Part shown: in pieces, positions 1 through 64,000 of the stretch
Numbering within the stretch: the stretch's first letter is position 1
Layout of the letters: the number at the start of each line of letters is the position of its first letter
Source: an uncultured Acidobacteriota bacterium
GTDB taxonomy: Bacteria > Acidobacteriota > Thermoanaerobaculia > UBA5066 > DATFVB01
DNA length: 64,000 nucleotides
Assembly: GCA_963813155.1 (NCBI GenBank)
Contig: CAWEYG010000002.1
Span: 640,001 to 704,000 of the forward strand
Direction: 5' to 3'
Program-made: the position numbers and the translations under genes
Notes under the pieces: generated by a model
The model's input: only the letters and a program-made list of their open reading frames with translations
Database searches by the model: none
Told to the model about the DNA's origin: nothing

Positions 1-296
1 GTCCGTCCCCCGGCGTCCCGATAGGCGAGGAAGGCGTCCCCTTCGACGGAATCCAGCTCGACGTCGCGCGCGACCGCGGGGTTCTTGAGGAAATCGTGAA
101 CGGCCCCGTTCTCCTCGATCGAGATGAGAACCGGCTCGGAGTCCAGGCGCGGCGCGTCGAAAATCCGGAGGCGGAAGAACGCCGACGCGTTCTCGATCTT
201 GCGCGCGCGATACACTTTTCCGAGCGCGTCCGCGCCGATCTTCTCAGCGAGCAGATACGACCCGAAAAGCCGCGGGACGATCTCGTTTTCGGCCAT
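1..296 (-). CDS. Ser/Thr kinase-like protein, N-terminal part (runs off window); possibly a pseudokinase
   Basis: Manual translation from ATG at 296: MAENEIVPRLFGSYLLAEKIGADALGKVYRARK..., resembling Hanks kinase subdomain I but with a degenerate Gly loop. Confidence 0.6.
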   Translation of the reverse strand, partial: MAENEIVPRLFGSYLLAEKIGADALGKVYRARKIENASAFFRLRIFDAPRLDSEPVLISIEENGAVHDFLKNPAVARDVELDSVEGDAFLAYRDAGGR

Positions 297-345
297 CAAA
301 CCTTTATGGGTACGGGGTTAAGCTAACACGCCCCCCGGACCATCG

Positions 346-1386
346 TCAACGCGGCTCTTCGCCGTTCGCGGCCGCGGAGTTCGCCCGGCTCTTCTCGATC
401 ATCTGCAGGTGGTCGGCGTAGGTTTTCGAGAAGTAGTGCCCGCCGTCTCCCCGGGCCACGAAATAGAGATCGTCGCTCGCCATCGGCTCCACGGCGGCCC
501 GAAGAGACGCGACGCCCGGATTGCAGATCGGCCCCGGCGGAAGGCCGGAGTTCAGATACGTGTTGTACGGCGACTCGAAATCCAGGTCCGAGCGGTGCAG
601 GCGGCCCGTCCACTTGCCCGCCTTTTCGAGCGCGTAGATCACCGTCGGGTCGCACTGGAGGCGCATGCCGAGCTTCAGCCGGTTGAGATAAACGGCCGCG
701 ACGTGGGGCCTTTCGGAACGCAGGGAAGTCTCCTTCTCGACGAGCGAAGCAATCGTGACGACGTGACGCACCGAGAGCCCCGTGGCCTCCGCCCTCTTCT
801 GCATCTCCGTGCTGAAGTGGTGCTCGAAGTTCTCGAGCATGCGCGTGACGATCTCGCGGGTCGGCGTCGACCGGGTCGCGATGTAGGTGTCCGGAAACAG
901 AAACCCCTCGAGATCCGTCGTCTGGGCCGTCGCCCACGGAAGGACCTTCACGGCCTCGCCGGCCGCGCGCCGGAAGCCCTGCGCCGAGCCGATCCGCTGC
1001 TGCAGAAACAGCGCGAAACTCTCCTCGTCCGTCAACCCCTCGGGGACGACGACCGTGTGGCGGACGACTTCGCCCGAAACGATCGTCGCGATCACCCGGT
1101 CGAGCGACTGCGGCCCCGAAAACGCGTACTCGCCCGCGCGAAGCGATTCGCTTCGATAGAAGAGCCGATAGTAGATTTCCGCGACGACCGCGTCGCGCAC
1201 GACGCCGGCCCGCTCGAGTTGCCGGAAGATCCCGCGCGTCGAGGTCCCGATCGGGAACTCGACGGTCGCCGACGGCCCGGCAAAACCCTGAAACGGCGTC
1301 CGGATCCAGACGTAGCCCGCGAGGCAGGCGAGCGCCGCGATCAGCAGGAACACGAGAATCGCCCGGCGGGCGCGGTGCCGGCTCAT
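346..1386 (-). CDS. mltG: Endolytic transglycosylase MltG (YceG family)
   Basis: N-terminal TM helix; LEGFLFPDTY, ASLVEKET, NRLKLGMRLQCDPTV, SPYNTY..GLPPGPICNPG motifs. Confidence 0.95.
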   Translation of the reverse strand: MSRHRARRAILVFLLIAALACLAGYVWIRTPFQGFAGPSATVEFPIGTSTRGIFRQLERAGVVRDAVVAEIYYRLFYRSESLRAGEYAFSGPQSLDRVIATIVSGEVVRHTVVVPEGLTDEESFALFLQQRIGSAQGFRRAAGEAVKVLPWATAQTTDLEGFLFPDTYIATRSTPTREIVTRMLENFEHHFSTEMQKRAEATGLSVRHVVTIASLVEKETSLRSERPHVAAVYLNRLKLGMRLQCDPTVIYALEKAGKWTGRLHRSDLDFESPYNTYLNSGLPPGPICNPGVASLRAAVEPMASDDLYFVARGDGGHYFSKTYADHLQMIEKSRANSAAANGEEPR

Positions 1387-1772
1387 CGCCCGCGCCCCGA
1401 AAGGAATTCCTCGAGGATGACGGCCGCCGCGTCGGCGTCGGAGCCCTCCCGGCCGGGAACCCGGCGCTCGGCTTCCCGGGTCGTCAGGTGCTCGTTGACG
1501 GCGTGGACCGGCAACTCCGCCGCCTTTTCCAGCTTCCTGCCGAAGGACCGGACGCGAGCCGCGAGCTCGTTTTCCCGGCCGTCGGCGTGGTGGGGAATTC
1601 CGAGGACGATCTCCCCCACTTCCTCCTCCCGCAGGAACTTCAGGATCTCGTCGACCGCCCGGTTATCGCTGCGGCGGGAAAGGGTCCGCCGGGGCGTCGC
1701 GATCAGCCCCGAGGCGTCCGAGGTCGCGAGGCCGATGCGCCTTTCCCCGAAGTCCACGGCCAGGTATTTCAC
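1383..1772 (-). CDS. ruvX: Holliday junction resolvase-like / pre-16S rRNA nuclease YqgF (RuvX)
   Basis: YLAVDFGERRIGLA, NEHLTT, DAAAVILE motifs; overlaps the start of mltG. Confidence 0.92.
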   Translation of the reverse strand: MKYLAVDFGERRIGLATSDASGLIATPRRTLSRRSDNRAVDEILKFLREEEVGEIVLGIPHHADGRENELAARVRSFGRKLEKAAELPVHAVNEHLTTREAERRVPGREGSDADAAAVILEEFLSGRGR

Positions 1773-1812
1773 GGAAAAAGAATAGCCGAAAACTCGAATA
1801 AGATTGCCGGGG

Positions 1813-3858
1813 ATGGCGACCGAACAAATCGCGCTGGCCGGAATTGAACGCCCGCGCCGCGAGCAACTGCAACGCTGGTACCGGCTTCTTCACCTGGGGC
1901 GCGTCCTGGACGACAAGGCCCCGAACTACCTGAAGCAGGGCCTCGGCTGGAGTTACCACGCGCCGAACGCGGGCCACGACGCGATTCAGCTCGCGCTCGG
2001 GCTGACGTTTCGCCCGGGACGGGATTACCTCTTTCCCTATTACCGCGACCTCACGACCTGCCTCGCGGCGGGGCTGACGGTCGAGGAAATCCTCCTGAAC
2101 GGGATGTCGAAGGCGACCGATCCCGCCTCCGGCGGCCGCCACATGTCGAACCACTTCGCGAAGCCCGAGATCGGCATTCAGAACGTGTCCTCCGCGGTCT
2201 CGAACCACGCACAGCACGCCGCGGGCCTCGCGCGCGCCGTCAAGGACTACGGGCGGGACTCCCTCGTGTTCTGCTCCGTCGGCGAATCGTCCACCTCGGA
2301 AGGCTACTTCTACGAAGCCGTGAACGGAGCGAGCCGCGAGCTGCTCGCGGTCGTCTTCGTCGTCCAGGACAACGGATACGGCATCTCCGTGCCGAAATCG
2401 GACCAGACGGCCAACGAGTTTGCGTCCGACAATTTTCGCGGATTCAAGAACGTCGCCGTCCTCCACTGCGACGGCACGGACGTCTTCGACTCCTTCCGCG
2501 CGATGGGAGAGGCGGTCGAATGGGCCCGGCGCGGCCAGGGGTGCGCGCTCGTCCACGCAAAGTGCGTGCGAATCGGACCGCATTCGAACTCCGACCGGCA
2601 GGAGCTCTACCGCTCCCCCGAGGAGCTCGCCGCCGCGAAGGCGGCCGATCCGCTTCCGAAATTTCGCCGGCGGCTCCTGGAGCAGGGCCTGCTGAGCGAA
2701 GCGGATCTCGCCGAGATCGAAGAATCCAACCGAGCCGCCTACGAGCAGGCGGCCGACGCGGCGCGAAAAGCCCCCGACCCCTCGCCCGACTCGATCTTCG
2801 AGTTCGTCGTGCCGGAGGCGTGGAAGCCCGCGAGCTGGCCCGACGGGCTGCCGGACGGCTCCGGGACCGAAATGTCGCTGATCCAGGCGCTCAACACCAC
2901 GCTGAAGGAAGAATTCCGATCGAGCCCCGACACGTTCCTCTGGGGCCAGGACGTCGCGAACAAGGAAAAAGGCGGCGTGTTCAACGTCACGAAAGGGATG
3001 CAGCAGGAATTCGGAGAGAAACGTGTCCGAAACGCGCCGATCGCCGAGGACTACATCATGGGCACGGCCGACGGCTTTTCGCGCCTCGACGACAAGATCC
3101 GCGTGATCGTGGAAGGGGCGGAGTTCGCGGACTACTTCTGGCCGGCGGCCGAGCAGATGGTGGAGATGTCGCACGAATACTGGCGCACGAACGGGAAGTT
3201 CTCGCCGAACGTGACGGTCCGGCTCGCCTCCGGCGGATACATCGGGGGCGGCCTCTACCATTCCCAGAACATCGAGGGATGGCTCACGACGCTGCCGGGA
3301 ATCCGCGTCGTCGTCCCCGCCTTTGCCGACGACGCGGCGGGGCTCCTGCGCTCGGCGATCCGCTCGCGCGGCGTGACGCTCTACCTCGAACCGAAATTCC
3401 TCTACAACCTTCCGGCCGCGAGGGCGAAAGTTCCGGCCGATTTCGCGGTCCCGTTCGGAAAGGCGAGGACGCGGCGCGAGGGGAAGGATTTGACGATCCT
3501 CGCCTATGGCACTCCCGTGCACTTCGCGCTCGAAGCCGCGCAGGCCCTCGAAAAGGAAGGCAAAAGCGTCGAGGTGATCGACCTGCGGTCGCTCGTTCCT
3601 CTCGACCTCGACGCGATCCTCGCCTCCGTCCGGAAGACGAGCCGGGTGTTGGTCGCGCACGAAGACAAGGTCCACGGCGGCTTCGGCGGCGAGGTCGCCT
3701 CGCAGGTCCAGGAGAACGCGTTCGCGTTCCTCGACGCCCCGATCGGGCGCGTCGGATCGACGTTCACGCCGGTCGGCTTCAACCGCATCCTCGAGCGGGC
3801 GATCCTGCCGAACACCGAGAGAGTGCTCGCCGCCGCGAAGAAGGTACTGGAGTACTGA
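1813..3858 (+). CDS. 2-oxoacid dehydrogenase E1, fused alpha/beta subunits (branched-chain type likely)
   Basis: YYRD, TPP-binding GESSTSEG...N, HSNSD loop; beta half GQDV, GGVF, PIAE, HSQ, EPK, VIDLRSL; ATG at 1813. Confidence 0.9.
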   Translation: MATEQIALAGIERPRREQLQRWYRLLHLGRVLDDKAPNYLKQGLGWSYHAPNAGHDAIQLALGLTFRPGRDYLFPYYRDLTTCLAAGLTVEEILLNGMSKATDPASGGRHMSNHFAKPEIGIQNVSSAVSNHAQHAAGLARAVKDYGRDSLVFCSVGESSTSEGYFYEAVNGASRELLAVVFVVQDNGYGISVPKSDQTANEFASDNFRGFKNVAVLHCDGTDVFDSFRAMGEAVEWARRGQGCALVHAKCVRIGPHSNSDRQELYRSPEELAAAKAADPLPKFRRRLLEQGLLSEADLAEIEESNRAAYEQAADAARKAPDPSPDSIFEFVVPEAWKPASWPDGLPDGSGTEMSLIQALNTTLKEEFRSSPDTFLWGQDVANKEKGGVFNVTKGMQQEFGEKRVRNAPIAEDYIMGTADGFSRLDDKIRVIVEGAEFADYFWPAAEQMVEMSHEYWRTNGKFSPNVTVRLASGGYIGGGLYHSQNIEGWLTTLPGIRVVVPAFADDAAGLLRSAIRSRGVTLYLEPKFLYNLPAARAKVPADFAVPFGKARTRREGKDLTILAYGTPVHFALEAAQALEKEGKSVEVIDLRSLVPLDLDAILASVRKTSRVLVAHEDKVHGGFGGEVASQVQENAFAFLDAPIGRVGSTFTPVGFNRILERAILPNTERVLAAAKKVLEY

Positions 3859-3887
3859 AACAGGCTCCTCGCTCACCCTCCGACGCG

Positions 3888-4298
3888 TTGTCCTCCAATT
3901 CCGTAAACCCTCGTGATGAAGGGACTCGCGGTTCCCCCACCGAGAAACCGTCGGGGTTTCATAGCATCGCAGGGAGCTATTCGGCTACGTATACATTTTG
4001 CGATCCTTACTCCAGCGTCGTTGAGCTAAAGCAAGACGGTCAGGTCGTCAAGAGCGACATTCCCGGTGCTGGCGCTCTGGAAATCCTCGTTACGCGTCAG
4101 TCGGAGCAAAACCGAATCGAGAGCGCGTCAATCATCCCATCCGAAGCGGTGTGCCCCGCCAACTCGAGCTGGAACCTCGATGTGAAGGAGAACGGTATGA
4201 CGATCGAACTCTCAAGAGTCATCGGCAAAGGCAGTTGCCCGGAAAAATGTGGATACTCAACACAATTCTTTGATCTCGTCCTCCAGAGAATCCAGTAG
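3888..4298 (+). CDS. Hypothetical orphan ORF in a lower-GC segment (possible remnant)
   Basis: Open frame from TTG at 3888, protein-like composition with 4 Cys; no recognisable family. Confidence 0.3.
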   Translation: MSSNSVNPRDEGTRGSPTEKPSGFHSIAGSYSATYTFCDPYSSVVELKQDGQVVKSDIPGAGALEILVTRQSEQNRIESASIIPSEAVCPANSSWNLDVKENGMTIELSRVIGKGSCPEKCGYSTQFFDLVLQRIQ

Positions 4299-4452
4299 CC
4301 AATTCTGCTCGCCGCGACAAGGAAAGGTCGTGGGAGTACTGAGCGAACGTCAGATCCCGGGAGGTGTCCATTACCCGAGGGAATCCAGAGGCCGGTAGCA
4401 GGGCCAACCAAGCGTTGTCGATCGAGCTTCAAGAACGCACCTCGGCAACTTA

Positions 4453-4478
4453 GTATGGTAGTATGGTGTTTGTATGGT
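4453..4478 (+). promoter_or_regulatory. GTATGGT x3 direct repeats; probable operator for the RHH antitoxin
   Basis: GTATGGT at 4453, 4461 and 4472, the last overlapping the antitoxin ATG. Confidence 0.5.
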
Positions 4479-4755
4479 GAAAGTCACCTTCACACTCGAT
4501 GAACCGACGGTCGAACGACTCCGCCTCTCCGCGCAGCGATTGAGCCGCCCGAAGAGCGCGGTCGTCCGTGAGGCGATCAACGACTACGCGCTTCGCGTCG
4601 GGAAGCTTTCCGAAGCCGAGCGGCGGCGAATGCTCCAGGCGTTCGACCGACTCGTGCCCTTGATCCCAAAGCGACCCGTTGCGGAGGTCGAGCGAGAGCT
4701 CAAGAGTATCCGCGAAAGCCGGCGCTCCGGAGGCCGGCGGAGCAAGATTCGCTGA
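4474..4755 (+). CDS. vapB: Ribbon-helix-helix (CopG-like) antitoxin, VapB-type
   Basis: MVKVTFTLDE...KSAVVREAI RHH pattern; directly upstream of a PIN gene. Confidence 0.8.
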   Translation: MVKVTFTLDEPTVERLRLSAQRLSRPKSAVVREAINDYALRVGKLSEAERRRMLQAFDRLVPLIPKRPVAEVERELKSIRESRRSGGRRSKIR

Positions 4756-5141
4756 TTCACCTCGACACATCCGTTCTCGTCGACACGCTGGCGGGACCGA
4801 GGCGGTCAGTCCGAGCCCTGCGGGAGGCGCTCGATCACGGTGAACGAATCGAGATCTCCGCACTCGTCCTTTATGAATGGAATCGAGGCCCTCGACGTTC
4901 GCAGGAGCTGATCGTTCAGGAGACACTCTTTCCTTCTGAGCTTGCTCTGCCCTTCGGGCCGCGCGAGGCGGCGCTTGCCGGATCTCTGTATCGCCGCCTG
5001 AAGAAACCGCGCGGGAGGGAGGTCGACCTCGCGATCGCGGCCTGCGCGATTTCGCGCGAAGCGAGCCTTTGGACCCTGAATCCCCGGGATTTCAAGGACA
5101 TCCCGGAACTGGCGCTTTACGATCCAGCCGCCGAAGGCTGA
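4752..5141 (+). CDS. vapC: PIN-domain toxin VapC (CTG start; absent from the ORF track)
   Basis: Manual translation (L/M)IHLDTSVLVD...LYEW...DLAIAACAI...LWTLNPRDF; CTGA overlap with the antitoxin stop. Confidence 0.85.
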   Translation: MIHLDTSVLVDTLAGPRRSVRALREALDHGERIEISALVLYEWNRGPRRSQELIVQETLFPSELALPFGPREAALAGSLYRRLKKPRGREVDLAIAACAISREASLWTLNPRDFKDIPELALYDPAAEG

Positions 5142-5214
5142 GCGTCGACTCGCTGAAACCTTCCCCTCCGATTCGAAATCTCAGGAACGTGGCACACTCC
5201 AACGGGAGGAACCG

Positions 5215-5704
5215 ATGAAGATCATCCTTTTCGCGCTCGCTGCGGTCGCGATCCTGTCTGCGGCATTCTCAATCGCCGCCGGTGCGGACGCGGGCGGCGC
5301 GACGGGCCTCTCGCTCGCTCCCGGTCTTTCCTTCACCGACGATTCCAGCGCGAATTTTCCGATCCGCGGGGCGAACCTCGGGAGCGGCGAGATCGCCGCG
5401 GGGCTCCCCACGATCGTCTTCTTCGGAACGTCGCACTGCTGGAACACGAACCGCGAAGCCGAGCGCCTCGTCGCGTTTGCCGCGAAGCACAAGGACGAGG
5501 CGCGCTTCCTCGTCGTCGACCTCGACCACCCGTCGCGGCCGCAGAGGAAGCTGATGGAGGCGTACTACCACGGCTACATCCCGACGCTCGCGTTCCTCGA
5601 CAAAACCGGAAAAGCCGTCTACGACCGCTCCGGTGAGACCTCCCGCACGCCGCGCGGACACGTCCGGGCTCGAAGAGATTTTTCAGAAGACGCTCGCCCC
5701 CTAA
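5215..5704 (+). CDS. Exported thioredoxin-fold protein (frameshift near 5650)
   Basis: Signal peptide; IVFFGTSHCWNT, FLVVDLD, YIPTLAFLDKTG; alternate frame ends DTSGLEEIFQKTLAP* at 5704. Confidence 0.6.
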
Positions 5705-6627
5705 GCCTTCGGGTGGCTCTTCCGGTAGACCTCCATCAACCGCGCCGCGTCCGCGTGGGTGTAGCGCTGCGTCGTCGAAAGCGACGCGTGGCCGAGCAGC
5801 TCCTGGATCGAGCGCAGGTCAGCGCCGGCCGAAAGCAGGTGCGTCGCGAACGTGTGCCGCAGCGCGTGCGGCGAAATGCGCGAAGGAAGGCCCGCGTCGC
5901 GGAGGCGGCGTTTGAGGACCCGCGCGACGGATCTCGCGGTCAGACGCTCGCCGAGACGGTTCACGAAGAGCGGCTCCCCCTCTTCGCGTGGAACGTGCGC
6001 CGCGCGAAGGGCGCCGCGCGAAGGCAGGTATTTTCGAATCGCCTTCGCCGCGGGAGCTCCGAACGGCACGATCCGCTCCTTTCCCCCTTTTCCGAGCACG
6101 CGCACGAGCCTCTCGGAGAGGTCCAGGTCGTCCAGGTCGACGCCCGCGAGCTCCGAGACGCGCAGGCCCGTCGCGTAGAGAAACTCGAACATCGCCTGGT
6201 CGCGCTCCGGAAACGGAGCCGTCTCGTCCCCGGCCGAGAGGAGCCGGTCGGTGTCGGCCGCCGTCAGCGCCCGCGGAATCGTTTTCGGGGTCCTCGGGCT
6301 CGGGATTCCCGCGGCGGGGTTTTTCGGACAGATCCCTTCGCGGGAGGCCCAGGCGAAAAACGAGCGGATCGCGGAAAGGTGCCGCGAAAGCGACCGGCTC
6401 GAAAGCTTCGCCCGGTGGAGCGAGGCGACGTGGGCCCGGATCGCGAGCTTGTCGACGCGCGAAAGCGGCGTGGACGCCGCCGGCTCGTTCGCGAAGTCCT
6501 TCTCCCAGAACAGGCAGAACCGCTCCAGGTCGGCGCCGTACGCGCGCAGCGTCTGGGGGGAGAAATTGCGCTGAAGCGAAAGGAATTTCAGGAACTCTTC
6601 GACCGCGGCGGAAAGGGAAAGGCGCAT
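5701..6627 (-). CDS. xerC: Tyrosine recombinase XerC
   Basis: LYATGLRVSEL, VLGKGGKERIVP, HALRHTFATHLL, LLGHASLSTTQRY; N-terminal SAM-like domain. Confidence 0.9.
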   Translation of the reverse strand: MRLSLSAAVEEFLKFLSLQRNFSPQTLRAYGADLERFCLFWEKDFANEPAASTPLSRVDKLAIRAHVASLHRAKLSSRSLSRHLSAIRSFFAWASREGICPKNPAAGIPSPRTPKTIPRALTAADTDRLLSAGDETAPFPERDQAMFEFLYATGLRVSELAGVDLDDLDLSERLVRVLGKGGKERIVPFGAPAAKAIRKYLPSRGALRAAHVPREEGEPLFVNRLGERLTARSVARVLKRRLRDAGLPSRISPHALRHTFATHLLSAGADLRSIQELLGHASLSTTQRYTHADAARLMEVYRKSHPKA

Positions 6628-6727
6628 CGGAATACGATCATTGAAACACATTTTCGATTCGTGTACGATTCGTGCGTCCTCACACAAAGCGCCGGCATTC
6701 CTTCGTCTGCCTCCGAAAGGAGAAAAG

Positions 6728-7165
6728 ATGAAATGCCTCGCGATCCTCGGTTCGGTCCTGCTCGGCGTCGCTCCCCCGGCCTTCGCCGGCGGAGGCTCGG
6801 ATCTCACGTTCCAGATCTTTCCCGACTTCGGCGTCTCTTCCGACAACGCCACGATCTGCCGCGTCACGGTGACGAACTACTCCGGAGACCCGCTCGACGG
6901 ACGCCGCATCGGATTCGAGGCGTCCGCGATCGAGAACGGAGTCGTCGTCGAGCGCGAACGGGGCCGCTTCCAGGGGATCCTGCGAAACGGAGAAAAGGCG
7001 GAAACGCTGATCGGCTTCAACGGAGTTTTTCGATATTTTGACGTCGTGGAGGCCCCGGTTTCCGGGCGCTCGCGTTCGGGAGGTTCGGCCCGCGGGCGCA
7101 AGGGCGCCTCGAAAACCGCGAAATCCAAGCCCGCTTCGAAGCCGCGAACGAAAAAGACGAATTAG
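6728..7165 (+). CDS. Hypothetical secreted protein with basic C-terminal tail
   Basis: RBS AAGGAG; signal peptide MKCLAILGSVLLGVAPPAFA; beta-rich core. Confidence 0.6.
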   Translation: MKCLAILGSVLLGVAPPAFAGGGSDLTFQIFPDFGVSSDNATICRVTVTNYSGDPLDGRRIGFEASAIENGVVVERERGRFQGILRNGEKAETLIGFNGVFRYFDVVEAPVSGRSRSGGSARGRKGASKTAKSKPASKPRTKKTN

Positions 7166-7187
7166 AATCGTCGGGAGGAGGCCCATC

Positions 7188-7745
7188 ATGAAACCCTTGC
7201 GCCGTCTCTGGATTCTCGCTCCACCGTTCCTGTTGCTGACTGCGCTCTTCGGCTGCTCGACCTCGAAATCGGCCAGCTCCGCCGCCGTGCCGCCCGCCTC
7301 CGCGGGCCCGCAACTGACCGCGATGATCGAAGGCCGGAGCGGAAGCGCGCTCACCGGCACGGCCACGTTCACCCAGAGCTCGGGAGCCGTCCACATCGTC
7401 GTCGACGTCAACAACGCGCCGGAAGGCGTCCACGCGGTTCACCTCCATGAAAAAGGTGACTGCGCGGCGCCCGACGCGAGCTCCGCGGGAGGCCACTTCA
7501 ACCCGACCCACATGTCCCACGGCTCGCCCGACTCGCCGAATCACCACGCGGGAGACTTCGGAAACATGACGGTCGGGAACGACGGGCACGGGCACCTCGA
7601 GCTTGATTCGACGATCCTCACGATCGCGCCGGGCGAGATGTCGGTCTCCGGCCACGCCGTCGTCGTGCACGCGAACGCCGACGACATGACGACCCAGCCG
7701 ACCGGAAACGCCGGCGGGCGGATCGGGTGCGGAGTGGTGAAGTAA
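7188..7745 (+). CDS. sodC: Cu/Zn superoxide dismutase, lipoprotein
   Basis: Lipobox LFGC; HAVHLHE, GGHFNP, HAGDFGN, VVHANADD, GNAGGRIGCGV. Confidence 0.93.
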   Translation: MKPLRRLWILAPPFLLLTALFGCSTSKSASSAAVPPASAGPQLTAMIEGRSGSALTGTATFTQSSGAVHIVVDVNNAPEGVHAVHLHEKGDCAAPDASSAGGHFNPTHMSHGSPDSPNHHAGDFGNMTVGNDGHGHLELDSTILTIAPGEMSVSGHAVVVHANADDMTTQPTGNAGGRIGCGVVK

Positions 7746-7747
7746 AA

Positions 7748-7833
7748 CCTCACCTTCGGCCTTCGGCCACCCCCTCCCGCGCTGACCAGTCGTCTGAAGG
7801 GCTGCCAGCTGGAGAGGGGGACGGGGGGTGAGG
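7748..7833. repeat. REP-like palindromic intergenic element
   Basis: CCTCACC...CCCCTCC pairs with GGAGAGGGG...GGTGAGG; inner GGCC-TTC-GGCC hairpin. Confidence 0.45.
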
Positions 7834-7852
7834 TCGTGGTAATGTTTTCGTG

Positions 7853-8182
7853 ATGTTGCGGCGTTTGCTCTCTTTCGTCCTCCTCGCGGCCCTCGCGACG
7901 ATCCTCGCCTCACCCTTCGCGGGCGCTGCGGAGGGCGCCGGCGCAATGGCCTGCTGCCGGGACGGCGCGAAGATGATCTGCTGCGCCCCTTCCGCCGGCT
8001 GCCAGATGAAGAGCTGTCCAAACTCCGATCGGGCGACGATGCTGCCGAGCCTCGAGCCGGCGGTCCCCGTGTCGACGTCCTACGAAATCGACCGGGTTCT
8101 CTGCCCGGATCCCCTCGTTTCTCTCCGAGCCGCGGCCGCGACTCTCCCCGCCCAGCCCCCCGACCAGCCTCCTCGCTTCTAA
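7853..8182 (+). CDS. Cys-rich exported leader protein with Pro-rich C-terminus (DUF2946/CutF/CruR-like)
   Basis: Signal peptide; CC-x7-CC-x5-C-x4-C cluster; ends QPPDQPPRF; extended -10 TGGTAATGT ends 7 nt before the ATG (leaderless). Confidence 0.65.
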   Translation: MLRRLLSFVLLAALATILASPFAGAAEGAGAMACCRDGAKMICCAPSAGCQMKSCPNSDRATMLPSLEPAVPVSTSYEIDRVLCPDPLVSLRAAAATLPAQPPDQPPRF

Positions 8183-8231
8183 AGCTTCCGCGCCTCAATC
8201 CCGATTCGTTTTTTTGAGGAGGTGAAGCTTG
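8168..8231 (+). promoter_or_regulatory. Hairpin sequestering the SD and start codon of the porin gene
   Basis: AAGCTTC(8182-88)/GAAGCTT(8224-30) and CCTCAA(8193-98)/TTGAGG(8214-19); anti-SD CCTCCTC at 8168-74; SD GAGGAGG at 8216-22. Confidence 0.6.
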
Positions 8232-9402
8232 AGGTCTTTCTCGAGTTCGAGGGTTCATTCGGTATTGCTACTCACGGCGCTCCTTTCTGCTCCCGCGGTC
8301 GCGCAGGAGAAAGCAATATCCCCCCAGTCGCTCGACTCCGGCTCTTCGCCGGTCGCTCTTTCCTTCGGCGATGACCCGGCCCGCAGGCTCGTCATCAACG
8401 GTTTCGGCGTCGCGACGTATGCCTACAACCTCAATACGAACGAGAACTCGTTTGCCGACAGCGCTCTCGCTATTTCTTTTTCAAAGCTGATCACGGACCG
8501 GATTTCGGTCTTCGCGCAACTGACGACCGCGCGCGAATCCGCTTCGCCGTTCGTCGGCGATACGGGAAACTTCGAAGGCGATGTTTCGACCGACATCGAC
8601 AATCTGCAACTCGCGTGGATGCCGTCACCGGCCGCCGGACTCCAGCTCACGTTCGGAAAATTCGATTCGCCGATCGCGCTGGAACGCGACGACGCTCCAT
8701 TGAACTTCCAGGCCACGAATTCCTTCACGTTCGACTTCGCGCGTCCCGTGAAGTTCACGGGAATCGAGGCGCACGAGGCGTTCTCGCCGAAGTTCGAAGG
8801 ATGGGCCATCGTCGGCAATGGCTGGGACAACGACACCGACAACAACAACGCGAAAACCGGCGCGCTCTACGCGCTCTGGAACCCGTCGCTGCGCTATCAT
8901 TTCGGCCTCGGAGTCATTCAGGGCGGCGAAAAGGAAGGTCAGACCGGAGATCAAAGGACGACGGCCGTCGCGACGATCCTGATGCAGCCCACCGATTCCT
9001 GGGTTTACGGCGAAGAGCTCGTCGCGGGGAGCGAGCCGCACGCGGCCGCTCGACGGCGGAACGGCCCGCTGGTATTCGGACATGTTTTATCTCCACCACC
9101 GCTTCGGACAGCACTGGGCGGGGACCCTGCGCGCCGAGTATTTCGACGACGCGGGAGGCTCGCGCACGGGAACGCGCCAGATCCTTCGCTCGGTGACGGT
9201 CTCTCCCCAGTATCTCGTCGGCGGCGGCTTCTACGGACTCTACCGAAACTTCGAGCATACGTCGCTGCGCCTTCCAGAAGTGACCGTCCGGCTCGACCTG
9301 AGGTGGGACCGTTCCAGCGTCGATGCCTTTCGAACGCGCGAGGAAGCCGTCGGGCGGCGCGACGCCTATTCCGCGACATTGCAGACCGTGTTTCTTTTCT
9401 AG
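8229..9402 (+). CDS. Outer-membrane beta-barrel porin (OmpL/BBP2-like), frameshift near 9050
   Basis: Signal peptide; FGKFDSPI, NGWDN..DNNNAKT, LRAEYFDD, C-terminal Phe; split over ORFs 8229.. and 9082..9402. Confidence 0.75.
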
Positions 9403-9408
9403 GAGAAG

Positions 9409-9981
9409 ATGATGGGAAAGCTTCCTCAAAGCGCGATCGAGACCCGGCTCACGGCGACGCTGTTCCTGCTGCTCCTCGGCGTCGCCAACCTGTTCGGAGC
9501 CTGGCAGGTGAAGAACTTCGCTTCGTTTTCACCCGCCGGAGTCGCCGCGACGGTCGCGCCGGAGGCCCATCACGACATGACGATGGCCTGCTGCCAGACC
9601 TCGGCCGCCGAGGAGAAGCCGGTCGACCTCGCCATGCTCGATCATCCCCGCCACCAGGTCAGCCGCGAGCTCCTCGTTCAGGACACGCACGTTCACGTCC
9701 CCGTTTACGCAATATCGGCCGCGCTGCTGTCGATGATCGTCCTGGGCCTGGTTCTCCCTTCGGGCGCTCGAGTCGCCCTGGTTCTTTGCTCGTTCGCGGC
9801 GCCGTTTCTCGATTTCGCGGGCCTTTGGGGCGCACACCTCTTTCCGTCGAAGGGAACGCTGTTCGGCCTCTTCGCGGTGGCGGGAGGCTTCGCCATGGGG
9901 CTCGCGTACCTCGTCGTGCTCGTCCTCACCCTGGCTCAGTGCTGGTTTTTCAGAAAGAAAATGGAGGCAAACCATGCGTAA
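9409..9981 (+). CDS. Four-TM membrane protein with His/Met/Cys-rich loop
   Basis: TM helices; loop HHDMTMACC; DTHVH at the start of the second TM. Confidence 0.75.
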   Translation: MMGKLPQSAIETRLTATLFLLLLGVANLFGAWQVKNFASFSPAGVAATVAPEAHHDMTMACCQTSAAEEKPVDLAMLDHPRHQVSRELLVQDTHVHVPVYAISAALLSMIVLGLVLPSGARVALVLCSFAAPFLDFAGLWGAHLFPSKGTLFGLFAVAGGFAMGLAYLVVLVLTLAQCWFFRKKMEANHA

Positions 9982-10549
9982 CATCTGTGCAGCCGGAGCC
10001 GCGCTCCTGATTTCCACATCTCTCTTCGCGCACGTGACTCCGAACGTCCAGCTCGTGCGGCGGGGAGAATTCATCCAATCGAGTCTGGCGGGGGCGGTGA
10101 AATTCTCCGAAAAGGTCCTGATGATCGGCGGTCCCGACATGGTGGCGATCAAGAACGCGACCGGCTGGAGACCGTCCGAAGAGGACGCGAAAATCTACAT
10201 TGGTCGCGACGCGACCGGCCGCCTCGTTGGGTCGGTCGCCTTCGTCTGGATGCCCTCCGAACACGGACCGATCGGGGTCGGCGCTGCTTTTGACGCGGAC
10301 GGGACGATACTCCGAGCCGAGGTCACCGATGTCGGAACCGAGCCGCTCGCCTGGGTGCGGCCCCTGATCGAGGCGAAGGGGCTCTCCGCCCTGGAAGGCC
10401 TGCGGCTGCAGGAACGCGCGAAGGGCTCCGCAATTGCCCCCCTCGTTCGGGGGAACATGACCCGCTATTACGCGGATGTGATTGCCGAGGGCATTACGCG
10501 CGCCCAGGCGCTCGAAAGGGTTTCGCGTGAGACGCCAGCCGCCCGGTGA
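9974..10549 (+). CDS. Exported FMN-binding-like (RnfG/FMN_bind fold) protein
   Basis: Signal peptide; HGPIGVGAAFDADGTILRAEVT..E resembles the FMN_bind core; no SGAT motif. Confidence 0.5.
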   Translation: MRNICAAGAALLISTSLFAHVTPNVQLVRRGEFIQSSLAGAVKFSEKVLMIGGPDMVAIKNATGWRPSEEDAKIYIGRDATGRLVGSVAFVWMPSEHGPIGVGAAFDADGTILRAEVTDVGTEPLAWVRPLIEAKGLSALEGLRLQERAKGSAIAPLVRGNMTRYYADVIAEGITRAQALERVSRETPAAR

Positions 10550-11103
10550 TCGGTCTCGCGGGAGAACGCTCCGGGAGGCGGCGATCCTCGCGGCGCTCGC
10601 GCTCCTCTTCGCCGCGGCTTCGAACCTGACGGCCCGCCCGGAGCGCCGCCTCGACTGGATCGGCAGGAGCTCCGCGGTTTCGAAGGCGGCCGTCCCGGCG
10701 GCGCCGGCCACGACCCCCGCCTCGTCTTCCGATTTTCCGCCGCACCCCGACAAGCCCTATCTCGAAATCACGCCGGACCAGGCGAAGAAACTCTTCGACC
10801 GCGGAGCGCCGTTCCTCGACGCCCGCCGCACGGTCCGTCTATCGCGAGGGCCACGTCCGGGGAGCCCGATCGCTTTCCGTCTGGGAGGCCGACCTCGACG
10901 GCAAGCTCCTCGCCCTCTCGCAGGAGAGGCTCGACCCGGCCGCACCTCTCGTCGCCTACTGCAGCGGCGGAGACTGCGAGGATTCGCATTCCCTGGCGGA
11001 ACGGCTCTGGTCGATCGGTTTCAACGACGTTCTCGTCTATCGGGACGGATTCCCCGACTGGGAAAAGCGCGGCTGGCCGGTTGAACGCGAGGCGAAAAAA
11101 TGA
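10527..11103 (+). CDS. Membrane-anchored rhodanese-like protein (frameshift near 10830)
   Basis: TM; FLDARR, then shifted frame YREGHVRGA...YCSGGDCEDS...GFPDWEKRGWP. Confidence 0.8.
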
Positions 11104-11573
11104 AACGCGTCGCCCTTCTGCTCGGGCGAGTCGCTCTCGGCGCCGTCTTCCTCGTCGCCGCGGGACCGAAGATCGCCGACCCGCCGGGATTCGCGCACAT
11201 GGTCTCGAACTACCTCCTCGTGCCGGCGCCCGCGGTCAACTTCCTGGCCCTCTTCCTTCCGTGGATCGAGATGCTGGCGGGCATCGCGCTCGTCACCGGC
11301 GTGTTTTGGAGAACCGGCGCGAAACTCTCGGCGGCGCTCCTCGTCCTCTTCATTCTGGCGATCGGCATCAACCTCGCGCGGGACCACGCGGTCCAGTGCG
11401 GCTGCTTCGACGTCCACGCCGCCGAAAAGAGCCACGCCCAATTGATCGGAGAGATGCGGTGGGTCGTCGCGAGGGACCTCGGGCTTCTCGCGGTCGCCGT
11501 CGGGCTCTCCCTTTCTAAAGAGGATCGGCGAACGGCCGGCTTTCTGAGAGAATCCCCCCGGGAGGAAGAATGA
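11100..11573 (+). CDS. MauE/DoxX-family membrane protein
   Basis: LGAVFLVAAGPKIADP, LPWIE, CGCF, RDL motifs. Confidence 0.88.
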   Translation: MKRVALLLGRVALGAVFLVAAGPKIADPPGFAHMVSNYLLVPAPAVNFLALFLPWIEMLAGIALVTGVFWRTGAKLSAALLVLFILAIGINLARDHAVQCGCFDVHAAEKSHAQLIGEMRWVVARDLGLLAVAVGLSLSKEDRRTAGFLRESPREEE

Positions 11574-11890
11574 AGATCCGACTTTCCCTGATCGTTCTGG
11601 CCGGTTACGCGTCTCTCGCGGCGGCCGCCTACAAGCCCTCGAGCCTCTTCGTCCAGCGGTGCGCGAAATGCCACGGCGAAGACGGCCGCGCCCAGACCCC
11701 GAAGGGGCAGAAAATGAAAGCGCGCGATTTCACCGACGCCAAATTCCAGACGGACAAGACCGACGCGCAGCTGATCGACTCGGTCACGAACGGAACCGAA
11801 ATGGACATGCCCCCGTTCGGCAAGGTCCTCTCGGCCGCCGAAATCGAAAAGCTCGTCAAAGAGGACGTTCGGGGATTCGGGAAGAAGTAG
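11570..11890 (+). CDS. Monoheme class I cytochrome c
   Basis: Signal peptide, CAKCH, distal Met in MPPF. Confidence 0.9.
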   Translation: MKIRLSLIVLAGYASLAAAAYKPSSLFVQRCAKCHGEDGRAQTPKGQKMKARDFTDAKFQTDKTDAQLIDSVTNGTEMDMPPFGKVLSAAEIEKLVKEDVRGFGKK

Positions 11891-12867
11891 CCGGCGGGCG
11901 GGGCCGATTCGCCCCGACGCCGTCGGGGCCGCTCCACTTCGGCTCTCTGCTCGCGGCGCTCGCGTCGTACCTGTTCGCGAAAAGCGGCGGAGCGGCCTGG
12001 TTGATCCGGATCGAAGACCTCGACGAGCCCCGGACGATCCCCGGATGCGCGGAGGAGCAAGTCCGCCTCCTTTCCCTCTGCGGCCTGGAGAGCGACGGGC
12101 CGATCGTGAGGCAGTCGGAGCGCGCCGCGACTTACGACGCGATCTTCGAAAGGCTCCTGGCCGAGGATCTCCTCTACCCCTGCGTCTGCTCGCGCCGGGA
12201 GATCTCGACCTCGGCCTCCGCTCCGCACGGAGCGGAGCCGGTCTACCCCGGCACGTGCCGCGACGCGAGGATCCGCCCGGACGAGGCCCGCGCGTGGCGC
12301 TTTCGCGTTCCGGCGGGGACCGTTTCGTTCCGGGACGAAGTCTTCGGCGAGATCTCGCAGGACGTCGCGAACGAAGTCGGCGACTTCGTCGTCCGCCGCG
12401 AGCAGCCGGCGCGAGCGTACGCGTACCAGCTCGCCGTCGTCGCGGACGACGCCGCGCAGGAGATCACGCAGGTCGTGCGGGGAGCGGACCTCCTCGATTC
12501 GACGGCGCGCCAGATCGCGCTCGGCCGGGCGCTCGGCTTCCGGATACCGGCGTACGCGCACATCCCGCTGCTCGTGTCGGATCAGGGAGAGAAGCTCTCG
12601 AAACGCGCCGGCAGCCGCCAGCTCGCCGAGGCGGCGGAGCGCGGAAGCCTTCCCGCCATCGCTCGCCGCGCTCCTGACGACGCTCGGGCAGAAGCCCCGA
12701 CGCTGAAAGAGGCGCTCGCAAGCTTCGACGCTTCGAAGAATTCCGCGGCAGCGCGAAATCCGCCTCGCGCCGCCCGCGTCAGGGTTCAACGCCGGAACGT
12801 GACCGCGCCGGCTTTCGCCAGCAGGTCGAGATACTCCGCGACTTCGGAAAGCGGAACCGATTCGTAG
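11887..12867 (+). CDS. gluQ: tRNA glutamyl-Q(34) synthetase GluQ-RS (non-canonical start; 3' end uncertain)
   Basis: GRFAPTPSGPLHFGSL, RIEDLD, CVCSR, YQLAVVADD, VRGADL, KLSKR; no anticodon-binding domain. Confidence 0.88.
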   Translation, partial: VAGGRGRFAPTPSGPLHFGSLLAALASYLFAKSGGAAWLIRIEDLDEPRTIPGCAEEQVRLLSLCGLESDGPIVRQSERAATYDAIFERLLAEDLLYPCVCSRREISTSASAPHGAEPVYPGTCRDARIRPDEARAWRFRVPAGTVSFRDEVFGEISQDVANEVGDFVVRREQPARAYAYQLAVVADDAAQEITQVVRGADLLDSTARQIALGRALGFRIPAYAHIPLLVSDQGEKLSKRAGSRQLAEAAERGSLPAIARRAPDDARAEAPTLKEALASFDASKNSAAARNPPRAARVRVQRRNVTAPAFASRSRYSATSESGTDS

Positions 12868-14778
12868 AGACCCGTCAGAGCATTTCGGATCTCCGAAACG
12901 GAGCGTTTCCCGTCCACGAGGTTGAACGCCTCGTACGCGAGCACTTCGCCGCCGTCGCGCTTCATCAGCGCCGCGCTGCTCGCGTCGACGCCGGCGGACT
13001 CGAGATAGCTGAAGTAGTAAACGTCGAGCGGCCCGCGGATCTCCGGGTTGCGGACCGGGATCCGCTCGTCGCGCTTCTCCCGCGAACTCGCGGCCTCCGG
13101 AGCCGCGCCGCCATGTTCCGGAGCCGCTCCTCTTCGAGACGGACCTCCGCCGCGGGAACGTTCCAGAGAGAGGCCACGGAACGCACGGTCCGGACACCCG
13201 ATTCGACCTGCCGGACTTCGACGTCGGCCGCGTCGCTTCCCTCCGCGCGGGCGCGCGCGACGCGCTCTTCCGCGCCGATCCCCGCGAGAACGAGCAGGCG
13301 AGACGCCTCGGAATCCGGCAGCGCCGCGAGCGTCCACGCGATGCCCGCGCCCATGTACGCGACGCGGCCGAGCTTCGTCGCGTCGAGGTTCTCGGGCTGG
13401 TCCTTGTTCGTGTGGATCGTCACGTCGGGGTAGTCGTGGAAATACACCATCGGAACGGCGAAGGCCGCCTCTTCGAAGACCTCGTGGTCGCTTCCCATCT
13501 CGAGCCGGCGAATGTCGCCCAGAAACGCTTCGCGGGCGCCGGGCGGCCACACGAGACCGGCATACGGATCGCCTCCCTTTTCCGCGTACTTCGAGGAAGC
13601 CCGAACGACGTCGTCGAACCAGGCGCGCGCGATCTCGTTCGCGACGTGCGGAAGGGTCTCGGCCGTCCGGGAGAGGTGGAACGTCCCCTTCGTCGCCGCG
13701 AGCGTGCCGCCGACCATGTCCATGTGGATGCCGGCCACGAGCCGCTGGACGATCTCCGGATGGCGGACGAGCCACGCCTGCGACCCCGCGATCTCCGGGA
13801 ACCACGCGAACCGGATCGTGAGCCGCGGCTTCGGCAGCGTCCCCTTCGCGATCGCGGCCTCGAGCGCCCTCGCGATTTCGAAAATCGCGGCGGAGCCCGA
13901 GGCGTTGTCGTTCGCTCCCGCCGACTCGTGGCAGAGGTGCGCCGTCAGGATCACTTCGCGGCCCGACGGGTCCGTTCCGGGAATCGTCGCCGTGAGGACG
14001 TCGAAAGACGCCGGGACCATTTTCGCCCGCACCCGCGCGCGCAGCACGATCTTCTCGCCCCCGGCGAGCCTCGCCCGGTAGGTCTCCGCCTGCCGCTTCG
14101 AGACCATGAACGCGAATCGGTTTTTGAGCTGGTACGGGGACAGATGGCCCCATCGCACGAGGTCCCTGTCGTCGCCGGACCAGGCGGTCGTCTGGTTCGG
14201 GTAAGTCGGACAGGAACCCCGCCGCGCCGCGGTCTTCGCAGGCTGCGCGATGCACGGCGGGGAGCGGCCCGTCCGCGAGCACGATCTTTCCGCGGACGTC
14301 TTTCCCCTCGTAACTCTTCGCGTCCGAGCCGGTGCCCGCGTCCACGAGCTCCGCCGTCACGTCGGCGTCCTGGCTGTAGTCGGCGAGGGCCACCGGAGAC
14401 GCAGGGAACGTTTCGACCGCGCCCGCGCGCGGCGAGACTTCCTCGAGCGAGGCCGAGACGGCGTCCCACCCGAAGTAGCTGAGGAAAGTGCGCGTAGCGA
14501 GTCTTCCCGTCTGCCGGGAGGCGCTCGACGGAGGCATCCGCGAGCCCGGCCGCGAGGAGCTTCTTTCGCATGTGCTCGGCCGCGGCGGCGTACCCGGGCG
14601 ATCCGTGCACGCGATGGAAACGCCCGAGCTCCCGGACGGTCTCGAGCGCCGCGTTCCCGTCGATCTGCGCCCGGATTGCGGCGGGCACCTCGTCGGGCCA
14701 GAACGGAATGCGTCGGTCCCCGGCGAGGGCCGGAACGGCGGCGAACACCAGGGCCAGGGACACGAGCTTTGTCGTCAC
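12786..14778 (-). CDS. M28-family aminopeptidase with PA and DUF4910-like domains (several frameshifts)
   Basis: Signal peptide from GTG 14778 with GGAGG; TAHLCH, GANDNASG, PEIAGS, DMVG, GSDH, HTNKD; pieces in three ORFs. Confidence 0.8.
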
Positions 14779-14800
14779 TCTTCCTCCGCGCGCGACAAGC

Positions 14801-15103
14801 CTACCGTTTTTCCCCTCTTTCGGGCGCGACCGAGGAGACGTACGCGTCGATCGACGATTTCTGTTCCGGCGTGAGCTTCGCCTTGGCCGCCATCTTGTCG
14901 AGGATCGACGGCCATTTCCGCGGGTCGATTTTCGAAGGCTGGCGGAGCCGGTGGCATCCCCCGCACTTCGCCGCGTACAGGGCGCGCCCCGGCTCGAAGG
15001 AAGGCTCGGGAGCGGGATCGAGCGTCGTCGCGCACGCAACGAGCGCGCACAGGGCGCCAGCCAGCAGAAGCACGGGGATTCCGGCTTTCCTCCTGTCCGT
15101 CAT
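14801..15103 (-). CDS. Small lipoprotein cytochrome c
   Basis: Lipobox LVAC; CGGCH; W..ILDKM distal Met; start overlaps the porin stop. Confidence 0.8.
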   Translation of the reverse strand: MTDRRKAGIPVLLLAGALCALVACATTLDPAPEPSFEPGRALYAAKCGGCHRLRQPSKIDPRKWPSILDKMAAKAKLTPEQKSSIDAYVSSVAPERGEKR

Positions 15104-15834
15104 CAGAAGTAAAACGACAGGATCGCGCGGGCACCGAAGCTTCCGTCGCGGCGAGTCAATCCCCAGTACGGCCCGAACGCGACCCACGCCTTCTCGGCCT
15201 GGTACGAAACCACCGGCCCGATCTTCGCCGTCGACGCCGTGAACGAGCCGTGGCCTTCAAAACCGGCGTTGACGCGCGGCGAGATCTCGTACGAAGCGCC
15301 GGCGGCCCACTCCTTCTGCCACGGAAAATGCCGGCCCGTCTCGTCGTCGACCGGTTTCTGGAAGATGAAGTTGCCCGCCGCGTTCAGCGGACCGAAATCG
15401 TGGGCGAGAATGAGCTTGAGCTCCGGTTCGCCGAATCCGCGCACTTTGAACGGCTGTTCGTACTCCGCGTACAGCTCGACGTCGACGGGCCACGCGCCGG
15501 CGCTTCCGAGCCTGTACTTCGCCTCGATCTTCGAGGAGTCCCAATCGAGCGAGGACGATCCCTCTTTCGTGAAGGTCGTGTAGAGCGAGACGTCGAGCTT
15601 GTCCGTCACGCCGAACTCGCCCTCGAGTTGAAACTGCCCGTTCGTCTGCGAGGAGTTCGCATCATCGTCCTCGCGCGTGGCCGAGACTTCGAGCTCGGCC
15701 GACCCCTTCGGGAGCGTCGCGTACTGGTACGTGAACAGGTAATACTTCCGGTCGGCCCGCGCCTCGCGCGCGGCAAGCAGCGCGCCGACCCAGAGGACGG
15801 GCAGCAGGAATGGGCGGAGTCGTCGGAGAATCAT
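15103..15834 (-). CDS. Outer-membrane beta-barrel protein (putative iron-uptake porin)
   Basis: Signal peptide, alternating amphipathic strands, C-terminal YF; Fur-like box upstream. Confidence 0.7.
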   Translation of the reverse strand: MILRRLRPFLLPVLWVGALLAAREARADRKYYLFTYQYATLPKGSAELEVSATREDDDANSSQTNGQFQLEGEFGVTDKLDVSLYTTFTKEGSSSLDWDSSKIEAKYRLGSAGAWPVDVELYAEYEQPFKVRGFGEPELKLILAHDFGPLNAAGNFIFQKPVDDETGRHFPWQKEWAAGASYEISPRVNAGFEGHGSFTASTAKIGPVVSYQAEKAWVAFGPYWGLTRRDGSFGARAILSFYF

Positions 15835-15862
15835 CGGGCAGGTCTCCCTCTTTTCTCTGAGC

Positions 15863-15879
15863 TTAAGACTCAGTCTCAA
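15863..15879. promoter_or_regulatory. Putative Fur box TTAAGACT-C-AGTCTCAA
   Basis: 8-1-8 palindrome with one mismatch, upstream of the porin and just downstream of fur; near-copy at 16403. Confidence 0.65.
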
Positions 15880-15886
15880 TGAATCC

Positions 15887-16375
15887 CTAGGTATCGGCTG
15901 CGGGGGACCGGGCGGATTCCAGCTCCCCGGCGGCCTTCTTCGTCTTCTGGCACTCGCGGCAGAAGCCGCGGATGTGATGGCTGTGGGCGACGGCGCGGAA
16001 CCCGGCGCGCGCGCAGACCTGGTCCTGCAGGTCTTCGATCTTCGGCTCGTAGAACTCGATAATCCGGCCGCACGAGATGCAGATCATGTGGTCGTGGTGC
16101 TCGCCGGCGTGGAGCCGCTCGTACCGGTAACCCTCCTCGCCCACGCGAACCCGGCCCACGACTCCGGCCGCGACGAGGAGCTCGAGGCCCCGGTAGATCG
16201 TCGCTCGGGAGATTTTCCGCCCCCGTTTCTTCATCCGGAAGAGGAGCTCGTCCGCCTCGAAGTGTTCGTGCCTCTTGAAGATCTCCTCGAAGAGGTCCCT
16301 CCGCTCCGGCGTGAGCTTCAGGCCCCGACGCTTCAGGTACGTCTGGAACAGCGCGGCTTCACGACGATGCGGCAT
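15887..16375 (-). CDS. fur: Fur-family transcriptional regulator
   Basis: HFEADEL, ISRATIYRGL, HHDHMICISCG, CRECQ. Confidence 0.92.
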   Translation of the reverse strand: MPHRREAALFQTYLKRRGLKLTPERRDLFEEIFKRHEHFEADELLFRMKKRGRKISRATIYRGLELLVAAGVVGRVRVGEEGYRYERLHAGEHHDHMICISCGRIIEFYEPKIEDLQDQVCARAGFRAVAHSHHIRGFCRECQKTKKAAGELESARSPAADT

Positions 16376-16402
16376 GGCGGCCCGGATCGGATGCTTTTGA
16401 CA

Positions 16403-16419
16403 TTGCGACTCAGTCTCAG
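16403..16419. promoter_or_regulatory. Putative Fur box TTGCGACT-C-AGTCTCAG in the fur/FTR1 divergent promoter
   Basis: Shares GACTCAGTCTCA core with the 15863 site; adjacent to TTGACA at 16397-16402. Confidence 0.65.
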
Positions 16420-16476
16420 TCGTGATAGTTTCGCAAGCGTTGGCCGTTGTCAAGTCCAGGCGGCCGGGAGGCTCAC

Positions 16477-17268
16477 GTGTGGCAGGGGTTGACCATCGCT
16501 CTGAGGGAAGGAATCGAATCGTTTCTCGTCGTCGCGCTGACGGTGTTGTATCTCGTTCGCACCGGCCGCCGGGGCCTCCTCTCCGCCGTCTGGTGGGGCG
16601 TGGGGTTGTCCGTCGCCGTTTGCGCGTGCGCGGGATACCTGCTGTCGAAGGCGCTCAGCCAGTCGCTCTGGGAAGGAGTTCTCGCTCTCGTTTCCGCGGT
16701 GTTCGTCGGCTCGTTCCTCGTCTACATGAAGAAGGTTTCCTCGCATCTCAAGGCCGACATCGAAAAGAGAGTCGAGAGCGCGGCATCCCGGCGCTCGGCC
16801 TCGGCCGGTTTCTGGGGAATCTTCCTCTTCACCGTCTTCATGGTCTCCCGGGAGGGAATGGAGACGGCTCTCCTGATCGACAGCGCCCTGTTTCAATTGA
16901 AGAGCGCGCGCGTTCTTCTCGGTCTCGTCATCGGCCTTCTCGCGGCCGTCGCGATCGGGTTTCTCTGGATCCGGATGGGGAGAAAGATCAATTTTCGCGC
17001 GATTCTCAACGTGTCCTCCGTGTTCCTCGCCCTGTTCCTCGTCCAGCTGCTGATCGCCGGATTCCACGAGCTCGCGGAAGCGGGCGTGTGGCCCAATTCG
17101 GCCGTGCTCCATGACGCGACCGAAGCCATCGGTCCGGACGGAAAGTACGGCCAGTGGCTCGCGTACGCGCTCGCTGCCGTTCCGACGCTCTGGCTTTTCG
17201 GCGCGTGGATCAAACACCGCCTCCACCCGGAGGCGCCTCCGGCGACCGACAAACAGGCCGCGCTCTAG
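16477..17268 (+). CDS. FTR1/EfeU-family high-affinity iron permease
   Basis: Two RExxE motifs (REGIE, REGME), about 7 TM helices, GFHEL.EAG; RBS GGGAGG. Confidence 0.92.
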   Translation: MWQGLTIALREGIESFLVVALTVLYLVRTGRRGLLSAVWWGVGLSVAVCACAGYLLSKALSQSLWEGVLALVSAVFVGSFLVYMKKVSSHLKADIEKRVESAASRRSASAGFWGIFLFTVFMVSREGMETALLIDSALFQLKSARVLLGLVIGLLAAVAIGFLWIRMGRKINFRAILNVSSVFLALFLVQLLIAGFHELAEAGVWPNSAVLHDATEAIGPDGKYGQWLAYALAAVPTLWLFGAWIKHRLHPEAPPATDKQAAL

Positions 17269-17291
17269 CCGGCTGCCGAGACCGAGCGAGC

Positions 17292-18539
17292 CTACCGGAA
17301 GCGGATCTTCGCGAAACGGCGCTTGCCGACGCGCAGGCGAATCTCCGAGCCCGCGGATCGAGAGACGGCGAACTTCGGATCGGTGACGCGCTCGTCGTTC
17401 ACGTCGACGGCGCCCGAGGAAATCAGGCGCCGCGCTTCCGCGACCGACGGGGCAAGGCCCGCCTCGGCGAGGAGTTTCGGAAGGGCCCCCTCCCCCGCCG
17501 CCGGAAGAGCGATCTCCTCGGCATTCGCCGGGTCTTCCCGCCGCGAGAAGACGCGGACGAATTCCTCCTGTGCGGCCTTCCCCGCCTCTTCGCCGCCGTG
17601 GAAGCGGGCGACGATCTGCCGCGCGAGGCCTTTCTTCGCGTCCATCGGGTGGAGGCGCCCTGCCGCGACGTCGCGCTTCCGGTTTTCGACGTCTTCGGCG
17701 GTCTCGTCGGTCAAAAGAAGGTAGTAGCTCCACATCGTCTCGTCGGAGATCGACATGATCTTGCCGAACATCTCGCCGGGCGGGTCGTTGACGCCGATCG
17801 CGTTGCCGAGCGATTTCGACATCTTCTCGACGCCGTCGGTCCCGACGAGCAGCGGCACCGTCATGACGACCTGCGGTTCGAGGCCCTCCTCGCGCATCAG
17901 GTCGCGCCCGAGCAGGAGGTTGAAGAGCTGGTCGGTGCCGCCGAGCTCGACGTCGGCCTTCAGCGCGACCGAGTCGTAGGCCTGCGACAGCGGGTACATC
18001 AGCTCGTGGAGGGAGATCGGCTGGTGCGCGCTCCAGCGCCGCGCGAAATCGTCGCGCTCGAGCACGCGCGCGACGGTGATCCGCGAGGCGAGACGAACGA
18101 ACCCGTCCGCGCCGAGCGGCGGCCGCTTCTCCGGGCCGCCCCCGAGAAACCACTCCGAGTTGTAGCGGATCTCGGTTTTCTCCGGGTCGAGGACCTTGAA
18201 GCACTGCGCGGCGTAGGTCTCCGCGTTCTTCTCGATCTCCGCGCGCGTCAGCTGCGGGCGGGTCGACTTCTTCCCGCTCGGATCGCCGATCAACCCCGTG
18301 AAATCGCCGATCAGGAAGATCACGCGGTGGCCGGCGTTCTGGAAATGGCGCATCTTCAGCAACAGCACGGTGTGTCCGAGGTGGATGTCGGGAGCCGACG
18401 GATCGAAGCCGACCTTCACCGTCAGCGGTTTCGCTTCCCGTTTTGAACGCTCCAATTTTCGCTTGAGATCAATTTCATCGATCACATGCGTGCAGCCCTT
18501 TGTCAGGGCTTCGTAGTTGACGTCATCCGGCCAAGCCAT
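17292..18539 (-). CDS. tyrS: Tyrosine--tRNA ligase
   Basis: GFDPSAPDIHLGH, GDPSG, QAYD, GGTDQ, KMSKS, C-terminal S4 domain. Confidence 0.96.
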   Translation of the reverse strand: MAWPDDVNYEALTKGCTHVIDEIDLKRKLERSKREAKPLTVKVGFDPSAPDIHLGHTVLLLKMRHFQNAGHRVIFLIGDFTGLIGDPSGKKSTRPQLTRAEIEKNAETYAAQCFKVLDPEKTEIRYNSEWFLGGGPEKRPPLGADGFVRLASRITVARVLERDDFARRWSAHQPISLHELMYPLSQAYDSVALKADVELGGTDQLFNLLLGRDLMREEGLEPQVVMTVPLLVGTDGVEKMSKSLGNAIGVNDPPGEMFGKIMSISDETMWSYYLLLTDETAEDVENRKRDVAAGRLHPMDAKKGLARQIVARFHGGEEAGKAAQEEFVRVFSRREDPANAEEIALPAAGEGALPKLLAEAGLAPSVAEARRLISSGAVDVNDERVTDPKFAVSRSAGSEIRLRVGKRRFAKIRFR

Positions 18540-18642
18540 GTTCCGGGCATTATTTCCCAAGACCCTTCAAAACGGGAGAGAACTCTCGGCCGCGTCCGGG
18601 AGCCGGCGTAATCCGCCGCGGATCTCCGTCGTCCAACGGAGG

Positions 18643-19383
18643 ATGGCGCGCGTCCGGCTTCTCTTCTCGGCTCTCTTCCTTTTCGCGGCCTCGGGAATCC
18701 CCGGCGCGGCTTTCGCGGCTCCCTGCGTTTCCGACGCGACGACGCTCTGCCTCGGCTCGGGACGGTTCCAGGTCCGGGTCGACTGGCAGGCGCTCGACGC
18801 GGGCACGAGCGGGCAGGGGCAGGCGTCGCCGCTCACGGCCGCGTCCGGAAGCTTCTGGTTCTTCGACAGCTCCAACCTCGAGCTCGTCGTCAAGGTTCTC
18901 GACGGCCGGGCGATCAACGGCCGGTTCTGGCTGTTCTACGGCGCGCTCTCCAACGTCCAGTACACGATTACGGCGACCGACACGCAGACAGGCGCCGTTC
19001 GAACCTATTTCAATCCGCAGGGAACGCTCGCGAGCGCCGCCGACACGTCGGCCTTTTCCGACGCTCCGGCCGGATCTCAGACGGTCACGATCGACGTCTC
19101 GCAGTGGAACTACAACCCCGGCGGTCCCGTCTCCGGTCCGCTGGTGCTGACCGTCGGAGTCGACTACACGCTGGTCTTTCACTCGATCGACGTCCAGCAC
19201 GGGTTCTCGGGGATTTCCGATCTCGGCATTCCGGGCACCGACGACATCTCGCCGGGAACCGAATTCTCGGTGCGCTTCACTCCCCAGGCCTACCAGCGGG
19301 GGAGCTATTCCTTTCAGTGCACCCACGTCTGCGGCGATTTCGACTCGCACCTCGGAATGACCGGAATACTTCGGGTCCAGTGA
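18643..19383 (+). CDS. Secreted protein: conserved extracellular beta-domain fused to a CuA-like cupredoxin
   Basis: Signal peptide; LCL..RF.V..W...FWFF..N.ELVVKVLDG..NG.FW.FYGALSNV domain; C-terminal DVQHGF...CTHVCGDFDSHLGM. Confidence 0.75.
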   Translation: MARVRLLFSALFLFAASGIPGAAFAAPCVSDATTLCLGSGRFQVRVDWQALDAGTSGQGQASPLTAASGSFWFFDSSNLELVVKVLDGRAINGRFWLFYGALSNVQYTITATDTQTGAVRTYFNPQGTLASAADTSAFSDAPAGSQTVTIDVSQWNYNPGGPVSGPLVLTVGVDYTLVFHSIDVQHGFSGISDLGIPGTDDISPGTEFSVRFTPQAYQRGSYSFQCTHVCGDFDSHLGMTGILRVQ

Positions 19384-19399
19384 CCGTTAAAATCCTTCT

Positions 19400-20566
19400 G
19401 TGGCGGAAATCGAGGACCTCAACCGGCTGATCGCCGACCTGAACGCCGGCGCGGAGCCGGGAGATGCGTCGCTCGAGGCGGAAAGCGCCCTGCTGTCGGA
19501 GGTCTCCGAGCCCGATCCGCGGCTCCATCGGTGGCTCGCCGCCATGATCGCCCGCAAGGCGACCGACCTGTTGCTCGTCGCCAACCTTCCGCCCGTGCTC
19601 CGCCGGGGCTCCTCGGTCGAATTCCTCGGAGACGACAAGCTCGAAGGCTCAGACATCGAGCGCGTGCTTTTGCCCGCCCTGAGCCCCGGACATCGCAAGG
19701 ACTATCGGGAACGCTCGAGCGCCGACCTCTCCGTGAAGGCGGAAGGCACCCGGTTTCGGGTGAATCTCCACCGCGAACGCGGCCGCGCCGCGGCGGCGAT
19801 CCGCGCCCTTCCGTCCGAAGCTCCGTCGCTGGCTTCGCTCGGGCTTCCGCCGGGCGTCGAGAAGCTCGTCCGGCTGCCCCACGGGCTCGTCCTCGTGACG
19901 GGGCCGACGGGTTCCGGCAAGACGACGACGCTCGCCGCGCTCGTCGGCGAAATCAATCGGACCGCCTCGAAGCACATTCTCCTGATCGAAGACCCGATCG
20001 AATACGAGCACGCTCACCGGAAATCGATCGTCGAACAGATCGAGATCGGCAGCGACTCCCCGGATTTCGCGTCGGCGCTGCGTGCCGCATTGCGGCAGGC
20101 GCCCGAAGTCATCGTGGTCGGCGAAATGCGCGATCCCGAGACGATGTCGATCGCGCTGGCCGCGGCCGAGACCGGGCACCTCGTCTTCTCGACGCTGCAC
20201 ACCTCCGACGCCGCGGGGGCCGTGGCCCGCATCGCGGACTCGTTTCCGCCCGAGAGGCAGTCCACCGTGCGGCAGGAAATCGCGATGGCGCTCGCGGCCG
20301 TCCTGTCGCAGCAGCTCCTTCCGCGCGCGGACGGCACGGGACGCATCGCGGCGGCGGAGCTGCTCCTCGTGACGTACGGGGCGCGGCAGCACATCCGGAA
20401 GAACGCGCTGCAGCATCTGCACCAGGAGATCGCGCTCTCGCGAAAGAACGGGTCGGTGTCTCTCGAAGAGTCGCTTGCCGCGCTCGTCGGCCAGGGTCTC
20501 GTCTCGCCGGAAGACGCGCGCGCCCGCGCGAATCATCCGGAAGAATTCGACTCGCTGCGGCGCTGA
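19400..20566 (+). CDS. pilT: PilT/PilU-family retraction ATPase
   Basis: GPTGSGKTTT, EDPIE, LRQAPEVIVVGEMRD, AETGHLVFSTLHT. Confidence 0.88.
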   Translation: MAEIEDLNRLIADLNAGAEPGDASLEAESALLSEVSEPDPRLHRWLAAMIARKATDLLLVANLPPVLRRGSSVEFLGDDKLEGSDIERVLLPALSPGHRKDYRERSSADLSVKAEGTRFRVNLHRERGRAAAAIRALPSEAPSLASLGLPPGVEKLVRLPHGLVLVTGPTGSGKTTTLAALVGEINRTASKHILLIEDPIEYEHAHRKSIVEQIEIGSDSPDFASALRAALRQAPEVIVVGEMRDPETMSIALAAAETGHLVFSTLHTSDAAGAVARIADSFPPERQSTVRQEIAMALAAVLSQQLLPRADGTGRIAAAELLLVTYGARQHIRKNALQHLHQEIALSRKNGSVSLEESLAALVGQGLVSPEDARARANHPEEFDSLRR

Positions 20567-20578
20567 CCCGGCGCGGCT

Positions 20579-20602
20579 GTCACTCCCGCGAAAGCGGGAG
20601 TC
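20579..20602 (+). repeat. REP hairpin (left unit of a REP doublet)
   Basis: GTCA-CTCCCGC-GAAA-GCGGGAG-TC. Confidence 0.75.
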
Positions 20603-20642
20603 GCTCTCGGCGATCGACCAGGGGAACCGCTCGGGCGATCCT

Positions 20643-21676
20643 TTGATTTCACAAACGAAGTGCAACACCTTCTGATGGGGGTGCTGCGATGGGGCGCCAA
20701 TACGGGCAGCTTGGGATCCAGGAACGGTGTGAGATTGCCCGGCGTCGCTGCGCCGGGCAATCGATCCGGCAAATCGCGGCAGGTCTGGATCGCGCGCCAT
20801 CGAGCGTTGCTCGGGAGCTGAAGCGCAACAGCACGACGTCGGGCGGGTATCAGCCCGTTTACGCCGGTCAACAGGCCAAGGCACGGCGCTGGACCGGCAG
20901 CAAACTGTTGCGTCGGCCCGACCTCCAGGCTCTGGTCTTGGACCGCCTCAGTCAGGGATGGTCGCCGCAGGAGGTCGCCGGCAGGCTCGCGCGCGAAGAA
21001 GGCCGGCCGGTTGTCAGTCATGAAACCATTTATCGCTTCATCGCCGCTCAGATCGCTCGCACCAAGGATTACTCCTGGCGGCTCTACCTCCCCCGCGGCA
21101 AGAGCAAGCGCGGCCGACGCTCCCCAAAACACGGCAACTCGACCGTGCACATCCAAAACCGTGTCCCCATTGCTCTGCGACCCCCAGAAGCCAGCGACCG
21201 AACCAACCCTGGCCATTGGGAGGCCGATCTCATGCTCTTTGCCACCTATGGGCAGGCCGTCTTGGCCCTTCACGAACGTACTTCTCGACTGACGGTTATC
21301 CTGCGTCAACAAAGCAAGGCCGCCGCACCTCTTGTCTCTACCATCGAAAATCTTCTGCGACCTCTTCCCCCGTCCCTGCGCCGCACCGTGACCTTCGACA
21401 ACGGAACCGAGTTCGCTTTCCATCACCGCCTGGGAAAAACCCTCGGAGTCGAAACATTCTTTTGCGATCCACGGTCTCCTTGGCAGAAGGGCGGAGTCGA
21501 AAATGCCATCGGCCGGCTTCGTCGCTTCCTCCCCCGAAAAACCGACCTGGCAGTCCTTCCCACGAGCCTAATCCTCCGCCTTGCCCAGCTCTACAATCAC
21601 ACACCTAGGAAATGCCTTGACTTCCAAACCCCGGCCGAGGTCTTCTCTCATCTGTTGCACTTCAAATGTGAATCCA
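20643..21676 (+). mobile_element. IS30-family insertion sequence
   Basis: Imperfect terminal IRs (TGATTTCACAAACGAAGTGCAACA / TGTTGCACTTCAAATGTGAATCCA, 19/24 matches); CCT on both flanks; lower GC than host. Confidence 0.9.
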
Positions 21677-21699
21677 CCTCCCCGCGTGCGCGGGGATGA
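20689..21699 (+). CDS. IS30-family DDE transposase
   Basis: N-terminal HTH (SIRQIA..L.R..SSV.REL.RN), WSPQEVA, SHETIY, HWEADL, TFDNGTEF, PWQKG..EN; reads through the right IR into the REP. Confidence 0.93.
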   Translation: MGRQYGQLGIQERCEIARRRCAGQSIRQIAAGLDRAPSSVARELKRNSTTSGGYQPVYAGQQAKARRWTGSKLLRRPDLQALVLDRLSQGWSPQEVAGRLAREEGRPVVSHETIYRFIAAQIARTKDYSWRLYLPRGKSKRGRRSPKHGNSTVHIQNRVPIALRPPEASDRTNPGHWEADLMLFATYGQAVLALHERTSRLTVILRQQSKAAAPLVSTIENLLRPLPPSLRRTVTFDNGTEFAFHHRLGKTLGVETFFCDPRSPWQKGGVENAIGRLRRFLPRKTDLAVLPTSLILRLAQLYNHTPRKCLDFQTPAEVFSHLLHFKCESTSPRARG

Positions 21700-21700
21700 C
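21679..21700 (-). repeat. REP hairpin (right, inverted unit)
   Basis: TCCCCGC-GTGC-GCGGGGA-TGAC, inverted counterpart of the 20579 unit. Confidence 0.75.
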
Positions 21701-21717
21701 TTCGCCTCGCGGCGAAG

Positions 21718-22653
21718 TCACTTCGCCGGAAGCGCCGCGAGCATCTCCTTCGATGTCTGCGCCTGGTCGCCTTTCGGCGCGAGCTCGAGGTACTTCTGGA
21801 AGTGCGTGCGCGCCGGCGAGTAGCGCTTCAGGTTGTACTCCGACATCCCGAGCCAGAAGTACGCGTTCGCCATGTCGGGCTTCAGCGAGACCGCCTTGTT
21901 GAAAGATGCGGCCGCGCTCGCATAGTCGCTTGCGGTGTAGGACTCGACTCCCGAGTTGTAGTTGACCTCGGGGTTGTCGGCGTTCGCTTCGACGAATTTC
22001 TGCTTGTAGGCCAGGGCGCTCTTGGTATCTCCCGCCTTCTGCGCGGAGTCCATCAGGATGCCGTACAGGTCGTTGTCTTTCGGGTCGAGCTCGATCAGCT
22101 TTCGGCCGCTCGCGAGCGCCTTCGCATAGTCCTTTCGCTCGTAGGCGAGCTGCGAGAGGACTTTCCAGGCGGACGCGAGATCCGGCTTCGCCGCGACGGC
22201 GGAATCGAATTTCTTCTCCGCTTCCGCCTTGTCCCCCTTCTGGATGAGGTCGACGCCCTCGTTGTACGACGCGACGCCGGGATCGATTTTCGGCGCCGGG
22301 GGCGCGGGAGGAACGATCGGGGGATGGAGCGTGAGGTCGACTTTCGTCTCTTTCGTGCCGTTCGGCTTCATCTGTGTCTGGCTCGGGGAGAAACCGTCCC
22401 TCTGGACGCGGATCGAATACGTCCAGCTCGAGTTGGGGACGTCCGTGGACCAGCGGCCGGCTTCGTCGGACGTGAGCGCGAGGTTGACGGTCGCGAGACT
22501 CGAAGTCGTGACCGTGACCGAAGCGCCGGAAATCGCCTGCCCGCTCTCATCAACGACCGTCCCGGAGAGCCGGCCTTCCGCGGCGAACGCTGCCGACGAA
22601 AACACAAGAAGCGCTCCCGCCGTTACGGCGAGAGGACGTAAAACAAATCGCAT
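21718..22653 (-). CDS. Secreted protein with carboxypeptidase-regulatory-like domain and TPR repeats
   Basis: Signal peptide; G.LSGTVVDESG..ISGA.V; Pro linker; TPR helices ending YLELAP. Confidence 0.85.
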   Translation of the reverse strand: MRFVLRPLAVTAGALLVFSSAAFAAEGRLSGTVVDESGQAISGASVTVTTSSLATVNLALTSDEAGRWSTDVPNSSWTYSIRVQRDGFSPSQTQMKPNGTKETKVDLTLHPPIVPPAPPAPKIDPGVASYNEGVDLIQKGDKAEAEKKFDSAVAAKPDLASAWKVLSQLAYERKDYAKALASGRKLIELDPKDNDLYGILMDSAQKAGDTKSALAYKQKFVEANADNPEVNYNSGVESYTASDYASAAASFNKAVSLKPDMANAYFWLGMSEYNLKRYSPARTHFQKYLELAPKGDQAQTSKEMLAALPAK

Positions 22654-22713
22654 CTCGAGAGGTCCTCCCTGTAGGCGGATTCTAGAGAGAAAACAGCCAA
22701 AATCAAAGGGTTT

Positions 22714-26396
<3,683 letters not shown>

Positions 26397-26400
<4 letters not shown>

Positions 26401-28286
26401 GCCCGCACGCTCGACTCTTCGGAAGCGCCCGCGGCGCGGCGGGGAACCGCCTCGAGAATCTTCTCGACGAGCGCGTAGCGCTGCATCGGCATGATGTGGA
26501 TCCCCGGCGCGATCCCGGCGATCTCGGCCGCGAGCTCCCGCGCGATCGCGAGCCCTTCGGCGGCCTCGAACTCGGCTCCCTTTTCGGACGCCCTCCGCAT
26601 CCGCGCGATCGTCTCGTCCGGAACGACCATTCCGGGGACCTCGTTGGCGAAATAGAGCGTCTGCTTGAGAGTTTTCAGCGGAATCAGCCCGATGAGAACG
26701 GGGATCTCGTTCGCTTCCGGCCGCCGAAAGAACGTCTCCAGCGCGGCCGGATCGAAAACCGGCTGGGTCTGGGCGAACGTCGCGCCCGCCTCGATCTTCG
26801 CACGGAGCTTGGAGAACTCGACTTCGAGGTCGCGCGCGGCGGGGTTGGCCGCGCAGCCGATCGCGAACGCCGTCGCGGCGCCGATGGGATTGCCGACGAG
26901 ATCGGAGCCGGCGTTCAGGATCTTCGCGATCCGGAGCAGTCCGAGCGTGTCGACTTCGGACACCTGGTGGCCGTTGGGATAATCGCCGATCTTCAGCGGG
27001 TCTCCCCCGAGGCACAGGAGCGCCTTCAGGCCGAGGCCGGAGGCGCCAAGAAGGTCGGACTGGATCCCCAGCACGTTGCGGTCGCGCGTCGTGAACTGGA
27101 CGACCGACTCCAGGCCCGTTTCGCGCTGGATCAGGCCGGCGACCGCGATCGACGACATCCGCAGGCGGGCCATCGGGTTGTCGGTGACGTTGACCGCGTC
27201 CACGCCGAGGGCCTTCAGCTGTCTCGCCGCGAGGATGGAGCTCGAGCAATCGGCGCCCTTCGGCGGCTCGACCTCCACGGTCACCGTGAATGATCCGCGC
27301 GTCGAAAGCTTCCTCTTGAAATGGGAAGTTTCGATCGCCGTTTGCCGCCGAACGGTCGGGAATCCGTCCGCCGGCGCCGCCTCGGCCGAGACCGCGAGCG
27401 GACGTCGCGACGCGCCCGCGAGGGCTCGCGCCATGGCGCGCGTGTGCTCGGGCGTCGTTCCGCAGCATCCCCCGACGATCGCGGCGCCCTTGTCGACGAA
27501 CTCGAGGGCGTACTCGCGAAAGTAGTCCGGCGAGGCGTTGTACACGTTGCGGCCGCGGATGAGGGTCGGGTAGCCGGCGTTCGGCATCACCGAGAGGGGG
27601 GCCGGGACCCGCGAGGCGACCTGGGAAAAGACTTCGAGTGTCTCCTGCGGCCCCAGGGTGCAGTTGATGCCGGCGGCGTCCGCTCCCGCGGAGACGAGCG
27701 TGTGCAAAGCGTCGGCCGCGCGCTCGCCGAACGCCGTGCGCCCGTCGCCGAAAAACGTCATCTGCGCGACGATGGGAATTTCGGGCGAAAGCCCGCGCGC
27801 CGCGCGGACCGCCTCGGCCGCTTCGAGCAGGTTTCCGAACGACTCGAGCAGGAGGAGATCGACTCCCGCTTCCAGCAGAACGCGGATCTGCTCCTCGAAG
27901 ATCTCGCGGACCTGCGAGAGCGAGAGCGCTCCGTAGGGCTTGACCATCGCCCCGAGCGGACCGACCGACGCGGCGACGAAGATGTGCTCACCCGAGGCCG
28001 CCTCCCGCGCGAGTCGAACGCCCTCGCGGTTGATTTTCTCCAGCGAGTCCGCCCAGTCGTGCTCACGGAGTTTCACGCGGTTCGCGTCCCACGTATTCGT
28101 CGTGAGAATCCGCACCCCCGCGTCGGCGTAGTCTTCGTGGATCTCGGAGACCGTCTGGGGCGCGACGACGTTGAGAGACGACCTCGCGCTGGAGGGCTCC
28201 GCTCCCCTCGTGACGAGGAGCGTTCCCATCGCCCCGTCGGCGAGGAGGATTTCTTCGGCAAGTGCTTTTCGAAACGATGCGGTCAT
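26397..28286 (-). CDS. yitJ: Bifunctional homocysteine S-methyltransferase / methylenetetrahydrofolate reductase (YitJ-like)
   Basis: DGAMGT, GGCCGT in the N-terminal half; VEVEPPK, RDRN, GDP, AQTQP in the MTHFR half. Confidence 0.9.
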
Positions 28287-28287
28287 G

Positions 28288-28321
28288 AAAAAAGCCCCTC
28301 ATGCGTAAGTCGATGAGGGGC
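28288..28321 (-). terminator. Riboswitch expression-platform terminator
   Basis: GCCCCTCAT-loop-ATGAGGGGC followed by TTTTTT, ending just before the ATG. Confidence 0.8.
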
Positions 28322-28346
28322 AGTTCTTCCGGTTCTTTCGCGAGCC

Positions 28347-28490
28347 TCTCATCTGTCCCCGCGATCAGCTAGCCGCGATCGGCTACCGGATCCGCCGGGG
28401 TGGGATTTGGCACCTGACGCTTTCCGCGCGATACGGAACCCGGTTGCCGCGGCTTCGCAGGGCCCATACCCTCCGCCGCTCTGGATGAAA
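28347..28490 (-). ncRNA. SAM-I (S-box) riboswitch
   Basis: TTCATCCAGAG-CGGCGGAGGG..GGCCC..GAAGCCG-CGGCAACC...GGTGCCAAATCC...AGATGAG on the minus strand, upstream of the met genes. Confidence 0.95.
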
Positions 28491-28506
28491 TCAAAGATCC
28501 GAAGTC

Positions 28507-28536
28507 ATGCTACGCGGCGTCCGGACGCCGTGTCAA
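28507..28536 (-). promoter_or_regulatory. Sigma-70 promoter of the met leader
   Basis: TTGACA-18 bp-TAGCAT upstream of the aptamer. Confidence 0.65.
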
Positions 28537-28659
28537 GCATTCCGGTTTCGGGAATCGATGTCCGAAAACCGGAAATGCCCTTGCCCAACCCCTGCCGAGA
28601 GAATCCATGAACTCTTTGTCGAATAACGAGTTGTTTCCATGATCCCGAGGGCAACGGTC

Positions 28660-28675
28660 GGGACCGGCTCTTGCT
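28660..28675 (+). promoter_or_regulatory. Candidate sigma-54 (-24/-12) promoter
   Basis: GG-N10-GC in GGGACCGGCTCTTGCT; long dyad at 28537-28578 upstream. Confidence 0.4.
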
Positions 28676-28700
28676 CCATCCCGGAGCCGGGAGGCAGGAA

Positions 28701-29081
28701 ATGCGAATTTCGATGATCGGACACCAGTACCAGATCGACATGAAACGCTCGACTTTCCGCTGGGAGGAATCCGCCGCCGACACGAGACAGGGCTCGGGAG
28801 TGGAGTATCACGTCGACCTCCGCGGGAAGGCGGACCGGAACTGGCGCAAGACGTTCTATCTCGTCCAGTGGGACTACTTCGGTCAGTTCAAGTTCCACCT
28901 GAGAGAAGACGGAAAGGCGATTTCCTTCCATCGCGGGACGGACGAATCGCTCGACCACGAGGAAATGCTCTTGAAGGCGCTCGAAGTCCTGATGAAGATC
29001 GTGAACACGAGCGCGTCGAGAAAGCCCGTGGAGTTCCTCAGGGCCGAAGGCCAGTTCCAGGGAGCGGCTCTCGCCGTTTGA
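28701..29081 (+). CDS. Hypothetical cytoplasmic protein
   Basis: RBS-like GGAGG/AGGA; host-like codon usage; stop overlaps the next ATG. Confidence 0.65.
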   Translation: MRISMIGHQYQIDMKRSTFRWEESAADTRQGSGVEYHVDLRGKADRNWRKTFYLVQWDYFGQFKFHLREDGKAISFHRGTDESLDHEEMLLKALEVLMKIVNTSASRKPVEFLRAEGQFQGAALAV

Positions 29082-30079
29082 TGATGCGAATTCTGATTGC
29101 CGACGACGATCCCCTTTCCCGGAACGTCCTGGAGAAGTCGCTCGCGGATTGGGGCCACGAAACTCTCACCGCAACCGACGGAATCCAGGCGTGGGTCTCG
29201 CTCCATCGGGACAACCGGCCCTCGATCGCGATCCTGGACTGGCACATGCCCGGAATGGACGGCATCAAGATCTGCCAGCAACTGCGGAAAGAAGCTTCCG
29301 GCAACTACGTCTACGTGATCGTTCTCACCGGAAAGAAAGAACGAAAGCACCTGATTCAAGCCCTCGAGGCCGGGGCGGACGATTTCGTTTCGAAGCCCTT
29401 CGAGCCGGCGGAGCTGCAGGCCCGCCTGCAGGTGTCCCGAAGAATCCTCGAGCTCGAATCGGCGCTGATCGCCTCCCGCGAGGCGCTGAAGGCGGAGGCG
29501 ACGCACGATTCGCTCACGGGAGCCTGGAACCGGGGAGCGATCCTCGGATTCCTGGAGCAGGAGCTCGCGCGAGCGCGGCGGGACGGCACCTCGGTGGCGA
29601 CGATGCTGTTCGACCTCGACCATTTCAAGCTCATCAACGACCGGTACGGACATCCCGCGGGAGACGCGATGCTTCGGGAATTCGTTCGGCGAACGGAGGC
29701 AACCGTGAGGTCCTACGACGCGGTCGGGCGCTACGGAGGGGAAGAATTTCTCGTCGTTCTGCCGAACTGTGGCACCGAGAACGCGATCCCTCTCGCGAAC
29801 CGGATCCTGTCCACGGTCGCAAAGACCTCCGTCTGCGACCGCGAACACGAAATGGGAATGACCGCGAGCGCGGGAATCGCTTCGACCGAAGGCGACCCCG
29901 AGAGAACTGCAGATGACCTTCTCCGGGAAGCCGACAAGGCCCTGTACCGGGCCAAGCACGCCGGGCGAAACCGCGCCGCGGTCGCGCCAGGCGGGGAGAT
30001 CGACGTCACTCCCAACGTCGTCATTCCCTGGAGAACGGGGAAAGCGGCGGGCCTCAGCCTTGCGGCCGCTCTTCCTTAG
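29081..30079 (+). CDS. REC-GGDEF diguanylate cyclase
   Basis: ILIADDD, LDWHMPGMDG; DSLTG..NR, DLDHFK.INDRYGH, RSYD I-site, GGEEF. Confidence 0.93.
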   Translation: MMRILIADDDPLSRNVLEKSLADWGHETLTATDGIQAWVSLHRDNRPSIAILDWHMPGMDGIKICQQLRKEASGNYVYVIVLTGKKERKHLIQALEAGADDFVSKPFEPAELQARLQVSRRILELESALIASREALKAEATHDSLTGAWNRGAILGFLEQELARARRDGTSVATMLFDLDHFKLINDRYGHPAGDAMLREFVRRTEATVRSYDAVGRYGGEEFLVVLPNCGTENAIPLANRILSTVAKTSVCDREHEMGMTASAGIASTEGDPERTADDLLREADKALYRAKHAGRNRAAVAPGGEIDVTPNVVIPWRTGKAAGLSLAAALP

Positions 30080-30112
30080 GGTTCTTTTTTGTCTAAACTA
30101 AGTCGTCTGGCG

Positions 30113-32205
30113 ATGGCTTGCCGGGGATTGGCGGTAACCACGAATCCAACGATCGATTTGGGAATCGCGGGGTGTCGGGTTCCCCTCCATTCCCACATCG
30201 CCTGCTTCTGGGAAACCGAGCAGGAAGTCGCCGATGCTCTCGGTTTTCTGGAGAGCCGGGCTCTCGGGCTCGGACCACTGTGTCGTGGTGGGAGATCGCG
30301 CCGGATCTCGAACGCACTCTGGACGCTCTCGCGGGCGACGATTTCGACGTCGAAAGTCTCCGGGCCCGAAAGCAACTGACCGTCCTCGAACGCGCGGCGA
30401 CGGCGAAGGCAGACGCTCGAGCAGATCTCGAACGCCGTCGAAACCGCGCTTGCGGCCGGCGCTCCCCTGGTTCGCCTCTTCAACATCTCGGGTTGGGGCC
30501 GGCAGGCCGGCCTGGTGGATGGGGAGCTCTTCTGCTTCGAGGCTCTCCTCACGGAGGCGGCCAGGAGCTGGCCCTGCGTCGTTTTCTGTCTGCACGAAGT
30601 GAAGGCCACGACGGGGCCGGTCCTTCGGCACGGCGTGTTGGAAACGCATCCCCAGACGTTTTGCCACGGGAGCGTCTCTCCGCAATCCTCTCTTCGTTCC
30701 GTTCGAGAAGGTCGCGGGAAGTCTTTCGGCCGAGGCCGCCAACCTCTCGAGGCACCAGGGAGAACGAGAGGCGTTCCACCGCGAGTCGGAGATCCTGCGC
30801 GCCATTCTCGACAACGCTCCGCTCATGATTTCGCTCTACGACGCTCAGGGCCGCCTGCTCTTCGCGAATCGGGAATGGGAACGCCTCCTCGGCTGGTCGG
30901 TTGAGGAGGCTCGGCACACCGACATTCTCGCCGAGGCGTACCCGGATCCCGAAAAACTGCGCGAGGTCCGCGAGTTCATGCAGAAGTCGGAGGGGCGGTG
31001 GTCGGACTTCCGGACGCGCCGGCGAGACGGGCGCGAAATCGACACTTTCTGGATCCGGAACGAGCTCTCGGACGGAACGCGCCTCGGGTTCGGATTGGAC
31101 GTGACGGAACGCAAGCGCGCGGAAGAGGCCTCGCAGCAGATCGCCCGGAAGGTCCAGGCTTTATCGGAGCAAGAGGAAGCTCACCTTCGGCTCGTCATCA
31201 ACACCATTCCCGCGATGGCGTGGAGTCGTTCGGCCGGATGGAGCCGTGGATTTCATCAATCAACGCTGGCTGGAATACACGGGTCTCTCGCTGGAGGAGG
31301 CACTCGAGAACGCAACCCGCATCGTTCACCCGGAGGAGTTCTCGATGGTCATGGAACAGGGGCTTCGCAACATGAGGACGGGAACCCCGTGGGAGAACGA
31401 GATCCGTCTGCGCCGCGCCGACGGCGAGTACCGCTGGTTTCTGGTGCGCACCGTGCCGTTGCGCGACGAGCACGGAAACATCGTCAAGTGGTACGGAACG
31501 AGCACCGACATCGAGGATCGAAAGCAGGCGGAAGAGAAGCTCCGGGCGACCACCGAACAGCTGCGGGCGCTCTCGGCAAGCCTTCAATCGGCCCGGGAAG
31601 ACGTGAGCACGCGGATCGCCCGGGAGGTGCACGACGAAGTCGGGCAGGCACTGGCGGCCCTCGGGATGGACGTGGCGTGGCTGTCGAAGAACCTCGGCCG
31701 CTCCGCAGCAAAATCGACCCTTGCCGCGAAACTCAAATCGATGGCCGGGCTCGTGGAATCCACCGCCCAGGCCGTGCAGCGCATCGCTTCCGACCTGCGC
31801 CCCAGCCTTCTCGACAACCTCGGTCTCGAGGCCGCCGTCGATTGGGCCGTCACCGGTTTCCAGCAGCGGACCGGGATCACGTGCCGGCTCGAGGAGCTCC
31901 TCGACGGCGAACCGACCGAGCCGACTCGCGCGACGGCGATCTTCCGGATCCTGCAGGAAGCTCTGACGAACATCGCCCGGCACGCCCGCGCGAGCCGGGT
32001 CGACGTCCTCCTCGTCCGGAGACCCCCCGATCTTTGCCTCGTCGTGGAGGACAACGGCGTCGGCATCGACGACGGGCGGATCGACGACTTTCGCTCGCTC
32101 GGCCTCCTCGGAATGCGCGAACGGGCGCGCTTCTTCGGTGGAGACGTCGAGTTCGGCCATTCCGCGCGAGGCGGCACGGTCCTTTCCGCGAGGATTCCGC
32201 TTTGA
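30113..32205 (+). CDS. MEDS-PAS-PAS-HisKA_3 sensor kinase (multiple frameshifts)
   Basis: MEDS-like HIACFWE...CVVFCLH...ETHP; PAS/PAC WYGTSTDIEDRK; IAREVHDEVGQ, QEALTNIARHA, GLLGMRER. Confidence 0.75.
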
Positions 32206-32246
32206 GCTCCGTGACGAAGCGCCGAAGCACGGGCTCCGTTCGCTGG

Positions 32247-32879
32247 ATGCCGCGAATTCTCATTGCCGACGACCACTCCGTCGTCCGCCAGGGGCTGATC
32301 CAGATCCTGCGGGACGAGCTTCCGGGGGCCTTCTTCGCCGAGGCGTCGACCGGGAAAGAGACGATCGAAAGGGTGCGCGAGGAGGAGTGGGACATCCTCG
32401 TGCTCGACATCTCGTTTCGCGACAAGACCGGGTTCGACGTGCTCCGGGAAGCGCGCGTGATTGCTCCTCGCCTTCCGGTCCTCATCCTGAGCATGTACAC
32501 GGAAGAGCAATATGCAGTGCGGAGTCTGCGATCGGGCGCCGCCGGCTACGTCACGAAGGGCACAGCGCCGCGCGAGATCGCCGCGGCCGTGATCCTGGTT
32601 CTGGAGGGGAAGCGCTACATCACCCCTGCCGTTGCCGAAAAGCTCGCTGACGACCTTCGGCTCGACTCCCAGAAGCTCCCGCACGAGCGGCTCTCCGACC
32701 GCGAGTACGAAGTCTTTCGGAGACTGGCCGTTTCCAAGACCGTGAAGGAGATCGCCGCCGAGCTCTCCCTCTCCGTCCAGACCATCAGCACCTATCGCAC
32801 CCGACTGCTCACCAAGATGGGAATGCGGTCCAACTCGCAATTGACCGATTACGCGCTCCGAAACCGGCTCTTCGAGTAG
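32247..32879 (+). CDS. NarL/LuxR-family response regulator (UvrY-like)
   Basis: ILIADDHSVVRQG, LDIS, LSDREYEV, KEIA.ELSLS..TISTYR. Confidence 0.92.
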   Translation: MPRILIADDHSVVRQGLIQILRDELPGAFFAEASTGKETIERVREEEWDILVLDISFRDKTGFDVLREARVIAPRLPVLILSMYTEEQYAVRSLRSGAAGYVTKGTAPREIAAAVILVLEGKRYITPAVAEKLADDLRLDSQKLPHERLSDREYEVFRRLAVSKTVKEIAAELSLSVQTISTYRTRLLTKMGMRSNSQLTDYALRNRLFE

Positions 32880-33045
32880 GAGAGGTCCCGCTCTCGCGGG
32901 CGTCGTACCGCGTACTACACAAAAATCATACCGTCACCGATATCTTCCTGCGCACGCCGAGGCGTACCTTGACTGTGAGAATCGGTGTCGCCGGACGCGA
33001 ATCGGCAGTCGATCTATCTCACGACAATTAAAGGGGAAACTGGAA

Positions 33046-33144
33046 ATGGCTCTCAAGGTCCTGGGGCCAACCGAGGTGAAACTGATACAGCAGCACAATG
33101 ACTTAACGACTCAGGTTGTCCCCGGATCAAGCTCTCGGCGATAG
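33046..33144 (+). CDS. Possible 32-aa small protein
   Basis: AAAGGGG SD-like sequence; MALKVLGPTEVKLIQQHNDLTTQVVPGSSSRR*, ending 9 nt before the next gene. Confidence 0.25.
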   Translation: MALKVLGPTEVKLIQQHNDLTTQVVPGSSSRR

Positions 33145-33153
33145 GTACTCCGG

Positions 33154-34833
33154 ATGAGTGTCTTCCTGCGCTGGATCGGTCTCGGGGGCGGCCTTCTCAC
33201 CCTGGCGGCGATCGCATTCCTTTCGTCGCAGAGTCTGCGCAGGGTCAGAACGGATACCGCCTGGGTAGACCACACGCATCAGGTCCTCGCCTCGATCGCC
33301 AGTGTCCGGCTGCTCGTCACCGAAGTCGCCAGCAGCCGCCGCGGCTTCGTCACGACGGGCAATCCGATCGAGCGCGAACGCTATCTCGCCGCCCAGCAAC
33401 TGATCGATCGCGAGCTCGCGGCTCTGACGACACTCGTTGGCGACAACCCGGGGGAGCTCGCCAATGCCTGGAAATTTGCTCCGCTCATTTCCCGCTGGCG
33501 CGCCGTGCTCGACTCCTCGATCGCGGCCCAGGATCGGAACGGTTTCGTTTTTCAGGAACAGAACGACTACACCGAGAAGGCTCGCCCCCTGGCCACGGGG
33601 ATCCACGACCTGGCTCGGCGTATGGCACAGGAAGAGGAGCATCTCCTCGCCGTCCGGCAGGCCGAGGCCCGGACAAGCGCGCAACGCACCGGCCGAATCG
33701 TCATCGTCGGAAATCTTCTTGGCTTTGTCCTCCTGCTCCTCGCGACTTTCATTTCCGTCAACGAGCTGGGAGCCCGGCGAAACGCCGAGGCGCGATTCCG
33801 CGGATTGCTCGAGTCGGCGCCCGACGCGATGGTGATCGCCGACGAAGCCGGCAAGATCGTCCTCGTCAATGCCCAGACCGAGCGGCTCTTCGGATATTCG
33901 CGCGACGAGCTCCTCGGCCGCAACGTCGACGTCCTGGTCCCCCCCCGCTTTCGTGAAAAACATCCCGAGCATCGAGCCGCTTACGTCGCCCAACCGCGGT
34001 CCCGGCCGATGGGCGCCGGCACGGAGCTCTTCGGCCAGCGAAAGGACGGAACGGAATTCCCCGTCGAAGTCAGCCTGAGCCCCCTGCGGACCAAGAAGGG
34101 CGTTGTCGTCTCGAGCGCGATTCGGGACATTACCGAGCGCAAGCGCCGCGCCCTTCAGCTGGAGTTGGCCAACATGGAGCTGGAGGCGTTCTCGTACTCC
34201 GTTTCCCACGACCTGCGCGCGCCGCTTCGAGCGATCGACGGCTTCAGCCAGGCTCTCCTCGAGGAATCGGGGGACCGGCTCGACGAAAGCGGAAAGCGTT
34301 ATCTCGGTAGGGTTCGAGCTGGCGCCCAGAGGATGGCGGAGCTCATCGATGACCTGCTGTCCCTCTCGAAGGTGTCGCAGAAGAACCTCGATCGCTCGCC
34401 TGTCGATCTCAGCGAGATCGCCGCCGAAGTCTTCGCCGCTCTCGCCCGGGCCGAGCCGGATCGGAAAGTCGCGTTCCAGGTCGCTCGCCAGATCAACGCG
34501 GACGCCGACGAGGGCCTCCTTCGGATCGTCCTGCAGAACCTCATCGGCAACGCCTGGAAGTTCACATCGAAGCGAGCGGACGCGGAGATCGAGTTCGGCG
34601 TCCGGGAGGCCGGCGGCGAGCGTCAATACTTCGTTCGAGACAACGGCGCGGGATTCGACCAGGCCTATGCGGGAAAGCTCTTCGGCGCTTTCCAGCGGCT
34701 GCACGCCGCCGGCGAGTTCCCCGGCACAGGAATCGGTCTGGCCACGGTCGCGCGCATCGTTCATCGGCACGGCGGGAAAGTCGGGGCGGAAGGTCGCGTC
34801 GGCGAAGGCGCGACGTTCTGGTTCACTCTTTGA
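33154..34833 (+). CDS. CHASE3-PAS histidine kinase
   Basis: TM-WVDHTHQV...RGF CHASE3-TM; PAS LESAPDA; SYSVSHDLRAPL, NAWKF, GTGIGL. Confidence 0.92.
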   Translation: MSVFLRWIGLGGGLLTLAAIAFLSSQSLRRVRTDTAWVDHTHQVLASIASVRLLVTEVASSRRGFVTTGNPIERERYLAAQQLIDRELAALTTLVGDNPGELANAWKFAPLISRWRAVLDSSIAAQDRNGFVFQEQNDYTEKARPLATGIHDLARRMAQEEEHLLAVRQAEARTSAQRTGRIVIVGNLLGFVLLLLATFISVNELGARRNAEARFRGLLESAPDAMVIADEAGKIVLVNAQTERLFGYSRDELLGRNVDVLVPPRFREKHPEHRAAYVAQPRSRPMGAGTELFGQRKDGTEFPVEVSLSPLRTKKGVVVSSAIRDITERKRRALQLELANMELEAFSYSVSHDLRAPLRAIDGFSQALLEESGDRLDESGKRYLGRVRAGAQRMAELIDDLLSLSKVSQKNLDRSPVDLSEIAAEVFAALARAEPDRKVAFQVARQINADADEGLLRIVLQNLIGNAWKFTSKRADAEIEFGVREAGGERQYFVRDNGAGFDQAYAGKLFGAFQRLHAAGEFPGTGIGLATVARIVHRHGGKVGAEGRVGEGATFWFTL

Positions 34834-34851
34834 AAGATGAAGGAGAACGAG

Positions 34852-35292
34852 ATGGACGAAAAGGTGATTCTTCTCGTGGAAGACAACCCGGACGACGAGG
34901 AGTTGACGCGACGCGCCCTGGAGCGCAACAACATCCGAAACGAGGTCGTCATCGCGAGGGACGGCGCCGAAGCGCTCGATCTTCTCTTCGCGACCGGTCC
35001 GCAATCCGCCAAGCCCCCGGTCGTCCCCACGGTCGTGCTGCTCGACTTGAAACTGCCGAAGATCGACGGGCTGGAAGTGCTCAAGAGGATTCGCGCGGAC
35101 GACCGGACCCGTCTCATTCCCGTCGTCATTCTCACGTCTTCGAAACAGGAGCAGGACCTGATCGAAGGTTACGCGAGCGGCGCAAACAGTTACGTGCGAA
35201 AGCCGGTCGATTTCGCCAAATTCGTCGAAGCGGTCAAGCAACTCGGCCTGTACTGGCTGGTCATCAATGAGCACCCTCCCGGGAAGTCCTGA
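34852..35292 (+). CDS. Single-domain response regulator (Rcp1-like)
   Basis: LLVEDNPDD, LLDLKLPKIDG, GANSYVRKPVDF, YWL; RBS AAGGAG. Confidence 0.9.
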   Translation: MDEKVILLVEDNPDDEELTRRALERNNIRNEVVIARDGAEALDLLFATGPQSAKPPVVPTVVLLDLKLPKIDGLEVLKRIRADDRTRLIPVVILTSSKQEQDLIEGYASGANSYVRKPVDFAKFVEAVKQLGLYWLVINEHPPGKS

Positions 35293-36763
35293 CTCCGGCT
35301 CGCGGCTGCGGGTGCTGATCCTCGAGGACAACCCCGACGACGCGGAGCTCGTTTTGCGCGAACTTCGCCGCGGAGGGTTCGAGCCCGAATGGGAGCGGGT
35401 CGAGACCGCAGAAGACTTCTCCGCCGCGCTCACGCACGAGTGGGACGTCATCCTGACCGACTTCTCGATGCCGCATTTCAATGCGTTCGGCGCTCTCGAG
35501 ATTCTCGAGGGCCGGCAAAACGCCCCTCCCTGCATCGTCGTCTCGGGCACGATCGGCGAAGACACGGCCGTCGCCGCGATCAAGGCGGGCGCCGCCGACT
35601 ACATCATGAAGGACCGGCTCGCCCGGCTCGCCGGAACGATTCGCCGCGAACTGAGAGACCAGGCGATCCGGCGCCTTCACGAAGCGGAACAGCGAAAAGC
35701 TCAGGAGGCAATTCGGAAGCTTCTCACCGCCATCGAGCAAACGGTCGACAGCATCGTCATGACCGATCCCGAAGGGCGAATCCAGTACGTCAACCCCGGC
35801 TTCCAGAAACTCTACGGGTACTCGAAGGAAGAGGTAATCGGCAAGACGCCACGGATCTTGAAGAGCGATCGCCACGACGAGGCGTACTACAGGACCTTCT
35901 GGAGCTCCCTGGTCTCGGGCGAAGGGTTTCGGGGCGAGATCGTGAACAAGACCCAGGACGGCCGGCTCCTCACGGTCGAGCTCTCGGCCAAGGCGATTTT
36001 CGACGAATCGGGAAAGCGCACGGGTTTCATCGCGGTCCACCACGACATCTCGCAGAAGAAACGGGCGGAGGACGAGCTGAGGGAGTCGCAGGAACAACTT
36101 CGCGCGCTTTCGGCGCACCTCCAGACCGTTCGCGAAGACGAGCGCACGGGCATCGCCCGCGAGCTGCACGACGAGCTCGGCCAGGCCCTGACGGCGCTGA
36201 AGATGGATCTCGCGTCGATCCGCGGCATGCTGGCCGGCGTTCCAGACGCGCGGAAGGCCGCGATCCAGAAAATCGAAGCCGCCTCGCAAGTCGCCGATGG
36301 AATGATCCACACCGTGCGCCGGATTTCCTCGGAGCTTCGCCCCGGAATGCTCGACGACCTGGGCCTTCTTCCTTCGATCGAATGGCTCGCGCAGGACTTC
36401 TCCCAGCGCAACGGCATACCGATTCGAATCGCGTCGGAAATCGGTTCCGTCGACCTCGACCGGGCGCAATCGACGGCAATCTTTCGGATCCTTCAGGAAA
36501 CGCTGACGAACGTCGCCCGTCACGCAAAAGCGACGGAAGTCGGCGGCCGGATCCGCGTCTCGGACGCGGGACTCGAGCTCGAAATCCGCGACAACGGCCA
36601 GGGCTTCTCTTCTTCGCGGCTGCACGAAGCGTCGTCGCTCGGTCTCATCGGGATGCGAGAGCGGGCCGGGTCGGTCGGGGGATCGATCGAATTCGTTTCG
36701 ACGCCGGGAGACGGAACGACGGTCCGATTGCTCGTGCCGCTCCGAAGAAAAGGCGGCCGATGA
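35267..36763 (+). CDS. REC-PAS-HisKA_3 hybrid sensor kinase
   Basis: LILEDNPDD receiver, PAS, IARELHDELGQ, QETLTNVARHA. Confidence 0.9.
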   Translation: MSTLPGSPDSGSRLRVLILEDNPDDAELVLRELRRGGFEPEWERVETAEDFSAALTHEWDVILTDFSMPHFNAFGALEILEGRQNAPPCIVVSGTIGEDTAVAAIKAGAADYIMKDRLARLAGTIRRELRDQAIRRLHEAEQRKAQEAIRKLLTAIEQTVDSIVMTDPEGRIQYVNPGFQKLYGYSKEEVIGKTPRILKSDRHDEAYYRTFWSSLVSGEGFRGEIVNKTQDGRLLTVELSAKAIFDESGKRTGFIAVHHDISQKKRAEDELRESQEQLRALSAHLQTVREDERTGIARELHDELGQALTALKMDLASIRGMLAGVPDARKAAIQKIEAASQVADGMIHTVRRISSELRPGMLDDLGLLPSIEWLAQDFSQRNGIPIRIASEIGSVDLDRAQSTAIFRILQETLTNVARHAKATEVGGRIRVSDAGLELEIRDNGQGFSSSRLHEASSLGLIGMRERAGSVGGSIEFVSTPGDGTTVRLLVPLRRKGGR

Positions 36764-37116
36764 GGGTCTTCGTCGCGGACGACTCCGCGCCGGTTCGGGA
36801 GAGAATCGTCTCGATGCTCGAAGGAATCCCGGGAGTCCAGGTCGTGGGCCACGCGGAGGACTCGATCGCCGCGCGTCTCCTGATCACCGCTCTTCAGCCC
36901 GACGTCGTGATCCTCGACATCAACATGCCGGGCGGAAGCGGCATCGAGGTCCTCCACGAGATCAAGCATCAGACGCCCTCGCCGACCGTCATCATGCTCA
37001 CGAACTACTCGCAGCCGCAGTACCGCGCGCGCTGCCTCGAAGAGGGAGCCGACTTCTTTTTCGACAAGTCGTCCGAGTTCGAGAAGATCCGCGGTGTCCT
37101 GGAGTCGCCGAAATGA
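36760..37116 (+). CDS. Single-domain response regulator
   Basis: MRVFVADDS, LDINMPGGSG, GADFFFDKS. Confidence 0.88.
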   Translation: MRVFVADDSAPVRERIVSMLEGIPGVQVVGHAEDSIAARLLITALQPDVVILDINMPGGSGIEVLHEIKHQTPSPTVIMLTNYSQPQYRARCLEEGADFFFDKSSEFEKIRGVLESPK

Positions 37117-40100
37117 AGCCTCGGCCGGGCGGCAGGGACCGGCCGACTCCCGGCCTTTCGAAGGGCGCGCTGAAGGTCCGGAAACCGAAGGTCACGGACC
37201 TCTTCGAGAGCGAGGCGGTTTTCCTCTGCACGCACGACCTCGAGGGCCGTCTCCTGACCATCAACGAGGCCTGCAGCCGGGCCCTGGGATACGCGGAAAG
37301 CGACCTCGTCGGCCGCAGCATCGGAGAGATCCTGGCTCCCGAATACCGCGAAGAGTTCGGCGGCTACCTCGCCCGGATCCGCGGATCCGGGGCGGCGACG
37401 GGCGTGATGACGGTCGTGACGCGGGCGGGCGAGAAGCGCTACTGGCACTACCAGAATGTCCTTCGGTCGGAAGGAGCCCGAGAGATCGCGCACGCGACCG
37501 CCATCGACGTGACCGAGCTGATCCACGCTGAACGCTCGGCCCTTCATGTCCTCGACCAGCGCACCGCGTATCTTCGCGCAATTCTCGAACACAGCCCGTT
37601 GGCAATTCTCGCCCACGACGCCGACCGGCGAGTCCAGCTCGCCAACCCCGCTTTCGAAAAACTGTTCCAGTACGAGGAGGGCGAGCTCCTGGGGCGCGAC
37701 ATCGACGACGTCATCGCACCGGCCGGGGCAATCGACGAGCTCCGCGCGAATTCGAACCTGCTCATCTCGGGATCCCTTCTCCGGGAGGCGGGAAAACGCC
37801 GCCGAAAGGACGGCACCCTCGTCGACGTGGAGATCCTCGGCGTTCCCCTCTTCGACGGCGGCGTCCTGACGGGAGCCTGCGCGATCTACCGGGACATTTC
37901 CGAGCAGAAGCGGGCCGACGAAGCGCTGCGCGCGGCCGAAGAGCGCTACCGGCTGCTGTTCGAGCGGAACCTGGCCGGAATCTACCGCTCGATGCCGGAC
38001 GGAACGCTGCTCGACTGCAACGAGGCGTTCGCAAACATTCTCGGTTTCCCGTCGCGCGAGGAAATCCTCGCGCGAAATGCGCGATCCCTGTACTTCTACG
38101 AAAGCGATCGGGACACGTTTCTCGACGAGGTCGCGTCCGCGGGCGAGATCTCGGGCCGGGAGATCTGCCTGCGGCGGCGCGACGGAACGGCCGTCTGGGT
38201 ATTCGACAACATCACCTTCATCCCCGCCTCCGGCGAAAGCCCCGCGATCTTCGAAGGCTCGATCATCGACATCAGCGATCGCCGAAATGCCGAGGAGGCC
38301 GTGCGCGTTTCCGAGGAACGCTACCGGTTCCTCTTCGATCGCAACCCGCTGCCGATGTGGGTCTACGAGATCGAATCGCTCCGGTTCCTCGACGTCAACG
38401 AAGCCGCAGTCGCGCACTACGGATATTCGCGCGCGGAACTTCTCTCCATGCGGATCTCCGACCTGTGGCCACCGGAAGACCGGGATCTGCATCCGGTCGC
38501 GAAGGTCGCCACGAATCCGCAGCCCTTCAGCGCATCGCGGCACGTGCGAAAGAATGGCGAGGTCGCGGATGTCGAGGTCTCCGCCGTCGACCTGCCGGGC
38601 GGACAGGTTCGGCGGCGCATGGCGCTCGCACGCGACGTGACGGAACAAAAGGCAGCGGAACGGGCGCTCGTGGAATCGGAAAGGAAATACCGTCACATCT
38701 TCGACTTCGCGCCGGTCGGCATTTATCAGACGACGGCCGACGGAAGAGTGCTCACCGTCAATCCGGCGTTCGCGCAGATGCTGGGCTACACCGCAGACGA
38801 GCTCGTCCGCGATCTTTCGGCCTACGACCTCTATCTTCATCCCGAAGAGCGAGACGCGGCGATTCGCGACTTCAACGAATCTTTCAAGCCGGGAATGACG
38901 ATCGAGCGGGCGCTCAAGGGCAAAACCGGTGATCCGGTCTGGGTCCGGATCACGGCCCAGGCCATTCGAGACGAGGAAAACAGGGTCGAATACCTCGAGG
39001 GTTTCACGTTCGACGTCACGGAAACGAAAAGGGTGAACGAGCAGCAGGCGCGCCTGCAGGAAGCCGTCCTCGAGACGGCGCGGCAGTGGCGGGACACCTT
39101 CGATGCGATCGACACGCCGATCTTCGTCGTCGACGGGGACGCTCTCGTCAAACGGCTCAACCGGGCGGCCATCGAGCTCTCGGGCCAGACGTACGTGGAC
39201 ATCCTCGGACGCCCGCTCGACGCCCTGGCGGACGGACCGCTCTGGAAGACGGCCGCGGGGCTCGTCCGGCATCCCGAATCGGAGCGCTCGCGCTCGGGCA
39301 TCGTCTGCCACGACGAAGAGGCCCGGAAGGTCTGGGAGATTTCCGTCAGCGGCTACCAGGCGCCGGATTCGAAGGAGGCCCCGATGTCGATCGTGATCCT
39401 GCGGGATGTCACCGCGACCGTAAAGCTGCAGGAATCGGTCCTTCGCGCGGAGTCGATGTCGTCCATGGGCTCGCTCGTGGCGGGCGTCGCCCACGAGGTG
39501 CGCAATCCCCTGTTCGCGATCTCCGCGACGCTCGACGCGTTCGACGCGCGTTTCCGCGAGCGCGACGACTACAAAAAATACGCCCAGGCTCTTCGCACGC
39601 AGCTCGATCGCATGAGCCACCTCATGCGGGACCTCCTCGACTACGGGAGGCCCGCGATCCTGGAGTTCCGCGAAGTGGCGCCCACCGAGCTCGTTCACGA
39701 TGCCGTCCGCGGCTGCTCCGACCTCGCGTCCCGCACGGGCGTCCCCGTCGAGGTCGAGGTGCCGGAAAGTCTGCCCGTTCTCCGAGTGGACCGCGGGCGG
39801 ACAGTACAGGTGTTCATCAACCTCGTCGAAAACGCGATCCAGCATTCGCCCGGCAAGCTTCCCGTCCGGGTCCGGGCCGAGCAGATCGCGCGCGACGGCA
39901 CGCCGGGCGTTCGATTTACCGTCGAAGACCGCGGGCCCGGGTTTCAGGCCGCGGACATCCCGAAGCTCTTCGACCCGTTTTTCACGAAACGCCAGGGAGG
40001 AACGGGACTCGGCCTCGCGATCGTTCGCCGGATCGTCGAAGAGCATGGAGGTACGATTAGTCCCGCGAACCGGCCGGACGGCGGCGCGAGCATCTCGGTC

Positions 40101-40151
40101 TGGATCCCCTGCGAGCCGCCGGCAGCGGCCGAAAGCGAGAGGAAGACATGA
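37113..40151 (+). CDS. Cytoplasmic multi-PAS histidine kinase
   Basis: About six PAS/PAC repeats; GVAHEVRNPL, NLVENA, DPFFTK..GGTGLGL. Confidence 0.92.
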   Translation: MKPRPGGRDRPTPGLSKGALKVRKPKVTDLFESEAVFLCTHDLEGRLLTINEACSRALGYAESDLVGRSIGEILAPEYREEFGGYLARIRGSGAATGVMTVVTRAGEKRYWHYQNVLRSEGAREIAHATAIDVTELIHAERSALHVLDQRTAYLRAILEHSPLAILAHDADRRVQLANPAFEKLFQYEEGELLGRDIDDVIAPAGAIDELRANSNLLISGSLLREAGKRRRKDGTLVDVEILGVPLFDGGVLTGACAIYRDISEQKRADEALRAAEERYRLLFERNLAGIYRSMPDGTLLDCNEAFANILGFPSREEILARNARSLYFYESDRDTFLDEVASAGEISGREICLRRRDGTAVWVFDNITFIPASGESPAIFEGSIIDISDRRNAEEAVRVSEERYRFLFDRNPLPMWVYEIESLRFLDVNEAAVAHYGYSRAELLSMRISDLWPPEDRDLHPVAKVATNPQPFSASRHVRKNGEVADVEVSAVDLPGGQVRRRMALARDVTEQKAAERALVESERKYRHIFDFAPVGIYQTTADGRVLTVNPAFAQMLGYTADELVRDLSAYDLYLHPEERDAAIRDFNESFKPGMTIERALKGKTGDPVWVRITAQAIRDEENRVEYLEGFTFDVTETKRVNEQQARLQEAVLETARQWRDTFDAIDTPIFVVDGDALVKRLNRAAIELSGQTYVDILGRPLDALADGPLWKTAAGLVRHPESERSRSGIVCHDEEARKVWEISVSGYQAPDSKEAPMSIVILRDVTATVKLQESVLRAESMSSMGSLVAGVAHEVRNPLFAISATLDAFDARFRERDDYKKYAQALRTQLDRMSHLMRDLLDYGRPAILEFREVAPTELVHDAVRGCSDLASRTGVPVEVEVPESLPVLRVDRGRTVQVFINLVENAIQHSPGKLPVRVRAEQIARDGTPGVRFTVEDRGPGFQAADIPKLFDPFFTKRQGGTGLGLAIVRRIVEEHGGTISPANRPDGGASISVWIPCEPPAAAESERKT

Positions 40152-41500
40152 ACGAAACCCATCGCGTGCTGATCGTCGACGACGAGGACGGAATCCGATT
40201 CGCGCTCCGGGACTTTCTCGAATCGAGCGGCTTCGCCGTGGAAGAGGCCGCCAGCTGCGCCGAAGCCGAGAAAGTCTTCCGCACGAGCCGCCCCGATGCC
40301 GCCCTTCTCGATTTCCGGCTGCCCGACGGCAACGCGCTGGACCTGATCCCGAAGCTCAAAGCGCAGGACTCGACCGTTCCGGTGATCGTGCTCACGGCCC
40401 ACGCGTCGATCGACCTCGCCGTGCGCGCGATTCAGCAGGGGGCCGAACAGTTCCTCACGAAGCCGGTCGAGCTGCCCGCTCTTCTCGTCATCCTGCAGCG
40501 GGCGCTGGAAAACCAGCGGATCCGCCGCAAGGACGCCGCGAAGGCGCGGGGCGAGCGCTCGGCGGACGATCCTTTTCTCGGCGAGAGCGCGCCGATCCGG
40601 GCGCTCGCGGACCAGGCGCGCCGCAGTCTCGCGTCCGAGAGCCCCGTCCTGATCCAGGGCGAAACCGGCTCGGGAAAGGGAGTGCTCGCGCGCTGGATGC
40701 ACCGGAACGGCCCGCGGCCCGACGAGGCGTTCGTCGACTTGAACTGCGCGGGCCTGTCCCGGGAGTTCCTGGAGTCCGAGCTCTTCGGCCACGAAAAGGG
40801 AGCGTTCACGGGCGCGATCTCGAGCAAGCCCGGTCTTTTCGAGGTCGCCCACCGGGGCACGATGTTTCTCGACGAGATCGGCGACGTGGACCTCCAGGTT
40901 CAACCGAAGCTCCTGAAAGTGCTCGAGGAAAAATCCTTCCGCCGCCTGGGAGAAGTTCGCGACCGGCATGTCGACGTTCGGCTGATCGCGGCGACGCATC
41001 ACGACCTGAGCGCGCTGATTCGCGAAAAGACGTTTCGCAGCGACCTTTACTTTCGGATCAGCACGATCCCGCTCACCGTCCCGCCGCTGCGGGAGCGCGT
41101 GGAGGACATCCCGGTTCTCGCCCGCCACTTTCTCTCCGCCCTCCCCGGGGCTGCCGAGCGCGGCGGCGTCACCCTCTCGACCGAGGCGGAGAAGATTTTT
41201 TGCCGCTATCCGTGGCCCGGGAACCTGCGGGAGCTTCGAAACGTCATCGAGCGGGCCCTCCTCTTCGTCGAGGGAAATTCGCTCACCGCCCGGGACCTGC
41301 GGTTCGACGCCTCGCCGCAAGCCTCTTCCAGCGACGGGGACCTCCAGCTGAGCCTCCAGGAGGTCGAGGTCCGGCACATTCGGCGGGTGCTCGAAGACGA
41401 GAAGGGCCACGTCGAAAAGGCCGCCGCGCGCCTCGGAGTCCCGAAGAGCTCCCTCTACGAGAAGATCCGCCGGCACGGAATCGTGGTCTCCAAGGTCTAG
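40148..41500 (+). CDS. NtrC/AtoC-family sigma-54 enhancer-binding response regulator
   Basis: REC domain; GETGSGKG, ESELFGHEKGAFTGA, LDEIG, WPGNLREL; Fis-type HTH. Confidence 0.95.
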   Translation: MNETHRVLIVDDEDGIRFALRDFLESSGFAVEEAASCAEAEKVFRTSRPDAALLDFRLPDGNALDLIPKLKAQDSTVPVIVLTAHASIDLAVRAIQQGAEQFLTKPVELPALLVILQRALENQRIRRKDAAKARGERSADDPFLGESAPIRALADQARRSLASESPVLIQGETGSGKGVLARWMHRNGPRPDEAFVDLNCAGLSREFLESELFGHEKGAFTGAISSKPGLFEVAHRGTMFLDEIGDVDLQVQPKLLKVLEEKSFRRLGEVRDRHVDVRLIAATHHDLSALIREKTFRSDLYFRISTIPLTVPPLRERVEDIPVLARHFLSALPGAAERGGVTLSTEAEKIFCRYPWPGNLRELRNVIERALLFVEGNSLTARDLRFDASPQASSSDGDLQLSLQEVEVRHIRRVLEDEKGHVEKAAARLGVPKSSLYEKIRRHGIVVSKV

Positions 41501-41606
41501 AAAGCGTTTCTCTCACCGGGACGGCGGATGCCCTCCGATGGAGGGTGATATTACTCCAACTCATTCATAATTAAAAGACTTAAATTCGAATTCGTCCCAT
41601 CGAAAG

Positions 41607-41622
41607 CGGCCCCTTCGTTGCA
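41607..41622 (+). promoter_or_regulatory. Candidate sigma-54 promoter
   Basis: CGGCCCCTTCGTTGCA (GG-N10-GC) preceded by an AT-rich tract at about 41549-41592. Confidence 0.5.
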
Positions 41623-41635
41623 ATTTCCGTCCGGC

Positions 41636-42019
41636 ATGAGCGAACCAAAGACGATTCTCATTGTGGACGACGAGGAATTCATCCGCTTCGCCCTGAGCGA
41701 GTACTTCTCGGTCCTCGGTTACCAGGTCGACGTGGCGGGCGAGTGGGAAGAAGCCGAGGCCCTTCTGGCCTCGCGCCGCTACCAGCTCGTGATCAGCGAT
41801 CTGCGGCTGACGGGGTTCGGCGGGACCGAGGGGCTCGAGATCGTCCGCTCGATCCATCAGAGGTGGCCGGGCACGCGCGTGATGCTCCTCACCGGATACG
41901 GCAGCGGCGAAGTGAAAGCGGAAGCCGTCCGAAGAGGCGTCGACGCGTTCCTCGAAAAGCCGATGCCCCTCCCCGAGATCGCGCGAATTGCCGATTGCAT
42001 GCTGGCGCGGACCGCCTGA
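41636..42019 (+). CDS. Single-domain response regulator
   Basis: ILIVDDEE, SDLRL, LTGYG, EKP. Confidence 0.88.
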   Translation: MSEPKTILIVDDEEFIRFALSEYFSVLGYQVDVAGEWEEAEALLASRRYQLVISDLRLTGFGGTEGLEIVRSIHQRWPGTRVMLLTGYGSGEVKAEAVRRGVDAFLEKPMPLPEIARIADCMLARTA

Positions 42020-42020
42020 G

Positions 42021-42843
42021 ATGGAGACGACGATGACGAGCTCTCCCTCCGCCGGCCCGAATCTGGTCGACCGAATCCTCGCGCCGGGCGGCCTCCGGGT
42101 CGAGCTCCAGCCGATTCTCGACGTCGAGGGCCCCCTCACCGCCGTTCACTCGTACGAGTGCCTGAGCCGCGGTCCTTCGGGAACGAACATGGCGTCGGCG
42201 GATATTCTGTTCGAGTACATCCGAAGAAAGAAAATCGAGCAGAACATGGACCGCGCGTGCATCGAGGCGGGGCTGGAAACCGCAAGCCGGCTGCCCGGTC
42301 TGCCCCACTTCGCCGTCAACGTCCACGCGATCACGATCGCGACGGATCCGGACTTCCCGGACTTCCTGAAGAAGGCCGCCTCGGCGCCGGGGAATCTCGA
42401 CGTCGCGACTCACCGTGGAAATCGTCGAACACGCCCCGACCTGGCACGAGGGTTCGTTCCTGGACACGCTGACCCGCCTTCGGGAGCTCGGCGTCCAGAT
42501 CGCGCTCGACGACGTCGGGCTGGGCCACTCGAACTACAAGATGATCCTCGAGGCGAACCCCGATTACCTCAAGATCGACCGGTTCTTCGTGACGAACTGC
42601 CACAACGACCGGAAGAGGCGCGCCGTGATCCGCTCGATCGTCGAGCTCGCCCGCGACTTCGAAGCCACCGTCATCGCCGAAGGAGTCGAAAGCCGGGAGG
42701 AGTTCGACTGGCTGTGCGACCAGGGTGTGCGGCTGTTCCAGGGCTACTTCTTTTCGCGGCCCCTTCCGGTCGAAGCGTTCCTGGGAAGCGCATGGCGGGA
42801 AAATCTCGCCGTCGCAAGCTCGCACAACCGCTCCGACGCGTGA
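42021..42843 (+). CDS. Stand-alone EAL c-di-GMP phosphodiesterase (frameshift near 42400)
   Basis: QPI, YECLSR, VNV, EIVE, DDVGLGHS, LKID, AEGVE, QGY. Confidence 0.85.
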
Positions 42844-42876
42844 TCCTCTGATATCTTTCTCTTCGGAGAAAGAACC

Positions 42877-44142
42877 ATGCTCTCGAGACTTCTCTTCGCG
42901 GTTCTCGCGGCCGTTTCCGCCGCCGCACCCCCGAAACCCGAACCTTCCGCCGGCTCGATCCTGATCCGCGCGGGCCGGATCCTCGACGGCCGGGGCGGCG
43001 TCGCGACGAACCAGGCGATCTGGATCGAAGGGAGCAAGATCCGGGAAGTGGGCCCGGCGGCGAAAATCGCGCGCGGCCGAACGGCCTCCCGGGAGATCGA
43101 CCTCTCCCGCTCGACGGTTCTCCCCGGCCTGATCGACGTGCACGTGCACATCGGCTGGCACTTCAACAGGGACGGAAGGCTCCACACGGAAAAGGACGGC
43201 GAAAGCGCCGCGGAGTCGGCGTTCGCCGGGGCGGGAAACGCGGCCGCGACCCTTGCCGCCGGTTTCACGACCGTTCAGAGCGTCGGCGCTCCGGAGGACC
43301 GGGAGCTGCGCGACGCGGTCGCGCGAGGGGTCGTCGCGGGGCCGAGGATCCTGACCTCGCTCGAGCCGCTCTCGGAAGAGAGCGGCACGCCGGACCAGAT
43401 CCGCGCGCTCGTTCGCGAGCGCAAGGCCGCGGGCGCCGACGTCGTCAAGCTGTTCGCTTCGAAGAGCATTCGCGAAGGCGGGGCGCAGACGATGACCGAC
43501 GCGCAACTCTCGGCCGCCTGCGGGGAGGCGAAGGCCCTCGGCCTGCGCACGCTCGTGCACGCCCACAGCGCCGAAAGCATGCGCGCCGCGACGCTCGCGG
43601 GCTGCTCGCAGATCGAGCACGGAATTTTCGCGACGCCGGAGGTCCTGAAGCTGATGGCCGAGCGCGGAACGGTCTTCGACCCGCAATGCGGATTGATCTT
43701 CCACAATTACCTCGAAAACAAGGCGAAGTACCTCGGCATCGAGAATTATTCGGAGGCGGGCTTCGCGGCGATGGAAAAGGCCGTTCCGCTCGCGATCGAA
43801 ACCGTCCGGAAAGCGCTCGGGACCCCCGGCCTGAAGGTCGTGTTCGGAACCGACGCCGTCGCGGGCGCGCACGGGAGAAACGCCGAAGACCTCGTCTGCC
43901 GCGTCCGGGAGGTCGGCCAGGACCCTCTCCGCGCGATTCAGTCGGCGACCTCCGCCGCGGCGGAGTCGCTCGGGCTCGGCAAGGAAATCGGCGCGATCGC
44001 GCCGGGCATGGAAGCGGACCTGATCGCGGTGCCCGGCGATCCGCTCAAGGACATCGCGCTTCTGCGCAGCGTCGAATTCGTCATGAAGGGCGGCAAAGTT
44101 TTCCGCGGCCCCGAGGGCCTTGCCTCTTCTCCCGCTCGGTGA
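42877..44142 (+). CDS. Exported amidohydrolase (prolidase-like)
   Basis: PGLIDVHVH, VHAH, IEHG, FGTDA, ADLIAV.GDPL.DI. Confidence 0.88.
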   Translation: MLSRLLFAVLAAVSAAAPPKPEPSAGSILIRAGRILDGRGGVATNQAIWIEGSKIREVGPAAKIARGRTASREIDLSRSTVLPGLIDVHVHIGWHFNRDGRLHTEKDGESAAESAFAGAGNAAATLAAGFTTVQSVGAPEDRELRDAVARGVVAGPRILTSLEPLSEESGTPDQIRALVRERKAAGADVVKLFASKSIREGGAQTMTDAQLSAACGEAKALGLRTLVHAHSAESMRAATLAGCSQIEHGIFATPEVLKLMAERGTVFDPQCGLIFHNYLENKAKYLGIENYSEAGFAAMEKAVPLAIETVRKALGTPGLKVVFGTDAVAGAHGRNAEDLVCRVREVGQDPLRAIQSATSAAAESLGLGKEIGAIAPGMEADLIAVPGDPLKDIALLRSVEFVMKGGKVFRGPEGLASSPAR

Positions 44143-44180
44143 GAAGATTCCTCCAAATTTTTTCCGAGACAGGAGGATTC

Positions 44181-44768
44181 ATGTCGAAGGGATCGATCGG
44201 AGTTGGGGTCCTGCTCGCCGTCGCGAGCCTGGGCGCGATGGCGGCGACACAGAAGTCCGCGGGAAAGAGCGGCGGCGCTGCGGTCGCGCGCGGGAAGTAT
44301 CTCGTGACGACTTCCGCCTGCAACGACTGCCACACGCCGAAGAAGATGGGCCCGAACGGGCCGGAACTGGATACGAGCCGCCTGCTCGCGGGCCACGTCG
44401 CCGTCAAGATGCCCCCGCCGCCGGCTTCCTCCGGCCCGTGGATGATCCACACGAACGACCAGCTCACGGCCTGGGCGGGACCCTGGGGCATCAGCTACAC
44501 GAGGAATCTGACGCCCGACCCGAACACCGGCATCGGGAGCTGGACGGAGGAAACGTTCATCAAGGCCATCCGGACCGGCAAGCACATGGGCGTCTCGCGC
44601 CCGATTCTGCCCCCGATGCCGTGGCAGGTGTACAGCCAGATGACCGACGCCGATCTGAAAGCGATCTACGCCTACCTGAGGACGATTCCCGCGATCGAGA
44701 ACCCAACGCCCGACCCGATTCCTCCTCCGGCGGCGCCCGCGCCGAAGCCGGCCGGAAAGAAGCCGTAG
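44181..44768 (+). CDS. Exported c-type cytochrome
   Basis: RBS AGGAGG; RGKYL..CNDCHTP, NLTPD..TGIG.W, PMPW, DLKAIYAYL. Confidence 0.9.
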   Translation: MSKGSIGVGVLLAVASLGAMAATQKSAGKSGGAAVARGKYLVTTSACNDCHTPKKMGPNGPELDTSRLLAGHVAVKMPPPPASSGPWMIHTNDQLTAWAGPWGISYTRNLTPDPNTGIGSWTEETFIKAIRTGKHMGVSRPILPPMPWQVYSQMTDADLKAIYAYLRTIPAIENPTPDPIPPPAAPAPKPAGKKP

Positions 44769-45730
44769 AACTCTCTCTTTCGCTCGTCGAAGAGGCCGCG
44801 GAGCAGCTCCGCGGCCAGATCCTCGCGACGCCTCTCGAAGAGTCCCCGGAACTTTCCCGGCTCGCCGGGTCGCCCGTCTGGCTGAAGCTGGAAAACCTCC
44901 AGAAGACGGGATCGTTCAAAATCCGGGGAGCTCTCTTCCAGCTCGCCGGCCTGTCGGAAAGCGAGAAAAAGCTCGGCGTCGTCACCTGTTCGGCCGGCAA
45001 CCACGGAAAGGCGGTCGCCGAGGCGGCGAAGCGGTCCGGCGTCCCGGCGACCGTGTGCGTGCCCAAGACGGTCGACGCCTCGAAGCTGCACGGCATCGTC
45101 GCGCGCGGCGCGGAGGTCCGGATCTCCGAATTCCGCGGCTACGACGAGACGCAGGACTGGGCGATCGAGCTCGCGAAACGCGAGGGCAAGCCGTTTCTCT
45201 CCGCCTTCGACGACGTGCGCGTGATGGCGGCGAACGGCGGCACCCTGGCCCGCGAAGTCCTGGACGAGATCCCCGCCGCGGCGACCTTCCTGCTTCCGGT
45301 CGGCGGCGGAGGGCTCTCCGCCGGCTTTTCGTTCGTCGCGAAAAATCGCAACCCGGGCTCGCTCGTGGTCGGCTGCCAGCACGAAAGCTCTCCGGGCCTC
45401 GCCCTCTCCCTCGAAGCGGGCCGCGCCATCACCCGGCTTCCGCCGGCGGAGACGCTGGCCGGAGGAATCGAAGGAGGGATCGGCGAGCTCCCTTTCGAGG
45501 TTCTCCGATCCCGCGTCGATCGCGTCGCCCTCCTCTCCGAAGAGGAACTGCTCGGAGCGGTCGTCTGGATGCTCGAGAATCATCAGCACGTCATCGAGCC
45601 CTCCGCGGCGGCGGCGATCGCCGCCGTTCTCACGGGGAAGGCGGGGGCCCTGGCCGGGCCGGCCGTGATCGTCGTGACGGGACGCAACGTCGCCGCGTCG
45701 ACGTACAAGCGAATCCTCGGCAAAAGCTAG
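44765..45730 (+). CDS. PLP-dependent threonine/serine dehydratase (fold type II), apparent GTA start
   Basis: LKLENLQKTGSFKIRGA, SAGNHG, PVGGGGL, EPS, TGRN. Confidence 0.88.
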   Translation, partial: VELSLSLVEEAAEQLRGQILATPLEESPELSRLAGSPVWLKLENLQKTGSFKIRGALFQLAGLSESEKKLGVVTCSAGNHGKAVAEAAKRSGVPATVCVPKTVDASKLHGIVARGAEVRISEFRGYDETQDWAIELAKREGKPFLSAFDDVRVMAANGGTLAREVLDEIPAAATFLLPVGGGGLSAGFSFVAKNRNPGSLVVGCQHESSPGLALSLEAGRAITRLPPAETLAGGIEGGIGELPFEVLRSRVDRVALLSEEELLGAVVWMLENHQHVIEPSAAAAIAAVLTGKAGALAGPAVIVVTGRNVAASTYKRILGKS

Positions 45731-45731
45731 A

Positions 45732-48700
45732 ATGGCCAGCGTCATGCTCGAAAAATTCGGTCCCGCCGACCGGCGCTTCGTCCTCGCGTGCGCGGCGGCC
45801 ATCGCGATCTGCGGGGCGGTCGGGGCGCGACTGTTTCCGCGCGCCTTCCCGGAGGCGGCGCTCGTTCTCAAGGTGCAGCCGAAGCAGGCCGGGGAAATCG
45901 CCGGAAGCGTGCTGTCCCGCGAGTCCGCCTTCCCGGCGGAGGCGCTCCGGGGCGAGTCGGGCTGGCACCACGCGTTCCGATTCGCCGTCGACGACACGCC
46001 GAAGGTCTACCTCGAGCGGACGCTCGGGCTGAAGCGGGCGAATGCGTTCTTCGGGCGCGAGGCGAAAGTCTGGAGATGGGAGCTCCGCTGGTTTCGCTCG
46101 GGCCAGAAGGAAGAGTGGAGAGCCTCCGTGACGCCGCTCGGAGATTTTGCCGGGTTCTCCCACCTCGTGCCGGAAGCGGCAGCGGGATCGCGTCTTGCGG
46201 CGCCGCAGGCTCGCGCCCTCGCCGAGGCCTACCTCCAGCGGCGCGGAATCGCCCCGTCGGCGGTCGATCTCGTCGAATCCGCCCCGCAGACCCTCCCGCA
46301 GCGGGTGGACTGGAACCTCGTCTTCGAAAAGCGCGGCGTTCGTCTCGGCGAGGCGACGATTCGGTACCGCGTGCAGCTCCAGGGAGAGCGCGTCGGCGCG
46401 TTCTCCGAATTCGTGAAAGTCCCCGAGCAATGGGAGCGCGACTACGCGCGGCTGCGCTCTTCCAACGATTCGGCATCCCAGGTCGACGCCCTCTTCCTCC
46501 TCCTGACGATCGTCGCGATGATCGCGGTGCTCGTCCAGAAGACAATCCGGAAGGACGTTCCGTGGAAGCTCGTCGCGGGATTCTGCGGGGCAGCCTTCGT
46601 TCTGGCCTTCCTCTCGATCGTCAACGGATTTTCCGTCTCGGGCTTCGACTACAGCACTTCGAGCCCGTACTCCGCATTCCTCGTCCAGCGAATCACGTTC
46701 GCCGTCCTTTCCGCGCTCGGGCAGGCCGTCCTGATCGGCGTCGTCGTCGCCTCGGGCGAGCCGGCGTTTCGCGAACAGTTCCCGAAAAAGATCTCGATTC
46801 CCGGAGTGTTCTCGCGGCGCGGGCTGCGAAGCCGCACCTGCTTCCGAGGGATCGTCCTCGGTTACGCCCTGACGGCGTTTTTCTTCGCCTACCAGGCGGT
46901 TTTCTACGTCGTCGCGGCGCGGTTCGGCGCGTGGGCGCCCGCGGAGGTTCCTTACGACGACATCCTGAACACGACCTTTCCGTGGGCGACGGTCCTCTTC
47001 ATGGGATTTTTCCCCGCCGTGTCGGAAGAATTCATCAGCCGCATCTTCTCGATTTCTTTTCTCGACCGGATTTTTCGGTCGAAGGCGCTCGCGATCGTCC
47101 TGCCGGCGTTCATCTGGGGGTTCGGCCACTCGAGCTACCCGAACCAGCCGTTCTTCATCCGGGGACTGGAGGTCGGCCTCGCAGGCCTCCTCGTGGGCGT
47201 CGTGTTCTGGAAGTACGGGATCGTGCCGATCCTCGTGTGGCACTTCACCGTCGACGCGACCTACACGGCCCTCCTGCTGTTGCGATCCGGCAATGCGTAC
47301 TACGCGCTCTCGGGCGCGATTTCCGCGGGCGCGCTGCTGATCCCCCTTGTCGCGAGCATCGTCGCGCTCCGGCGTTTCGGAGGCTTCGAGCCGGAAACGG
47401 GCCTGACGAACGCCGACCTGGGCTTCGTGCCCGCTCCCGCCCGAGCCGAGGAGGAGATTTCCGCGGAAACCGCGCCGCGGCCGCTCTCCCCGTCGGCTCT
47501 TCGCGCGAGCGTGATCGTGCTCGTTCCTCTCGCTCTGCTCTTCTTTCTTCCCGCGGGGATTCCCGGCGGCGATCTCCGCGACGCCGTGGGTCGCGACGGC
47601 GCGATCGCCGCGGGAAAGGCGTTTCTGCGCGCCAACGGAGGCGACCCCTCGCGTTACCGGCTCGCCTCCTACGGCGCGACCGGCTTCGCCGAGGAACGGG
47701 ACATGGCGCAGGCCAATCCCGAGGAGACGGCGCAGTTCGCGGCGTTTTCGGAGGACGCGGCGCGTTACGTGCTCCGCGAGGGGGGAGCGAAGGACTTCGA
47801 CCGGCTCGCCGGGCGGGACCTGCCGACGGAGCTCTGGGCCCTGCGGTTCGTTGCGCCCGGAGACAAGCGGGAATGGAAGCTTCTGATCGACGCGCAAACC
47901 GGCCGCATCGCGGCGTTCGCGCATCCTCTCGAAGAAGACGACTCGGCCGCGCAGGCGGGCGGGCTCGCTCTCGAGACCGCAAAGCAGAGGGCTCTGCGAG
48001 CGGCCGGCAAGCTCGGCTACCGGAGCGCGTCGTACGCGGTCGTCGACGCGGGAGTCCAGACGCGCCCCCATCGCGTCGACACCCGGATCGTGCTCGAGGC
48101 CGCCGCCGACGGCGTGGCCGCTGCCCGGCCGAGACTGGTCGCGGTGTTCCACGGCTCGATGCTCGGGGCCTTCTATCCGGTCATTCGCGTTCCGGAGGAC
48201 TACCTTCGATCGCGAGAATCGCAGGGCCCGTTGTACTGGATCGCCGTCTGCGCGAAGCTCGTCGCCTCGGCGCTTCTGCTCGGCTGCGGCCTGTTCGTCG
48301 TTCTCGACCAGTTTCGCCGGCCGGGTTTTCGCTGGAAGTGGCTCGCCGCGCCGATCGCCCTTGCGGCGATTTTTTCCGCTGTCGACGCCGCGAACGGCGT
48401 TCCGCAGATCTGGCGCGCGTACCGCACGGTCATCCCCGTTTCCCTGTTCCGGGTGAGCGCGGCGGTGGGAGTCCTGATCCGCGCGCTCGGAGTGTCGATC
48501 GCGGCCCTCGTCGGCTGCGTGCTCCTCGACGGGGTGAGGCCTCGCTGGACCCGGCGGTGGAGATTTTCGGGCAGCGCTTCGAGCTCTTTCCTTCGCGCAG
48601 CGCTCGCGGCGATCGGCTTCGCCGAGGCCGCGCGGCTGAAGGCCGTCCTCGCGCTTCGGTTCCCGGCGAGCTTCGGCGCGGAACCCGGCCTTCCGCCGCC

Positions 48701-49145
48701 GGCCAACGCCGCGATTCCCGCGCTGCGGATCCTGACCTCGGGAGCCTTTCGGCTGTTTCTCCTGACCGCGGTCGCGTCCGCCGCCGTGCTCGCCACGAGG
48801 TCGGTTCGCTTCTCCGCCCCGCGCCTCCGCGTCCTTGCGGCCTTTCTCGTTTTTCTCCTCGCGGTGCCGATCGGCGCGAAGTCTCCGGGAGAAGCTCTCT
48901 GGCCAACGCTCGCGCTCGCCGCGGCGCTCGCCTGGGCGGGATTCTCGTTCTTCGTGCTTCTCGCCGACGATCCGGCGGCCTGGCTGTGCTTCGGCGCCCT
49001 CGCGCTCGTGGGGGCGCCCGCTCTGGAACTGCTCGGCCAGGCTGCGCGCGCCGACAGGGTTCAGGGCGGGATCGCGCTCGCGGCCGCAGGTCTCGTCGTC
49101 GCGTGGATTTTCGTGCGCCGAATCGACGCTTCCCGCCTCGCGTGA
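45732..49145 (+). CDS. Large CPBP (Abi/CAAX-like) intramembrane protease with duplicated periplasmic modules
   Basis: EE..SR, F.WGFGH, HF..D motifs in the central TM block; two large soluble domains, each followed by TM helices. Confidence 0.8.
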   Translation: MASVMLEKFGPADRRFVLACAAAIAICGAVGARLFPRAFPEAALVLKVQPKQAGEIAGSVLSRESAFPAEALRGESGWHHAFRFAVDDTPKVYLERTLGLKRANAFFGREAKVWRWELRWFRSGQKEEWRASVTPLGDFAGFSHLVPEAAAGSRLAAPQARALAEAYLQRRGIAPSAVDLVESAPQTLPQRVDWNLVFEKRGVRLGEATIRYRVQLQGERVGAFSEFVKVPEQWERDYARLRSSNDSASQVDALFLLLTIVAMIAVLVQKTIRKDVPWKLVAGFCGAAFVLAFLSIVNGFSVSGFDYSTSSPYSAFLVQRITFAVLSALGQAVLIGVVVASGEPAFREQFPKKISIPGVFSRRGLRSRTCFRGIVLGYALTAFFFAYQAVFYVVAARFGAWAPAEVPYDDILNTTFPWATVLFMGFFPAVSEEFISRIFSISFLDRIFRSKALAIVLPAFIWGFGHSSYPNQPFFIRGLEVGLAGLLVGVVFWKYGIVPILVWHFTVDATYTALLLLRSGNAYYALSGAISAGALLIPLVASIVALRRFGGFEPETGLTNADLGFVPAPARAEEEISAETAPRPLSPSALRASVIVLVPLALLFFLPAGIPGGDLRDAVGRDGAIAAGKAFLRANGGDPSRYRLASYGATGFAEERDMAQANPEETAQFAAFSEDAARYVLREGGAKDFDRLAGRDLPTELWALRFVAPGDKREWKLLIDAQTGRIAAFAHPLEEDDSAAQAGGLALETAKQRALRAAGKLGYRSASYAVVDAGVQTRPHRVDTRIVLEAAADGVAAARPRLVAVFHGSMLGAFYPVIRVPEDYLRSRESQGPLYWIAVCAKLVASALLLGCGLFVVLDQFRRPGFRWKWLAAPIALAAIFSAVDAANGVPQIWRAYRTVIPVSLFRVSAAVGVLIRALGVSIAALVGCVLLDGVRPRWTRRWRFSGSASSSFLRAALAAIGFAEAARLKAVLALRFPASFGAEPGLPPPANAAIPALRILTSGAFRLFLLTAVASAAVLATRSVRFSAPRLRVLAAFLVFLLAVPIGAKSPGEALWPTLALAAALAWAGFSFFVLLADDPAAWLCFGALALVGAPALELLGQAARADRVQGGIALAAAGLVVAWIFVRRIDASRLA

Positions 49146-49209
49146 GCGGGAATTCTTTGCCGCCTTCGGCCGTTGGCGGGTCAAAGAGAACAGAAAAAGG
49201 AGAATAAGA

Positions 49210-49791
49210 ATGCGAATGAACAGGATCTTCCCGATCGCGGCTCTCGTCTTGAACGCCGGCTTCCTGTTCGCGGCGCCGTCGATCGGCGGCCGCGCGCCGG
49301 ACTTCTCCCTCCCGGCCGCCGCGGGAGGCCAGTCCTTTTCCCTGTCGCAGGAGCTCGCGAAACACCGGCTGACCGTACTGATGTTCATCGCGACGCGTTG
49401 CCCGTTTTCCAATGCCTACAACGAACGGATGGAGCGGCTCAGCTCCGACTACGCCGCGAAAAATGTGGCGTTCGTCGGAATCAACAGCAACGAGGGAGAG
49501 CCGGCCTCGGCTGTCGTCGAGCATGCCCGGTCCCACGGGCTGACGTTTCCGATTCTCAAGGACGGCGGGAGCCGCGTCGCCGACCTTTTCGGCGCCCAGC
49601 GAACCCCGGAGATCTTCGTCATCGACGGGTCGGGGACGCTCCGCTACCACGGAAGAATCGACGAGAGCGCGGACAATCCTTCCGGCGTGCGCTCCCCGGA
49701 CCTGCGAAACGCTCTGGACGCTCTTCTCGCCGGCCGGGACGTTCCGGCCGCCGAAACGAAGGCCTTCGGCTGCAGCATCAAGCGTCCTTGA
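49210..49791 (+). CDS. Exported AhpC/TSA-type redoxin
   Basis: APDFSL, RCPFS, GINSN, RTPEIF, YHGRID, FGCSIK. Confidence 0.88.
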   Translation: MRMNRIFPIAALVLNAGFLFAAPSIGGRAPDFSLPAAAGGQSFSLSQELAKHRLTVLMFIATRCPFSNAYNERMERLSSDYAAKNVAFVGINSNEGEPASAVVEHARSHGLTFPILKDGGSRVADLFGAQRTPEIFVIDGSGTLRYHGRIDESADNPSGVRSPDLRNALDALLAGRDVPAAETKAFGCSIKRP

Positions 49792-50274
49792 AGGCCGTCC
49801 TCGGAGCCGGGTTTCTCCTCTGTCTTTCCGCGGCCACTGGCGGCGCGCGTCGTCCCGGTTCGGCCGGAAGAGTTCCGATCGCGGATCGTCGCGCCCCATC
49901 GGGGCCGCGTGCTGGCCGTCAATTTCTGGGCGACCTGGTGCGAGCCCTGCCGGCAGGAAATGCCCGATCTGGTCGAGGCCGCGCGCCGGCACGCGCGCGA
50001 AGGGCTCGACGTCGTTTTGGTCTCCGCGGACTTTCGAAAAGACCTGCCGGCCGTCGAGCGGTTCCTGCGGCGTTTCCGGGTTCCGTTCTCCTGCTTTCTC
50101 GAGGAGTCGCAGGACCCTCAGGCGTTCATCGACGCGGTCGATCCGAAGTGGGGCGGCGAGCTTCCGCGCACGATCGTCTACGACAGGACGGGAGCGGCGC
50201 GCGCTTCGCTGTCCTCGCGCCAGACCCGCGACGGGTTCGAGCAAGCGTTTCGGAATGCCCTCGGGAAACGGTGA
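49788..50274 (+). CDS. TlpA-family thiol-disulfide oxidoreductase (frameshift near 49840)
   Basis: VNFWATWCEPCRQEMP, W.GELP.T; TTG start overlapping the upstream TGA. Confidence 0.85.
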
Positions 50275-50286
50275 GGCGGCTTCCGG

Positions 50287-52120
50287 TCACGAGTGCGGGG
50301 CTTCGAGCACCGCGCGCAGCGTGAGCGCAGCTCCGTCGCGAAGCACGCCGACCTCGACCTCGTCGCCGGGACGGCACTCCGAAATCGCGATCGTGTAGTC
50401 GTCGCCGCTCCGGATGTCGTGTTTTCCGAAACGGACGACGACGTCGCCGGCGTGAAGGCCCGCCTTCGCCGCGGGGCTGCCGGCGCGCACGCCCGCCAGT
50501 TTCACGCCCTTCGGTTTCGCTCGCGGAGTCGGGAATCGATCCGAACCAGACGCGGAACTGCCGGGACGGAGACGCGGTCGTCGGGGGCAGCTCGTGGAAG
50601 GCCGGGTGTTCCCGCCCCTCGGCCACCCGGAGCGCGCATCGCTCGATCAGGCGGAGAACGTCCGCCTCCCCTTCCGCGTTGATCTTGTCGGCCGTGTCGC
50701 TCGGCTTGTGGTAGTCGGGATGGGCGCCGGTGAAGAAAAACAGCACCGGAATCTTCGCGAGGTAGAAGGATTGCTGGTCGCTCGCTCCAAATCCGCCTTC
50801 GGTCTTCTGGAGGGATAGCCTCGACGCCCCCTCGCGGTTCGCCGCAACGACGAGCGGCTCCCAGGACGGCGACGTTCCCATCCCGATCACGGTCAGCTTC
50901 CGATCGCGAAGCCTTCCGATCATGTCCATGTTGAACATCGCGACGGTGGATTCGGTCGGGACGAGGGGATGGGCGACGTAATGAATCGAACCGAGCAGGC
51001 CCAGCTCCTCGCCGGAAAACGCGAGAAACACGATGCTTCTCTTCGGGCGATGCGATCGCGAGGCGAGATCCTCGGCGAGCGCGATCACTCCCGCGGCGCC
51101 AGAGGCGTTGTCGTCGGCGCCGTGGTGCACGGCGGGCGAGGAGGTGTCCGCGAGCGAGCTCGGGCCTCCCATTCCGAGGTGATCGTAGTGCGCGCCGATG
51201 ACGACGTACTCGTTCTTGAGAATCGGGTCGCTCCCTTCGAGCAGCGCGGCGACGTTGTCCGCCGACTTTCGAACCTTGCGAACGTCGGCGGAAAGCGAGA
51301 CGCGGACCCGGAGCGGCACGGCGAGCGCGCCCTCGGCGAGCTTCGACTCCGCGGCCCCGAGCGTCCAACCCGCGGTCGCGAGCCACGATTCGGCGATCGA
51401 ACGCCTCACGAGAAAAACGGGAATTCCCTCGTTCGCAAAATTCCGGCTTGCGGACGGGTCCGGAAGGTCGGAGTCCCGCCGGGCCGCGACGAGGACGGCG
51501 GCGGCGCCCCGATCCCGGGCGAACAGGATTTTGTGGTGCATTCCGCCGAAATCCGACAGGGGCGAGCGGGAATCGTTGCCCGGCGCCCCGGCCAGGAGCA
51601 CGACGATCTTCCCCCGGACGTCGGCGTCTCCATAATCGTCCCGGGCGGGGTCTCGCGCGACGATCCCGTACCCGGCGAAAACGGCGTCCCCCTCCGCCCG
51701 GCCGTTCCCCGAGAGGCTCGAGGCGACGAACTCCGAGTTGAGCCGGTACTCGAAATACTTTCCCGAATGTTGCGCCGACAGGAAATTGTTCTTCCCCTCG
51801 GCGACGCCGGCCGCGAACGAGAAGGGCTGGAAGAATCCGCTTCCATCCAGAACGGCGCCGACGTCTCCTTGCCGGGAAGTCCCGAGCGGCTTCAGCCCGG
51901 CCTCCTGGAACGCGGCGGCGATGTACCGGGCCGCCCCTTCCGCGCCCTCCGAGCCGGTCGCGCGCCCCGCGAGAACGTCGGACGCGAGGTATTCGACCCT
52001 CTGCCGGACGGACGCGGCGGCGATCTCGGCCCGGGACGTCCCGGCGAGAAGGCAGGCGCAGACCGCCAGCCCGACCGCACGGCCTGCCGCGACTCGATTT
52101 CCCTTGCGGGACAATGGCAT
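50287..52120 (-). CDS. M28 peptidase with PA and PDZ domains (frameshift near 50510)
   Basis: GAHYDHLG, GADDNASG, SGEELG, NMDMIG, SDQ, YHKPSD; PDZ GSPAAKAGL..GDVV. Confidence 0.88.
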
Positions 52121-52193
52121 CCAAGAATTCTACTCTCGCGGCGTGCCGGCGACGGCGCGGATATACTTTCCGAAAAATGACATCTTCGTTCCG

Positions 52194-53813
52194 ATGAGCG
52201 AGCGCGAGCCGATCTCCGAGGGGAGTCTCTGGCCCCGGTCCCCGGGAGACGCGGCGAGGACGATCGCGGTGGCGGCCGTCTACTTCGCCGCCGGAAGACT
52301 GGGCCTGCATCTGGCCGTCGTCCATCCGAGCGCAACCGCCGTCTGGGCGCCGACCGGAATCGCGCTCGCCGCGTTTCTCGTGTTCGGATTCCGAACGTGG
52401 CCGGGTGTCTACGTCGGAGCGTTCCTCGTCAACGTCGTCACGGCCGGGACCGTCGCCACTTCGATCGGCATCGCAACGGGAAACACTCTCGAGGCGCTCG
52501 TCGGCGCCGCGCTCATCCGCCGATTCGCGGGAGGCCGTGACGCTTTCGACCGGGCGATCGACGTCCTGGGGTTCATGCTCCTCGGTGGCCTCGTCGCGAC
52601 GACGCTCTCTCCGACGCTGGGAGTGACGAGCCTCGCGGCCGGAGGTTTCGCCCGCTGGAGCGAGTTCGGCAGCATCTGGAGCACCTGGTGGCTCGGGGAC
52701 GCTTCGGGAGCCCTCGTCGTGGCGCCCGCGTTGATTCTCTGGGCGAACGGCGGCCGGTTCCGCGGGAGTCGGGCGAAGTTCCTGGAAGCGGCGTGCCTCC
52801 TCTTGTCGCTCGTCCTCGTGGGGTTCCTCCTGTTCAGCAGCCGGTCCGGCTTCGCCGCGCGGCACATTCCTCTCCAGTTTCTCTGCATTCCGATTCTTCT
52901 GTGGTCGGCGTTCCGGTTCGGCTCGCGGGAGACGGCGACGGTGCTGCTGCTGCTTTCCGGGGTCGCCGTCTGGGGGACGGCCCGGGGCTTCGGGCCCTTC
53001 GCTTCCCTGGATCCCGCCCAGTCCCTTCTCATTCTCCAGGCCTTCATGGCCGTGATTTCCGTCACGATGCTCTCCGTCGCGGCGCTCGTCGCCGAGCGAG
53101 GGCGGGCCTCGCAGGCGCGCGACGACATCCTCTCGATCGCGGGGCACGAGTTGAGGACCCCTCTCTCGACCCTGACGCTGCAGGTCGAAAACCTGTCGCG
53201 CGGTTTCCGTCAGGGCGCTTCTTCGGAGACTCTCGAGGCGAGGATGGAATCGGTTCGACGCTCCGGCCGCCGCCTGTCGGCCCTCGTCGACGAGATGCTC
53301 AACGTCAGCCGGGTGACCTCCGGCGTGATGCCCCTGAGAATGGAACGGGTCGAGCTGTCCGCCTTTGCGAAGGAGGCGACGACCCATTTCCTCGAGGACC
53401 TCGCGTCGGCCGAATGCCGGGCCTCGGTTTTCGCGGACGATCCCGTCTGGTGCCGCACGGACCCCGAGCGCCTCGGCTACGTTTTCAACAACCTGCTCGC
53501 CAACGCGATCAAGTACGGGCAGTCGAAGCCGATCGAGATCACGGTCTCCGCGAGCGAAGGGATCGCGCGGCTCTCCGTGAGGGATCACGGCCTCGGAATC
53601 CCGCTCAAGGACCAGAAACGGATCTTCGAGCGGTTCGAGCGAGCCGTGTCCACATCGCACGTCAGCGGATTCGGCCTGGGACTCTGGATCGCCCGGCAGA
53701 CCGTCGAGGCGCTCGGGGGAAGGATCCGCGTCGAAAGCGAGCTCGGCGAGGGCTCGACGTTTTCCGTCGACCTGCCGATCGAGGAGGCGGCCGCCTCCGG
53801 CGCTTCAGTTTGA
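52194..53813 (+). CDS. MASE1-domain sensor histidine kinase
   Basis: VWAPTG, GNTLEA, WWLGD MASE1 motifs; GHELRTPL, NAIKY, GFGLGL. Confidence 0.9.
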   Translation: MSEREPISEGSLWPRSPGDAARTIAVAAVYFAAGRLGLHLAVVHPSATAVWAPTGIALAAFLVFGFRTWPGVYVGAFLVNVVTAGTVATSIGIATGNTLEALVGAALIRRFAGGRDAFDRAIDVLGFMLLGGLVATTLSPTLGVTSLAAGGFARWSEFGSIWSTWWLGDASGALVVAPALILWANGGRFRGSRAKFLEAACLLLSLVLVGFLLFSSRSGFAARHIPLQFLCIPILLWSAFRFGSRETATVLLLLSGVAVWGTARGFGPFASLDPAQSLLILQAFMAVISVTMLSVAALVAERGRASQARDDILSIAGHELRTPLSTLTLQVENLSRGFRQGASSETLEARMESVRRSGRRLSALVDEMLNVSRVTSGVMPLRMERVELSAFAKEATTHFLEDLASAECRASVFADDPVWCRTDPERLGYVFNNLLANAIKYGQSKPIEITVSASEGIARLSVRDHGLGIPLKDQKRIFERFERAVSTSHVSGFGLGLWIARQTVEALGGRIRVESELGEGSTFSVDLPIEEAAASGASV

Positions 53814-56252
53814 ACGGATCTGGTCGAGGGCCGAAAGGCGCCGCGTCGGAGGATAGGGCGCCGACGGGCCTTTGAAGGCCTGCCAGAGCACCTCGTTGAA
53901 CAGCTCCTCGTCGGCAGCGTCGGGCTCGTCGAGATCGAGCTTCATCGATTCCCGGGCGATTTTCCCCGACGAAGGGTTCTTCTCCGTGAGCGACTGCGCG
54001 GGCGTGATCGCGGAATACGGACGGACGTCCGGCTCGCCGGCGAAGACCCCGTCGAGCGGCGTCCCGAAGTGGTCGAATTGCGACAGCGAGGGGAGCCGGA
54101 GAATCCCTTCGATCGTCGCGAGGACGTCGGTCGTGTTCACGAACCGGTGAATCCTCCCCGGCCGGTTGTACGGCGAGATCATCAGGAACGGCGCGCGGTG
54201 GGAGTCGACGTGATCCGGTCCGTTCTGCGCATCGTCCTCGACGACAAAGACCACCGTGCTCTTCCAGAACGGAGTCTTCGAGAGCGCCTCGACGATGCGG
54301 CCGAGCGCGAGATCGTTGTCCGCGAAGTACGCGCGCGGCGTCTCCAGTCCGGGGCGGCCGCCCGCGGTGTGGTCAGCGGGCAGGTGGAGAAGCTCGAGGG
54401 CCGGCATGGCCCCTTTTCGAACGAACTCGCCGAGCTCCCCGATCCACGCATCGGCGCGGCGCTGGTCCGGAATCGTCAGGTCGAAGGAGGGATAGTCGGG
54501 GCTCACGTACGGCGCGAGACCCTTCAGCTTCGATCCGTAGCGGATGACTCCCTGTGGCCGGCTGATCTCCCCGGCGTATTCGCCGTAATCGCGAAAGCTG
54601 ATTCCCAGGCGCGTCGCGAGGTCCCACAGGTACCCGCTCGCGGGCTCGTCCGGCTCCTCTTCAAGCTCCGGGCGCTTGTCCGCGTAGACCGAATGCACGG
54701 TTTTTTCCGTGTAGTCCGTGACGTACGCCGAAGTCGACCAGGGGTGCCCCTGGGAGCTCACTTCCGCGTTACAGAGAAAACGGTCGAAGAGGCCGAAACG
54801 CCGGGCGAGCGCCCGGTGGTTCGGACCCTCGGTCTCGCGAAAATAGAGAAGCGCCGGATCGCCGTCGCCCTCGGGAAGGTCGCCGAAGACCTGGTCGTAG
54901 GTCCGGTTCTCCTTGATGATGTAGACGACGTGCTCGAACTTCGGAACGGCCGCGCGCCGATCGGGCCTGGGCTCCCAGTGGTTCCATCGCGCGACCTTCT
55001 TCGAGAGATCCGAAAGGGCCGCCGCGCCCGGGTCCGGAGCGATGCTCGTCACCGTCCCGTTCAGCTGGCCCAGGGTGTACGCGAGAGGAGGGGCGCGCTC
55101 CGGAAGCCGCGCTCCCCCCGGGTTGGGAGCGCTGCCGCGCCCCTTTCCGTTCAGAACGAGAATCCGGCCCCGGTCGGGAAGGAGCGCGACCGGATACCAC
55201 TCCGCGGGGAACCGTCCCGCGAGACGATCCTCCCCGCCTCCCGAGGGAACGCCCGACGTCGCGGCCGAGAGATCGAAAGCCGCGATCGCGTTGTCGTCCG
55301 CTTCCGCGACGAAGAGCCGGGTCCCGTCCGGCGAGAGAGCGAGAGCGTTCGGCGTGCTTCCTTCCTGCGGCCCGGAGGGCGGAGGATCGGCGAGGGTGGT
55401 CCGAAGGCGGCCCTCGGGCAGGTCGACGACCGCGATGCGATCCACGCTCGCGAGGCAGGCAAACAGTCTCGTCCCCGCCGCGTTGAGAAGAAGCGAAGAG
55501 GGATGGCGGCCGACGGCGATCGCGGCCGCCGGCGCGAGGGCGAGCCCTTCGCCGCGCGAGAAGACGGAGACCGTCTCGCCGCCCCAGGCGGAAACGTACA
55601 CCGCGCCGGCCGGAGACACCGCGACAGCGTACGGAAAATGACCGGTCGGCAGGCGCTGAAGGACCTTTCCCGTCTCCGCCTCGACGACCGCGAGATCGTT
55701 CGCCAGATTCTCCGCGACGTAGATCGCCCGGCCGTCGCGGGAGATCGACAAGCCGGCGGGGTACCGGGGCGTCTTTTCTGCCGCGGTCTTTTCCCCGGGA
55801 GCGCCGGCGGCCAGGGAAATCCGGTCGATCAACGAAGCCTCGCCGCCTTTCCAGGCATACCGATACACGACGTCCTCGTTTCCGCCCGAAGCGAAGAGCC
55901 GGGTTCCGTCCGGCGAGAAAGCCAGGCCCAGGAATGCGCCCTCCTGCGGGAGCGTCTGCACGACTCGCCGGGTCGCCAGATCGACGATCTGAAGTCCCTG
56001 TTCGCGCCACCCGCTCAGAAGGACCGCGATGCGGCCGGCGTCCGGGGTTGCCGCCATGGCCAGGGGCATGTTTCCGACTCCGATCGACGGCCCGGTCTCT
56101 TCGACCGACCCGATCGACCTCCCGGTCGGGAGCGGAAGCGGTTCGCCGGGCGCCGGCCCGCTCGAAGAAACGGGAGGAGATCCGGGCGCGCACGCGAACG
56201 ACGCGAGCATCGCCAGGACCGAACAAGAGGCCGAAAAAGTTGGGAACTTCAT
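53805..56252 (-). CDS. Lipoprotein: YVTN/YncE beta-propeller fused to an alkaline-phosphatase-superfamily phosphoesterase
   Basis: Lipobox FAC; propeller repeats; YIIKENRTYDQVFGD, EVSSQGH, DHT, EDDAQNGPDHVDSHR. Confidence 0.88.
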   Translation of the reverse strand: MKFPTFSASCSVLAMLASFACAPGSPPVSSSGPAPGEPLPLPTGRSIGSVEETGPSIGVGNMPLAMAATPDAGRIAVLLSGWREQGLQIVDLATRRVVQTLPQEGAFLGLAFSPDGTRLFASGGNEDVVYRYAWKGGEASLIDRISLAAGAPGEKTAAEKTPRYPAGLSISRDGRAIYVAENLANDLAVVEAETGKVLQRLPTGHFPYAVAVSPAGAVYVSAWGGETVSVFSRGEGLALAPAAAIAVGRHPSSLLLNAAGTRLFACLASVDRIAVVDLPEGRLRTTLADPPPSGPQEGSTPNALALSPDGTRLFVAEADDNAIAAFDLSAATSGVPSGGGEDRLAGRFPAEWYPVALLPDRGRILVLNGKGRGSAPNPGGARLPERAPPLAYTLGQLNGTVTSIAPDPGAAALSDLSKKVARWNHWEPRPDRRAAVPKFEHVVYIIKENRTYDQVFGDLPEGDGDPALLYFRETEGPNHRALARRFGLFDRFLCNAEVSSQGHPWSTSAYVTDYTEKTVHSVYADKRPELEEEPDEPASGYLWDLATRLGISFRDYGEYAGEISRPQGVIRYGSKLKGLAPYVSPDYPSFDLTIPDQRRADAWIGELGEFVRKGAMPALELLHLPADHTAGGRPGLETPRAYFADNDLALGRIVEALSKTPFWKSTVVFVVEDDAQNGPDHVDSHRAPFLMISPYNRPGRIHRFVNTTDVLATIEGILRLPSLSQFDHFGTPLDGVFAGEPDVRPYSAITPAQSLTEKNPSSGKIARESMKLDLDEPDAADEELFNEVLWQAFKGPSAPYPPTRRLSALDQIRSN

Positions 56253-56364
56253 TCCACTCCCCCGAAGAGTCTAACGCGTCGACGCGTTCGGACGCCGGGG
56301 TTTGAGTCGGAAAAGCCCGAAACGGGCCCGGCCGGATTCGGCCGGGCCTTCCGAAACGGTGTTC

Positions 56365-56892
56365 CTAGGGGCAGGTGGGAGCGATTCCCGTGTCGACGTC
56401 GGGACACGTCGCCACCGTGGGATCGATCGGATTCTGATCCGCCGAAGTGAAAGGATTGTTCTGCCGTCCGCCCCGCTTCTGCGGAGGGTTCAGGCCCTTG
56501 ACCTTCACGTTCAGGCTGCACGCCGGGATGGCTCCGCTGCCGAAATCGTTGTCGAACGAGTCAGCCGGGATTTCGAGAGAAGCTCCGTCGGTGCCGAAGT
56601 CGAAGTCGAGCGACGCGTCGCCGCACGCCGTGCCGAGATTGTAGAGAGCTTCGACCTCCACCGAATACTTCGTGGCTCCGGCAACGGCGCACCACGCGAT
56701 ATTCAGATTTCCATTCGCGTCGACGCACGCCGTCACGTCGGCCGGAGCGGGAAGATTGGAGTGCGTGGCCGCGTTTGCGGACGCCGTGGAGATGCCGGGA
56801 ATGCTTCGGCGCGATCCCGCCGAAGCCGGAATCGCGGCGAGCAGAAGAGCAGAACACCCGGCAAGAGAGAAAATTCTCAGACTCCTGGACAT
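56365..56892 (-). CDS. Secreted Cys-containing hypothetical protein (Fn3/Ig-like)
   Basis: RBS GGAGG; signal peptide; W.AV.GATKYSVEV resembles Fn3; six Cys in the mature part. Confidence 0.65.
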   Translation of the reverse strand: MSRSLRIFSLAGCSALLLAAIPASAGSRRSIPGISTASANAATHSNLPAPADVTACVDANGNLNIAWCAVAGATKYSVEVEALYNLGTACGDASLDFDFGTDGASLEIPADSFDNDFGSGAIPACSLNVKVKGLNPPQKRGGRQNNPFTSADQNPIDPTVATCPDVDTGIAPTCP

Positions 56893-57139
56893 GAAAACCT
56901 CCATTGTGTGTAACGGTGAAGGCCTCGCGGCCCGGTTCGAAATACGAATTCTGGCTGAAGTCCTTCAACGAGAATTCTTATCTCGAGACAACTCGTGAAT
57001 TCTTGAATTCCTGTTCCTTCGCTTCACCCCCCTTCGAGAATTCCGGACCCCCGTGTCCGTTCGGTCGGGAAGCTAACACCCGGGGCGCCGCAGAGCAAGT
57101 CGCGCATGCCGCCGCCCTTCCGCCGCGCGCGCGAGGGGA

Positions 57140-57991
57140 TCAAAATCGGACCCGGAGAAAGAGCCCGCGCCCCGTCGGGGCGAGATCGAATGTGGCCTCG
57201 CGTCCGTTCGCGTCCTCGGCGAGATGGCGGTGAACGAGCCATCGCCCGGTCACGGTGCCGAGAATCGCGCCCGCGAAGACATCGCTCGCGAAATGCGCCC
57301 GCGAGTTCACCCTGTCCATCGCGACGATCGTCGCCGCCGTGTACGCGAGACCGGGGATCACCCAGCCGCTCGACCTCGCCGCCACGACGGAAGCGACGGC
57401 AAACGCCACGGTCGCGTGCCCCGAAGCGAATGAACCGTTGCTCGAGCCCGGCTCGAAGGTCGTCTGGCCGTTGGAAGAGTTCGGCCGGACGCGCCCGGCC
57501 GCGCGTTTGACGACATTGTCGAGGATGCCGGCCAGAACGGCAGCCTCCAGGGCGTCCCGACCCGTGTCGAGAGTCTCGGGACTTCGAAATGCGAGGCCGC
57601 CGACGATCAACGCCGCCGACACCCCGAATCCTCCCTCGGCCCCGAGGAATGTCGTCGAGCTCGACACGGAATTCAGAAACGGAGAGCGCGTCTCCTGAGC
57701 CTGGTGATCGATCGACCGATCCGCGAGGAAGAGGCCGCCGAGGATGACTCCGAACCCCGCGGCTTTCTCCCAGTCTCCCAACTTCCAGGAAAAGGGGGCG
57801 CTCACGAGCCCGAGGGAGTCGAGGCCGTATCGCTTTGCCTCGTTCCCCAACGCCGGCAAGACCCCGCCGCCGCCGGCCGTCTCCTCGAAAACGGCGGGCG
57901 CAACGACGGAAGGATCGGACGACTGGGCGGCGGCCGGCAACGCTCGAACCGAAAACAGGAGGGCGCAACCGAGAACCGGCAGACTTCTCAC
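57140..57991 (-). CDS. Exported PAP2-family phosphatase
   Basis: KRAAGRVRP, SFASGHA, RV...AHF.SDV.AGA..G. Confidence 0.88.
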   Translation of the reverse strand: MRSLPVLGCALLFSVRALPAAAQSSDPSVVAPAVFEETAGGGGVLPALGNEAKRYGLDSLGLVSAPFSWKLGDWEKAAGFGVILGGLFLADRSIDHQAQETRSPFLNSVSSSTTFLGAEGGFGVSAALIVGGLAFRSPETLDTGRDALEAAVLAGILDNVVKRAAGRVRPNSSNGQTTFEPGSSNGSFASGHATVAFAVASVVAARSSGWVIPGLAYTAATIVAMDRVNSRAHFASDVFAGAILGTVTGRWLVHRHLAEDANGREATFDLAPTGRGLFLRVRF

Positions 57992-58085
57992 GCGGAAACG
58001 TTCTCGGCGCCGGCCGCGGCGGTCGTTGGCATCGTCCGGAAGGTACTTCGCCGAACTTAAACGGTCGATGTACGGTTCACGCGGC

Positions 58086-58961
58086 TCACGGTCCGCTCGT
58101 TCCGACGCGCCGGCGGTAAGTCAACGCGAGCCGCCAGCCGTTCAAGGCGTTCCGACCGCCAAAGTCGTGCTTCACTTCGGCGACGATCTGATCGCGCCGA
58201 CGGCTCCCCCAACCGAGATGGAGCTCGATGCCCGCTCGACCTTCCGTCGAGCGCCGGTTGTGAAAGATCGTCCCGTTCTCGCGGGCGTCGGTCGCGACGA
58301 CATATCCGGCCGTGGCCACGGCGTCGGCGTCCCAGCCCCGAAAACGGAGGACTGTCACCCGCGGCGCCAGCTCGGCGCTCGCGCGGAGATACGCCTTCTG
58401 AATCTCGAACGGTCTTCCATAGTCCCCTTCGAACCGCAACCCGAGCCCTGCCTGACCCGAATGCCCGGCAAAAATCGACCAGTCGGTTCGGAGGAACACC
58501 CTGTCCTGGCCGTCGGAGACGGGGAGCACCGAATTGTCCGGACGCCTCCGGATTTCGTACCCCAGACGAACGAGATTCGACCGCCCGGGAAGCGTGCCGG
58601 GGCTCCAGTCCACGAAGACTCCTCCCCCGACGAACCCGGAATCCCGGATCGGGGGTCCGTTCGAGCAGCAATACCTGTTCGCCGCGTACGACCCGACGAT
58701 TCCGAGAGCGAAGGAGGAGGAGAGACCGTAGGAGAGACTCGTTCGATTCCGAAAGAGACCCAGCGAGCTCGCGAGCTCGTTGCTGCGGCCGTTCGCGTCG
58801 TCATAGACCGGGTCGACAACCGCCTCGAACGCCGTTTCCAGAGTCGTTTCTCCGCGAACCGGCTGCGGAAGCCCGAGGAAGAACGAGGGAGGGGAATCGC
58901 CGAAGGCGGGCGCGACCGCGAGCATTGCAAAAGCCACGACCAGGGTGCGAATCGATCTCAC
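58086..58961 (-). CDS. Putative outer-membrane beta-barrel protein
   Basis: Signal peptide; amphipathic beta strands; GRNAL.G..L..TY near the C-terminus; GTGA-coupled to the upstream gene. Confidence 0.55.
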   Translation of the reverse strand: MRSIRTLVVAFAMLAVAPAFGDSPPSFFLGLPQPVRGETTLETAFEAVVDPVYDDANGRSNELASSLGLFRNRTSLSYGLSSSFALGIVGSYAANRYCCSNGPPIRDSGFVGGGVFVDWSPGTLPGRSNLVRLGYEIRRRPDNSVLPVSDGQDRVFLRTDWSIFAGHSGQAGLGLRFEGDYGRPFEIQKAYLRASAELAPRVTVLRFRGWDADAVATAGYVVATDARENGTIFHNRRSTEGRAGIELHLGWGSRRRDQIVAEVKHDFGGRNALNGWRLALTYRRRVGTSGP

Positions 58962-60230
58962 CGCGCCGCGGCGGCACCGCCGGGAGTTCCAGCGGAAGAA
59001 CAATTCCCGTCCCCGTTAGCCGTTTTCGGCACCTCGACGAGTGTCGTCGAGTCGATGACGGAGCCGCCGACGTCGTGCGCTTCGAGAAGCAGCGAGCCAT
59101 TCTCGATGCGAACCGTGACATAGCCATGGACGGCCGCGAGAAATGCGGAGAAGCTCTCCGGGTCGAAATTCGAAACCGACGCCCCGCCTCCCCCTTCCAC
59201 GACGTAGACGACCGCCGTGTCCGGGGGGCCCCGTCAGGCAGATGGGATGGGTGCGTTCGTAGAGATGCTCGTGCCCCGAAAACACCAGGTCGACCCCGTA
59301 CCGCTCAAAAAGAGGAGAGAGCACGAGCTGCTCGACGACGTTTGAATTCTCGGAAGTGAACGGCGGTTCGAACACGGTGACGAACTTCCAGGTCGCGGTG
59401 CTCGCGGCCAGGCCCTGTTCCAGCCACCGGTACTGGACGGAATCTTCGCCGAACGCCGAGCTCTCCACATCGAGACAGAAAAACTCCGCGTCTCCCTGCC
59501 GAAAAGAATAGAACCGTGGGTCGGGAGTGAGGCCGTTCGGGGGCAGATCGAACGCTTCGAAGAAAGGAGCGCCGTTGGAGGTTCGAACGTCGTGATCGCC
59601 GAGAATCGGCATGATCGGAGCCGTTGCGAGCAGCGGCGCGAACGGAGCGAAGAAGCTCGGGTCGTAGTCCTCCCGCCGGCCGTCCGGATAGACGACGTCC
59701 CCGACGTGGAGAACGAGATCCACCTCTGCCTGGGAGAGCCGGTCGGCGATCGCCGCGGGCACGGCACCTCCCGTCGTGTCGCCGATTACGGCGAAGGAGA
59801 GGCTGTTGTCTGTCGGGCAGCGGGGAGCCCGAAACCGGAACGCCGGGGAAAGTGCGTTCCCGTCCCCGAAAATCTCATACTCATAAACAATTCCGGGCGC
59901 GAGGTCTGGCAAGACGACGCGATGGGTTTCCTGCGGCCCGGCTTCAACGGCGATCGTCCAGGAACGGAGCCCCCTGCTTTCCTCGGAAAGTCGTCCTCCG
60001 GCCAGAACCCTCCTCCTCGGCTGCCCCGCGGGAGCGTCCGGACGGTAGGCCACCGATCCCAGGTCTGGAAGAGAGGTCTTCCAGAGAACGGCAATGGAAG
60101 TGTCCGAAGGGCGCTGAAGGAAGGGTCCGCGAGCGAGGTTGGCGCCGGCCAGCGAAGACCCTGAAGCCAGCATTCCGAGAGCCAGGAGCAAGACGAAGTC
60201 TCCCCGCGCAGCGGACGGGATTTTTCGCAT
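58958..60230 (-). CDS. Purple-acid-phosphatase-like metallophosphoesterase (frameshift near 59220)
   Basis: Signal peptide, GPFLQ Fn3-like N-domain; GD, GDVVY, GDHD, GHEH.YER, YVV.GGGG. Confidence 0.85.
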
Positions 60231-60278
60231 GGCCTGACGGTACGACGCACCACCTAAACACGGGATGTACCGGCCGAA

Positions 60279-61674
60279 TCAGCCGGACGCGGGAATCGAG
60301 ACTCGTACCTCCGCGACGAACGTGCATCCGGCCGGGGAGGTTTCCGCGAGGCGCACGTCGCCGCCATGGAGCTGCGCAATCGACTTCGCGATGGCGAGGC
60401 CCAGCCCCGCTCCCCCGCCGGTCCCCGTCTCGCTTCCGCGATAGAAGCGCTCGAAAATCCTTTCCCGCTCTTTCTCGGGCACGCCCGGCCCCTCGTCGTG
60501 GACGAAGATCCTGTCCACACCACCCTCGACTGCCATCCGAACACTTACCCGACCGCCGGGCCGCGTGTACTTGACCGCGTTGTCGAGCAAGTTCAGGACG
60601 AGACGATGGAGCAGCTCCTCGTCGCCGTAGACGAGCCGCTCGCCGGAAGGCTCGACCTCGATCGCAATCCCACGCGAAGCGGCGAGGGTTCGCATCGCCC
60701 TCGCGCATCTCGCCACCGACTCGTCGAGATAGAAGCGCGCGGGCCGGACCGGATAGTTCCCGGCGTCGCCGCGCGAGAGCAGAAAGAGGTCCTCGACGAT
60801 CTGGCTCAGTTTTCGGGAGGTCTTCTGCACGACCTCGAGGGCCTCGCGATACTCTTCGACCGGCCGGTCGGTGCGGGCGAGGGTCACGTCCGCCTCTCCC
60901 TGGAGAATCGAAAGAGGCGTTCGGAGCTCGTGGGACGCCTCGGCCATGAAGCGCCGCTGCGAATCGAAAGCCGCCTCGAGACGCGCGAGCAGGCCGTTGA
61001 TGGTCTCCGCGAGAACCCCGAGCTCGTCGCGCGGATTCCGGACTTCGATTCGCTCCCCGAGATTGGAAGCCCCGATTTCCCTCGCCTTTCGACTCATGCG
61101 GAGCACGGGCGCAAGGCTTCCGCGGGCGAGAAGGTAGCCGCCGACGCCGGCCACGAGGAGGGCGACCGGAATTCCGAAAATCAGCGCGGCGGACGCATTT
61201 CGAAGCCGCTGCGCCTGGTTGCCCAGCCCCCGCGCAACGACCGCGACGAAGGGCTGCGAGACGACGGTAATCGGAATCGCGAGCGCCCGGACTCCCTCGT
61301 CCAGGCTTCCCTCTCTCACAGTGAAAAACCCGCGGCCGCCGCGCGTGACCCTTCTCGCGATCTCTTCCCTTTGCGCCGAGTCGAGTTCCCGGGAACGGGA
61401 CGAGGCGAAAATGCGGCCGTCGGGCCCGATCACGAGGAGCGCCCGGTCGCTGAACCGAAAATCGAGCGGCACGTCGCGGCCTTCTTCCTCCTCGAACGCG
61501 AGTTGTCGAAACGCGGAGGTCAGCTCGTGCGCGGTGTCCAAAAGCGAGGCGTCGGTCTCCGCGCGGATCGCGCGCGCGATTCGCGACATAGCTGACCACG
61601 CCGAACGTCACGAGGACGACCGCGAGGAGGCCGCAGTACCAGAGCGTCAGACGCGCTCGAACCGACTGGAACAT
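60279..61674 (-). CDS. HAMP sensor histidine kinase, CusS-like (frameshift near 61590)
   Basis: SVRARLTLWY; HAMP DELG.LA.TIN; ASHELRTPL, NAVKY, GLGL. Confidence 0.88.
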
Positions 61675-61675
61675 T

Positions 61676-62353
61676 TCAGTTTGAATTTTCGTCGAGCATG
61701 TACCCGGATCCGCGGATCGTGTGGATCAGCTTCTTGTCCGACACTCTCTCGATGTTCCGGCGGAGCCGGTTGACGTACACCTCGATGAGGTTGGAGAACG
61801 GGTCGAATTCCTCGTTCCAGACGTGATCGGCGATTTCCGCCCGGCCGACCACGCGCCCCGCATTTCGAGCGAGATACTCGAGCAGAGCGTATTCCTTCGT
61901 CGTGAGCGCGATCGGCGAGGAGTCGATCCGGACGCGGTGCGAACGCGTGTCGATTTCGAGCCCGCCGACGGCGAGGACCGCCGCGTGGGTCGGCCCGCCC
62001 CGTCGCAGGAGCGCGCGAAGCCGGGCGAGAAGCTCGGCGAACTGAAACGGCTTCACCAGGTAGTCGTCGGCGCCGGCGTCGAGACCCTGGATCCGATCGG
62101 GGACCGTGTCGCGGGCCGTCAGCATCAGGATCGGTACGTTGACGTTTTCCGCGCGGAGGCGGCGGGCGACCTCCATGCCGTCCGGGGCAGGGATGATGAC
62201 GTCGAGGACGACCGCGTCGTAGTTGCCGACGCTGGCCTCGTAGAGCGCGGCTTCGCCCGTGGTCACGGTGTCCACGGCGTACGAATTCTCCGTGAGCCCT
62301 TTCCGGATGAAACGGGCGATTTGCGCGTCGTCCTCGACCAGAAGAATTCGCAT
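61676..62353 (-). CDS. OmpR-family response regulator (CusR/CopR-like)
   Basis: MRILLVEDD, GADDYLVKPF, SNLIEVYV.RLR, IHTIRG.GY. Confidence 0.93.
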   Translation of the reverse strand: MRILLVEDDAQIARFIRKGLTENSYAVDTVTTGEAALYEASVGNYDAVVLDVIIPAPDGMEVARRLRAENVNVPILMLTARDTVPDRIQGLDAGADDYLVKPFQFAELLARLRALLRRGGPTHAAVLAVGGLEIDTRSHRVRIDSSPIALTTKEYALLEYLARNAGRVVGRAEIADHVWNEEFDPFSNLIEVYVNRLRRNIERVSDKKLIHTIRGSGYMLDENSN

Positions 62354-62374
62354 CGCGCTGAGACTAAGCCGGCG

Positions 62375-62392
62375 AGATAAACGGAAGATGAA
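62375..62392. promoter_or_regulatory. OmpR-type direct repeat AGATAAA-N4-AGATGAA
   Basis: 11-bp periodic repeat in the divergent regulator/porin promoter. Confidence 0.45.
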
Positions 62393-62471
62393 TCACGCGA
62401 TCTCCCGATACACTTCCGCGTGACCGACAAGGGGGTCTCCCATGTTTCTTCACGGCCGCAATCGATTCTTC

Positions 62472-63530
62472 ATGCATCGCCTCGCGCTTGTTCTGGGCTG
62501 CCTGCTGCTCGTGCGCGGCGCGGCCGCTCAGGATCGATCTTACCCGACGGTTCGGCTTTCCGCGTTCGCGGACATCCTCCTCAGCCATTCGACGCGCGCG
62601 GGAACCACGACCTTCGACTCCGGAGAGCTCGATCCTTTCGTGGAGGTCCAGCTTTCGGAGAAGTGGTCCGGAGTCGCGGAGGGACTCGTCCAGCGCCTGG
62701 AAAGGGGCTCGGACACGGACGTTCCCGGGAAACGGCGAATCGAGTTCGACGTCGAGCGGTTCTTCGCCGCTTACAGCCCTTCCGATTCGTTGCGGATCCA
62801 GGTTGGAGAGGTCAGCACCGGCCTCGTCGAATGGAACGAGCGCGAAGAGCTTCCCCGCTTTGTCCAGACTTCGATCGACGTCCCCTCCATCGCCAAGCGG
62901 CAGGAACAGGGAGGCGCCTGGCCGATGCACCTGATCGGCGCGTGGATCTCGGGCAACGTTCCAGGAGCCGCCGGACTTCGTTACGGAGCCGGTGTCGGCG
63001 AAGGCCGCGGCCAGACGCGCGACGATACCGCCCCGCTGACCGGCCCGACGTCGCCCGCGGGATTGCTGTCGCTCTCGTTCGCCCCCGATTCGGTCCACGG
63101 CTTCGAGATCGGAGGAGCGGCGTTCCTCGACGACATTCCGGCGCCCGAAGGAACCTACCGCGAGCTCGACGAGACCGTTTCCACGAGCTACGTCCAGGGG
63201 CCGATCGAGGTCCGGGGGGAGTGGAGCCGGATGAATCACCGGCCGCGATCAGGCGGACCGACTCGCGTCACGCAGGGATGGTACGCCCTGGCCTCCGTGC
63301 GTCTCCCGGGTCGTCTCCAGGAGCTGCGTCCCTACGTCCTGCTCGACTATCTCGACGTCGCGCGAGACGAGCCCTACCTCAAGGACGTCAACGACCAGCG
63401 GGCCTGGGCCGCGGGAGTGCGGTGGGACGCGACAAGCAAGCTCGTCCTCAAGCTCGATTTTCGGTCGCAACGGGCGAGCTCCGCGGAGTTCGAGCGCCGC
63501 GTTCGCCTGCAAGTGGCGGTCGCCTTTTGA
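62472..63530 (+). CDS. Outer-membrane porin-like beta-barrel
   Basis: Signal peptide; FDVER...Y, GVRWD, LKLDF, C-terminal AVAF. Confidence 0.75.
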   Translation: MHRLALVLGCLLLVRGAAAQDRSYPTVRLSAFADILLSHSTRAGTTTFDSGELDPFVEVQLSEKWSGVAEGLVQRLERGSDTDVPGKRRIEFDVERFFAAYSPSDSLRIQVGEVSTGLVEWNEREELPRFVQTSIDVPSIAKRQEQGGAWPMHLIGAWISGNVPGAAGLRYGAGVGEGRGQTRDDTAPLTGPTSPAGLLSLSFAPDSVHGFEIGGAAFLDDIPAPEGTYRELDETVSTSYVQGPIEVRGEWSRMNHRPRSGGPTRVTQGWYALASVRLPGRLQELRPYVLLDYLDVARDEPYLKDVNDQRAWAAGVRWDATSKLVLKLDFRSQRASSAEFERRVRLQVAVAF

Positions 63531-64000
63531 AAATCCCGGCGTGCTGGACCCTGGCCGCCGTCCTGGCGCTCCAGGCCGGCAACGAGAAGCGGCCGGCCGG
63601 CGCGGCACGATCGGACGCTCTGGTTTTCGTGGTTTCGGCGCGGCAGTCGCCGACGAAAGCCGTCTCCTCGGTGGAGCTGCGCCAGATTTTCGCGGGGCGA
63701 GTGACACGCTGGAAAGGCGGCCGGCGGATACTCCTCGCAATGCGGCCCGCCGACGACGCCCGCCGGTCGAGCGTTTTTCGAAGATGCCGTCCGGATGTCC
63801 GATATCGATTTCTCTCGCCTCTGGCTGGGAATCATCTTTCGAGGCGAAGCAATGAGTTCGCCCCGGGTCCTCGAGTCGAAAGACGACGTCGAGAGATTTC
63901 TCGCCCGATCCCCCGATGGTCTCTCGTTTCTTCTCTCGAGCGAGAAAGGGAATGCGGAAAAAGTACAACCTCTCCTCGTCGACGGCCTCTCGCCGAACGA
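63527..64000 (+). CDS. PstS-like periplasmic binding-fold protein (partial, frameshift near 63755)
   Basis: Manual translation from TTG 63527: LVFVV...ELRQIFAGRVTRW.GG..I; shifted frame W..IIFRGEA..P...DV.RFLA..P.GL.F...LLVDG. Confidence 0.65.
   Translation, partial: MKIPACWTLAAVLALQAGNEKRPAGAARSDALVFVVSARQSPTKAVSSVELRQIFAGRVTRWKGGRRILLAMRPADDARRSSVFRRCRPDVRYRFLSPLAGNHLSRRSNEFAPGPRVERRRREISRPIPRWSLVSSLERERECGKSTTSPRRRPLAER

Follow-up and report, generated by a model that had tools for sequence, protein, structure and literature searches.

The window, meaning the whole 64,000-nt stretch of DNA analyzed here, carries a short leader ORF directly upstream of a gene for an outer-membrane porin, behind which further genes follow on the same strand. 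An earlier note on this DNA had drawn from it a candidate metal-responsive translation switch, and all the elements on which that proposal was built (the ORF, a cysteine cluster, a proline-rich tail, two pairs of hairpin arms, the SD of the porin gene and its TTG start) are present in the sequence (Table 1). The leader ORF has a GC content per codon position of 0.66/0.60/0.83. Its N-terminus, MLRRLLSFVLLAALATILASPFAGA, is first basic, then hydrophobic, and ends in small residues; basic residues followed by a hydrophobic stretch recur in 16 of 16 rows of the family alignment A2; both assessments were made by eye, and they agree with the signal peptide read there before. The cluster comprises C34, C35, C43, C44, C50 and C55, with a seventh cysteine at residue 84. 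Two Logan contigs of run X1 span positions 7805–7993 and 7995–8288 with 0 differences from the window, an agreement that provides no independent support because X1 may be the source sample.

Table 1. Features of the leader locus and the gene row behind it (positions within the window).
Feature	Position	Strand	Basis or remark
Extended −10-like box TG-n-TAATGT, 7 nt 5′ of ATG 7853	7837..7845	+	Sequence
Alternative leader start GTG	7850	+	ORF listing, which gives 7850–8182 from GTG
Leader ORF, 109 codons + TAA	7853..8182	+	ATG 7853; stop TAA 8180–8182
Signal-peptide-like N-terminus, residues 1–25	7853..7927	+	By eye from translation and alignment A2
Cys cluster CC-x7-CC-x5-C-x4-C, C34 to C55	7952..8017	+	Presumed sensing motif
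Tail PPDQPPRF, presumed arrest motif; PPR = residues 106–108	8156..8179	+	Conservation, CutF likeness
Anti-SD CCUCCUC from Pro-Pro-Arg codons	8168..8174	+	CCT CCT CGC at 8168–8176
Intergenic hairpin AAGCUUC/GAAGCUU + CCUCAA/UUGAGG	8182..8230	+	Minor second SD mask in this genome
Hairpin arms, outer: AAGCTTC with GAAGCTT	8182–8188 with 8224–8230	+	
Hairpin arms, inner: CCTCAA with TTGAGG	8193–8198 with 8214–8219	+	
Porin SD GAGGAGG	8216..8222	+	Duplex with anti-SD −13.5 kcal/mol
BBP2/OmpL-like outer-membrane porin, TTG start 8229–8231	8229..9402	+	Pfam PF07642 on both halves
190-aa membrane protein, Aq_1264_TM-like	9409..9981	+	Nearest Atlas clusters PF27139 (score 0.95, 233 shared features)
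191-aa exported protein, RnfG/NqrC-like (FMN-binding) fold	9974..10549	+	AF2 model, pLDDT 81.4
MauE/DoxX membrane protein	11100..11573	+	Pfam
c-type cytochrome, end of same-strand gene row (11100..11890 with MauE/DoxX)	11570..11890	+	Pfam

No SD precedes the leader's ATG, and a consensus sigma-70 scan found no full promoter at the leader. Of 39 homologous loci, 33 have a TAnnnT hexamer that ends 6–12 nt 5′ of the start codon; among random 15-nt spans the figure is 23 of 3314 (0.7%). A search for RNA runs that contain the locus found none. Because the −10-like box sits so consistently just before the start, the leader mRNA is, judging from the sequence, probably leaderless or nearly so, in line with the note's description of the ORF.

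The leader ORF belongs to a conserved family. A search of 1.84 billion proteins recovered 92 cluster representatives at E <= 1e-3, and of the 175 genomes of the order, 41 carry a homolog (per family: 6/6, 33/105 and 1/63). All named relatives are annotated as 'hypothetical protein' and carry Acidobacteria or Thermoanaerobaculia labels. The protein matches no family in Pfam (at E <= 0.1) or NCBIfam, and the precomputed Pfam field is empty ('-') for 34 of 34 listed homologs. Conservation is concentrated at the C-terminus: 82 of 93 family members have PPR no more than 10 residues from the end, a result that bears out the importance the note had given to conservation of the tail, and in 73 of these 82 exactly one residue and then the stop follow. 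PPPR is present in 52 of the 73, most relatives ending in DPPPRG/A, and the window protein ends in QPPRF, with two consecutive prolines only. P106, P107 and R108 are invariant in alignments A1, A2 and A5, and in the 70 rows of A5 they are the sole invariant columns. The codon of the arginine differs among loci (CGC, CGG, CGA) while the residue itself is kept, a pattern that speaks for selection acting at the peptide level. The genome also encodes EF-P.

The cysteine cluster is the other conserved element. C34 and C35 are invariant in the 16 rows of A2 and retained in at least 90% of the 70 alignment rows, and C43 and C55 occur in at least 90% of the A2 rows. Family proteins have a median of 6 cysteines, arranged as CC-x(6-8)-CC-x(4-6)-C-x4-C, a cluster richer, as the note had remarked, than the CXXC or CxxxC of known leaders. 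We presume this to be the sensing motif, with metal binding as its putative activity. The stretch from the last cysteine of the cluster to PPR measures 51 residues in 44 of the 82 members, with 16 at 50 and 8 at 52, so that the spacing stays at 50–52 in 68 of 82 although the sequence of the linker varies. A RiPP precursor or bacteriocin was considered and rejected, as inspection of the neighboring ORFs by eye turned up no maturation genes and conservation falls on the tail and the ruler-like spacing rather than on a core peptide.

The codons of the tail bear on the RNA as well. Strong SDs precede the downstream gene in most homologous loci, and RNA folding assigns 0.79 of the pairing probability of the SD core in the window to the tail codons. 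In 22 of 38 loci the SD core pairs with the PPPR codons at a probability of 0.5 or more, compared with a dinucleotide-shuffle mean of 0.08, and with a 21-nt span the count was 23 of 38. The remaining 15–16 loci have an SD without predicted tail pairing (6 with an intergenic partner, 5 with a partner further upstream in the ORF, the rest with no clear partner); these mostly have longer spacers or a different downstream gene. The spacer between leader and porin measures 46 nt in the window and 39–68 nt in 29 of 38 loci. A tail and its cognate SD form a more stable duplex than non-cognate combinations do (−17.8 vs −16.5 kcal/mol; permutation p = 0.004 over 29 loci, a significance overstated because related genomes are not independent). 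Codon usage points the same way, with qualifications: CCUCC occurs in 59 of 109 ordinary PPP motifs of this genome, and a plain CCU/CCUCC habit extends genome-wide, 207 of 890 PP pairs carrying the signal. As the codon signal is thus partly background, we relied on the 8-mer CCUCCUCC, found in 14 of 22 family PPP tails (cluster representatives) but in 6 of 109 ordinary PPP motifs of this genome, an enrichment of ~12-fold; only this longer motif, not CCUCC, is clearly enriched.

Several global measures were unremarkable. Overall pairedness of the SD did not exceed that of shuffles, and since the shuffles of this GC-rich RNA already pair at ~0.8, the measure is uninformative and partner-specific measures were used instead. 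With the tail masked in the model, the SD still paired at 0.48–0.97, and the local fold of 8150–8260 is unexceptional (z = −0.78; 42 of 200 shuffles fold as well). What carries the case for a switch is conservation: tail, Cys-to-tail spacing, tail–SD pairing and −10 box recur in homologous loci. In the earlier proposal the SD was sequestered by the intergenic hairpin, and the complementarity of the Pro-Pro-Arg codons was an aside. The hairpin has a predicted energy of −16.0 kcal/mol, yet it accounts for 0.11–0.12 of SD pairing probability, and inspection by eye did not find its outer stem in either of the two same-genus loci, L002 and L005. Masking of the SD is kept across the 22–23 loci given above, but the hairpin as drawn is not the conserved partner, its outer stem being specific to this genome; that role falls to the PPPR codons.

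The gene behind the leader was rightly named as a porin; PF07642 places it among the BBP2 porins. In the window its reading frame appears shifted near 9048, the change falling between 9047 and 9052 relative to the porin of locus L005. Contigs of run X1 lack one base at 9048; we therefore rejected a pseudogenized porin and regard an assembly error or a strain difference as the probable origin of the extra base. Relatives carry intact porins of ~390 aa downstream of the leader. The Aq_1264_TM-like gene stays behind the porin in relatives, with the same order in loci L077, L078 and L079; its product has no match in the local Pfam copy, and a literature search for Aq_1264 found no papers. The 191-aa protein likewise has no Pfam match and no PDB sequence match, and a Foldseek search with its model returned RnfG (9eri_G; E = 1.3e-5, TM 0.57) and also NqrC (4xhf). 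A rhodanese is among the genes behind the porin, and a Cu/Zn-SOD lies upstream of the leader. In genome G004, which has the same gene row, the MauE homolog forms a fusion with CusF and SCO1/SenC copper domains.

Comparison with described systems was centered on the DUF2946 leaders. No member of the family was hit by the DUF2946 HMM, neither the window protein nor, at E <= 0.05, any of the 92 representatives, and in a six-frame search of the whole genome PF11162 scored at best 14.1 bits, elsewhere in the genome, against a cut-off of 23.7 bits. An hhalign comparison of A2 (16 sequences) with a profile of four acidobacterial DUF2946 proteins (A3) gave a probability of 3.4%, with only the signal peptides aligned; the small size of that profile limits the power of the comparison. 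The CXXC/CxxxC metal motif of DUF2946 is absent from the leader family. Canonical RAPP-type DUF2946 genes occur in 4 of 301 genomes of the phylum and form a family separate from the leader. Spacing from cysteines to arrest motif is kept as tightly as in DUF2946, but at 50–52 residues; CutF and CruR keep ~45, and altered spacing impairs CruR (PMC9973294, PMC9426467).

CutF of Rhodobacter capsulatus, encoded in cutFOG, has the arrest motif P109EPEGPPPRL118, and a change of its PPP to PAP abolishes copper control, according to a preprint (bioRxiv 10.1101/2025.02.05.636593). The CutF tail alone caused no arrest in E. coli reporter fusions (PMC9973294). The present leader resembles CutF in build: a small leader, cis-acting and Sec-exported there and presumably so here; a Cys motif at a fixed distance from a C-terminal PPPR-x-stop (~45 residues in CutF, 51 here); corresponding tails (GPPPRL-stop in CutF; DPPPRG/A in most relatives and QPPRF in the window here); an anti-SD strand, predicted in the present case, by which the following gene's SD is masked; and only a short distance between the two genes. 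The tail had earlier been described as non-RAPP, and RAPP is indeed absent; it is nevertheless not a new tail, since PPPR, one residue and a stop, as found in most members, is the arrest layout of CutF. There are also differences. CutF carries CxxxC rather than the six-Cys CC..CC..C..C, its anti-SD is described in an intergenic stem-loop rather than within the arrest codons, its target is a multicopper oxidase rather than a BBP2 porin with putative electron-transfer proteins, and the mRNA of the present leader is probably leaderless. The hosts differ too, Acidobacteriota here, mainly Pseudomonadota and Bacteroidota in the published CutF-like lists (PMC9973294). Three of the four filters that Ozturk et al. 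2023 applied to CutF-like proteins hold for the window protein, namely a length <150 aa (109 aa), PP among the last 15 residues at the C-terminus (at 106–107) and a same-strand downstream gene at a spacer <1000 nt (46 nt, porin); the fourth, a Sec signal peptide, was judged by eye only. Two small supplementary files of that study (PMC9973294) contain no Acidobacteria, BBP2 or porin terms, and its full list (File S1) may already include members of the family. Our literature searches found no description of it, as the note had supposed for this lineage.

CruR (Bp2923 of Bordetella pertussis; DUF2946/PF11162; PMC9426467) is likewise an ORF placed upstream of its target, there the gene of an outer-membrane transport protein; its Cys motif and proline arrest motif stand at a conserved distance, and its 3′ end has a C-rich stretch. 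It differs in its CXXC and RAPP motifs, the latter three residues from the end, in acting by Rho-dependent termination across a 162-nt spacer, in being independent of its own signal peptide and of EF-P, and in that copper relieves its arrest. In the export-monitoring peptides SecM, VemP and MifM, C-terminal arrest of an exported nascent chain likewise uncovers the SD of the following gene, and release depends on what happens at the translocon; unlike the present leader, they monitor export capacity through intrinsic arrest sequences without a Cys cluster, and their targets are SecA, SecDF and YidC2.

Most likely, the leader works as a translation switch of the CutF/CruR type that senses a metal or the redox state. 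On balance we also consider it probable, by analogy with CutF, that the ORF acts in cis and senses through its own nascent chain, with a CutF-like build and no detectable relation to DUF2946; because that homology is lacking, the function assigned is one of analogy. The earlier interpretation is partly supported: it stands on the conserved tail, the masked SD, the lack of a DUF2946 match and the porin target, and gives way on the hairpin as the partner and on the novelty of the tail. Computation shows the anatomy and how well it is kept, a spacing that stays constant, the pairing as predicted and the −10 box; on that basis we infer export, arrest, a ligand and a direction of control, along the following lines. 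The mRNA would start at or beside the ATG, and the nascent peptide would be exported co-translationally via Sec. On arrival at the Pro-Pro(-Pro)-Arg codons, which lie two codons ahead of the stop, the ribosome would be held by slow peptide-bond formation, with the Cys cluster then ~51 residues behind the catalytic center. Since this length approximates exit tunnel plus membrane (roughly 30 + 17 in the reckoning of the CutF authors), the cluster should lie near the outer mouth of the translocon. The fate of the cysteines there, whether they bind Cu(I) or a different thiophilic metal or form disulfides, would set how long the ribosome dwells. A paused ribosome would cover the CCUCCUC anti-SD and free the GAGGAGG of the porin; once it terminates and leaves, the tail/SD helix would re-form. 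The length of the pause would in this way set translation of the BBP2 porin, and may also set that of the Aq_1264_TM-like protein, the RnfG/NqrC-like protein, the rhodanese, MauE and the cytochrome c. Copper is the favored ligand on gene context (the Cu/Zn-SOD and the MauE–CusF–SCO1 fusion). By analogy, metal could lengthen the pause and turn the porin ON, as in CutF, or relieve it and turn the porin OFF, as in CruR.

The same switch could answer to a different signal, the cluster reporting periplasmic oxidative folding or thiol redox and the pause following envelope redox stress. MauE/DoxX, rhodanese and Cu/Zn-SOD are its neighbors, a set that we take to resemble the mycobacterial SodA–DoxX–SseA thiol-stress complex. 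Six cysteines exceed the need of a single metal site, and in the 2025 model of CutF disulfide formation relieves the stall (bioRxiv 10.1101/2025.02.05.636593). Against a redox signal stand the CusF and SCO1 domains fused to MauE in G004 and the response of both characterized systems of this build to copper. Adjacent CC pairs, moreover, suit Cu(I)-thiolate binding, and we regard redox as an unlikely alternative to a metal. Sensing might also be absent altogether: in plain translational coupling any ribosome reading the leader would open the helix, PPP would lengthen the opening, and porin synthesis would be tied to transcription of the leader. The pairing of tail codons with the SD and the short spacers (39–68 nt in 29 of 38 loci) suit such coupling, but it leaves unexplained the export signal, the Cys cluster with C34 and C35 so widely retained, and a cluster-to-tail distance of 50–52 residues across a variable linker; we rate it slightly lower, as improbable.

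Less probable again is an attenuation like that of CruR, in which the paused ribosome shields a C-rich Rho-loading site, instead of or in addition to unmasking the SD. Through the final ~120 nt of the ORF and over its stop codon, C is in excess of G by a base fraction of 0.13–0.25 (mean of 41 loci), and by up to 0.35 in the window, and this mode of action is that of CruR itself (PMC9426467). The C excess may, however, stem simply from Pro/Ala-rich coding, the spacers are short beside the 162 nt of cruR, and attenuation needs no conserved SD complementarity. A stable periplasmic Cys-rich metal binder, made together with the porin and serving as a chaperone or a buffer like metallothionein, would fit the signal peptide, the six or more cysteines and the copper-related neighborhood, and would make PPPR a structural or recognition element and the SD pairing incidental. 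CutF itself is degraded after export (PMC9973294), which speaks against such a binder, as do the linker of fixed length and varying sequence, the ~12-fold excess of CCUCCUCC over ordinary PPP motifs and the stop exactly one residue past PPR in 73 of 82 members. We hold it to be very unlikely.

Returning to the sensing switch, a more far-reaching version appears possible, though we advance it tentatively: that these leaders are independently evolved acidobacterial nascent-chain sensors rather than DUF2946 homologs, leaderless and with arrest codons that double as anti-SD, which gate the porin and an electron-transfer pair (Aq_1264_TM and an RnfG/NqrC-like flavoprotein) for copper acquisition or reduction in cuproenzyme assembly. 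To our knowledge, CutF and CruR are the only characterized nascent exported peptides that turn metal sensing into ribosome pausing, and both are proteobacterial DUF2946 proteins. The same design—export signal, Cys motif, ruler, PPPR-x-stop and masked SD—in an abundant soil phylum and without detectable homology would point either to very deep divergence or to convergence on one physical solution, the ruler in the latter case being set by tunnel length and membrane thickness. A leaderless mRNA whose arrest codons serve as the anti-SD would, if true, be the most compact form of such a switch, and with the anti-SD placed within the arrest codons, effects of the peptide and of the RNA can be told apart by synonymous recoding. 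The locus would also give a regulatory handle on three families without assigned function, the BBP2 porin, Aq_1264_TM and the RnfG-like periplasmic protein, and suggests that all three take part in copper or redox handling at the cell envelope.

The leader ORF that precedes the BBP2 porin gene carries every element ascribed to it in the earlier note. Read from its ATG, it encodes a 109-aa peptide (P0001) with a basic and then hydrophobic N-terminus (MLRRLLSFVLLAALATILASPFAGA) that by eye resembles a signal peptide, a cluster of six cysteines at residues 34, 35, 43, 44, 50 and 55, a seventh cysteine at residue 84, and the C-terminus PPDQPPRF; neither Pfam nor NCBIfam returned a family match for the protein. 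Both pairs of arms of the proposed intergenic hairpin also lie where they had been placed. The observation is confirmed, and the interpretation given to it, a metal-sensing ribosome-arrest switch, is partly supported after corrections.

Features of the leader locus and the genes behind it, in window coordinates
Feature	Position	Remark
Palindromic element	7746-7836	between sodC stop and -10-like box
-10-like box TG-n-TAATGT	7837-7845	ends 7 nt before the ATG
Leader ORF, as listed	7850-8182	ATG at 7853
Final sense codons of leader	8168-8179	CCT CCT CGC TTC
Leader stop	8180-8182	TAA
Hairpin, outer stem	8182-8188 with 8224-8230	
Hairpin, inner stem	8193-8198 with 8214-8219	
Porin SD	8216-8222	GAGGAGG
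Porin start	8229-8231	TTG
Porin frame shift	between 9047 and 9052	
Aq_1264_TM-like and RnfG/NqrC-like pair	9409-10549	
Membrane protein, first gene behind porin		186-200 aa (L077 191, L078 186, L079 200)
Rhodanese	10482-11103	split over two frames near 10830; PF00581 match at 10828-11100
MauE/DoxX protein	11100-11573	

No SD accompanies the -10-like box in front of the leader, and the consensus promoter scan returned no complete sigma-70 promoter. Across the homologous loci, a TAnnnT hexamer ending 6-12 nt before the start recurs in 33 of 39, as against 23 of 3314 random spans; from this recurring box beside the start codon we infer, with good support at the level of sequence, that the ORF is expressed leaderless, as the earlier note had supposed. 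The leader is preceded by a gene for Cu/Zn superoxide dismutase (sodC; PF00080, E = 1e-38). The long palindromic element behind this gene folds at -54.7 kcal/mol, and both its arms are found many times over, on several contigs, which suggests a repeat of REP or MITE type. At 7805 and 7834-7836, a number of contigs of the sequencing runs X1 and X2 end or depart from the window.

A word-based search recovered one leader homologue. Six-frame searches of 61 related genomes (E <= 0.01) located the ORF in 15, all six of the same family among them. Profile searches recovered it in 19 of 401 genomes of a class sample; at the level of the order, 41 of 175 genomes have it (6/6, 33/105 and 1/63 in families f1, f3 and f2, respectively). 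In a phylum sample it occurred in 6 of 401 genomes, three of them outside the order; one of these loci, L080, ends in ...DLSDPPPRG-stop and is followed by a gene that by eye resembles the other porins. Against 1.84 billion cluster representatives, the profile retrieved 92 proteins at E <= 1e-3 and 39 at <= 1e-10, mostly of 99-125 aa. Among the 34 proteins listed by another profile search, 'hypothetical protein' is the only given name, two are labelled 'Thermoanaerobaculia bacterium' and 'Acidobacteria bacterium', and precomputed Pfam domains are absent throughout; the leader's neighbors in the Atlas protein cluster resource are likewise unnamed Acidobacteriota clusters. The counts for related genomes, class, order, codons, SD pairing and the -10 box include loci from genomes flagged as unpublished: L005/L018 (G002), L061 (G712) and L063 (G724).

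The Pfam HMM of DUF2946, the family of the known leaders CutF and CruR, matched neither the window protein, nor the locus in a whole-genome scan, nor any of the 92 representatives. An hhalign comparison of a four-sequence DUF2946 profile with the family profile reached a probability of 3.4% and aligned the signal peptides alone. Given both results, we do not file the family under DUF2946, in line with the earlier note, which had called the switch analogous. Of 301 genomes sampled across the phylum, 4 have canonical DUF2946 genes (L035-L038; three above the cut-off), with HCxxC motifs and RAPP/RGPP tails, one of them preceding a long ORF that looks receptor-like by eye; both leader types therefore exist in Acidobacteriota. 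By the operational filters that Ozturk et al. set for 'CutF-like' proteins, the family would qualify (with the signal peptide judged by eye), and the literature searched, which did not extend to list D of that study, yielded no account of leaders of this kind from Acidobacteria.

Alignments of 8, 16 and 70 sequences all keep P106, P107 and R108 without exception. Among 93 proteins (P0001 and the 92 representatives), PPR lies at most 10 residues from the end in 82, so the tail is conserved in homologs, as the proposed switch had implied, and exactly one residue follows it in 73 (A 36, G 27, S 4, V 3, others 3). In these 73, Pro precedes PPR in 52 and Asp stands one position further upstream in 43. 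Among pause motifs that depend on EF-P, DPP and PPP rank with the strongest, and an EF-P gene is present in this genome. The tail Arg is kept across differing codons (CGC, CGG, CGA), a sign that the peptide itself, and not the RNA only, is under selection. The 11 proteins without PPR near the end are partly fragment-like and partly carry different Pro-rich ends. Of the 42 extracted loci, 38 have the PPR tail, which in L002 (PPPDKPPRV-stop) appears only after a frame change, and the other four (L028, L067, L070, L072) form a sub-branch, whose members end in ...PDPVP(R/K)LLS or ...PPDHVPLLLV. The PPPR-x-stop layout of most members is also that of the experimentally studied CutF arrest motif P109EPEGPPPRL118, for which a preprint reports that Cu-regulated production of CutO is lost when PPP becomes PAP, and that EF-P plays a part (bioRxiv 10.1101/2025.02.05.636593).

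The distance from the last cysteine of the cluster to the first Pro of PPR is nearly fixed: of 82 proteins, 44 have 51 residues, 16 have 50 and 8 have 52 (range 35-56), across a linker of poorly conserved sequence and with leader lengths clustering at 103-109 aa. In CruR and CutF, about 45 residues separate the Cys motif from the arrest motif, and altered spacing impairs CruR (PMC9426467); by the CutF authors' estimate, the ribosomal tunnel takes up about 30 residues and membrane crossing about 17 (PMC9973294). A fixed 51 fits the CutF picture, in which the Cys cluster would leave the translocon as the ribosome reaches PPR.

At the RNA level, the fold of 8150-8260 is unremarkable (z = -0.78; 42 of 200 shuffles fold equally well), so the argument must rest on comparison across genomes. 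In the window, the SD core is predicted to place 0.79 of its pairing probability on the tail codons and 0.11-0.12 on the intergenic arm. Across 38 loci, the SD is predicted to pair with a 15-nt PPPR window at >= 0.5 in 22, with a mean of 0.53 versus 0.08 after dinucleotide shuffling of the upstream sequence, in line with the anti-SD read from the Pro-Pro-Arg codons. With a 21-nt window, the tail is the partner in 23 of the 38, the main partner being intergenic in 6, further up the ORF in 5 and downstream in none; where SD-tail pairing is missed, the spacer is mostly longer (79-140 nt) or another gene follows the leader. Taken overall, the SD is no more paired than in shuffles, so partner choice alone is informative. 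Cognate tail/SD duplexes average -17.8 kcal/mol versus -16.5 for non-cognate ones (29 loci with spacers <= 70 nt; permutation p = 0.004). In L005 and L059, a rare CCA as first Pro codon is matched by GGAGGUG(G) in the SD region, giving a longer helix; apart from this CCA/UGG example, no claim depends solely on the loci from unpublished genomes. The intergenic hairpin of the earlier note is present and, at -16.0 kcal/mol, more stable than the bare tail/SD helix (-11.6), but it is a minor partner of the window SD and its outer stem is by eye absent from both same-genus loci (L002, L005), which retain a pyrimidine CCUC-type stretch right after the stop. We read the hairpin as a second, local way of masking the SD.

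Tail prolines are encoded by CCT in 70 of 110 cases, versus 50/458 elsewhere in the same ORFs and 68/725 in downstream genes (42/70 versus 27/240 after clustering the loci at 50% identity), with a genome-wide share of 6.2%. Part of this enrichment is weakened by ordinary genes of the genome, in which PP is spelled CCT-CCN in 207 of 890 cases and CCTCC occurs within PPP in 59 of 109, so that this 5-mer, present in 21 of 22 family representatives, is expected about half the time. The 8-mer CCTCCTCC occurs in 14 of 22 representatives versus 6 of 109 control PPP (binomial p = 5e-13, overstated because related genomes are not independent). More generally, ordinary genes of this 66% GC genome use CCT for 16% of prolines in PP and 23% in PPP versus 6% overall, and the resulting 54% of PPP with CCTCC confounds naive anti-SD counts.

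With modest confidence, we favor a CutF-type switch: a ribosome paused on PPR would cover the anti-SD and free the porin SD, an SD-unmasking architecture of the type of CutF's, while the state of the exported Cys cluster would set the length of the pause. Under CutF logic, metal would prolong the pause and turn the gene on; under CruR logic, it would relieve the pause and turn the gene off, which would suit a porin that might admit copper beside cuproenzyme-assembly domains. The same device reading disulfide or redox state instead is rather unlikely, and plain pause-coupling with nothing sensed is unlikely. We hold a CruR-like Rho attenuation to be quite improbable, though the surplus of C relative to G across the final ~120 nt of the ORF is compatible with it, and a leader product serving as a stable metal-binding protein very improbable.

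The gene after the leader encodes a BBP2/OmpL-like porin (PF07642), with a MauE/DoxX protein and a c-type cytochrome farther downstream on the same strand. In contigs of X1, possibly the source sample, one base is missing at 9048 (depth 16.2 of 16.2), and relatives' porins are intact at ~390 aa; the porin frameshift thus most likely reflects a mistake in the assembly or a difference between strains. A dead porin gene is disfavored by those X1 contigs. Behind the porin, L077, L078 and L079, three longer loci, share one gene order. First in this row is the membrane protein, with a His/Met/Cys-Cys loop, HHDMTMACC; for the copy in the window, the closest Atlas clusters carry PF27139 (Aq_1264_TM). 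The second gene encodes an exported ~190-aa protein whose AF2 model (pLDDT 81.4) matches the FMN-binding subunits RnfG and NqrC (E = 1.3e-5, TM 0.57); in the window and the three loci, the pair may form an envelope electron-transfer module. The rhodanese follows (PF00581, E = 6e-10), its split being a possible second indel in this assembly. In G004 (L077, 7442-8734, minus strand of the locus), the same gene row contains a 430-aa MauE/DoxX fusion with CusF and SCO1/SenC copper-binding domains, which the window MauE lacks. On account of these target-row genes, including the fusion, the copper link of the leader locus is circumstantial but recurrent. In some relatives, the leader precedes a different ORF with CGSATCP-type or CSMCRC-type motifs at its start and no Pfam match. 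In L003, L004, L010, L011 and L081, this is a ~326-aa ORF in place of the BBP2 porin, with CGSA(T/N)C just after the N-terminus, possibly another type of outer-membrane target; in L028, it is a ~308-aa ORF starting with CSMCRC.
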